Of a DNA stretch of 64,000 bases, positions 1 through 64,000 are shown piece by piece. The stretch lies in NCBI RefSeq assembly GCF_009914755.1, contig NC_060925.1, one strand, 5' to 3'. The position numbers and the translations under genes were made by a program. Source of the stretch: the human T2T-CHM13v2.0 reference genome, Homo sapiens. Under the pieces are notes generated by a model that was not told where the DNA came from, searched no databases, and worked only from the letters and a program-made list of their open reading frames with translations. Position 1 is the stretch's first letter; each line of letters begins with the position of its first letter.

Positions 1-1224
1 TATCAAGTACCTTCAGCATGCTAGGGCATGTGATTCCAGCTTTATGGAGAAAATGGGGTGAAATCATCATTTCTTAAGGGTATTATGAGTTCCTTTAGTT
101 TAGGAGCATTTCAGAAATGCTTGAGGCGTGTGAAAGAATCCCATTGAAATTCAAAGGCAGCTGAGGAATAAATGGCCTAGGGTGACTTCAGGGCTATTAC
201 TGCTTGTGCCAGTGGGTGAATTCACATTAAGGCAAAAAAAAAAAAAAATAGTTCGTTCTTTTCTCAAAAACAATTTCCCTTATAAACATCTTAAAATGTA
301 AAATAAATGGCTTTGAAGACTCAGGGCTGATCACAAGCCTATCAAACCACGTGCCCAGGACACCACATGCATGTATAAAGCCACCCCTCCATCCACTTCA
401 CCTCTGTGTCCTATTTTTCAAGAGTTGGCTTTGAATTTAGGAAAATAACGACGTTTTCCTCTACCAGGTAATTCAAGGTAACAGCCCTGGATCTTTCCAA
501 GGCAACTCTAAATCTAGTCTTTTATTTCCAGCCCTAAGAACTAACAGCATGGTGCAAGGCCTCCAGTTATTTTTAAAAGGAGAGAAAACCAGCACCACCA
601 GAGCACAATGGCTCCAACAAACAAATGCGACTTGCCGCCAAACAACCACAGCTTGTTCTTGCTCTGTGAAAACGAGAGTTTGGTTGGTGTGGCTTTTTCT
701 CACCGAGGTGGTGGCATCTCTGTCTCCATTAGTGGTTTCCTGTAGAAGCTTCTGAGAAACTCTGGAAGAGGTGGGACAGCTGGCTGGTGTCACACAGCTG
801 GATGCAACCTCTGCAGGCCTCAGCGGGGAAGCTTCAACACCAGCACTGGCCAAGCTTTTCTTGGAGTGTGTTTCTCTTCTCTTGGGTCTCTTGGTCTTGC
901 TCAACTTCTCCACCTTGCAAATGGATGCACCATTTGAGGGAAGCCAGCTGCCATTCCTTCCACAGTCCATTTTCTTCTTAGAGGGAAGCACTGTCAACCT
1001 CTTTGAAATTAAAAACCAGATGGCTCATCTGGCAAATCCTTCTGAGTCAGTTTCTCAATTTGCAATGTTTTCTTTCTTCTTATTAAAAAAATATTTCCAT
1101 GTTTCCTGATTTGGAAATGTTTAATAAAATGCATGAAAATGGAGAAAAATAATATGCTTGGAAGAAGCACTGTTCCCATGGGAAGCATGTCTTCCACGGT
1201 ATCTGGAGATGGCGTGGCAGAGAT

Positions 1225-1430
1225 GGCATGGGCAGAGAGTCCAACAGACGGGGGTTTGGATCCCAGCCCTGCCACCTGTTAGCTGTGTGGCCTAGGGAAG
1301 GCGCTTACCTCTCTGTGTCTTGGGCTTCACTTCTGTAAAATGAAGCAGTAAAACCTTGCACGGGACTAGTGAAAAATATAAAACTCTGCATAGTGCCTGA
1401 CACAAATTTTGGAACTTAGTAAATGAGTTC
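1225..1430 (+). mobile_element. MIR SINE
   Basis: MIR core-like: gggtttggatcccagccctgccacctgttagctgtgtggcctaggg...ctctctgtgtct...ctgtaaaatg, ending gtgcctgacaca...ttagtaaatg. Confidence 0.7.
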
Positions 1431-3986
1431 ATTTGGTCAGCAATAGGAATGAGCCCCCTCCTGTGTGCCTGGCTTGGTGCCTACTTGGGAACTTAGAGTT
1501 CTAGGAAGAAGGCAGACACCAAGCAACACCAAGGCAAAAAAGGGCCGCGTTACAATGGAGACAAGTGACGCCAAGTTGGGGCACGGGGCCACTGCGCAGG
1601 GGACACACAGCTATCTCAGAGGAGCAGGTATGGGTTGGGATGACAGTGCTGCGGGTGGAGTGGCAGGCTCAGGAGAAGGCTGAGGTGAGTTGGAGGGAGA
1701 AGCAGGGCGGGGAAAGAACTCTGAGCATCTTCTCAAAGTTGCCAGTGCTGGGGTTTAATAAGCAGAACCCCGTGAACTCACAGGCACAGCTGGCCTGCAC
1801 TGTTACTCTTGCCCCAAACCCCTCCATCTTCTTCCTCCTTCTCCTCTATTTTTCCTGCCTTTGCCCCTCTCTGTTCTTTCTTCTTCTCTTTCATGCTTCT
1901 TTTTCTTTTTTTCTCCTTTGAAGCACTGTCTCCACCTCCCTCTCATCTCTCCTCTCTTGTTTTCCCTTTCACTTGTTCAGTCTCTCTCCCACCCTCCCCT
2001 GTGAGGACCCACAGAGGAAGCTCTGCCCTAGAGGGAAAGGGTTTCTGCCTCCAAGGAGCTGGCTATCCCTTGGGGACATCAGTCTTTGTTTGCTTCAGGT
2101 TGATTTTGCTTAATCAGCAAACTTGCATTTTGCACCCACTGGGTGGCCAGATACAGATGGCATCAAATGTCACCAGGCAGAATCCTGTGCTGTAAAGTGG
2201 GGAGGGTAACATCTGGAGTAGGTGCATGGGTCCCCCCAACGTGGGACATCTCTGGAGGGGTGGCAGGTAAACTAAGCTCAACCGATCCCCAACTCTGCTC
2301 ATTACCTGCCCTCTCCCTGCTGCCCAGGTCCCCTGCAACCCCGGCCCTCTTCCTCCTGCACCTCCTATTCGTGGGCAGTCCCACCAGCTATCCAGCCAGC
2401 CACACTAGGACACCAGACACTGTTCCTGAGCTTCCTCCCCATCACTCCACATCCAGTGAGTCAGTCCGGTGGAGGTTGGCTCCTCTAGCTCTCTCAAAAC
2501 TGCCCTTGCTCTTCATCCCAGCCACCACTGTACCCAGGGGTGGTGGGGGCAGCATTCTGTTACTACAGCAGCCTCCCCAGCTGGTGTCCCGTCTTCCCCT
2601 CAAATCCCCCTTCCACACTGCAGCCAGGGAAATCTTTCTGAAACTCCAGACCCTCCCCTGCTCCCAATCTACCAGTGGCTCCCCCTCTCCTAGGTGTGGG
2701 AAGAGGAGAGGGGACGTTCTCAGCCTCTGCACAGCGACACACTGGGGTAGACAAACAGTCTCTCTGGGGCTAATAGTAGTTGAAGGATTGACATTTGTGA
2801 ACGATTTATTTTTTTTGTTATGGCAGTTTCAAGGCTATCCTGTGATAATATCACTCTCGCTATCTGGTACTCTGATTTGCTTTCTTCAGTGGAAAGGAAG
2901 GGCCGGGACTCCAGCTAGCCTGATGGAAATGATTTATAACCTGGGGCACACCCACAGCAGAAGTCGGCTGTCTGAATATCATCTCTCCTGCATCGCTGGA
3001 ATCAAAGAAACAAGTACATAAATAAGGTTGGAAACTGTTGGCTGATAGAAGAGTCATTCCAAAATCCTTAGGCTGGTGAAAAAGGCCCGTGCCTGCTCCT
3101 GTAGCGTTGAGTGCACTGCCGCATCTTATGACACCCCAGCAAGCAACTGCTTATTCTCTCCTCCAATCCATGCTCCCCCACCTCCGAGCTTCCCTCATGC
3201 TGGCCCCTCTGCCCGGAGGCCCCTTAGGCCTAGGAAATCACCTCCTCCGGAAAGCCGTCCCGGATCAAGTGCCCTCTGTGGAGCCCCTTCTTCCCCATTC
3301 TCCCTCACTTCTCACCACCGGCTCTTGGCCATCTCCACCCCCAGCACCAGCCTCCATTGGTTGGTTGGTTTGTCGGTCGGCAGGTGCTGAGAAAGCTGGT
3401 CAGAGCTACTGAAGGAAGCTGTGAATGAACAAGGACTTAGGGGAAAGTGACGTTTAAACCTGGTCTCATCTCACTCCCTGCTGTGGGCCTCTGCTTTCTG
3501 TTTAAAGCCATTCTGGGTCTCTGCTTGCTCTCACAGCTGCTGTCTGTCTGTGGTTTTCATTGAGCTCCACCCGCCCGGGGCCCTCAGTCTGCCGCCCGCG
3601 CCTGCAAGCTTTCTCTCTCCTGGTTGAGCCTTTCCCGACATCTGCCATCAGTCACAGAGCGTGACTTGGAAGCAAAGGGGCTTCACAGTTCATCGTTTTT
3701 TATATACAGAGAGAAGAACAACAGTAGTTGGGATTCTTGCAAAATACTTCCTCAAAGATCTTAGAGATGATCTACTTCTCATTTCATTTTATTTCTGGGG
3801 CTATCTCTGTGTGGTAGGTAAGACTGGATGCTAATCTTATTTGAAGAGATAACAATAATCACTATCATTTCTCAAGTGCCAATCACGTGCCATGTGGGCC
3901 AAAGCTTTATGCGCATTACTGAATTTAATCCTCAAAAAACAAGACTCATAACTGTCACTTCCTATTTTACTGAATTGGAAAATTAG

Positions 3987-4189
3987 ACCAGGTGCAGTGG
4001 CTCATGCCTGTAATCCAAGCACTTTGGGAGGCTGAGACAGAAGGATCCCTTGAGCCCAGGATTTCAAGACCAGACTGGGCAACATAGTGAGATGCTGTCT
4101 CTACAAAAAATGAATAAAATTAGCAGGGCATGGTGGTACGTGTCTATAGTCCCAGCTATTCTGGAGGCTGAGGTGGGAGGATCACTTGA
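3987..4189 (+). mobile_element. Alu (AluJ-like), 3'-truncated
   Basis: ggtgcagtggctcatgcctgtaatcc...tgagcccagga...gaccagactgggcaacatagtgaga; stops in the right arm. Confidence 0.9.
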
Positions 4190-4277
4190 TTAATTACTAG
4201 ATTAGGAAACTTGCACAAAATAAAACATCAATTGAGTGGCAGGGCCCGAGTGTGTGCTTGGACTTGCCTGCATCCAC

Positions 4278-4343
4278 AGCCCTGTCTTTGACCATATTGC
4301 ACCTTGGAGGAGCCCTGTCTTTGACCATATTACACCTTGGAGG
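4278..4343 (+). repeat. 33-bp tandem duplication (2 copies, 1 mismatch)
   Basis: agccctgtctttgaccatatt(g/a)caccttggagg x2. Confidence 0.95.
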
Positions 4344-4467
4344 AGGTGGAGACCTAAAAAGGGAGGTGAGATGAGTGGAGAGACTGGTGGGGATTCTCTC
4401 TCTCTCAGGTATCTCATCCTGGATCTGTGTTATAATGAGCCATGCTTCCCAGGAGAGTAAGACAGAG

Positions 4468-4590
4468 CCAGGGCTGCCCTGTTCAGCAGCATAGGTTGCG
4501 CACTGTGCAACTCCAAGGAGTGCCAGTCACGAAGACTTCAATGTGAATGGCACCCCCTGGAGGGAAGTGCTGCATAGGCAGTGCTCCTGG
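4468..4590. mobile_element. MER91-like palindromic non-autonomous DNA transposon (hAT-Tip100)
   Basis: cagggctgcc...ggttgcgcactgtgcaactccaaggagtgccagtcac...gtgaatggcaccccctggag resembles the recalled MER91A consensus, with internal dyad symmetry. Confidence 0.6.
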
Positions 4591-7500
4591 CAAGAGCCCT
4601 AAAGAAAAGACGGGTGTCTTGCTCTTCTCAGTTATGCTTTCCAAAGATAATTAAAGGCAGGCAGCTCCCCAGGCAAGCAAATGTTGTGGAAGGCACACAA
4701 AGCTGCAGCCTCACCTAGGCAGGGTTAGTGTGGGAAGGACGTGGGAATCACCCTGTGACCAAGAACAAAGAGGAACAGCACAGAACAAGTACCCTGGGAA
4801 GGAATTTTCTTGTTTTTGTTTCCCAGAGCAGTGGGGTTCCCAGGGCAGGACGTGGGAGCTCTGGTTGGGCGTCTTTCCCTGCCACAGAGAAGACAGGGTG
4901 CCAAGGAGGAGCCTGGGACGTCAGGGCGAGTGGGAAGAATTCTGACTCAGCAGAGGTTGCAAAGTAGCCCCCAGGGAATCAGAGAGAGAGGAAGATAGAG
5001 AAAGAGAGGGACAGGGATGGAGACAGAGACAATGGCTGGAAGGGGAGGAGTCTGAGGGCAAGGGCACCTGGGTGAGGGTCTGGCCTGAGCATGAGGGGCC
5101 TGAGGACAGGGATATGCACAATAATGCCCTGACCCGGGGTCCCCACGGCCGTGGGGCTTGGGGAGACTACGGGATGCTCCCGGACCACAAGCAGCCTGCC
5201 CAGGGAGTGCAGCTGTCCCTGACCTCTCGCCTCTTTCCATAGGCCTGGGCTACGCAGAAAGGCACATTTCCCTGCTTTCTGGGAGTGGGCTCTGGCCAAG
5301 TGAAGCGTCACGAAGTCTGGGATGGGAGTAGTTTCTCAGGGGCTGGTCCGGCCCCAACTGCCCACAGCCAAGTCACCTGAGCCTTGGTTTACATGATTAA
5401 CTGAAAATTCTGGTACACGTCAGGAATAAAGCTAATTCTGAAGGTCAACACTATATGGAGAAAGGAATGGAGACAGCCAGTCGCACACACTTTTCCCTCA
5501 GAAGGGCCTTTCTTGCTGGAGAAGCTTCTAAAGCCTCGAAGCTGGTGCACCCCAAGCTCTGGAGAGCAGCGGCTGGAAGGGAAGGCTCCAGGCCTGGTGC
5601 TCAGGCCAAGGGCCTCCTGCACCCCTCCTCACCCATTTCCTCGGCCCCAGGAGCAGAATGAAAGAGATATGAAGAGACAGATTGCCTTCAGCAATCCTTT
5701 TCTCTGCCTCTTGAACTGAGAGATTCTTACTTAAGGAAAGGAAGGAGCAGGATAAAGAGATGACCCATCTGGAGATGCCTTCTCACCTGTGGGGTCTGAA
5801 GGGAATAGAGCAAAACCCCCTTCGCATCAACTCTCACAGCTCTGGGCCTCCCTCTCTTCATCTGGGAAGGGTGGGGGGCTGGGTCCATGTGCATTAGGGC
5901 CCCTTCCAGCTCTAAGGAGCTGTAATTCTCAGAGAATGTTTTCTTACCCATTTCCCACACTAGATGGAGAGCTGGTTAGGTAGGGGAGTGGGCAGCTGCA
6001 GCCCTGATCCTTGATAAGGGTCTTAAGAGACCATCTTTGAAGACACAGATGCCCAGGAGGCTTGCCCTAAATCAGCCTCATGGTGACAAGTGTCGTGGCT
6101 GTGCTCGGGGTCTCTGCATACAGTGGGATTCTCCTGGGGAGCATCAGCTCAGAGGCCCAGGACCCCCTCAGCTTCTGAGCTTTCCTGGGGCGGTGAGAGC
6201 AGCCCTGGACACGTGGCTGAAGGCCTGGGCAGCAGGGGCCTGCCTGCTGTGTCAGCTTTACCATCAGAGTCACTGAGTCTTGGGGCTCCCTCTAGCCCAG
6301 TTCACCTCATTCTTTTTAGATAAGCAAATGGAGGCCAGAAAGCGGAGAACTGGGCATCTGGTGTACTTCTCACCACCTGCTGCCTCTTTCTAGCCACAGG
6401 GCATCAGATGTGTGAGCTCGGCAGAGTCCAGTCCCAGGAGAGAGACCCTTGGCTGGGAGCTCAGACCCGCCCAACTCGCGGTGTGAGTCTGGACAAGTTG
6501 CTTCCCTTCTTTGGGCTTTGGTTTCCTCGTGTGTACAATATGAGGATTTGGCTAAAGAAGCTCTAAAGCCCCCTCCAGCTCTAAGTCAGGTGTTTTTTTG
6601 GATCACATTCTGTCCCCCTTCTCTCTCCCACTCCCATTCTCGGGACAACTAGCAGCTGGGCTGACTGCAGAGGCAAAAGCCAGGTGTCTTTCCAGACAGG
6701 AGGCCTGTGGCATCCCGTGCAGACAAGATGAAGCAAGAGTCAGCACCAGTGGAAACCACCTAGCAGCCTTCATCCAGGCTGGCCATGCCTCAGGGAGCTG
6801 CAGCAGGTGCCTCTCAAGTTACACAGAACTTCTGATGGCTCCTAACCCAAGGCTTTTCACCACTGGACACCTGGGGTGCCTGAAATGGGGCAGGAGAGGG
6901 CGTGCCAGTGCCAAGGCTATTATAAAAGAGTAAGAATGGCAACACTCAGAGTCACCACGGAAGCCAACCTGTCTGTCTGTCCCCCTCCCCTGACTCCTCC
7001 CCATGACCCCAGAGAAGCTCCCAGAGACTCCTTCGTCCACTGCATCCCCAGCCTGGCTCTGTTTTAAGGGAAGCAGCCACCACAGAAGATGCTTGTTACA
7101 CGTTGCCAGGCAACAAAAATGCTGCCTGAAAACTAAAACCCACCTCTGACTCTTCATAGGACTGGAAACTGGCAGATGAGAGGAGCCTGCCAGGGAACAA
7201 AGGAGAAGCATCGAGAGGGAAACGATGGAGTTGAGCAACCACAGAAGGCAAAATGAAAGAGCCCAGACAGTTGTGTAAAGTGCCAGAAAGCAAACAGATG
7301 GGGAGGAAAAACTGACTCACTGAAATTAGGAAGACAGACAGAGAGAGGAGGCATGGAGGAAAGTCCTCCGGGTGTTAAGTCCTCGAAAGGCCTCCTTTAT
7401 TTTTTTTCTTTTTGGCCAAATCTGTCATGAGTAGAGATGAGGCTGTTGATAAGGAAGATGATGACAATGATGACGATGATGATTCCTTAGGTGAACTCTG

Positions 7501-9714
7501 GTCTGCTTTTATCCAGTGGGTGATTTTTATTAGATATCCCTCAAGCAATGGCACAATTCTCCACAGACTTTCAGAAAACATAATTATCCTCTAAAACGAA
7601 GATCTACACTGCCATTAGCACCATCAGCTCACCCAAATATAGGGACATCAGCTTGTTAGCTGAAGTGACCTTGGGCTCTGGGATCTTCAAGCACTGAGCA
7701 GATGAAGGAAGGAAGGAGTGATGTTCAGTCTGGACAGCCATGCCCAGCTGGCAAGGGAACCTCGGAGAATGGGAGTGCTCCAGGTGGAGGACTCCGCGGG
7801 CAGCAGCCCTGGGCCAGCAGTGAGACCCTGGCTCGCTTACCTCCCAAAGCCTCCATTTCCTAATTTCTAAAATGGGAAAATTGCTCCTGCCCTGCTTACT
7901 TCACAGAGTGCTGGGCCACAGAGGAGAACCTGTGTAGAATGAATGGCCATGAACGAAGATAGTGCTCCTTATTTATTAAAAAAACAATTCCTAGCCTCCT
8001 ACAGAGGCTGGGCACTGTAGCAGACATTATCACACAGACATGCCCCCTGCTGGGGGCGAGGCAATTAAGCAACTCCACACTATGGTGGGGGAGTTGCCCC
8101 ACTGCTCTTGGCCTCAGTTTTTCCATCAGGGAAATGGAGATAACACCACAAAGCATTCCTATGAGGACACTGCATGTCAGAAGTTTCTCCTCCCTCGGCC
8201 TGTGGTCACCCTTGACTAGGCTCCGAGCACCCGGCTCAGACTCACCTGCCTCCAGTTCTGCATCACGTGGCCTCAGGGACAGGCCGGGCACCTCAGGAAT
8301 CTATCCTCTAATTTCTGAAATAATGAAAAGCCTCCAGACACATTTACTCTCTAAATAAAATGCACAGTTTAAATTATAAACAAGACAATTTAAGAATACT
8401 GGTAACTAAGTGGGAACAATTTCACATGTTAAACTTGACAAAATAATTCTAAAGCTACTACTCAGTTAACTATATTCACATCTACTTAACTCAGTAAGTT
8501 TGACAACATAGATGTTTACTTTATTAAGTTTGTTATACATTTTCTCCAAAAGAGTCTAGCCAGTCACCAGACCCCACCCCACCCCTCGAAAACAGACATC
8601 ATGGCATTCAAGGACAATGAGCCGCTTCTGCCTGTACTTACTAATAGGCAGTGGCTTCCCCCTAAAAATCACTGTTTTTCTAGAACACCAGTCACAATTC
8701 CTTTCCTAGGTACCAAACAGCATGACCTCAAAGAAATTAGAAAATGACTGCACAGCCCAAGCTGAAAGAAAAACTTTGCGTCTTATGTTCTTTCTCCTTT
8801 TGTCTCAACACAGACTCACTCTGTAACACACCTCCCCAGTGGAACACATACCCCAAAAGCCCTGCCACAGGCGATCGGGGTCCCAAGGGCCCAGGCCTCC
8901 TCCACTGCCCTACAAGTCAGGGCCAGGGCAGATCATGAGCCTCCTTGAGCCACCACATCCTCATCCACGAAATAGGGACCGTGGGTTCCCCGTCCTGCCT
9001 GCTCACTTCATAGGGTCGTGGTGAAAAACAGAAGAGGATGTCCAGTGTTTTATGTTTCCCCCAGCTGTTCAGGCCTCCTCTTGTTTGAACTTCATAATCC
9101 CCTGGGAAGCAGGTAGACCAGGCTTACTTCCTATCTACAGATCCCAAGAAAGAGGCCCAGGAAAGGAAAGGGCTCAGGGTTTATCAGGAACCAGCCAGTC
9201 GCAGGCGCTTATTTAATAGAGGGCAGGTGACTTGCCCAGGATCGCACAGCTGGTCCGTTGTCAAGCCAGGCTATGAGCGCACGTTTCTGACTCCAGGGGC
9301 CATGTGCTGTCCCTTCTGTGAGCAATAAAACCTTCCATGTAGGAATGCAAAGTATCATTATTACCATTGTTGCTGATCTTACTAAAATTGAACCAAACCG
9401 GTTTTATCATGGGTTGACTGGAATTGCATGATGGAGGGCCTTGGTCACTAAATTTAAAAATATGGACTTAATCTTCTAGAGGGAGCAATTGAAGGTTTTT
9501 GAGGGGTAATAGTAGGAACGGTAACTGGAAGCCAGAAAAGCTACTTCTGTAAACTGGTGTAAGATGACAGGGATCTGTGTCAGGGAGGTAGCAGGAAGAG
9601 ATGACTTCAAGCGACACCGCAGAATAAGAACCATAGAGCTTGGTGCCTAAATAGAGGGCTGGAAATGGGGCTGGGAGTGGCATAAGGATGGGGAACGATT
9701 TGAGCCTGAGAGAT

Positions 9715-10160
9715 GGTTGTAGCCCAACAGCACGTCTCCTCTTCTTCATTAGTAAGAGCGCCCAGGAAGGAGCAATGATTACCAATAATAAAGACTACAT
9801 TTTCCCGCCATGTGAATGACCAACGGATGTAAATGAAAGTGACATGTGTTACTTCGAGGAAATGTCCTTAACAAGAAAGAAACAACCTTATTTTGTCCAT
9901 TTCTCTTTCCTGATGGCTAAAAGGTAGGTGGGATGGCTGGAGCTCCAGCAGCTTTCTTGAAGTATGAGGAAGAAGCCACGTACCAACGATGGCAGGGCAA
10001 CAAGGGAGAAGGAGCCTGCGTCCCTGATGATGCCATAGAGCAGCATACCTGCTATAGACACCTTTCCGGACTTCTTTGGCGTCAGACAGAACTTCTGTTT
10101 TGTTTAAGCTATTGTTGTTTTGGGTTTCCTATCACTTGCAGCCTAAAACGAATACTAACG
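9715..10160 (+). mobile_element. MaLR LTR (MLT1J/K-like) within an L2 remnant
   Basis: Motifs gatggctggagctccagcagc, gagcctgcgtccctgatga and terminal tgtttaagctattgttgttttgggtttcctatcacttgcagcctaaacgaatactaac. Confidence 0.65.
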
Positions 10161-10498
10161 GGTAAAGTTCCTGAGAAAAAGAAGACACAAACAGAGAAGC
10201 AGAGAGAGAATTTAGGGGCAACATGATGAGTTTGATCACAGATTTGATGCGTGGGACATCAGTACAGGAGAAGATGTATATAAAACTTGGCATGGTGCAG
10301 GGATGTATTCAAGAACTCTACACCGCCACCACCGCCCTTCTAAGTCACTTTTGTCTGTTGCCTGGCCTGCTGCAGTAGCCTTTTTAGTCCTCCTAGTAGT
10401 TTTCTTGCCACCTCCAATTTACTCACAAAGATGCCAAAGTAATATTTTTAGAAGCAACCATATTGTATTACTCTCCTATTTAAAACCCTTCAAAAGCA

Positions 10499-10768
10499 CC
10501 AGGCATGGTGGCTCACACCTATAATCCTAATACTTGGGAACCTGAAGTGGGAGTATTGCTTGAGGCTGGGAGTTTAAGACCAGCCTGGGCAACATAGAGA
10601 GACTCTGTCGCCAAAAAATTTTTGTATTTAGCCAGGCATGGTGGCTTATGCCTGTAGTCCCAGCTACTCAGAGGGCTGAAGTGGGAAGATTGCTTGAGCC
10701 CAGGAGTTAAAGCCTGCAGTGAGCTGTCATCATGCTATTGCATTCCAGTCTGGGTGACAAAGTGAGAC
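10499..10768 (+). mobile_element. Alu (AluJ-like) inserted into L2
   Basis: Full dimeric body ccaggcatggtggctcacacct...ccagtctgggtgacaaagtgagac. Degenerate TSD taaaacccttcaaa (10481) / taaaactctttaaa (11737). Confidence 0.9.
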
Positions 10769-10851
10769 AAGAAAGAAAGGAAGAAAGGAAGGAAGAAAGG
10801 AAGAAAGAAAGAAAGAAGAAAGGAAAGGAAGGAAAGGAAGGAAGGAAGGAA

Positions 10852-10901
<50 letters not shown>

Positions 10902-11736
10902 AGAAGAAAGGAAAGGAAGGAAGGAAGAAAGAAAGAGAGAGAGAGAAAGAAAGAAAGAAGGGAGGGAGGGAGGGGGAGGGAGGGAGGGAAGGAAGGAAAG
11001 AAAGAAAAGAAAGAAAGAAGAAAGGAAGGAAGAAAGAGGGAGAGAGGGAGAAGGAGAAGGGAGAAGAAGAAGAGGAAGAGGAAGAAGGAAAAGGAGAAGA
11101 AGAAGGCAAAGAAGAAGAAGGAGGAGGAGAGGTGGAGGAGGAGAGAGAGGGGAGGAGGAGGAGGAGGAAGAAGAAGGCAAAGAAGAAGAAGGAGGAGGAG
11201 GAGGAAAGAAGGAAGAAGGAAGAAGAAGGAAGAGGAAGATGAGGAGGAAGAGGAGGAAGAAGAAGGAGGAGAAGAAGAAGAGAAGAAGAAGAGGTGGAGG
11301 ATGGGGAGGGGAGGAGGAGGAGGGGTTGGGGAGGTGGAGGAGGAGGAAGAGCAAGAAGAACAAGAAGCCAAAGGCAAAGAAGAAGAAGACGATGATGAAA
11401 AGGAGGAGGAGGAAGAGGAAGAGGAAGAAGAAGGAGGAGGAGGAGGGGGAAAGAAGGAAGAAGGAAGAAGAAGGAAGAGGAAGATGAGGAGGAGGAAGAG
11501 GAGGAAGAAGAAGGAGGAGAAGAAGAAGAGAAGAAGAGGTGGAGGATGGGGAGGGGAGGAGGAGGAGGGGTTGGGGAGGTAGAGGAGGAGGAAGAGCAAG
11601 AAGAACAAGAAGGCAAAGGCAAAGAAGAAGAAGACGACGACGATGAAAAGGAGGAGGAGGAGGAAGAGGAAGAGGAAGAAGAAGAAAAAGAAGAAGAGGA
11701 GGAGGAAGAAGAAGAAACAACAAGTAAATAAAAAGA
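10769..11736 (+). repeat. Compound polypurine tract (GAAA)n/(GGAA)n/(GGA)n/(GAA)n with internal ~245-bp duplication
   Basis: Almost exclusively G/A on the + strand. The motif gatggggaggggaggaggaggaggggttggggaggt recurs at ~11300 and ~11545. Confidence 0.95.
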
Positions 11737-11751
11737 TAAAACTCTTTAAAG

Positions 11752-12290
11752 GCTTTCCACTGCACTTAGGTTCAACCCCACAACATGGCACTCAGGGCCC
11801 TTCACTTTCAGCCTCCTGCCCCCTTCTGCGGCTCAGTCCCTGCCACACCCCCCTTCATCTGTTTACTCTCCTTCCAGTGACTCCTTCCCCCCGGCTCCTT
11901 GCCAGCTCAGGGCCTTGGTGCAGTCTTCTCATTCTTCTCAGAAGGCTCACCCTCTTGGTCTGTGAAGGGCTCATTTCCTCTCATCCTTCAGACCTCAGCT
12001 GAAGCATCACCTCCCCAGAGACACCTCCAAGCAGGCCCCAGATGAGTAGGATCCCAATCCAATGCCATAAATTTTTTTTTAAAAAAGAATCATTGCAAAC
12101 TTCTTTTTTCCACTTTCACAGTATATGTCATAGATTTGAAATTATCTACTTTTTGTTTCCTTACTTGTTACCTGTCTTCCCTGGTAGACTGTAAGCCCAT
12201 GAGGGAAAAAATCATGTGTGTTTTATGCTTTAAGATATATTTAATTCCTAGCACAGTGCCTGGTGAATAGCAGAGCTCCATACCTATACA
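11752..12290 (+). mobile_element. L2 LINE remnant
   Basis: L2 3' motifs: tcatccttcagacctcagctgaagcatcacctcc; tagactgtaagcccatgaggg; cctagcacagtgcctgg...agagctc. Confidence 0.65.
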
Positions 12291-14137
12291 TAACAGTATT
12301 ATTATTTAGCAAGTCTCTCATGAGAGCACTGCAGCTCAGAGAGAGGCGTGGCTCAATGCTCCACTTGGGATGCATGGATGCATTCCTGTGAGAGTGCCTG
12401 CATTCTCCGGGAGCAAGCATGATGAAGGGAAACGGCAGAGGAGGGAGAATGTCCAGGTAAAGGACAGACCTGTGTAGGAAATAGGGTATGGGGGGAATCA
12501 GTATGAGATGTGTGCAGAGAGCAGGAGAGATCTCAACTTCAGTGCTCAAACAATCTGTTGAGAAATCTGCGGGAGCCTGAGAAACTAACTATTGCTTTTA
12601 TCAGCAGGAAAACTAAGGCAGAGAGAAATGGACTTCAGGCCAGCCCTCAACTCCCTTGCTAAAGCTGGAAACAGGACAGGAGCCTCTTGTCTCTTTGAGT
12701 CCTGGCTGGTTCCCACGTGGCTGAACCACTCCTCTGGCCTTACTGAGCTGTGGCTCTTATCTGGTAGTGGCCATGTGGAACAAGGGTGCAAGTTGCTCCC
12801 TGCAGGATTCAGGCTAAACAAGGCCCTTACAATTGTATTGAAGAAAAGTTAACAATAGAGCATGGGGCTATAGAATGGAACTGTCAAGAGTGCCCAATCT
12901 AAACAGAGATGGGCCCTGGGTCTCGCTCCCTAATTCCCAGGCCATTATGCCTGGGAGCCCTTTGCCCTAAGAATATGGGCCACTCTCAGGCTGCATTAAA
13001 AGGAAAATAATGCCGAGGAAATGGGAGGATGCCTAACACTTGGGGCACTATGTTCGTTCTGGGGCCTTCGCTTCATGAGGACACTGATGACCAGGGGAGG
13101 AGAGTGAGCGAGAGGGTGGAGTCTGACCAGAAGTCCTGTGACAATGGTTGAGGGGACTGGAGACCACTGGGTTGGAGCAGAGAAGATTCAACCTGACTTT
13201 GGATACTCAAGGGACCTTCAGTAGAAAAAGAAATACCTGGCTGCTTCACTGGGTACTCACCGTGTGCTAAATGTTCTACACTGTGCTAAGGGCTTTTTGT
13301 GAATTATCCCCTTTCCTGGCCCAACGTCACCTGCTAGTAAGAGCATAAGCAAGGCTCCACGCTCACATCTTCCCAGAGGTCAATGGCTTAACCGCCAGCC
13401 TATGGTACTTGAACTTCTTTCGTGCGGACCCAGAGAACTGAGTTAGGACCCAAGACAGAAACTACACGTTTTAACCAATATTAACCAATAATAGGAAGAG
13501 ATTTCTAAGTCAGAGCTGTCTGCAAATGGATTGGATAGTCTTTTAAAGTAGTGTCCCAGAGGGTGTTCAAAAGAGGCTGCATGACTCTGGTCAGGTTAAG
13601 TACAAGTGCAAGGTTAATGGTAGAACCAGGGGTCAAACCGAGTTTTTCCACCCTGAGTTCAGGCAGTCCTGATCACAGGATGGATCCTGTGCTGGTGCGA
13701 TTGCCACTGTGTACTAGGTGTTTTCCCCTTGGCTCAGCTGAAACATGTTTAAGATATTTAAAAGGAGTTTTACTAAGTTCTGTGCCCCCTCTATTGTGGG
13801 AGTGTCAGAGCCCATCTGGGCCCGTTGCAGCATGTCTGGCCCTGTCTGAGAGGGCCCGCAGGGGCTGTGTTACCAGGCGGCTCCCAGGCGCCTTTTGGGA
13901 AAACAAAATGACCAGGTGTGTTAGGGCCAGCAGGCTTCCAGGGCCACTACTCAAAGGCAGCCAGGGGACTTTGGCTGCCCTTAAACTCTCTGTGCAGTGG
14001 GGGGCAAGCAGGCATCCAGACCGAATGGAACGAGGTGGGGTACTCAAGGAATATGGCATGTCTCACCCATATTCCCTCTCAGCTCAGCCTCTGGGGGACT
14101 GGGGCCAAGTCTCAGGGAACAGAGGAGTCTGTATTAA

Positions 14138-14591
<454 letters not shown>

Positions 14592-15198
14592 TGAAGAGCT
14601 GCGCTCCTGAGAGCCAGCCTAGGACACCAAACTCATGGAGAAGGGGCCCTGTGGAGCTGAGGTGCCCGTCCTTTGAGGGAGGGGTCTGCACCGGAAATGT
14701 AGGGCACAATGGGATCACGAGGGGCAAACAAAACAACCCCAAAGTTGAAGGATGGAAAAGCTGACAGAATATGGATTTCCTGCTTGACTAATGTCAGCCC
14801 ACAAATAGATGTGGCTGACGTCACTTACAGGAACCCCTTCCTTTTCCTTACCTCAGCCCCTCCAAGGAGGTGGGTGGGGGAGCGGGTGAGAATGAAGCCC
14901 CATGCCCTTAGGCATCCGCTGTAGGAAAGGAAGTCACTTCTCTCCTACACACCCAGCATGGCACTAACTGTCACTGTGTACCATCTTTGGCAGACTTGGG
15001 AAGGAATTCATTCCAGTGACAAAGGTCAGATAGTCCTCCCCAGTTAAAGAAGGAACCCTGGCATTTAACTGGGTCTCCCTAAGGCAAAAATCCTGGAGAC
15101 AAAAGACACTGGTGACTTCCCAGCAGAAGAGAGTGAAGGGAAACCCAGGTTTGGTGTAATGCAGCAAATAATTTGGAATAATTTGGGGGTTGACTTGA

Positions 15199-15564
<366 letters not shown>

Positions 15565-15729
15565 TAAGAGATATCAGCCATTACTTATAATAGCTAAGTC
15601 ATGTATAATTATTTAATATAAAAGTACGAAAAAAACTAGCCACGAATGAGCAGTTTAAGTGTCAAAGGGCACAAAAATACTGCCAATGAGGAAGAGGAAA
15701 GAACGGCTGAATACGAGATCACAGAACGA

Positions 15730-16320
15730 GAAAGCGGCCGCGGAGTGGGACTGGAGACTGTGAATCACGCAGGTGAAATCAGAATGGGATCCCACTCGAG
15801 ACAGGAGCCAGGAGCTAGCAGCAGCCCTGGAGCCGCCGGCCCAGCCCTGAAGCCGCTCCGGCTGTCGCCACAGCGAGAGGGAACCTGAACGCTCTGCTCC
15901 TCCACAGCGAGTCCCTGCAGGTGGGGACACCGCCCACCTGGCCCTCCCTGCGCCCCCTGGCGGAGCGAGCCTCGGCCTCTCCCGGGCCCCGGCCTCTCCA
16001 CGACCGCCTGGCCGCGCGGGAACCACCCGCGGACTCGCGGCCTCTCCCCACCGGACCCCGCAACACCGCGGGGACGCCCGGGAGGCTACTGAAGAGCCAG
16101 TGGAGCCTGCCTCGATCACACGTCCCCTGTGGAGCTCCACCTGCCCGCACGCCGGCTCGGGCGCTCCCATAAGCGGCCGGCCGCAGAGGGGCTCCAAGGG
16201 AGGCGCGCGCCCGCGAAGAAGCACTCCGGCCCCGCAAAGGCGCCCCGCGGCCCTGTCCACCAAGGCCACTGGCCGACGGGTCGGAAGAGAGCCCTTCAAG
16301 ACGGAACTTGCATTGCGCTT
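15730..16320. promoter_or_regulatory. Intronic CpG island
   Basis: About 600 bp of very GC-rich, non-repeat sequence with dense CpG (e.g. gcggccgcgg, ccgcgcggg, ggcgcgcgcccgcg) in an otherwise CpG-depleted window. Confidence 0.9.
15950..15963 (-). promoter_or_regulatory. CTCF consensus motif inside CpG island
   Basis: Plus gcgccccctggcgg = minus CCGCCAGGGGGCGC, matching the CTCF core CC(A/G)(C/G)(C/T)AG(A/G)(G/T)GGC(A/G)(C/G). Confidence 0.65.
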
Positions 16321-16577
16321 GTTAGAGAAAATTATGTGTAAAAACTGAGCCATTCAGCTTTACTTTCCACCCCGCGTTGATGTAAAACATGAGTTCCTAT
16401 GGAAGATGAGGGGCTTCGTCAAGTGTGTAAAAACAAATGCTACCTCTTTCCATTAAAAATTTATATATGTATATTCATTCTCATTGTTGAAAATACAATA
16501 AAAAGTAATAAAAAAATCACATGTAACGTCATAAGAAATCAACTTAATGTTTACATGTATGAAAATCACATGTACAC

Positions 16578-16840
<263 letters not shown>

Positions 16841-16968
16841 TTACATGTAACACAAAGAAATCAACTTAATGTTTCTATGTATTTTCCAGGTATTTCTGCA
16901 CCTATCTATAAATCGGTAATATCCTACATAATGGTATTTTGTACGCTCCTTTTTCAAATATTACATCA

Positions 16969-19620
<2,652 letters not shown>

Positions 19621-20971
19621 TTTTTTCTGTCTTAGCTATGTGGGCTCTGATGTGGCATGGGAGGTATATGTTTTCAGGGTAGGGAAAAGGCTCTCAGGCT
19701 GGTGTTGGAGTCTCAAGTCTGCTGGCTCTGTGGCCTGAGGCACATCGCTCAACCTCTCTGTGTCTCAACATCCTCATATACAGAATGCAGATACAGTCTC
19801 ATAGAACTATGGTATGGATTAAGTGAAACAATATATGGCTGATGCTACTGTTATTCTTGTTATACTCATAAAATTTTGCCTGTGGTTCCTTTAGGTTTTA
19901 AAAAAAATATTTCTCTGATTGCTAAAACTGAGTAATAGGGCTTTATTTTAAAATTCTCCTCTACATAGGACAACGCATCTGGCATGCTTTTACTAATCCC
20001 TTCTAGCCTTCTCCTCTCAAATTTTTAATCTGAGGATTTGCAACCCTCTAATTATTATTGAATTATTGCTTTAATTTCATACATCCACTCTTTCCAGAAT
20101 CTACTTTTTCCTTGACATTAGAATTTGGAGTTTTGCAACTACGCGTAAGTTTAGTCTTGATTTCATGTTTGCCTGTGTGAACCAATGTCTGCCTTTCTTT
20201 ACAACATTTCATTATTAAGATCTTAATTGTGATTCAGTCTTTGGTCAACTGGCAAACGAGTTCCCCCCAAAAGTAAACTCCAAGAATGACTTTTGTTCCC
20301 CTTTGGTTGCCTCATTCAAATGACAGGGTGGATCCAAATTTAAAATACTGTGGAACTGTTCTAATGACTCTGAATTTAGGGTTCCTGAGGGAGAGTCAGC
20401 TCTGGGATGCCTGTGTGCCTCTAGGATTGTTTCACCTTATGATTCAATAAATTTTCCAGAAAAAGAATGTATTGGGGTATGTCTAGGGGTGGCTCCTCCT
20501 GTCCCCCACATTCTAACTGGAAAAGAGGAATCCGTTTCGATCTGCCTACTCTGATCTACCATCCCCACACACAACATCCCCTTACCTAGGCCAATTCTGA
20601 AAATGTTTACTGTGCGTATATTTCTGATTATGCTTTTATCCAAATTATTATCATTTCTTCCTCTGAAATAACTCTAATTCTTAGATTTCACCTGGATCCT
20701 ATAGCCTCCAGTTCTGTCCTATTCATCCTTTCTCTTATCTCTTCTGCATTCTGAGAGAGCTTTAAATTTTTTAAGTTTGTCTCCACATTCCACATTTTTA
20801 AAAATGTAGTGCCATCAATGTGGATTTTCATTTTGCTAAAACAATTTTAGTTTTCTGGAACTCTGTGCTTATGTGAACCAGATACATTTTCATTTCACAT
20901 CTGCCCACTCTTCTCTATCATAAGGATCATATATATTCTGGCACCCTATTAGAGATGCCCAAGACTCTTCT

Positions 20972-21299
20972 TTCTTTTTCCTTTTTTTTTTTTTTTTTTG
21001 AGACAGGGTCTCACTCTGTCACCCAGGCTGGAGTGCAGTGGCGCAATCTCTGCTCGCTGCACTCTTGACCTCCCAGGTTAGGTGATCCCCCCACCTCAGC
21101 CTCCTGAGTCTACAGATGCACCACCACTCCCGGCTAATGTTTTTTTTGGTTTTTTTTTGTTTTGTTTTGTTTTGTTTTTGGCAGAGATGGGTTTTTGCTG
21201 TGTTGGTCAGGCTGGTCTCCAACTCCTGACCTCAAGCGATCCACCTGCTTTGACCTCCCAAAGTGTTGGGATTACAGGCGTGAGCCACTGTGCCTGGCC
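20972..21299 (-). mobile_element. Alu (AluJ-like) with 14-bp TSD
   Basis: TSD cccaagactcttct at 20958-20971 and 21301-21314; expanded T-rich middle linker. Confidence 0.93.
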
Positions 21300-21769
21300 A
21301 CCCAAGACTCTTCTAATGTTGCTTTTTGTTTTTCATAATTAAACATTTTTCAGGAATCTTCAGGATTATTTTCCTCTTCCTTAATGCTGCAGGTTTTTCT
21401 CAAAGGCCTCCAGCAGGATCCCTGTCGCCTCCCCACCTTCCCCCTCCCCAGCCATCTATCTCTCCGCCTGGCACCAGAAGGGGATCGCTACAGGCTGCTC
21501 CTTCCCTACAGGAGGCTAACTTCTCACTTCTCCAGCTAGAGGGCAGGGTTCCTGGGTCTAGCAGGCTTCATCCCATGTGGTAGGCTACTTTCCTATCCTC
21601 TCTAACTAGTCCTCTGATATCATAAACCAGTGGTTTGCAAACTTTTAAAATCATGAGCTCCTACCAATTAAAAATTTTTTGAGCATGCCCTCCTCCATTA
21701 TACATATATTTATTATAAATTACAGACATGTATTGCTCTCTATCCATTTATTAAATACTAGCCAGGCTT

Positions 21770-21772
<3 letters not shown>

Positions 21773-21822
<50 letters not shown>
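21773..21822. repeat. (AT)n microsatellite, ~25 units
   Basis: Uninterrupted atatat run, inside a hAT-like remnant starting cagtggtttgcaaactttt at ~21628. Confidence 0.97.
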
Positions 21823-21825
<3 letters not shown>

Positions 21826-21916
21826 GAAGTTCTGATCATTTCTCCCAATAGTCCCATGGATCACTGTGCGTGTGCCCCACATTGGAGGTTATAACTCAAA
21901 CCAAAGCAGTCCATGA

Positions 21917-22358
<442 letters not shown>

Positions 22359-23779
22359 ATTCCTACTGTTTTCTTGGAGTGGAAGTACCCCTTCTTGGAG
22401 GGGGTAGGAGGTTGTGGGAAGGAGATGGGAGGAGGAGGGAGCTGTGGTCTTGCTTCCTGCTGCTGGCAAGTGCAGGCCTGGGTGTCTGAGGCAGGGGCAG
22501 AAGAGAGTACAGCAAGGAAGCCTCTTTTTATCTCCTTACAATGGGAGTGGTGGCTCTCTTAATGAGAGAAAGAATGGGCCACAAATTGTTTTTCTCCTGC
22601 TTTAGGAGCCAGATCTCCAGAATAAAATTTCTCATTAAAATATCAGTATGCCAAAAGTTAACCAGCAAAATAAAAAACCTGTTGACAGACTGGAAGGCCT
22701 GGGACACTGAGACAGCCTGTTGCAGAATTTGGAGCCTCAGGAGGGACCAAAGTGAAGGGTCCAAAGGGTCCGAAGGGAATCCACTCAAGAGGACAGTAAG
22801 GTCATTTATAAAGCATGGCTGTGACAGCAAGGCTCACCCCACTTCATCAATGTTATGGGAGGCCTTGTTGCTCCTCCCAAGGAGATAAACATACAAAGGT
22901 GAGCTGGCAGGCCACTGCACTGCTCAAGGCACGCTAGGAAGGCTGGCTCTCCAACCTGCTGCCGCAGTGAGGACCCGGGGCCTCAGATGGTCTCTCCACC
23001 AGTAAAGCTGCTTGGCACTTGACAGTGTAAAATCAGGAGGTTCCTCCCTGAGGGAGGTGGGCAGGCAGCCAGGAGAATCCCAGAGAATGCAGAGTGCCAC
23101 AACTGTCAGGCCTCGGAACCCATGATGTAATGCCTCTCTGGGGGCCAAGGAAAACAAGCCCACTGTTGTCACTGCCCTCCCAGCAACCAGGCGCTGCCCT
23201 CCCCATGGCACGGCTGTTCTGCGTAATTATGATCCCACTTTCTCTCCTTGGGAGGAGGAAATATGAAAAACCTTTGTTGTCACATAAAAACCAACCCAAG
23301 ATATGAGAACTGTCTTTTAAAATACATCTTGCTGTAGAGAGATTTCCATAGCAACTTCAGAAGTGTGTGTATACAACTAGAGATAAGTCCAGGCTGATGA
23401 AAGCTACCTGGAATGTGAACAGGCTCTGGGCATCAGCAGCTGTGGATTTTTCTAGAACCTGTCATGCTGCTGTGTGACCCTGGGCAAGTCACTTACCCTC
23501 TCTGATGCCTAAGGTGATAGAATCATCATTAGATCAGGCTGAGAGAGATCAAGGCATCCTGTCCGCACTACCCTGGTCTGACGCTTCAGTTCCCCAAAGC
23601 TTCCCCTGCTTCCAGCTTCTGTCCAGTCTCTGGCTGAATAAGTCCTGGCTGAAGGCCTCTGCCAATCTTACTTATTATTTGACATTGGGAAACAGAATGA
23701 TCATTTAAGCTTGATTCTAAAAATAGTGCTTAGTCTTGGTAAGAGAAGTGCTTTGCCTGTTTAGGCAACAATATATTAA

Positions 23780-24148
23780 CAGGGCAGATTCCTGGGAAAC
23801 AGTCTGTGAGATGCTGAGATTTGGGGGTGGGAGTTTTACTGGGGCTGCTCTCAGGATCAATACCTCTGGGGTATAGAGGAAGTTCCCGGATGCAGTGGTA
23901 ACAGAGGCCTTAGGCGATCCCTCAGGGACCCTGGAGCCTGGCTGAGTGTCCTACTAGAAGCAAACGGGGTTAGGCCTTTGAACTCCCACACTGACAAATC
24001 CCCTCGGGAGCTTGCTGCCCCCAGGCAAGGGGTTTGACCTGAAGAGAGGGACTCAGTCACAACCCCAGCTAAGGGAAGGAGAGCCCGGGTCCTGGAGGGG
24101 GCATCTGTCCCCTTCATGTTGACATGAAGCAACATGTCATCCACTACA
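23780..24148 (-). mobile_element. LTR16-like ERVL solo LTR
   Basis: Minus-strand start TGTAGTGGATG (catccactaca, 24138-24148), and the motif ttcctgggaaacagtctgtgagatgctgagattt...ggagttttactgggg at the other end. Confidence 0.65.
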
Positions 24149-24563
24149 TGGATGTGTTTGAATTGGACATGAAGGCAGCCCAGGAGGCTAGTATGATAAC
24201 ATGGTCAAGACCATAGGCAGCAGAGGCAGAGAAAACAGCAAGACTGGGATTCACATGTTAGTCTCAGTGGCCTTAAGACTCTGAGATTGGGAAAGTTGCC
24301 AGTAGAGTAGAGGCCAAGATTTCCTCGTATGTGCAGGATTCAGCCTGGGTTGGTGACACACACATGGAAGTTCAGAGTCAGAAACCAGTTCAGATTTTGG
24401 CTCCACGCTTATTATTAATAGCTCTGTGACCTCGGGCCAGTTACTTTCTATCAGTTTCCTCAACTCTCCCATGAGCCTTCCTGTCCAATTCAAACACATC
24501 CATGTAGTGGATGACATGTTGCTTCACCCAAATGCCCCTCCAGGACCCGGGCTCTCCTTCCCT
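24072..24563. repeat. Inverted repeat: arms 24072-24176 and 24475-24563, 298-bp spacer
   Basis: Perfect 45-bp block (24125-24169 vs 24482-24526) plus perfect 29-bp block (24072-24100 vs 24535-24563). The ORF track shows shared peptides in opposite strands (MSSTTWMCLNW / HIHVVDDMLLH). Confidence 0.95.
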
Positions 24564-26152
24564 CAGGCAAGGTACCTCTCTCATAGATCTATTGTGAGGG
24601 CAAGCTGGGATGACATATGGATTTTACACAGAACTAGCACAGGGGTGCAACAATAACATCCACCATGCTTTAATACACCTCATGTTATACCTAAGTCTTT
24701 GGTCAAATGGCCTTTTCGCAAGAGAAGGGAACTTTCAGAGAATTTCCGATTTGCTCATTGTTCCTCTGTGCCTTGGTCTTAGCGGGGGCTTGTGACCCAT
24801 GTCTGCAGAGAGAGAGAGAGAGACCCAGTGGCCCACCAGGGACCAAACTAACCCAGCCTCAGCTTGGAAGCTATGGAAGGCCATGCAATATCAAATAAGG
24901 TGCATCATCTAAGTACTTTGCAAACTACATTCTTTAAAACAAGCTTATTTTCCAGTGAAAAATAGTCACCCCTTCTTGTGATAGGTTCAATAAACTACGA
25001 AACTCACTTGCAGGTACTTTGTTGCATGTTCAGCCATCTGAAATACATGCCAGAGAGCATCTGAGGAAGTGAAAGACTTCAAATAGCTTAAAGGGCTACG
25101 CAAATTCAATTACTATGTTAATAGACAACATGGCTTCCATCATTTAGAAAGGAAAACAGGAAGAGTATAGGCCCATGTATGGTACAAGTTGGGCTGTTCT
25201 AATTAAAAGAAGGCAGCACAAAATTCCCAAGAGTTATCAAGGGATCTGCACTATTATTATTAACTTTCACCATCATTGGATTGCAGTACATAGTGCATAT
25301 ATACACCTTGTTTGACTCTAACAATAAATCCTGTGTCCAGCTTTCAGATAAGAAAATTGAGGTCCAGAGAGGTGAAGCGACCAGCACAATGTTGCTCAGC
25401 TAACAGTACCATGAAGAGTTTGGGGTCGGAACCCAAGCACATGCTTTCTCCATTGGGGGAAGAGTGTCTGCTTACCGGAGAAGGCTCATGAAGCCCTGTG
25501 CAGTGTGGTCCCACTCAGAGCAGATGTTGCAATGTCAGCTGCTGAGTAATGGCGAGGTTCTGAATAGGTGAGCATGGTGTGTCCCTGGGGCTCTGTGTGT
25601 GAGAAAGGTCTTCCAACACTGCACTGGCTCTCAGAACCTGAACCTGCATCCTGGAGCCTGAACCCTTGTTCTGCGGCAGCAGAATGCCCTCTCAGTTTGA
25701 CCGTGTGTCTGTTGGCCAAAACGCTGAAAGAAATGTCTGCAAACAGAATGTCTCAAAAATAGGTAGGAGATACGATTCAAGGCACCCATGTAGGGTGTGT
25801 TGAGGCTAACTCCTCTCCAGACTTCTTTGTCTTGTTTGATCTCTGCTAGGACACTGGTGCATGGAAGATTTGGCAATATAATCGTAAGTGTTGACAAATT
25901 AAGGGCGACTACCAGGATTTGTGTAAATTACACAGGATGCTTCACCATACCTCCCAACATAATAAAAATAATCTATCTCAAGCAAACATAGCTTCATTCT
26001 ATCTCAAGTGATCCTCATTTTAAAATGAGGAAACTGTAGCCCAGAGAGGTTAAGTAACTTGCCCTAGGTCTCACAGCTACTTAGGAGCAGAATCACGGTT
26101 TCTAACCTAGATTTAGACTCCACATGTCAAATAGATTAAAATGAATATCCAG

Positions 26153-26437
26153 GGCTGGGTGCAGTGGCTCACGCCTGTAATCCCAGAATTTTGGGAGGCC
26201 AAGGTAGGAGGATCACTTGAAGCCAGGAGTTCAAGACCAGCCTGGCCAACATGGTGAAACCCCATCTCTACTAAAAACACAAAAATTAGCCTGGTATGGT
26301 GGCGCATGCCTGTAATCTCAGCTACATGGGAGGCTGAGGCAGGAGAATTGCTTGAACACAGGAGGCAGAGGTTGCAGTGAGCAGAGACTATGCCACTGCA
26401 CTCCAGCCTGGGCGAGAGAGCGAGACTCCATCTCAGA

Positions 26438-26472
<35 letters not shown>

Positions 26473-26473
26473 A
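26153..26473 (+). mobile_element. Alu (AluS-like) with (TAAA)n tail
   Basis: Full-length body; TSD-like aaaatgaa(t/a)atccagg on both sides. Confidence 0.95.
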
Positions 26474-26719
26474 ATGAAAATCCAGGACCCCTTGCAAGGA
26501 GAAGAGTCATTAAAGGCAGCTCGAGGGTGGTGGAAGGAGGTGGCTTCAGTCCTGCCCTTGAGCCTTGTTGATGGCTGTTCCAAGGAGTTGGCATTTTGTT
26601 CTACAGCCCTGGATCTCTGTCAGGCCACATCTCCCTTCTTTCCCATGAGTAGCTTCTCTGAATGACTCCCAACCACCAGCCTCCTAAAACAATGTTTCCC
26701 AAAGTATGTTCCATCAGTA

Positions 26720-26882
26720 CAGTGCTTCTCAAACTAAGGTGCATATGAATCACCAGGTGACCTTGTTAAATGCAAATTCTGATTCATTCATTCTGGGCTA
26801 AGGCCTGAGATTCTGGGAACTCTAACAAGTTCCCAGTGATGCCAGTGCTGCTGGTCTGTGAACCAAACTTTGAGTAGCAAGG
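26720..26882. mobile_element. MER5A-like hAT-Charlie element nested in another Charlie-type remnant (~26690-27080)
   Basis: cagtgcttctcaaact...gaatcacc...cttgttaaatgcaaattctgattc...ctaacaagttcccagtgatgc...actttgagtagca. Confidence 0.7.
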
Positions 26883-27275
26883 TACCAATAGTGCTTTATA
26901 ATAAAAAGGATTTGCAGGCAAATACAATTAAGAAAGGCTGAACCAAACAAAAATAAATGGTTTCATTACTTCAGGACTTCTCAGAGCCTTTAAAATGCTA
27001 ATAAGCATTATTAATACCCAAGAGGAGTAAGTTGCAATGTGTTATATGTGAGTTACTGATGTAACCAGAATGCTTTGATATATTGGTTTGCAAAGAAGGA
27101 ACAGAAAATCAGGAAAATTCTGTGCCTTTTTCCCACCTTACTTTGGTTCCAATGCTGCAATTCTAGCTCATACTGAACCCCAACTCAGCACTCCCCTCTT
27201 TCCCATTGTCTCCTTTCAGGTGTCTGGGTACATGCCTGTCTCCTCCATCAGACCACATACTTCCTGGCACCCCTA

Positions 27276-27782
<507 letters not shown>

Positions 27783-28021
27783 TGGCCAGGACCAGGAAGC
27801 CCACAGCAGGGTCCAGGCAGGACAGGTGGGGCAGGCTGGGGCAGGCTGCTGGGCTCAGGTCAGCCTGACCACCTCAGCATGCTCTTTAGGGGCCTTGCTA
27901 TGTGGCAAGAGCCCTGTATGTGGAGTAGGGAGAGCTGGATTCAGTCTACCTGGGAAGCCCTGGCTAAGACACTTTGACTCTCTTGGCCTCACTTTCCTCC
28001 TCTGCAAATCGCTGCCTGAGA

Positions 28022-29035
28022 TATAGTGATTTATAATAAGAAATAATGTACTTGGTCTTTATCCTGGTTTAGGCACAGTTCCCAAAACGCTCGGAATTTC
28101 CAAAGTGATAAGTGTCATTTGTATGCTAATGAGATGACTAGTGGCTGGGGTCGGTCGGGGTGGGGATCCAGGGTGGCCTCAGGATGGCGCTGGTTGCCAG
28201 GGGAACCAATCTGGTGATGAGAGGGTTGGAACTTTCAGCCCCACCCCACCACCTCCTGAGAAGGAAGAGGGGCCCGAAGGTTGAGTTGATCACCAATGGC
28301 CAATGATGTCATCAATTATGTCGGTGTAATGAAACCTCCACAAAATCCCAAAAAGACAGTGTTTTGTTTTGTTTTTTTAACTTTTATTTTAGGTTCAGGG
28401 GTACATGTGCAAGTTTGCTATATAGGTAAACTCGTGTTACAGAGATTTGTTGTGCAGATGATTTCGTCACCCAGGTACTATTGGGTACAGTACCCAATAG
28501 TTATTTTTTCTGATCCTCTCCCTCCCACTCTCCACCCTCAGTGTCTGTCGTTCCCCTCTTTGTGTTTCGATGAGCTTCCAGATAGCTGCACACATGGAGG
28601 TCCCTGGACACGTGGAGTGTTGCGTGCCCAGAGAGGGCATGGAAGCTCCACCCCTTCCCATGCGCCCTGCCCTTTGCTTCGCTCCCATATGGCTGCTCAT
28701 CTGAATCCTTTGTAAGGTCCTTTATAATAAACCAGTAAATGTGTTTCCCTGAGTTCTGTGAGCTGCTCTAGAAAATTAATGAAAACCTGAGAAGGGCGTC
28801 CTGGGAATCCCTGATTTATAGCCACTTGGTCAGAGGCTCAGATAAAACAACCTGGGGCTGGTGACTAGCATCGGAAGTCAGGTAAATGTGGTGGGACTGA
28901 GCCCTCAACCTGTGGGAGCCAACACTAACTCCAGGCGGACAATCAGGCTTGAGTTATATTGCAGGACACTCAGCCAGTGTCCATTGGAGAATTGCTTGGT
29001 GTGTGGGAACCACCCCCTCCTTTTTGCTGACCACA
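28022..29035 (+). mobile_element. MER21-like LTR, interrupted by an L1 fragment
   Basis: tttgtatgctaatgagatgact, gagggttggaactttcagcccc, gtttccctgagttctgtgagctgctctag, gtgggactgagccctcaacctgtggg are recalled MER21 motifs. Confidence 0.7.
28360..28566 (-). mobile_element. L1PA/L1PB 3'-end fragment
   Basis: ttttattttaggttcaggggtacatgtgcaagtttg...ataggtaaactcgtg...tcacccaggtact...ttttctgatcctctccctcc. Confidence 0.85.
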
Positions 29036-29319
29036 AGTGTTCTATGTTGAGCCACTTCCCAAGGTCCCTTCCAGCACACAGGTGCCAAATTGGCTGTTTC
29101 ACGATGGTGAGAAAGATCAACTCATTTATATTAGAAACACATCCCTGAGCCCCTGCCAGACCTGAGCTGAGCCCTGTAAGGGGATGTAAAGATGAAAAAG
29201 TCATGTTTCCTGCATGAGTGAACTCACAAGGGCTGGCACAGATTCCTTCTCCCCACTCAGAGAAGGGGGCAGCAAGTGTTTGCTGGCAGCACTGTGCTCT
29301 CAGACAGTGCAGTGAAGTG

Positions 29320-29540
29320 TTCACGGCACGGACTCTGGAGCCAGATTGCCTGATCCTAACACTACTGGCTCCATGATCCTGGGCAAATTACCGAACCACC
29401 CTGTGCCTCAGTTACCTCATCTGGGGATGATGATAATAACTGCTGCATAGAGGTCACTGTGAGGCTGCAGTGGGTTCGTATATGCAACATGCATGGAATC
29501 CTGCCTAGCACCCAGCACACTATGTAACTATTAGCTATTC
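29320..29540 (+). mobile_element. MIR SINE
   Basis: ggactctggagccagattgcctg...gggcaaattaccgaaccaccctgtgcctcagttacctcatctg...cctagcacccagcacac. Confidence 0.75.
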
Positions 29541-32119
29541 TTATTTGTAGCATTATTAATGGATCTGGTCTCGGTCTTTCTGTAAAATGACAGTTGGGCT
29601 CAGTGATGTCTAAACTTCCTTCTGGCCCTAAACTTTCACGAAGATGCTTCCTGCTGTCACCTCATGAGGATGGCTGTTCTCACAAGAATTGACTGAGCAC
29701 CTGCTGTGTGTCCAGCCTTTGTCTTCCGGTAAGTCCCACTGTGGAGTCCCACCATATTTGATGACTGTGAAAGGGACTTCACATCCTTCCCCTCTGGGGC
29801 CTCAGTCTTCATCTGAGACTGAAATGAGAAGCCTCTAAAGTCTCATCCAGCTCCGATGATTTGATTCTTGGAGGGTGAGGCCTGAGATCCGGGCATATGT
29901 TCGGTGTGGGCCTCCTGTGCAGGCACCTCACTTCTGGGAGGTAGTGGAATGTTTATCATCACACTATGCCCTCTCTTTACTGGGTCCTTGGCCCTCCAGC
30001 AGATCTGGCTGTTGCCTGTCCCAGCTCATCCACGAACACATCCCACTCAAGACTCCAGCCTCACATGCTGCCTGCTCCACCAACAGCCACAGAGAGCTGC
30101 TGCTCTCCAAAGCTGGTTATGATTGCCTTTAAGGAGGAGCTAGCAGGGTCCTGTGGCCTAACATGAGCTCAGGATGAAGGGTACCAGCATCAGCACCTCC
30201 TGGCTGGGAGAGCAGGCCATGCATGCATCCTGGGAAGGCCTGAGCTGCAAGGCCGGAAGAAACTAGGCTGGGTTAGGAGAAATTAATGTTGGGGCCAGGG
30301 TTGGGTGGAGGTTTTATTTAACCTGGAAATACACCCTCAGCACAGAAAGCGTAACAGAGAGACTGGATCAGCGTGGATTTGCGGGGGCTGGCTGAAAGCC
30401 GAGTGAAGCCTTCCTTTCCTCCCTTGCACAGGGAGATCAGGGAATGAGGAGCCCTTTATTCTGTCCACCCAACTGTCTCCTTGATGGTCTGGGCCAAAGG
30501 AAGCTTCTGCTCTGCTTCAAAGTTAGTCACCAAGCAGCTTTCTCACTCCACTTTGCTGCCTTCCTTACAGTTCAGCAAGAACTGAGGACCCAGGAGAGGA
30601 CCTATGGTACCAGGCCTGGTGTGGTGTGGGCGGGCGATGCTTGCCTTGCTTTTAGCATCTACCTGTGATATGTTTCTGCAGCAAGGGGAACATTCCAGGC
30701 AATTCATGGGCCCTGAGAGGCACAGACAGGGGAGGCAGCACTAGGAGGCAAGTCTCTTACCTTGCCGAGCCTCAGTTTCTCTTTCTCCCTGCTCCGTACC
30801 CTTACAGAGCCATACTGGAGAGCAGAGGAGACAATGGATTGAAAGGGTTTAATAAACTACAAAGGATCATTTGTTCATTCATTCATTCATTCAACAAAAA
30901 TGTGTTGATGGCCCTCTGAGCAGCCAGCCCCCCACCCACCCACCCATGAGGATCCTGAAGGGAAACTACAGGGCACTATGGGAGCAACTGGCTGAGAGGC
31001 TCACCTGGTGGCTCTAATCAGGGAGCTGTCATCTCTGAACAGGAGACAGTACCCAGCACAGCACCAGCTGGAGACTCACCCTCCTCCTTCCCCAGTGCAG
31101 CTGAGCCTGGGTTTTTCCAGACATAGGTTTTCCCCAGCAATTAGAAAGCCCTAATGGCTGCTCAAAGGGTTCCCTCTGCTTCTAACTGCCGCCCGACAGG
31201 CCAAGCCATGGCAACGTGACTGCCTGGCCAAACTCTTCAAATACAAAATTAAAACCATCTACTCCGTAATAAAGAATCGCATCTGGTTACTATAGTAACT
31301 GGGTTCACTCTGGGCAGGAATGGAAGCAACGAGTAACAGATTCCTTTGATTGCCTGATGAGGAGTGGGATTGTAAGTAAGAGCTGAAGGGGAGAATGCAC
31401 CGGCAGCTCTGCCCAGCGAGACGGGAGGGTGCTGGTCCCCAGCTGCCTCTCAGGTGCCCCGCCTTGGTTGTGGCTTGCTGGTGCAGGGAAGGTGGGGGCC
31501 ACATGGGGTAGTGGAGCTGGAGGTGGGAGAGCTAGCCTGAAGTCCCCCACATCCAGGTATTAGCCATGTGATCTCAGGCCGTGCGTGACTTCTCCGAGCT
31601 TGTTTCCACATCTCCAACAGGGGAACACTGACTGACCTTGGCCCTGCCTGCCTCCTGGGGTTAGTGTTAGGATCCAATAATACAGATAAAAAGTTGGACA
31701 GTGCTTTACTCACTGCTCTAAAAATGTGAGGGATTATTAAGCTGGCTGGCCTGGGGGCACTCGTAAACAGTGTGTGTAAAGAGCGGGTGTTTTGAGTAGG
31801 GGGTGGGGGAGAGTTTTCAGGCTGCAGGTTAAAAGCTTCTGCTAGACAGGGCTCCGCTGCAAGGTTTTCTGCATCTGCAGGGTGGGATGTGTCCCAGAAG
31901 ATCCCATTGCTGTCCCACGTGAGGACACTCTATGCTTCCTTCCTTCTGACCCTTGGAATCACAGCTCTCCAAGTGTGGCCTCGCTCCCTCCCGATTCAGA
32001 GCAAGTAGCAGATACCCCAACCCTGCTGTTTCCTCACTCTGGGTCCCATTCATTCCTAACAAAGCACAATCCCAATTATTGATTTGCATGTGTGAGGTTT
32101 TGCTGTCTCTCCCCTTAGA

Positions 32120-32300
32120 CATGGTTCTCAACCTACTTGCGTCGCACATTAGAATGACTTGGAGGGCTTGTTCAAAAATACCCATGCCCAGGCCCAGGCC
32201 CACCCCAGGCCAAGTAATCAGAATCTCTGGGGGTGGAGCCCTGGCACGGGTGTTCTTCTTAAGGCTCCCAGGTGAGTCTAAAATGTAACCAGGGTTGGGA
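32120..32300. mobile_element. MER5A-like hAT-Charlie element
   Basis: catggttctcaacct...cacattagaatgacttggagggctt...atcagaatctctgggggtggagccc...ctcccaggtgagtcta. Confidence 0.75.
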
Positions 32301-33859
32301 CCCCCCAACCAGTCACAGTTGGAGCTCCAAAGAGACAAGCGCTGTGTCTTCCTTGTTCCCTGTGGCATCTCCAGAGCCTAGCCCAGATCTTAGCACTTAG
32401 TAGGTGTTCAATAAATGCTTATTTAGTGAATTAGTAACTCCCACTTACTGCGTGCCCCTGGACTAATCTTCCCTCTCTTGGGCTCAGCGTCCTCCTCTGA
32501 GGAATGAGGGAATAGACTAGACAATCCCCAAGGTACCTCCTGCTCTAAGAAGCCATAATTCTGTGGTTCTACACAGACCCTCTTGCTCGCACCTCCTGCC
32601 TCATCTGTGTTCTCGGTGCACCTGAGCTCTCCAGGGACAGGAACCGTGCCTGGCTCATCTCACCCCACTCCCATGCCTGAGACGTTGCCTGGCACAGAGT
32701 GGGCAGTCAGTAGAATCTTGGTGAATAAAGGGGTGTGTAGGCGGATGACTGTGTCATATGAAGAAAAGGACAGATTGCCTGTGGCCCTTGTTAACCACCC
32801 AGAATGGAAATTCCTGTTGAAAATCCATTCCTAAGCCTGTGACTCACAAAGGACCTGACAATTCATCTCACACCATGGGAAGGGACACCCTCTTATTCCC
32901 AAAGGGTGGTTCAACCTGGAATAAACTGTCCCAGGTGACCTCCAAGCCTTAGAAAGTTCTAGAGCAAGTCTGGAACCAGGATCTTGAGTAGCACTGGACC
33001 AGAGGGGCTCGGGGAGTGTGTATGTGGCTCCACAAAGGACTATCCTCCCCTAGGGCTTAGTCTCAGTCATCCAGCCCTGATTCTAGACCAGCTTGACTGT
33101 TGGCCTCTGATGGATTCTGGAGAAGTACTGAGGTGATGTGGACAGAGTGTGGCATGGGGCAGGGAGTACCGTGGGCCCTCAAGTGGTCTGTTCTGGCCTG
33201 TTCCAGAGCAGGAGAAGCCACAGAGGCCCAGGGCTGACAAACGAGTCTCTTCCTGATGAGGCATAGGTTTGCTCCTTGTACTCTGGCTTCCCTGAATGGG
33301 AAAAGGAAAGCCACATTCTTCGAGTCACTGACTCTTTCTGCCTCCTAAGCCTAAAAAAGTGATTTCACTCATTGAGGGTATGACTGACCTGAAGATGCAA
33401 TGTGTCAGTACCACAGTCTCTGGTTTCCTGAAAATTCCATTCTTTCCTCAGATAGTTGCTCTGTCCAGAGGTGGCTCTAGGCCTAATCCCTCTACCACTT
33501 AACTGGTGGTTCTGAGAACTTGCCGGATTTTCAGCCGTTAGTATAATTCTGAGAGCTCTGGGAGGGAGATTTTATGCAACAGTGATTCCAAACTTTCCTT
33601 TAAGGAGCTTGTAATTAGAGAAAAAGGAGAACTAACCCAACTCAGTTCAATATAATAATTATTAAGAATCAACAAGGTTAGGCCATTGTGGGTATATAAA
33701 TCTGAATCAAACACATGTCCCATGAATCAGTGCACAATCTCAAGTAGTTCTAGCAAAAGACATGCATGATTAGGATGCAATTTGAAAAGCTTCTTGGGTT
33801 ACATAGGGCTTCAGCAGCGCCCGGAAGGCATGCATCAGACACACCAGAGGGGGCAGCTT

Positions 33860-34625
<766 letters not shown>

Positions 34626-35541
34626 AAACTAATTCTTATATTTGGCACATATTAGAAAAGCCAGGTCATGTGCCTACTGTGCCCAACATTTTCCTTTTAG
34701 ATTCTTATGCCACAGCCCCTAGCAGGAACCCTCACCCGTCCCCACCTTCCCACTCCACTCAGTTATATTTGCTGGCCAGTCCTTCTCAAGTAACTGGGTG
34801 ACTGGATGGGGAGGAGATCAGGGTCAAGGGCCATTCCTTGATGGCCATTCCCCCATCCCCACTCTCCCCATGGACACATGATTTGAGATATCAAAGAATA
34901 ACTCAGAGCATTTAAAAAGTTATTTTGCAAGCAGTTTAGTTGTTTTGCATACAAAGTGTTTTCTCAGATGTGAGGAAGTCAGCTGGTAGACTGAATCAGG
35001 GAACAAGGGCACAACAGAATTAATGGGCAGGGGGGCCGCTGGAGAAAAACAGCAGGGAGTCTGGGAGCAGTGGACCTTGTTGGCAAATGCTGAGGGTAAA
35101 TGGATTCGCTGGCAGCTAACAAAGAGGTCAGCATGGCATTCCATCCTTGGACGGCCAGCGAGGGATAGTACAGAAAGCACTTTCAGTTATTCAGGGATTC
35201 TTCAGAAGCCCTTGGCTTTCAGCTGTGGGTGTGTCACAGGCCCTCTCCCTTGTCACCTGCACCTCAGGGAGTCCAGGTCTGACCTTTCCCTGGTTAGAGT
35301 GTCTCGCCAAGCAAAGATGTCATCACCAGCTCACCACAAGGCCAACGCTGAAGGCCATCTGGACACCTCAGGACAGGGCCGTTCAGCTGCAATCTCTGCA
35401 GGGCCTGGGACAGGCTGCCTTGACAAGGAGACAAGGACACTACCCAGTGCCTCCAGCAGCCACATGGCACAGCCCGAGCTTCAGACTTGCGAGGCCTCCC
35501 CACATTTCCTGCAAAGGGGTAGGCATGCAGGGAAGCTTGCC

Positions 35542-35582
35542 TTTTTTCTTTTTTTCTTTTTTTTTTTTTTTTTTTTTTTTTT
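35542..35582. repeat. Poly(T) tract without associated SINE body
   Basis: ttttttctttttttc followed by ~26 T. Confidence 0.9.
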
Positions 35583-37094
35583 AGGATAAGTTTAGAGTCG
35601 ATTCATTGGATTCACTCGTTTTCCCCCCCATTCTATTTTGAAAGACTTGAGACCTTTCTGATTTTTTATTTAAGCAAAATCTGTCATTAAAATGTTCTCA
35701 GCTATCAGGGAGGAGAGCGTATTCCTGCTTAGACACTTTCTGACCAACCTGAAAAACTTTCACTCTTGCACAACTGTGAATTTCTCTAAATTAAGGGAGA
35801 GAAAATGGAAAAAGCCTTTTTGTGTACTGTTCTCTCTCTGTGGGGAGAAGAACTTCCGGGAAAATTTCCATCATTTAAAAAAACGACACAGAAACAAAGC
35901 AAGAAGAAAAAATTACAGATTTTCTTAAGATATATTATTTATATATACAATATGTTTTATATTTTATATATATATATATACATATATAAATTTAAACACC
36001 CTGGAGCATATATTCTGCATGTACACCATTACTACGGGGGTTACCATGGAAGCAACATCAAAAATCCTGTAGTACCTAATTAGGTTTCCCTGCGGACAGG
36101 AGCTGATTGCCAGTGACGAAATGAACTTCTGGGTTTGCAGCAATGGTTGGTAAAATTACCAGTCAGCAAATGCTCCATGGAACTAGAGGAAGAAAGGGAG
36201 GCGGGTGGGGGTTGGGAAGCAAAGGTGGAAAAATGGTGGCTCTAAAAGAGGCCAGCCAGTGAACAGGCCTTGTCAGGGAAGTCTATGATTCTACCATAAA
36301 CAAGATGCTTAGGGCGTTGGGGTCCACGCTACCCCGCTCTGTGTCTAAGAAGAAATTGTCCTCATCTGAAACCATCCCACTCCCTGGGCCATGTGTGATG
36401 TCCCACAGTGGCTCTTTGGTCCGGCCAGGATAGGCTTCTCCTGAGCGCTTCGCCAGAGCTCACTTTTGGTCTCTTGCAGTGTGTAATGACCACTCATGGG
36501 GGTTATGGAGTCTGAAGTTTGTTTGGGACTAACAGAGACCAGTGGTGATCATAAATCCTTTCCCCTGTCCTCAGTTCTCAGAGAAAGAAAGCCAAGTTTC
36601 GGCATTTGAGCGAGCCACTATTTTTTACTCACGTAGCAGGAATTTCTTGATCCCTGAGCACGTCACCACTAGGGATAGAGCATCCCACCTCTGGCCATCT
36701 GTGTGTGGCAAGTCTCTGGACCTCAGATTCCTCAGTGTAATGTGAAGACTTGGATGCAATTTGTGGTTTTCCATTTTCTCTGGGCTGTGGGGCCATTTCT
36801 TTCATAAGATTTTTCATGTACGCCCAACATGGGAAACAGACAAATTCAGAGCTGTTGTAGTTGAAAGGGTAGAGAAGAACATTCAAAGATCAACTCACTC
36901 ACCTCCTCCTCCAGCCTAGGTCTCTGTAGTGGACCCCATGCTCTCCATAGAACCCTTTGACTGGAAATCCTTTGGATGGACCAGCTGGTCTCTAGTTGTA
37001 AGGAGAGACAAGGTGTGATGCTGGAAATCAAGTGTTTGGGGTCTGGTTCAAGAGGTGCTCGATGCACAGGCAGGGAGCTTTGCCCCGATCAGCT

Positions 37095-37550
37095 TATTCA
37101 CTCATTCATTCATTGAGCATGAGTTGAGCCCCCATTATGTGACAGTCCTTGGTAAGCTCTAGGGATATAGCAAGACAAGTAGACAAGGCCCCTGTCCCCA
37201 CAGAGCTTACATTTCAGGGGAGGAAAACAGATATTAAACAGGTAAACCATTTAATTTTAGAGAGTGATGCCTGCCAGGAAGAGAATAAGACAGGGCAAAG
37301 GAAATGAGAGAAGTCCCAGACAGCCAGGACAGGGAGGGCTCTCTATGGAAGGGACCTCTGAATCCAAAGTGAGCCTTGCAAAGGTATGCATTACAGAGGG
37401 GACAGCATGTGCAAAAACCCCAAGGCAGGATGGAGCTTAGAGAGTTGGAGAGATAAAAGAAAGAAGACCAATGTGAGAAAGAAGTGAGGGATGATACCAG
37501 GTGAGACCAAGAAGGTAGCAGGACCCAGATCATTGGGACCTTGGATGTCA
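37095..37550 (-). mobile_element. L2 LINE 3' fragment
   Basis: attcactcattcattcattgagc...agacaaggcccctgtccccacagagcttacatt...cagcatgtgcaaaaacccc. Confidence 0.7.
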
Positions 37551-37659
37551 CAGAAGGAGCTTCCTCAAAGGACAGGAGACCACAGACCCACTCCCACCAG
37601 GGCCATGTGCACCATGTCACCACTTTCTGAAAACACACTGCCCACAGGTTAAATATGCA

Positions 37660-38012
37660 CCACAGCTCGGGCCTCCGAAACAAAATATCATAGACTGGGT
37701 AACTCAAAAAACAGAAATGTATTTTTTCACAGTTCTGGAGGCTGGAAGTCTGAGATCAGGGTGCCAACACGGTCAGGCTCTCTTCCCGGCTTGCAGGTGG
37801 CTGCCATCTCACTGTGTCCTCACATGGCAGAGAAAGGGAGAGGGATCTCTCTTTTTCTCTTCTCCTAGAGCTGCAGTCCTATAGGACTAGACCTCATCCT
37901 TATGACCTTATTTAAACTTAATTACCTCCCACAGACCCTTTCTCCAAGGCAGTTACATTGGAGGTTAGGGCCTCAACAAATGCGTTTTGGGGAGACACAA
38001 TTCAGTTCATAG
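37660..38012 (-). mobile_element. MaLR LTR (MLT1A/B-like)
   Basis: aacagaaatgtattttttcacagttctggaggctggaagtctgagatcagggtgcca...ttttggggagacacaattcagttcatagc. Confidence 0.8.
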
Positions 38013-38298
38013 CTATTTCCTTTTGTGTCAAAATTACCCAAAAGCCAGACTGTGGGCCGAGCCAGGTGATTCTGCACATACCATTTCATTGCCATCTCAT
38101 AATGTCCCTGTAAGGGAGTCATACATCCATTTAGCAGATGAAGAAACCCAAACCAAGACAGGTTCAATCAATTGCCTGGGGCTTGCAGCATTCTGTGTCT
38201 TCCAAGTCCCACGCCCTTTCACCTGCCAGCCTGCTAAGCAGGCACTCTATTTGGGGGCTGGCCAGTTTGGGCTTTACTTTGTCTTCTAAAGAAAACTC

Positions 38299-38681
<383 letters not shown>

Positions 38682-40094
38682 TTAAAATAAACTGGGTTCT
38701 ATCCCTGGTGTCCACACCACCTGGGAAACCCACATCGTTATCTGTAATCTAGACTGGGCTATGTTTGTGGAACTAAGACCACGGCTTTCATTTCCACAGA
38801 TACAATATCCATTTATCATCTTTCCCTTCCTCCTCTTCCCGCCAGTGAACAGGCCTCTATGGAGACCTGGTGATGGGGTCCCTAGCGAGGAAGAGACCAT
38901 CTTAGTTTAGGAGCCCACTTATGCACCCCAGCATGTTTGCTAATGAAGAAGATTCCTCTGGACAGGCTTGGGGTGGGGTCAGAGGAGACCAACACAGGGC
39001 TTAATATATGTGCCCTAGAAATGAACAGGAACACTGGAGATGGGGGATTGTGAGCTGTGGGACTGGAAGGAGAGGGGAGCTGGCTAAGCAGCACCTTGGG
39101 CCAGTCCCATGAGAGGGGGAGGCCGGAGCCCACTGAGGACTTGACCACCCATGAGACAGGGACAGTGCTGAGACTGTAAGATCAGGAGCATGTGGCGTTC
39201 AGCGCTGTCTTATCTGTTGTGCCACCACCACCTCACCCCTTCCCCTTGCTCCAGATCCATGGAAATGTCAGCTAACCTAGAGGCCTTGGTCATGGGTCCC
39301 TCGAGGAGCAACAGGAACAGGAAGGGTGCCTAAAGCGGTTACTAAGTACAGGATGGAGGTGGAGAATTCAGCAGAAAGAGTTTGGCATCAGATGAGCTGT
39401 CAAGAGAGAAATGGAAGTTTCCAAGCCCCCAGAGACCAGTGGAAAGACACCGGGTCCCCTCCTGTGTGGGGTGGGAGTTTGTAACCAATTATATTTGAAG
39501 CAGTAAGGCCAAGTGACCCCGGCCAATCCTTGGGTTGCTGTGGCCACACCTTGGTCTCATCATGTGCTCCACCCCAGCCATCTTTACATTGCTGCCAGAG
39601 CAAATGTTCTAAAATACAAACCAAATCATGTCACCTCCCCTTCTAGAACCTTTCCGTGGCAACCCAGAGTGTCCACCCTCCTAGCTGCACTTGGCCAAAA
39701 GGGCCTTTTCCCACCTGGCACCAGCTGGCCCCTCTATCCCCATCACCTGCCACACCCGGTGTCTCATCCCAGCTAAACCAAGTTACCAGTAACCCCTAAG
39801 CTTGCGCCCTTCCATCTTCTGTACAAGCACTCCCTCTTCTCAGCTTCTTCACCAGAGACCTCCAGATCCAGCGTCCCACCCTTCCACAGGCCTAAGCTGG
39901 TCCCTTCTGACTCCCAGGTGGGGCTGGGTGCCTTCCTCCAGTATTCCCCAGGCCCTGTGCCCCCTGCTTGTCACAGAGCCAATCCCCAAATGGCAGCTGG
40001 AGAAGGATGGCCAGACAGTTGGGGAGTGCTAGCCCCCGTTTCAGGGGGCGGAGGGAGCAGGGCGGCGGTCTCCATTAACAATGGTAACAGCAGG

Positions 40095-40290
40095 GGCCAT
40101 GTATTGCAGCCTCACTGTGCACCAGGTCCTGTGCTGTGTGCCTTACAGGCACCATCTCATTTAGTCCTTAACAGGGTTTTGAGACAGGTATTCTTATTTC
40201 TATTTTACAGACAGGGAAACTGAGGCTCGGAGAGGCTAAATAATTTACTACAGGTCATACAGTTAATAAGGGGCAGACCTAGGCTCTACA
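40095..40290 (-). mobile_element. MIR SINE
   Basis: attttacagacagggaaactgaggctcggagaggctaaataattt...ggtcatacagttaataag. Confidence 0.75.
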
Positions 40291-40925
40291 GCCAGGGCAG
40301 GCAGCTCTCTTGACTACTGTGTGTGCTGCCCCAGGCTGTGCTAGGAAGGCTTGTTGGGCTGAGCCCCAGTGTTTGCCTATCCCAGGCCAGGCCAATAGGT
40401 GTTTCTGGTTCTTTGTGTGCCTTGGCAGATCCAGGAGTCAAAGGTTTCTGTGCATCTGCTAAGTCTGGGGTAAGAGGTATCGTTTTCTCAACAGGAAGTT
40501 TCTGATAAGTTTCTTTCCTTTTGACACATGAAAGGATCCTGCTGAATGTTTGGGGGTAGGGGAGGAACAGCATCATCACTGGGGCTGCTGGGCCCTGATT
40601 GGTTCTAAGTCACCTGTTTACCACTAAGGGAGAAATTCTTTAACCCTGGCTTAGGGGATATTTTTAGCAACTAAAAATAAATAGGTTTTTGGATCTTTGA
40701 ACAGCCTAGGGAGCTGAAGAACTGAGGTCAGGACCAGGTGGTGGTGGTGGGCAGGGAGTGTTTGTTTTTTCCCCAACTGACTAAAAGGCCCTTCACCTCC
40801 TTCCCAAGGGCCAGCTGCACTGTCACCCCTTCAGGGGGAGCTTTTCCTGATCTCCCAGTGGCGGGGGCAGCACTTCAAACAGCAACAAGCCATTTGGTGA
40901 GTCCAACTTGTTGGCTGGGGCCTAA

Positions 40926-41268
<343 letters not shown>

Positions 41269-41679
41269 CCTAAGCACTTTTCTTTACATCAACTCTTTGA
41301 GTCTCACAATAGTCCCATAAGAAAAGTGAACATCCCCCAGACCTCATAGCAACTAAGTGGTGGAGACAGGATTTAAACCAAGAGGCCACACTCTCATCTA
41401 TTAAGTTTCCATTCTGGCCGAAACCTCCTTCTTGATCGTCCATCTGAGCCGCATTCCTGTCCACCTGCTTGTCAGCACCCTCACTAAAGCAGGGGTCCTT
41501 GAGGACAGACATCTCCTTGGTCACTGTCCTCCACAGTGCCAGGCACAGCGCCCAGGGCCACCCAAATGAATACATAAAGGGTTTAAGGTGTCAAAACTAT
41601 ATCAATGTGACTGTAAAGAAATATTTTAATTGTTCACCATTTTTATAATCCTCCTAAGGCAAAAGAGTCTTTTGTAACA

Positions 41680-42200
41680 TATGCACAAGATAGAAAAAGA
41701 AATCAAAGAATATTTTAAAAGAACTGCTTATTATAATTTTTTAAAAAACCCTGGAAACAACCTGAATACACATCAATAGGGAAACAGCTGAATATATTAT
41801 GGTACTCATACTGGGGAACATTATGTAGCTGTTTTTAAAAATGAAGTGGATCTATATGTATTGACTTAGAAAATGTTCATGATATATTGCTAAGTAAAAA
41901 GAGAAACTTACAGCATAATGGGTATAGTGTGATTCCTCTTTTTTAAAAAAGCAAACACCAACACATAAAAACAAAAATGCCCATATATGTGTATGCATGT
42001 TGGTACATTTTTGTATAAGCACACACAAAAGGTGCATTAATCACCTCTGGCTAAACACTAAATTGTTAACACTGGTACTACTGGGGACGCAGGGAGATGG
42101 GAATCAGGGAACCTATTGATTTTTTTCCTTTTGATAATGAGAACACACCTCTGTGTTAAAAGAAGCCTATATTGCTTTTGTAATTTAAAAAAACCCAATA
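41680..42200 (+). mobile_element. L1ME-like 3' end
   Basis: ctggaaacaacctgaatacacatcaataggga...atattatggtac...aaaatgaagtggatctatatgtattgac...gatatattgctaagtaaaaa. Confidence 0.75.
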
Positions 42201-42682
42201 AAGTATTTTTTAAAAGAGCTGTCATGGAGAAAGCCACTTGTGGCGCCTAATGGTGATGTTTTAAGCATGGCCATTCTTGGAGGAAAAATAATTGCCCAGG
42301 TCCTTTCCTGCCCTGTAATTTTCTGTGTAGAGCTTCAAATCCCCTGGGAGCCCCCAGGATTTTATGAATACAGCCCTGCTAGAAGTGTTCATAGCTGAGC
42401 TCCTCTCACAAGTCTCCCCCTCCAAGGCCAGCCTCATTACCAGATCCACAGCCCCTCTAACTAAGCCACCTTGTGAAAAATACTTCCAGGGCATGAAGAT
42501 TAAACAAGGCACTTATTTCAAGGCCACCTCTCCATGTGAATTCCTATCGTAGGCACTGAAAGCCGCGTTAGTCAGTGGCCCACTCCGCTCCCCCACTGAG
42601 GGCAGAGGCCTAGGCTCCCTGTGGGAAGTGGTGGCCCTCCCCACGGTTGAGAAAGGAAACCTGCTCCACCATTCCCTCCATT

Positions 42683-42726
42683 TGGGAGGGAGGGACCAGG
42701 GCCAGGGCCAGGGCCAGGGCCAGGGC
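42683..42726 (+). repeat. (CAGGGC)5 repeat preceded by (GGGA)3; G-quadruplex-forming
   Basis: gggagggagggaccagggccagggccagggccagggccagggc contains eight GGG runs. Confidence 0.85.
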
Positions 42727-44344
42727 ATGCGGCAGCCACCATCACCACAGCGACTGCTGCTGGTGAGAGGTCACTGCGGATCTGGCCTCAGCGTGCCAGG
42801 TACAATGCCAAGACCCGTGGGGTACAGCGGAGATCAGGATGCAAGTTCCTGATGAACCAGGAGCTTAGAACTGCGTGTCTGCTAGAGATGCGCAGAAGCA
42901 AACAAAGATATGGCTATGGAGAGGGCCAGTTTGGTGACTGGGGGCACTATTTGCAATTCGGGGTCTGTGCTGCTGTGTGTTCAATGCCCACAGGTACTGC
43001 CCTGGATCCAGACACCTGGAGCTCTGGCTCTGGGTCCCCCACACTAGAGGGCCCTGCTTGACCCCTTCTTAAGTCACACCACACCCCGTGGAGTCAGAAG
43101 CCCACAGGGCCAAGAGGCCTTGTCTGCCTCCACCTTCTAAACCCCCGTTTGGATATCCAGACGCCCAGAGTCCCCTGTCCAAAAAGGCCCCAGGCCTGCT
43201 TCCAGGGCCCACGCTGCCACTTTCTCTGTCCTCCCATAGGCTGACGCTGGCTGCTGGTAGGTACATCCCTAAGCCTGAGAAGCAGCCAAGGGGTAGCTGG
43301 AGGAGGGGGCAGGATGAAGTTTAGATCTGAGGGCTGTGGCATCCACAGTGCCCTCAGGGTCTTAGATTGGGTCAGGAGGGAGGCAAGAGAGGGGCATGCT
43401 AGGGTCTGGGGCCTCAGGGTCTAGGCGCCTCCACTGGAGGCTGGCCCAGGCCCTGAAGGAAACAGGGATGGATGGGCCTGTCGGTAACCCTTTCTGACTG
43501 TCTGGGATATGAATGACAGGAGCAGCAGCAGCTGCATTTTCTAGTTAGTTCTGAGGTCAGGCAAACAGGCCCCTGACACTGCCTCTCAGATGGGTTGTCC
43601 CACCTTCACCCACCTCTGTAGCAGGCACAGGTATACAGGCTTGCTCTGAGGCGCCTTCTGCCGAGTGCTGGCCATGTTGGAAGCACCATACAAAGTGGTT
43701 GAGTGGCCAAATGTTTGAAAAATGCTTCTCAGAGATTCATCAGGCTCATTAGCATATTAAAGCTTCTGAGACTTCTAAAGAAAAGAAAACAAGTCGGCTT
43801 TGAAATGCAGTTTCTCAAACTTATTTGACCTTGACTCTTGTTTTGAAGTAACAGCTATTAATATTTCAAGGAACACTGGGAAATGCAGGGTGTGAGGCAT
43901 TCAGTGTAACAGACAATGGAGGGTTCATTCCTTCAAGCATCCATGGTTCATTTTCATGAAGATTACCATAGTCTTCCTGAGAGGCACCAAATACTCCCCT
44001 GCCTTCCTGAACTGACTCCACGGAGCACAGCCCACGCCGCCAAACCCGTCAGCATCCACTCGCATCACCCCACAGCCTCCTGTGAGCCAGCCACCTTCAC
44101 GTGCTTTTTAGTTATTTTATTTAACAAATACTTAACACAGCGTTTACTAGGTTCCAGGTGCTAGTCTCAATGACTTACACATACTAGCTTCTTTACTCCT
44201 CATAGCAGCCCTTTTGTGGTGGGCCTTATTATTGAAAGATGAGGAAACTGAGGCATGAAGAGATTAAGTGACATGCCCAAGGTCACACAGCTGGTAAGTG
44301 GTTTACTCAGACCCAGGCAGTCTGGCCCCAGAGTCCACGTACAC

Positions 44345-44826
44345 TCATTTCTTATTGCTGCTGTAACACATTACTTAAAACAACACAGATTTATTATATT
44401 ACAGCTCCGGAGGCCAGATGTGTGGAATCAGTTTCACTAGACTAACGTGGAGGTTGTCCGCAGGGCTGGCTCCTTCCCGAAGATCAGGCGGGGGAATCCG
44501 TTTCCTTGCTTTTCCAGCTTCCAGAGAGGGCCTGCCTTCCCTGCCTCGTAGCCTCTTCTCCCACCACTCCAGCCTCCTGCTTCACCATCACTCGTCCTGC
44601 TTCCTCTTCGGTAGCTTCCTCTGCCTCCCTTTTCACAAAGACACTTGTGATTACGTTTAGATCCCACCTGGATAACCCAGGATACTCTCCTCCATCTCAA
44701 GATCCTTCATTTAACCACATCCTGCAAAGTCCCTTTTGCCAGGATATCCAGGGATTAGGAGCTGGATATTTTGGCAGGGTGGTGGTCGGTGGGGCAGGGG
44801 GGGGCATTATGATTCAGCCTACCACA
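44345..44826 (-). mobile_element. MaLR LTR (MLT1C/D-like) inside a MIR
   Basis: ttattgctgctgtaacac...aaaacaacacagatttatt...gaatccgtttccttgcttttccagcttccagag...attcagcctaccaca. Confidence 0.8.
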
Positions 44827-45242
44827 TTATGCTTTTGACCATTGTGCTAAATCTAGTTTAATCTTCCTAACAATCCTAGGAAGACGTTGTCATTATTTCT
44901 ATTTTACAGATTTGAAGACTAGGGCTCCAAGACGTCAGCTGAACTGCCAAGTGTCACCCAGGTAGTAAATGGCACAGCTGGGACAGGAACCAAGAAGTGA
45001 ATGACTTGCTCCTTCACACCTGCCCTGCCATCGGAGAGGCGGCACTCAGGACAGGCAGGGCCTTGGGGGATTCCGAAGGAGGTGCTGCTTTTGTTACTCT
45101 CTAGACTGAGCCCTCCTGACATCCTAAGCCCACTGAAAACCTGATGCGAGCTATGAATTTGCTTTCCCTAGAACAAGAAGCATTTACAGAAACACACCAT
45201 GTATTGCAGCTAGTTTCTGGGAGTTCACGGGCCCCAGGTTAG

Positions 45243-46123
<881 letters not shown>

Positions 46124-46293
46124 CTCTCTGTAGGATTCGGTACTATCTGCAGTTTTAGACATCCACCAGGGATCTTGGAACACATCCCCCATGTATATAC
46201 TGTACAGAATTTCAGGTTTGCAGGAGACAAGAGTTCTGGAGATTGTTTGCACATCAATATGAGTAAACATAACATCACTGAACTATATACTTA

Positions 46294-46626
<333 letters not shown>

Positions 46627-49600
46627 TTATATTACGTGTATCATACCACTTTTTTTTTTTTTTTCTCAAAAAGACTGCTCTAAACTGAGAGCTCTTGCAG
46701 AGCAAAGACCACATCAGGTACATTCTTGCGGCTGGTGCTGGGGAGGAGCTCAACAGATGTCTGCCCGCGACAGCTCAGCAGGTGGGATGGGTGATCGGCT
46801 GCCTCCCGCTGGCTGTGGCTAACACTTCTAGAAGCCCTGCACACCGGAGAGTAAGCAACCAGCCCAAGCCTGGCTAAAACCAAAAACAATAAAAAGCCTC
46901 GAGAACTGAGAATGTGGAGGAGGAAGACAGGACAAAAATAAATCCAGTCACTGCTGTGGTCAAGAAGAGGTGGCTTTCACCCATTCCTCAAAGGAACCTC
47001 GAAAGGGAACGAAAGGCCCCGATGTTAATTTTAGAAATAGCTTGAAGCCCTGTCCAACTTGAGAGTGACTCTGTGCCTCTTCCACAGCTTAAAGTACCTG
47101 GACTTTTTGACAGTTGTGCTCCTCTGCTGCCAAATGAATGGGGGTTGTAATCCACTTGAGGATCTTTTAAACTTCACTGCTGTTTGTATGAATTTGGAAG
47201 GAAAAACCAAACCTCCTCTGAGAGCTGACTCACGTCCCTTTGGGCATTGTGCCAGGCCCTCAGAAATCACCTCATCTGCCAACCCATCTATAATACCCTG
47301 TCTGTAAAAGCATCCTTCTGCTTCCACTGGCCAGGAAGATCGCAAAGGAAACCATGTAATTGCAAGAAAAGCCAAGTCAGAGAGGCAGGTGACACGTGTT
47401 TTATGACCAATGAGGGGCAAAGCCATAGAAAGTTCAGAACTGAGAGTGGGTGGGAGCATAAATCCTGTTGCCATTGTGGTAAAAATGGGTGGCACTCACT
47501 GTGGGAACCTTGAAAGGGAACAGAGTGCCACGATGCTGCTTTGCAGAGGGTCAGGTGGTCACACAGCATCCTGGGGTGGTTTATTCCCTCCGGGTCTCCC
47601 CTGTCTGCCATGTTCCAACAACCATCCCAGATCCTCCTCCCTCTAATTGGGATCATATTAAATAGCCTTTCCACCAGTGACAGAAGGAGGTGGGCTCTTA
47701 GTGGAGCCCACTCTGTAAATATAGAGTAACAACAGGAATCAGAATGTTCCACTGGAAACAGGTGGGACTTGTCCTCCCCATACAGACTATAGAAGATGTT
47801 TACAGGACTTTCTGCAACCATCCTCATCAAGTATAATCCCAGAAAAGTAACAGCAAGCTGATGGGTTTATTCAGGTAATATCCAGGAGACATATTTCTCT
47901 TTAAAAGGAAAAGGAATTTGCATGTTTTGTTATGGCCATCCCTTATTCCAGTTTAACTGGTCCCTAAGAGGCTCTAACTACAGCAAGAGGGATTTTGGTT
48001 AGAGAGATTGTCAAACCTTGAAGAAGGGTAGAGACGGAAAGAGAGAGAATTTGAGGGAAGATTCCTCCCAGGGAAATGTTTTCAAAATGAAATCTGGACC
48101 TATTCATGTGGGAGAGAATGCCCACCCCAGAAGCAGGGGATTGACCTATATGGGCTCCGAAGTTCTTTTCATGCTGTTTCCATTGAGCTGCCTTCCCTTG
48201 CCTGTGATGCAGGCAGAAGTTTGATTTTTTTTCTATCCCTGAAGGTGTTGGCAAAACAGAAAGTTTCTCTCCTTCAGCCAGGTCTCAGGCAACTTCTAGT
48301 GTGTATTTCCCCACCCTTTTCATTTCCCAGCCAGAGAAAGGGGAGTTCCTTTAGTTGTGGTCCTCGGTTCTGTACCAAGAGCAGGAAGCTCCTAACCCCA
48401 AACCATCGCACTCAGGAATATTCTCACCACAAACACCTAGAAGCCAATCTTTCCACTCCAAATGGAGATGGACAGGTCAATCAGAAAGAACGGGCTATTG
48501 AAAAGCTGTAATAAATCATGTGCCAAGTGAGGTGTCAGACATGCAAACCAGGGAATACAAAGTCAGAGAGTTGTAAATGAAGTAGTGGGTTGAAGAGCTA
48601 GCAGTGGCCTGGTTCTCTCTGCCCACAGCAAAGGCCCAGAGCCAGCTTGTGCACCACCCCTCCTCTTGGCCAGGAAGGTACCCAAATGTCTGTTCCTTGG
48701 TAAGAGGCTGACCCTGAAAAGTTTACACCTGGAGTTTCATCCCTGTATCTTAAAGCAAATGGGGTGATGGGGAGGGATGTCGGGGGCATGGGAGGGTGGC
48801 AGACCCCAATGCAGCCTAGAGACAAAGCCACCAGGCTTGGGAATTAACAGACTCCATTTAAAAGTTATAAACCACCTAAAAGGATTACCATTAATGACAG
48901 TGATTAATGCAAACTGCAAAGTAGCAATAAATCATTAATTATACTTTCAATTTTTAAAAACTCCAACAAATCAATATTAAATCTTATAGAACTTATTCAC
49001 TATGCTGGGGACTGTTACCCAACTGTTGTGGGGGGAAAGGCAGAAATAGAACACAAAAAGCCTGCAGTGAAATACCTCTAAGAATGGCTGGAGTAGTTAA
49101 CTTAGCTTGACTTGACCTCGTTAACGTAGTTGACTAAGCTGACTTAGTCAAGGAATACTAAAGACCTGCAGTTGGAAACCCGACCTGCCCCAGATCTCCA
49201 AAGTCAGTGTGGAGGCGGATTCATTCCAGGGTTTGCACATAATCTGGGTGGGAGAGCATCCGTCATTCCATCACACTGGATCCTTTCCCCCATGCATGCC
49301 TTTGTTCCTCACTGATGCATCCAGCCCTCGAATGTGCACAGCACTGTCCCAGGGCTAGAGGTTCTGCCTGGTGGTTTCCTGTTGTGCGTAGAATGTAGAC
49401 AAATCCTCTTCCCAGGACCACCAAGGCTGTTGTGCTCATCTCCTTCTTGACACACAATCTTTCCGAATGCTGTTCCCTCTGCCTAGAATGTTCTTCCCTT
49501 CACTCTATGTCAAGTTAATCCTATTCATCCTCTGACTGGATCAATCTAGGCTCCTTGGAGTACTTACCACAGTTGTAATTTTACAGTCATTTGTGCAATT

Positions 49601-52600
49601 ATCTGACTAATGTCTGGCCTGTTCTGAGGCTATAAGCTGCTTGAGGACAGAGACCATGTCTGTTTCTATGTCCATGTTTTCCCCAGAGCTTGCCCTTAAA
49701 CATAGATGCTTAATAAACACTTGATGAATGAAAAAATGAGGCACACCTCAAAGGAGCTCAAGGTCCTGGTGGGAGAGACTCTCTTTGGCTCTCCATGTAA
49801 ATGACTCCATCAGCCCTCTGCTGCAAGATCAGTCTTGCTTGTGAAGAACTGAGTCCTCTGATGGGATCAGGGACCCTCTGAGAGGAGAAAAAACTTGCAT
49901 TATAGAGGGTAGACTATTGTTATGCTCTTTATTATCTTTGACTATTGCCTTTCTGGTCTCCCTTTGAATTAGTAGATTATTCAGCTGTCTTGAGGCCCAC
50001 AAGGAACAGGCATTTTGGTCCATGGATCAACCATGGACCAAAGGTGGACCTCTGTGGAGGGCTCATTCACAGAGGTGCAGGAGCAGCAGTATGCCTGAGG
50101 CTAGGCATTGTGCATGGAGGTGGCACTGGAGGGAGGAAGGACTTTGAGCCCATCTAGAAAGAATGCTGGGATCGATTGGTTATGTCTGTTATGGATGCAG
50201 CATGGGAACCCAGTAGCGAGCCTGTCATACATTGACCAGGCATACTCTGAGGAGGCAGGGAGCTCGTTTTCACTGACTTCCTAGAGAGCTCTTTTTCATC
50301 CAATCCCTGAGGATGTCTGCTCTGTGTAATAAGGGGGGCTATTTCTTCACAGTTAGTTGTCATGGCTGGATTTCCCATAGCTGGGTGGTTCCATAAGTAG
50401 CCTATACTTAGTTACTGAGACAGGCATAAATTTAGGTCTTTCACATTTACACGGAAAATTCTCTGAAACGAGTCCTGTGAGAGAATGACATCCTAACGTG
50501 CCCAGGAAAGCAGAGGGACCACCATGCCCGTCGCCCAGCCCCTGTGGTCTGTGACACTTGTGCAGCCGCTGGCTAACCAAAAACTGAAGGTCTGGGATTA
50601 GATTGCCTTTGCGTAATCTGGGAAGCCAAGTCCCTTTTCTGACTGGCTTCTGAAGAAAGAATCTGGTCACCCATTGGTAGGCTGACTGCGTGAAAGAACG
50701 CACTTTGCAAACATAAGAGCGCACACAGGGGCCACCCCACAAAGCCACCTCTGCAGTGGTAGTGTCGAGTCCCCCACCTACTGATCACAACGTGGTAAGG
50801 CTTCTCTGAAGGTTCCAGGACCATCAGTTCATGTCTGGAAGTACGGTGGAAGCTGCACATCATTCACTGCTGTGCCACACATTCCCTGAGCCACCCTTCT
50901 GTCAGATGCTGTATAAGGCATGGGGACTCAAAGAGGCACGGGCCTGGACCACCCTCATATAACTCAGTAAATGAGCAGTGATGTAAACAGAGGAATATAT
51001 TGCATATAAGAGGTGCAGCAAGAGACGTCTGTATGCATGAGGCTCCGTGGGGGCACTGAAAGTTGGTGGGGGTGGGTCAGGGAGGACAGCTCAGGCTTAA
51101 GAGATGAGAACAGCACTTGGAAGGAGGAGCAGTACATGCAGAGGCCCAGAGACGTGGACCTGTGGGGCACAGGGGACTCCAGGGTAATGGGCACAGGGGA
51201 CTCCAGGTTGACTGGCACAGTGTTCCAGGAGGAAATGGCACAGATGTGGCCGCAGAGCAGGGCAGGGCCAATTCTGGAGGGCTCTATCTGCCCCCCTGGG
51301 GAGTCTAGACTGTATTCTAAGGACAAGGAGGAGCAGCCAAAAGTTTTCAGACAAGGACAAGGTCCAGTGTGTGTGTCTGTTGGATTCCTCACAGCTGTGA
51401 CGATGAGGTGAGGTGGTGCAGAAAGGGTGAGGAGGCAGGGTACAAGTTAGAGGCTTCCCTAACAGTCCACATAAGACCTGGTGTTGGGGGATGAGTGGAG
51501 GTGGCGAATACTGCAATCGAAAGGTAATTTATGCCCACTGGAAAATACCTTGGAAGATATACACTCAGCAGTGACTGAGAAAGAGCTCATAAATTCTTAT
51601 TGCCAGGTCCACATTTCTCCAAGAGTCTGGCCTCCCAGGACCATTTTCCTGGTCTCCACTCCAGATCTGAATTCTTGCCCCTCCCCTGGTCTCCATAGCT
51701 CTTTGTTATTAGTCTGTCTTCTTTGAATTACAGTCCACAGAATATCATCTCCCACCCGTCTGGGAAGAGGTTGAGGGCAGAGCTGGCATTCCACGTCTCT
51801 GTATTTCCCATTGGTGCCAAACATACACACGCACGTACAGACATGCTTTCATGCACACAGAGATGTCTAGATATCATTTTTTATTGGGTAAAAAAAAAAT
51901 TTAGGTGCAGGGACTGCCCAAGTTACAATTCATCTGGCTGCATAGGCTCACGGTGAACTAGTTACAAATTTGTGGTTTGGGAGACAAGTCATGATTCAAC
52001 CGATTCAACCGATTGTGTCCGTAAAGCAGCTGGGTTCAGAAGTGTCTGAAGCTGGGGGCCTCTGCCGCTGTCAGCATGCCAGCTCACTGGTCGATGTGCA
52101 CAGCGAACGCTGGCCAAGCTGTGCAAGGCACTCCGGTGGCATTGGTCAATAATGGGGCAGGCAATGAGGCAGCGCCCAGAGGATAAGACACATCTTTTTT
52201 TGATTGTGTGGCTTGTTTTCTTGAGGAATGAAAGGGTTTTCCAAATGAAGATAGTAGAATGGAAACAAATGCAAAACCAGAAATGAAAAAGGCGTTTGGG
52301 ATCTAGGACTTAAATGTATCTAATCCCGGTGTGCTTGTGGACATGGGGGTGATCTGCTTGGCTTCATCAGCAGCCTGCGACAACTAGTGGCCTACAAAAA
52401 GCTAGCCCTGCGACAGTGTCATCTCACTCCCAATGAAGCCAGTCTCCGAAGGAGAGGAGAGGGTAAGACCATCTAGAATATCCACCTCGTCCCTCCCCCT
52501 AGAACAGGAGACAGAGACAGCAGTGAGGCTGGGCTCACAGGTCTGGCCTTGGGGTCCCTTAATGCTCATACTAATGGTTACCATATTACCTGACATTCTG

Positions 52601-52634
52601 TAGTAGGTTGTCCTAATTTCTGTAGATAATCAAG

Positions 52635-52770
52635 GATGGTGGAAAAAACCTGGACTTCGGAGTCAGGCAGAGTAGGGTTCGAATTCTGACTCCTCCACTG
52701 ACTGGCTGTGTGATTTTGGGCAAGTTAATTAACCTCTCTGAGCCTCACTTTCCTGAGGAGATAATACTGT
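52635..52770 (+). mobile_element. MIR SINE
   Basis: ggagtcaggcagagtagggttcgaattctgactcctccactgactggctgtgtgattttgggcaagttaattaacctctctgagcctcactttcct. Confidence 0.8.
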
Positions 52771-54268
52771 AGTACATAGCGAAAGGAAGTATTAATAGAA
52801 ATAAATCTCACAATACCAAAGTAACTTTCAGAGGTCGCCCTTGAAGCTACAACCCTAATTCATTTCTTCCTCCATGACCCCCCATCACTGCCACATTCCG
52901 TTCTTTGTCTGCATCTGAATTTACACGGACTTATTTGATTGATTCCTTGTTATTGCCTGTCCCTGTGCCTTCCCACTAGCCTGGAAGCTCTATGAGGGCA
53001 GGGATCATATCTGTCCTGTTCATTATTGTGTCCCCAGTGCCAGGAACAGTGTAAGCACTCTTTCAATTTTTGGTAAATGAATTGAATGAGAAACACAAAG
53101 CTTGGCATATAGCAGATGCTGGAGGAATTCTGATCAGTGTGACCCCAGAGACCTAGAAGGACCAGAGGCGTGGACACAGGGGTGTGGCTCTGCCTGAGCA
53201 AGTCTCTGTAACTTGCTGTGTGGACTTTTAGGTGTCTTCTCTCTCTAGGCCTCAGTTTCCTCATCTGTTCAATAAGAAGGATGGTCTGATGATGATCACT
53301 GAGGCCTTCTCCAGCACTCTCTGGCTCTAATTGTCTTGGATCCTCCACATGGGCTCTGGACTAAATAGAACAGGAAATCCAGCTCCATCACTGGAGCCTC
53401 CATTTGTAACTTTCAGCTCCATGACTGCCATACTAAATCATCCCGAGAGGCCAGGGTACAATTCCTGGGACAGGGTAGATATTGCAAATTGCCAGCAGCA
53501 ACTGGTAGCCCCACTTCTCCACTCCCCCAACCCTTATGGCCCAGCCACCCTCTTGGACTCACCAAGACACATCTGTTAGCCTCAGACCTGGTTTGAACAA
53601 ACAGGAAGAAAGGAAGGACAGAAAATAGGTGGGCATTGACCTGTACCAGGCCCTATGCCAGGTGCTCTGACACACAGTGCTTGCCTGGTCCTCTCCATAG
53701 CTCAGGAACATCATTATCCCCATTCACAGATGAGGAGAAGGTATATTAGTTATACCCATGAAGGCAGCAAATAGCGAGGCAGGACATTCGCCAAGCCTTC
53801 TAACTCAAAGTCTCACACATTGAACAATTTGGTGGAGTTTACACCCTAGGCCTCTTATCTCTGACTATTAATCAGGCTATTCCCAAGTGTAATTTATGGC
53901 AAGAATACACTACTAATTCAGGAGCAGCCTCTATGGGAGACATTGTTTACACTAATGTAGTAATAAGAGCAAAGAAAAGAGCTGACATTTCTTAAGGGTA
54001 ATGGGGACCACAGTGACAAACACATCACAAGCATTCTCTGGTTTTGTCCCCACAAAAACTCAATGAGTAGGCACTGACACTGTACCTACTTTGCAGATTA
54101 GGGGCACGAGACTTACAGAGTGTGTGAAGTTACACAACTAAGAAGTGGTGGAGCCAAAATTCAAATCCTAGTCTCTAGTTCCAGGCCTTCCATCCTACCA
54201 CCTCACTATACTGTGGGCAGACTGGTGAGACCATTGCTATGAACTAACAGTCAATTACACAACACTGA

Positions 54269-54595
<327 letters not shown>

Positions 54596-56127
54596 TAATG
54601 ATTTATACTAACACAGTTCTTATTATATGATCAAACTGAAAGGAAAAGAGGTCAGTGGTCTCCAGTCTCAGCCAGCATTAATGCCAAATGGATTGGGTCA
54701 TACTGTGGGATTAGGTCACACTGTCGGATTAGGTCAAGGGCTCAAGATCACTGTCACTCATTGGATGAATGCACAGCAGTGCCAGGCATCTCCGTGTTCT
54801 AGCCAGGGCACCTCTAGAGATTATCCCTGTGAACTGTCCAAAGAGCGTAGCCAGAGTCTCCAGAAAACGAGGGCAGGCTGACCCGCTTTTGGAGCCCACA
54901 GAGACTTTCAACCCATAAAGTGAAGCCACCAGGGTTGTGTCCCCTCCCCTGCATAGGGTCATGTAGGAATTTGCTGGAAATGCCCTAGAGTGCAGTTGAA
55001 AAGGCTTAGCTCCTACTGAAAGCAAGGAGAGCCTCCACTGCCTCCTTCCTGAATCCGCAAGTGCCCTGGGGTGGGGAGACCTGTGCCCCTACAGCGGACA
55101 GCCAGCTGATCGTGGTCTGGAGCTTCTTGGTCAGCATGGTGGCCTCATCCCACAAGAGATCTGGCAGCAGAGCATGGGACCCAGGAAAGGTCACTGAGAT
55201 TAGTTCTGTAGCTGAGCATGAAACTGACTTTGTGCTGGGGCAACTGCAGCTCTGCATCCCACGTTGGGAGGCAGCCACCCCACCTTTTGCTGCCTGCATG
55301 GTCCTGGGCAGGTCCCTTGACCTGGCAGCACCTCAGCTGCCTCACCTGTAAACGGAGGCCACATTCATCCACTCACATGCAGGCGAAGGGTGTGACGTAT
55401 GCATGGGAAACAGCCTCGTTGAACTGTAGATTCCTGAACGAATGTAAGGGAGTTTGATTTTCTTATTTTGGATCCCAAAGTCATCATTGTCATTGTGCTG
55501 TTGTGATGATTCATTGGCTGTGTTCTTACAGAATGGGACATATAAGCAGCTCACTTGGAAATAAAGGGGAGAGCTTGTCCCAGATCACAGCCACAGTCTG
55601 GAATCATGAGGGCCACCTGCCCCTGCTTGAGAAGGTGTAAGTTTCTTCCTTCACCCATCCATTCTATCGCAGATGGATTTCCATTGCTTTCCCACCAGGG
55701 CCAAGCTCCTGTGCTGATATTGGTACACGGCGGTGGCCCCCTAGCTTTGCTCTGTCCTCACAGAGCTGTTGCTCTACCACAGGACACAGATAAGGAGTCC
55801 AGAATTGGCTCAGAGGATCTTTCTGGCCCAAACCCTCACCCAGGAGATGGGTGCTCAGGGCCGGTGATTGTTAAGAGATCCCAGTACAGAGCTCCGAGCT
55901 GGCCTTGTTATAACCTGGTGAGGATGCTAGACCCACAGGAAAAGCAGACACCACCCCACCCTGAGAAGACTGACACTGGCACCTCCTACCTGGGCACCAG
56001 TTCTGATGCCAGCCAGCCTGAGAAAGTGACTTCCTGGGGGCCCATTAAGCAGGAGTTCCTTCCCTAGACTCCAGGCTTCACCGGGAGATGCCTGTTAGGA
56101 GGAAACAGATTAGGACTGTATCCATCA

Positions 56128-56397
<270 letters not shown>

Positions 56398-59300
56398 TCA
56401 AAAAGAGAAAGAAAAAGATTCTATACACCAAGCTGGCCAGTGGACTCCAGCCTCCGTCCTCCTTTCTTTAGGATTCTGGGGGAGATGAGGAAAGGAGGTG
56501 GGGGGGAGAGCCTCACCCCCAACACAGGAGGCCGTTCAATTTTACCTGGAAAGCCCTGCTTCTTTTCTCACTGTCCCCAGCTAAAGGGAACCATTTATCC
56601 CGGCAAAGTAGAAGAAGGCCGTTTGCATTCTGAAATGAAGCATCAGCGTGCAATGACAGTTAAGGTCCCAAGATACCCCCGGAGTCACTTTTTATTCTTT
56701 TCTATCCACAATCATTAGGGGAAAATCTCTCTGCAGCTTCTGTAAAACCCATTCACTAGAGGGAAATAGATCAATGAGAAAGCCAGAGCCCAGAGAGCCT
56801 GTGCTGGCGGCTCTGAAGCAAGAACATCCATTCTTCCCCAAGAGCCTACGCCAAAAGGACAAAGGATGCTCGCTCCCACCCCCTGAAAGAAGAGTTAGCC
56901 AAAAAAGTTCTTTAACTAGGAATCTATTTCTTATCCTTTATTCAGTAAGAACAAAATCTCTTTCTGAGAGTGACATATCTTACACTTCAAACAAGTGCAA
57001 CTTTTGCCACTTATTTTTAAGTGCGCTTGCCTGCCAAAGGGATAGCAGGAATCCAGGGGGAGGAAGAGGCAAGATGGTGGAGGCACAGCTGTTTCCATAG
57101 CTGGCATCTCTAGCCAACAGCTGCAGGACCTGGAAGAGCTTGAAGAGCTGACACCCCCGGAGGATGCACAACCCCGGAGTGAAAGACTCGGCCTCCGGGG
57201 CTCTGTTTGCTGATGTCAGCACCAAGTCGGGGCGCGCCAGGAACGCTCTCAGCAGTCTGATGGGAGTGGGCATGCAGGCAGCAGAAGAGGAAGGGGCCAA
57301 CCCACAAGAGCAAGGGAATAAGAACATGGCCTTTGTTCACTTGTTTCTTGATTGGACAATTATTAGCACTTACTGCATGCGGGGCACTGGCAGTAGGGGT
57401 GAGATGAAATAATAATAGTAACAAAAACAATAGCAGCTACCATACTGAATTCCTACCCTGTACCACTGCTTTCTGAGCATTATTTCATGTAATGGGCACA
57501 GCAACCCCTTTAGGAAGGTACTGATATTAGATGAAGAAACTGAGGCAGAGAGGTTTAAACAACTAGTCCAACAGCTAATAAAAGGCAGAGCTGGGATTTA
57601 AACGTGGATCTATTTGACTCTTGGCTAGAGAAAGACAAATGGTTGATGTGGGCTTACTGAGCTTCTCAGTATGAGCAAGGCACCAAACCTGCATGGAGCT
57701 CAAGCCACTACCCCGCACCCAGGAGCTCACTCCAGAGCCAGGAAGGAGGGGAGTTTGAAAAAACACAGGGAGCAGGGGTGGGTAAGATCTATTCTCACCC
57801 CAGGTGTTCAGTGACCTCAGGGCAGCTGGCCAGGGGCAGGGCCCAGGAAGTATGGAGCCCAGCCCTGCTGTAGAGCCTGATGTCCAAGCTCAGGGGCTCA
57901 GCATTATCCAGAAATCACCAGATGGTAAGAAATCACCAGTGGTGAACAGAGGATGACCTACTCAGTCATGGTTTAGGAAGACCAACAGCTGCAGACTAAT
58001 ATGGATAACCCAAGAATATGAGGCAAAATACAATTTCTACACTATTAAAGAAAAAAAAAAGATCCATTCATCAAAACCCTCCAGCCAGGGCTAGGCATGA
58101 GACTTAACCCCAGGGACCTGAATGTTCCCACACAGCTCCACCTACTAACATGGGTGTGCATGGAGCCCCATCCAAGAGGCAGACCCACACAGGCCCAGTG
58201 GCTTCGGCCTGGGTTTCCTCTGGCTGTCACTGTTAGGCTCCTTTCCTGGCCATATTCTCCAGCTGCACCAGCCTTTCTACTTAGTTGTTCTGCCTGGTTG
58301 GAGGGGAGAGGCTCTCTGTCTTTGTGAGGGCCCTTTTCACGCCGTGCATGACACCTTCCCACTCTGGCCTCTCTCATAGCTCACTGAGGCTGTGCCAAGT
58401 GCCTTATGTTAGGGATGGAGCAATTCACCATGGAGTCACCTGGGCTGCAGCTGTATGTACTGGACTTCAGACTGTGGCCAGGCTTTGTGAAGTGGCTCAA
58501 AAATGCCCCCAGGCCCTAGACACCAATGAGCCTGAGGGCCCTCCTTCCCTGCCCAGAGTCCTAGTGACTCTGGAAGCCTAGAAACAAAAACAGACATTTC
58601 TGACCACTAGCAGGGCACAGGGATGGGTTAGCAAGGCTTTCACGCAAGCCCCAGGCTACTGTAAACATTTTGCCACAAGCAACACTGGGCTGCAGATGAA
58701 AAAGGCCAGCAGTATGGAGCAGGTTGCTCCAACAGAGGCAGTGACACTCTGAGCTATAGGTCAGCAGTGACACCTGTCATTTGGGGATGATCTGGTGTCA
58801 TTATTAGCTCAGTAAGCCCTTTATAAATAAACACGTTCATCAACATCTGTCTGCCTTGAGACAGTTGTTTTTCTTCAAAACACAAAAACTCACAAGCCCA
58901 TCAAACATTTGCCTGCCCCACTGTAGTCCCCAGGCAGACATGAGTTTGCATCCTTCACGTGGCATATTTTACAGTTAGAAACCAAGGAGCGTTGAGTCCT
59001 GTTTTTAAGTGTGTTTGACCAAGAGGGAATGGGAAACATGCCAGGGTGTGATGTGGCCCTGGGCAGTGTACAGCTGTTCCCACAGCTGACGGAGATTCCT
59101 ACAGTTGCCCGCCACACCGGCCAGCAAGCTGTTAATCTGAGCGAGAGATGTGTGACCATTTGGCTGGAGGGGACAGGAAGGAGGCATCTGCCCAGGCAGC
59201 AACCATTCTCTCTACAGAGCCTCACACACCAAGGATTCACCCCTCCCTCCTTTCCCACTCACCCATGGCCACCTTACCACATGAGCATTCCCAGAGGAAC

Positions 59301-60649
59301 ATTTTCCAATCCCTGCCTGTGTGGGCTTTTAAGACCCCGTCTCCCCGTGCAACTCTGCATTTTCCTTGGATGTCCCTTTTGATTGCTGTCATTGCTCCCT
59401 TGTTGGCATGACACGTCCTCCTTTACCACCCTCTGCAGTGGACTCCAGCCGCTCTCTGGGATGCACCTTGAAAGGAGGGTAGGGCTAGGATTTGAAGAGA
59501 CTGGCTGTTTTCTTGGAGAAAGCCACCCCGTTCCTCTCCCTGTGAGGGGCATTTGCAGCAGGAACTGGGATGCCACTGACACCTTTCAGATTAATGCGTT
59601 CACTCACAAACACTAACACAATTGGCTCGAATTCACAACTCATGAAATGAGTCTAAGGGGCTTAACAGGGTGTTACAGCCCACAGCTTCGCAAATGCGGA
59701 TGGATGGCAGGACAAAACGCACTAAGAGTTTTTTATTAGTGCTTAGAATTCATGATATGCCTTCACGACCATGGTGAATCCCCACATCATGATGTCCCCA
59801 TCTTTATTATTCCACAGCAACGTGGTTCCAAGTCAACACTGTATTATATCATTAATTAGCTGTTCACCTATTTGACTCCTTCCCTTCTCCTTACCAGCCC
59901 TCTCCCTCCCAAGACCATGAACTATTTGAAGGCAGAGAACACATCTTATTCTTTCCCATCCTGGCACTGAGTAGGGAATCGGTATCTGCTGAAATTAACT
60001 GAATCCCACAGATCTCGGTGAAGACAAGAGTAGTAGCAATACTGGTAACATGAGCAAATACATAGTCCTAATCCCTTTTACATATATGAAAGCATTAGTT
60101 CTCACACCAACCCTAGGTAACGGCTATTCTGATCCCTATTTTATAGATGAGGAAACTGAGGCACAGAAAGCTAGAATCGTTCACCCCAAGCTCAGTCAGG
60201 AACTGGCAGGGTTCGGCTTTGCACCCAGGCAGTCTGGCTCCAGAGTCAGACCTCCAACCCTCTGCACACACTGCCTTTCAAGCTGAACTGATGCAGACAC
60301 CGAAAACATAGTGAATTACATTTTCAAGGAAAGACTCTATAGAAATATAGCATATACAAAGAGGACATTAAAACAATTCTATTCTGCAGACAGCCATGCA
60401 AGAGGGGCGTGAGAGATGCCAGAGGAGAGAATATGCCCCATTTCCCATGGGAGGGTCCTCTCTACACATCTAATGCTGCTCGGCACACAGTCAGGGTTCG
60501 AGTGAGGCGGTGAAGAGGAAACAGGGGGACCTGGGCGTTCAGGGAAAAGGCCCAAAAGGTGGGAGGGGTGTGTTCTGGGCATGGTCTAATCAGACTATGG
60601 ACACAATTGTCAGGTAGGGGGAATGGCTGTGGCCATGGGTTAGTTCAGG

Positions 60650-60853
60650 GCAATGATTCTCACATTCTGATGCACTTTCAAATCACCTGGGGAGCTTGGA
60701 AAAATCGCCTCTATTCAATGCCTCCCCTGAGCAATTGAGCAATTGAGCAATTAAATCAGAATCCCTAGGGGTGGGACTCAGGCACCAGTATTATTTTAAA
60801 GCTCCCAGGGCAATTACAAACTACTTTTTCTCAATCCAAATGTGAGAAGCACT
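60650..60853. mobile_element. MER5A-like element with internal (GAGCAATT)3
   Basis: caatgattctcaca...aatcacctggggagctt...aattaaatcagaatccctaggggtgggactcaggca...tgagaagcactg. Confidence 0.75.
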
Positions 60854-61155
60854 GGTTCAGAGTTTATGCAGTATTATTCACCAGTCTCTTCTCTGCATTA
60901 TGAACTAAAACGGTGTGTGGGGATTCCAATGGGTGGGCTCTTTTGATCTCTACTTCTCCCGCTGTGGTCGGCTGTTTGGGGCCATTCTGTGGGAATGAGC
61001 TTTCTCTGGGTTTCTAGGGGGCCCTTTAGGGTAGTAGTAGACTTCAGATTGTGCAGCTCCAGTTCAAATTCCAACCTTGCCACTTACCGGCTGTGTGACT
61101 TTGGGTATGTGATCTAATACCCTAGCCTCAGTTTCCTCATCTACAAATAGAGGAT

Positions 61156-61390
61156 TGTGGTAGGCAGAATAATGGCCCCCCAAAATGTCTGTGTCCAAAT
61201 CACCAGAACCTGTGACTATGTTATAAGCAGGAATTAAGGATGCAGATAGAATTAAGGCCGCTAATCAGTTGACTTTAAAATAGGGAGATTATCCTGGATT
61301 ATCTAGATGGGCACAACATAATGACAGGGATCCTTAAATATGGAAAAGAGAAGCAGGAGAGTCAGTGTCAGAGTGATGTGATGTGAGGCT
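61156..61390 (+). mobile_element. MaLR LTR 5' part (MLT1D-like), adjoining a MIR
   Basis: tgtggtaggcagaataatggcccccc...agaacctgtgactatgtta...ggagattatcctggattatctagatgggc. Confidence 0.8.
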
Positions 61391-64000
61391 TCCTAGAGCC
61401 CCGTGATGTCCGTGAACACTGCACGAACTAGTGTTTCTACTTCCAGACTCTATTCATGAGAAACAACAGGAAATGGGGCCGTTGTGGGGTATGGGTAGGA
61501 GAAGTGGAAGGTTGAGAAGGGAGGCCCCTAGGGAGTGTTCCTGGTCACCAGCTAAGAAGGGACCGTGGACATTGTCAGCAAGGACTTTGGAGAGTTCATC
61601 TCAAGGTGTTGGGTACCCCACCTGCTGCCAAGAACAGGCAAGAGCTGCACCACTGTGCACCAGCAAAGGGCTGGATTTGCAGTGGTGATCTCCTTAGCAA
61701 GGAGAGTCCAAAATTAAAGTCACCGAAGTCTCTTGTTTGTGCCAGGCCCTGGTGGGCCCTTTAACCCAGCTCTCTCAGCTGATGCTCACAACATCAGCAT
61801 GTGGCCAGCATTATGACCTGTTTATACAGAGGAGGAAACAGACTCAGGGAAATTCAGTGATTTGCCCGAGGTCACCCATTAGACGGCAGCAGAGCTGAGA
61901 TTAGAACTCTTGATTCTAAATCTAGAATCTTCCATGTCATACCATATTTCATTTTCTTTTCATAAAGGCCTAATTAATACTGCAGTCATTATTGATTCAA
62001 TCCTGAGAGCATGAGAACACAGCCAGTACAGACTATTAATCTGCATTTCCTCCTTGAGATGTGCCAGCCATAAAAAATGTAGCAGCTTCAAAAACTACAA
62101 ACTAGAAAGGGGCCTAAAGGAAATTTGGTGCCCAATGAATAAATCTTATGTCAGCTCAGGATTGTTGTAATTGCAGTTCTGTATAATGTTCATAAGGCTT
62201 GGGTTTCCTGCGGTCCCTGAAATCGACCAGGGAGGTGAGGAAGGAAGCAGCCATTCCCCACCAGGGTGCCCAAGGACTCCCACCAAATTAGAATGTGGTC
62301 CCAGCCCCGGGAACTAAATTTATCCTGAAAGGACATTTGGATCAGAATGTTCTCTGCTACAAGAGATCCTGTCCCTCATTGTCCTCCTCTTTCTCTTCTT
62401 CCAGAGCCAGGCAGTATTGGCTGTAAAACTCAGCCCTGTCAATTCAGCTTGAAAACCACACATACACATGCAGTCAACCCGCAGCAACAGACACCACATG
62501 TTTAGATTTGAAAGATGGGAAAGACTGAGGCAAGCAGGAAAGGAGAGGCCGAGGACACACAGAGAAGGTGAAACAAGGTGGTTTTGGTGAAGCTGAGCGC
62601 AGGGTCAAAGAGGAACTGAGAAGAGGAAAAAATGTCCCCTGGTGGCTGTGGACAACTCGAGCCCGTAACCCAACAGCAGCTGGGGCAAGTCATTCCCTCT
62701 ACAGCGCCAGCTGCTCCTTCCCAAGCCACGCAGCTCCTCCTACCTGCCCCCGCACTTCAACCTTTTGAGCCCACTTAACACTCAGAAGCCCCCCGCACAA
62801 AGTCGGCTTTGGGTGATGTCACTGCTGCTGCGGGTGACAGCCAGGCCCTGGGGATAGAAGCCTGCTCTGGGATGGTGGCGGTTTCCAGCCACCCCACCAA
62901 ACCTGCAAGGTTGAATTCTGCAGGCAAAGGAAGGATGTAAACTCCCTGCCTGGGGGAGAAGCTAAGTCCCCGAGGCTGCTGGAGAAGAGTGTATTTTTAG
63001 GCATAGGCTTGATTTGTGAACAATAAGGGAAGAGCAAAATTGTAAAATCCTAAGGTTCTTGTGAAGTCTGATCAGTGTCGCTCCTGCTAAACATCCAAAA
63101 AGATCCGACAGAGCAAGACAAACTCGGGCTGCCCTCAAGCCCTGGCTCCTGGTTGGGTGGTGTTCAGTCAGTGAGATCAGAACCTCAGCGTTTTGGGGTG
63201 GGAGGGGTGTTTTTCCATTCCTCTGACTCTTAAACAAGAGTGTACCAGGTGGCTCTCATCTTTAATCCTAACAATCTCCCAAGGAGGGAGATTCATCCAC
63301 CATTCCTCTAGCCCAACCCTGTACTCTAAGGTCAGAGCAGGTCCCAGTGATTGAGGGGGGTTCAACCTGTACCATAATCTACACCCGTCTCCCATCCCCA
63401 TTCTTACCTCTCAGTCTTTGATACAGACTATTGACATTCTCTCCATCTTACATAAAATGCTTTGCAGGTGCAACCTGAAGACAAATTCCCTGGCTTCCCT
63501 CTCCCGCCATCAGATCGCCATCCCCCAACCCCTTCTCATAGATAGAATGGGGCTACTACCATTTTAGACCTGGGTGCCTCATCGCTCCAGCTGCTGCTCA
63601 CCAGGATCTGGCTCCAGCCCTTCTTTCTATTCTCACCTTTCAACATTCCCTTTACGATCAGCTGCATGCCTCCCATTCCGCAGAGCCCTGAGCTTCTGCA
63701 TTCTTCACAGCTGCTGGAGCTGGTCCCTTCCCCTAGAGGACCCTCGACCCACCTGCACCTGCTAGAACTGACCCCATGACCATCTCAGATGCCCTGCACA
63801 GCAGCGTCCTCATTCCCATCTAGGTGGAACTGTGCACCGTGCCCTCCACACCCTTGTCCTCAGCACCAGCAGCCAAGGCGTGTGTGTCTGCGTGCTTATC
63901 TCTCCATTAGATCACAAGCCTGTTTAGGGCAGGGACCTTGCTGTCCCCACGGTGCCTGGCTCAGAACAGCCCTTCAATAGCTCTGTGCTGAATGAATTAA

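What the first reader, a model, noticed from the sequence alone, without database searches (positions are those of the whole stretch)
24072..24563. Near-perfect inverted duplication crossing an LTR boundary and splitting a MIR: intronic RNA hairpin / micro-inversion substrate
Seen: a ~90-bp segment (24475-24563) is the reverse complement of 24072-24176, with perfect 45-bp and 29-bp blocks and a 298-bp spacer. The copied segment includes the LTR16-like terminus plus >20 bp of unique flank, so two independent LTR insertions cannot explain it. It sits in the middle of a MIR (MIR motifs stop at ~24463 and resume at ~24572). Its host repeats are heavily decayed while the arms are almost identical. 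Inference: a recent template-switch insertion, or an older one kept homogeneous by arm-to-arm gene conversion or recurrent inversion. In KCNN3 pre-mRNA it would form a non-Alu ~75-80-bp duplex ~2.8 kb downstream of exon 3 (possible ADAR/Drosha substrate or splicing modulator), and the spacer could be an inversion polymorphism.
Basis: partly seen in the sequence, partly recalled or inferred. Interest (0 to 1): 0.72.

Follow-up and report, generated by a model that had tools for sequence, protein, structure and literature searches.

The report
Local inverted duplication in KCNN3 intron
A 92-base stretch inside an intron of the potassium-channel gene KCNN3 is a back-to-front copy of sequence lying 300 bases upstream, most likely an ordinary copying slip that left a harmless scar able to fold into a long RNA hairpin.

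Summary
The inverted repeat is real. Arm A (24069-24176, 108 nt) and arm B (24475-24566, 92 nt) lie 298 nt apart. They show 89 matches, 3 mismatches and one 16-nt complex indel, with perfect blocks of 45 and 29 nt. Neither arm occurs elsewhere in the genome.

Arm B sits inside a copy of a very abundant dispersed repeat. I take this to be MIR, a name from recall. Its two pieces are collinear and adjacent in other copies. So arm B is the derived, inserted copy, and the spacer keeps its ancestral orientation.

The best reading is a single local templated insertion. It corresponds to type 3-2-1-4 of the published four-point template-switch model, at the long end of the described sizes.

The "LTR16" label could not be verified. 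No relatives were found, and there was no similarity to LTR16B, LTR16B2 or LTR16A1 copies named in print. That test is nearly blind.

Arm divergence gives roughly 17 My (3-48), biased in both directions.

In KCNN3 pre-mRNA the arms would pair over 90 bp, 2.77 kb downstream of exon 3. Editing, splicing effects and inversion polymorphism remain untested. This is an ordinary, known kind of mutation.

The parts
24069..24176 (.). Arm A, 108 nt: the presumed source of the copy, contiguous with its flanks
   Evidence: It occurs only here and, inverted, at arm B in the whole genome.
24101..24124 (.). Segment of arm A that differs from arm B (24 nt against 8 nt, net 16-nt complex indel). It overlaps a perfect 8-bp local hairpin, 24112-24119 / 24122-24129.
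   Evidence: Alignment. The hairpin is read and appears as a small side stem.
24177..24474 (.). Spacer, 298 nt: unidentified sequence followed by the left piece of the SINE-like repeat. It is in ancestral orientation in this assembly.
24345..24474 (+). Left piece of a copy of a highly dispersed repeat (MIR by recall). Aligned parts end at 24462-24468.
   Evidence: nhmmer matches 24345-24456, 24374-24461 and 24415-24467 to other copies in the window. The L003 and L004 copies match 24385-24462 and 24367-24451.
24475..24566 (.). Arm B, 92 nt: inverted copy of arm A, inserted into the SINE-like repeat
   Evidence: It shows no similarity to other copies of the dispersed repeat beyond shuffle level in 4 of 5 comparisons; the fifth only equals the best shuffle.
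24567..24654 (+). Right piece of the same dispersed-repeat copy. It resumes immediately after arm B.
   Evidence: 24567-24599 aligns with L003 (reverse complement) 593-623, 27 of 33 columns identical with one 2-nt gap. Further matches: 24572-24608, 24580-24633, 24581-24599 and 24506-24654. All are weak.
23600..24068 (.). Identity and bounds are unverified.
   Evidence: No relatives in the genome or in the window. No similarity to named LTR16 copies.
27337..27755 (-). KCNN3 exon 3 (context). The repeat lies 2.77 kb downstream of it in intron 3.
   Evidence: RefSeq table given with the finding; exon number confirmed in 5 of 5 transcripts.

Best explanation
A single local mutation event inserted a reverse-complement copy of 24069-24176 into an old SINE-like repeat about 300 bp downstream, with the loss of at most a few bases of that repeat.

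The event is a templated insertion. A growing DNA end left its template inside the repeat (point 1, about 24474). It copied the nearby stretch backwards from 24176 to 24069 (points 2 to 3). It then returned at 24567 (point 4). In the published four-point template-switch model this is type 3-2-1-4, which creates an inverted repeat without inverting the spacer.

The sequence cannot say whether the switch happened at a replication fork or during repair of a break, with a resected end folding back on itself.

The result is most likely a neutral scar. As a by-product, KCNN3 intron 3 RNA can form a 90-bp nearly perfect duplex with a 298-nt loop.

Shown: the copy, its uniqueness, its position inside the repeat, and the orientation of the spacer. 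Inferred: arm A as the source, the mechanism, and neutrality.
For: Arms: 89 matches, 3 mismatches, one 16-nt complex indel.

Uniqueness: only these two places in the 3.1-Gb genome match at E <= 10. The 24-mer 24125-24148 with up to 3 mismatches finds 2 other places, and neither extends beyond 24122-24148.

Position inside the repeat:
- The L003 copy of the dispersed repeat matches the locus in two collinear same-strand pieces: 485-572 to 24385-24462, and 596-632 to 24572-24608.
- 14 of the 23 rows at other places in the window span positions 572-596 in one piece, with no extra ~90 nt.
- 4 of 10 copies tested give matches on both sides of arm B, 1 of 10 on the left only, 5 of 10 none.
- The right piece starts exactly at 24567.

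The model:
- Type 1-4-3-2 / 3-2-1-4 creates an inverted repeat and made up 31% of high-confidence human-chimp events (PMC5453318, passages).
- Hominid gold-standard events have a median copied length of 12 and a maximum of 128 (PMC7954356, passage). So 92-108 nt lies inside the described range.

Duplex: 90 bp, -174.6 kcal/mol. Whole hairpin z = -14.2.
Against: - No sister genome was available, so the state before the event is inferred, not seen.
- I see no microhomology where the copy starts. The bases before 24475 are not complementary to those after 24176 (read). At the other junction there is only a 2-nt repeat.
- The copied length is far above the published median of 12 nt, and the distance (298 nt) is long for a short-range event.
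- The evidence for the right-hand repeat piece is weak: best E = 0.0043 against a 601-nt target, and score 17 against a shuffle maximum of 16.
- If the arm differences arose partly during error-prone copying, or were erased by conversion, the age estimate is off in either direction.
Confidence: 0.8

Rival explanations
1. An old inverted duplication, as old as its decayed hosts, whose arms have been kept alike by arm-to-arm gene conversion or repeated inversion of the spacer.
For: The arms are about 97% alike. The host repeat matches other copies at only 69-89% over short stretches. Short template switches between imperfect inverted repeats are said to homogenise arms and invert spacers (PMC8604942, start of abstract in the listing).
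Against: A young single event explains the same contrast more simply. The arms still differ by a 16-nt complex indel that conversion has not removed. The spacer is in the ancestral orientation. The longest perfect block is 45 nt, which by my recall is well below the homology usually needed for efficient recombination in mammals.
Confidence: 0.08
2. Two independent insertions of the same repeat family (for instance two LTR ends) that happen to lie in opposite orientation.
Against: No third copy exists in the genome at E <= 10. A family young enough to leave two 97%-alike copies should leave more. A named LTR16A1 copy is only 285 of 396 identical to its library consensus (preprint 10.1101/2020.07.24.219139, passage), so two independent old copies would be far less alike than these arms. 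Arm B is only 92 nt long, with no further similarity on either side (extends the match to 24046-24176 / 24475-24578 at most).
Confidence: 0.01
3. One DNA transposon, 24069-24566, with about 100-nt terminal inverted repeats.
For: Two inverted arms about 500 bp apart are the shape of a non-autonomous cut-and-paste element.
Against: There are no other copies in the genome. The left piece of the dispersed repeat lies between the arms and continues directly beyond arm B, so only arm B is an insertion. The 8 bases outside the two arms are identical at 0 of 8 positions (read), so there is no target-site duplication.
Confidence: 0.01
4. An assembly artefact, or a rare insertion private to this haploid genome.
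For: Only one assembly could be read. Inverted duplications can arise as assembly or library artefacts.
Against: The arms differ by 3 substitutions and a complex indel. That is not expected of a fresh artefact or a very recent variant, unless the copying itself was error-prone. The junctions are clean and lie inside an otherwise ordinary intron.
Confidence: 0.03
5. The hairpin has been taken into use: an ADAR-edited or small-RNA-producing intronic duplex that affects KCNN3 splicing. This could be true in addition to the origin given above.
For: The duplex has 90 bp with a 45-bp uninterrupted run. In a genome-wide survey, edited duplexes had longer uninterrupted runs (median 31 against 17 bp) and a higher paired share (PMC11838218, first part of Results).
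Against: The same survey predicts 5.1 million duplexes, most of them unedited. The window alone holds 15 other inverted pairs within 3 kb, up to 254 nt long. There was no Rfam match. Searches for KCNN3 with 'inverted repeat', and with 'A-to-I' and 'intron', returned 1 and 2 papers; none was opened and none of the titles concerns such a hairpin.
Confidence: 0.06

Closest known systems
Short-range template-switch mutations (four-point model, type 3-2-1-4 / 1-4-3-2)
   Same: [quoted passage not shown] This creates an inverted repeat and a hairpin without inverting the spacer (PMC5453318, passages).
   Different: The copied length is 92-108 nt against a median of 12 and a maximum of 128 in the hominid set (PMC7954356). 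The source lies 298 nt away. The ancestral state was not seen here.
Templated insertions of break repair and replication restart (FoSTeS, MMBIR, fold-back priming). Names are cited in PMC5453318; the details are from recall.
   Same: A stretch of local sequence is copied into a junction, often inverted.
   Different: Those models usually rest on microhomology at the switch points. I see none at the inner junction and only 2 nt at the outer one.
Inverted Alu pairs as intronic double-stranded RNA
   Same: They also form an intramolecular duplex in a pre-mRNA and are potential ADAR substrates.
   Different: This duplex is not made of two repeat insertions. It is shorter (90 bp) but far more perfect: 98% against 72-95% for the other 15 pairs in the window.
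LTR16 group of ERVL-type LTRs (ERV3-16 / HERV16; PMC5753468, passage)
   Different: There was no detectable similarity to LTR16B or LTR16B2 at HCP5, or to LTR16A1 in ACE2, and no dispersed relatives. A named LTR16B2 piece finds 6 dispersed relatives.

Membership tests
Template-switch mutation, four-point model type 3-2-1-4 | A fragment is present as a reverse-complement copy of nearby sequence | tested here: met
   89 of 92 aligned positions identical, 298 nt apart
Template-switch mutation, four-point model type 3-2-1-4 | Order of switch points 3-2-1-4: the source lies upstream of the insertion point, and the spacer is not inverted | tested here: met
   The repeat pieces on either side of arm B are collinear and on one strand
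Template-switch mutation, four-point model type 3-2-1-4 | A close relative shows the state before the event | not testable with these tools
   No primate genomes, reads or other human assemblies are on hand
Template-switch mutation, four-point model type 3-2-1-4 | Copied length within the described range | tested here: met
   92-108 nt; published median 12, maximum 128 (PMC7954356)
LTR16 / ERVL solo LTR | Similarity to named members | tested here: inconclusive
   0 of 3 LTR16B/B2 pieces and 0 of 1 LTR16A1 locus match 23400-24800 above chance. The LTR16A1 locus also fails to match the LTR16B pieces, so the test is nearly blind.
LTR16 / ERVL solo LTR | Dispersed relatives in the genome | tested here: inconclusive
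   None found for 23600-24200. The 24-mer search gave 2 chance hits. The positive control with LTR16B2 found 6 dispersed and 4 paralogous copies.
LTR16 / ERVL solo LTR | TG...CA ends flanked by a short target duplication | tested here: inconclusive
   There is one candidate ...CA end at 24147-24148. The other end was not located and no duplication was seen (read).
LTR16 / ERVL solo LTR | Match to the family's library consensus | not testable with these tools
   No repeat library is on hand, and building a consensus is barred
MIR-type SINE (name from recall) | Member of a very abundant dispersed family | tested here: met
   The L003 copy matches 22 places in the 64-kb window at E <= 0.032, this locus included
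MIR-type SINE (name from recall) | The two pieces are adjacent in other copies | tested here: met
   14 of 23 rows at other places span the junction in one piece. In L003, 20-23 nt lie between the two matched parts, against 104-109 nt here.
DNA transposon with terminal inverted repeats | Host sequence continuous across the whole element, target duplication, other copies | tested here: not met
   The repeat's left piece lies inside the arms. The flanks match at 0 of 8 positions. There are no other copies.
ADAR-edited intronic dsRNA | Duplex of at least 25 bp and at least 70% paired (survey criteria) | tested here: met
   90 bp, with one 16-nt bulge and two single mismatches
ADAR-edited intronic dsRNA | Editing sites on both arms | not testable with these tools
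   No RNA reads or editing tables are available. The survey's tables are supplements or an online resource that I could not see.

The most novel reading that the evidence does not exclude
A primate-lineage template switch created, in one step, a 90-bp near-perfect non-Alu duplex in intron 3 of a neuronal and cardiac potassium-channel gene. This duplex is now heavily A-to-I edited or processed, and it influences the use of exon 3 or exon 4.
Probability: 0.05. Interest if true: 0.5.

Novelty: new member of a known kind. Interest (0 to 1): 0.2.

Why it matters
It is a clean and unusually long example of a templated inverted insertion. One mutation event produced a 90-bp RNA hairpin from nothing, and the split repeat gives the direction of the event without an outgroup. 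Such cases show how long stems can arise in one step, which is the theme of PMC8794818 and PMC10710096 (listing and start of abstracts only). For KCNN3 itself nothing suggests an effect.

Tried and rejected
Relatives of the supposed LTR
- Whole-genome DNA searches with 24060-24185 and 23600-24480 found only the locus itself, arm B, and two short matches to the dispersed repeat.
- Sensitive blastn and nhmmer within the 64-kb window found nothing for 23600-24176 except arm B.
- A 24-mer from the supposed LTR end, with up to 3 mismatches, gave 2 other hits that do not extend.

Naming from print
- I located LTR16B and LTR16B2 at HCP5 from Table 1 of PMC6562477. I used the gene table, where HCP5 and HCG26 both sit 146,875 bases lower in this assembly.
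- I located LTR16A1 in ACE2 intron 9 through a primer printed in the preprint 10.1101/2020.07.24.219139.
- None of these matches 23400-24800 above chance.
- The LTR16A1 locus also fails to match the LTR16B pieces. A named LTR16A1 copy is only 72% like its library consensus. So this negative result says little.
- Subfamilies A, A2, B1, C, D and E were not tested.
- There are no inner genes at this locus to consult, and I did not look for any elsewhere.

Other blanks and rejected leads
- The right-hand repeat piece found no relatives in the genome search or in 3 window copies.
- Rfam: one match at 19.2 bits against a gathering score of 60, taken as chance.
- The 9-nt direct match across the outer junction (D2) is rejected as a second switch, because the bases after 24566 align with the L003 repeat copy.
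- Transposon and independent-insertion readings are rejected as given under the rival explanations.

Dating
- Only the arms could be used: 3 of 92 differ, JC distance 0.033. That gives 16.7 My (3.4-47.6) at 1e-9 per site per year, 33 My at 0.5e-9 and 7.6 My at 2.2e-9. The rates are from recall, except 2.2e-9, which the preprint uses.

Supplements were closed. The event lists of PMC5453318 and PMC7954356 and the duplex tables of PMC11838218 may hold this locus.

Full report
What is there

The inverted repeat exists as described. Arm A is 24069-24176 (108 nt) and arm B is 24475-24566 (92 nt), with 298 nt between them. Aligned, they show 89 matches, 3 mismatches (24071, 24105, 24170) and 16 gap columns. 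The gaps come from one complex difference: 24 nt in arm A (24101-24124) stand against 8 nt in arm B.

The perfect blocks are 45 nt (24125-24169) and 29 nt (24072-24100). In 100 shuffles of 23000-25600 the longest exact inverted match averaged 11.9 and never exceeded 20.

Among 16 inverted pairs within 3 kb in the whole window, this is the only one at 98%. The others are 72-95%. The arms of the next best set have 24 blastn hits each in the window, so they are ordinary high-copy SINE pairs.

A local copy, not two repeat insertions

A search of the whole reference with 24060-24185 at E <= 10 returns only arm A and arm B. The tool warns that its counts are lower bounds. The 24-mer 24125-24148 with up to 3 mismatches finds two further places. 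Similarity there does not extend beyond 24122-24148.

Two independent copies of an old family could not be 97% alike. A named LTR16A1 copy is 285 of 396 identical to its library consensus (preprint 10.1101/2020.07.24.219139, passage). A family young enough to leave two such copies would have left others.

Which arm is the copy

A better-kept copy of a dispersed repeat (L003, found) matches 22 places in the 64-kb window at E <= 0.032, this locus included. It matches this locus twice, on the same strand and in order: positions 485-572 to 24385-24462, and 596-632 to 24572-24608. The second match is weak on its own (E 0.94 against the window; 0.0043 against a 601-nt target).

Of the 23 rows at other places, 14 span positions 572-596 in one piece, without about 90 extra bases.

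Of 10 copies tested against 24200-24800, 4 match on both sides of arm B, 1 on the left only, and 5 not at all.

A local alignment places the restart exactly at 24567: 27 of 33 columns identical, with one 2-nt gap. Arm B itself scores at shuffle level against these copies in 4 of 5 comparisons; in the fifth it only equals the best shuffle.

In L003, 20 nt lie between the two aligned parts. Here 12 nt remain besides arm B. So the insertion cost the repeat at most about 8 nt.

Arm B is therefore an insertion into that repeat. Arm A, contiguous with its flanks and the only other copy, is the likely source.

No tool here names repeats.

The transposon reading fails. The repeat's left piece lies between the arms, the genome has no other copies, and the outer flanks are identical at 0 of 8 positions.

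The spacer has the ancestral orientation in this assembly, since the two repeat pieces are on one strand.

How it arose

The pattern is a reverse-complement copy of a nearby upstream stretch that replaces a few bases, with the spacer untouched. This is type 3-2-1-4 (mirror 1-4-3-2) of the four-point template-switch model. That type creates an inverted repeat and made up 31% of high-confidence human-chimp events (PMC5453318, passages).

In the hominid gold-standard set the copied fragment has a median of 12 nt and a maximum of 128 (PMC7954356, passage). This event sits at the long end of a known class.

A break in the repeat, followed by fold-back priming of the resected end on its own strand, would give the same product. 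The sequence does not separate the two.

I see no microhomology at the inner junction and only 2 nt at the outer one.

Arm A's extra segment contains a perfect 8-bp hairpin (24112-24119 / 24122-24129). In addition, 24111-24119 is the reverse complement of 24167-24175. This may be a second small switch in arm A, or a hairpin skipped during copying. Without an outgroup it stays open.

Age

With 3 of 92 aligned positions different (JC 0.033), the arms would have separated:
- 16.7 My ago (95% range 3.4-47.6) at 1e-9 per site per year;
- 33 My ago at 0.5e-9;
- 7.6 My ago at 2.2e-9.

Error-prone copying would make this too old, and conversion would make it too young. It is in any case far younger than its hosts. 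The repeat matches other copies at 69-89% over short stretches.

The old-virus question

I could not show that the sequence around arm A is an LTR.
- No relatives of 23600-24200 turned up in the genome or in the window.
- From print I located named members: LTR16B and LTR16B2 at HCP5 (PMC6562477, Table 1 passages; placed through the gene table), and LTR16A1 in ACE2 intron 9 (primer in the preprint).
- None matches 23400-24800 above chance.
- As a control, a 310-nt LTR16B2 piece finds 4 paralogues in the MHC and 6 dispersed copies, whereas the locus finds none.
- The LTR16A1 locus also fails to match the LTR16B pieces, so copy-against-copy tests are nearly blind at this age.

The LTR16 group belongs with ERV3-16/HERV16 among the ERVL-type (ERV3) elements (PMC5753468, passage). 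One member is dated in print to about 127 My. If the label is right, the remnant is of that order of age.

The label needs a repeat library. There are no inner genes here to consult, and I sought none.

In the transcript

KCNN3 is on the minus strand. The exon at 27337-27755 is exon 3 in 5 of 5 RefSeq transcripts, and arm B ends 2770 nt downstream of it.

The sense-strand arms pair over 90 bp at -174.6 kcal/mol. The whole 516-nt hairpin folds at -260.3 kcal/mol, z = -14.2.

By the criteria of a genome-wide survey (at least 25 bp and 70% paired) it qualifies. Its 45-bp uninterrupted run exceeds the median of edited duplexes, 31 bp (PMC11838218, abstract and first part of Results). The same survey predicts 5.1 million duplexes, most of them unedited.

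Rfam has nothing here. Searches for KCNN3 with 'inverted repeat', and with 'A-to-I' and 'intron', returned 1 and 2 papers; none was opened and none of the titles concerns such a hairpin.

Verdict

The local templated-copy reading is supported. The LTR16 label and the boundary argument are unverified. Homogenisation, inversion polymorphism and function are untested, and the data do not call for them. This is a good specimen of a known mutation class and most likely a neutral scar.

Noticed in passing
window 24101-24129 and 24167-24175: Arm A's extra segment holds a perfect 8-bp hairpin (24112-24119 / 24122-24129, 2-nt loop). In addition, 24111-24119 is the reverse complement of 24167-24175. This may be a second small template switch, or a hairpin skipped when arm B was copied.
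   Followed up: partly
window 24022-24030 and 24564-24572: A 9-nt direct match spans the outer junction of arm B (D2). The bases after 24566 align with another copy of the dispersed repeat, so it is probably chance.
   Followed up: yes
window 45320-45595 / 46319-46561, and 54324-54577 / 56128-56381: Other inverted pairs are up to 95% complementary (91 nt) or up to 254 nt long (81%). The arms of the first set have 24 blastn hits each in the window, so they are ordinary high-copy SINE pairs. They would also form duplexes in the same pre-mRNA.
   Followed up: partly
window 23464-23505: A further short fragment of the same dispersed repeat family lies just upstream of the locus.
   Followed up: no
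window 24807-24823: A short (GA)n run.
   Followed up: no
window 24761-24847: A weak Rfam match to SCARNA23: 19.2 bits against a gathering score of 60, E 0.85. Taken as chance.
   Followed up: no
L012 575-739: The ACE2 intron 9 locus fetched for its LTR16A1 also carries a copy of the same dispersed repeat family. It matches four of the window's copies.
   Followed up: no
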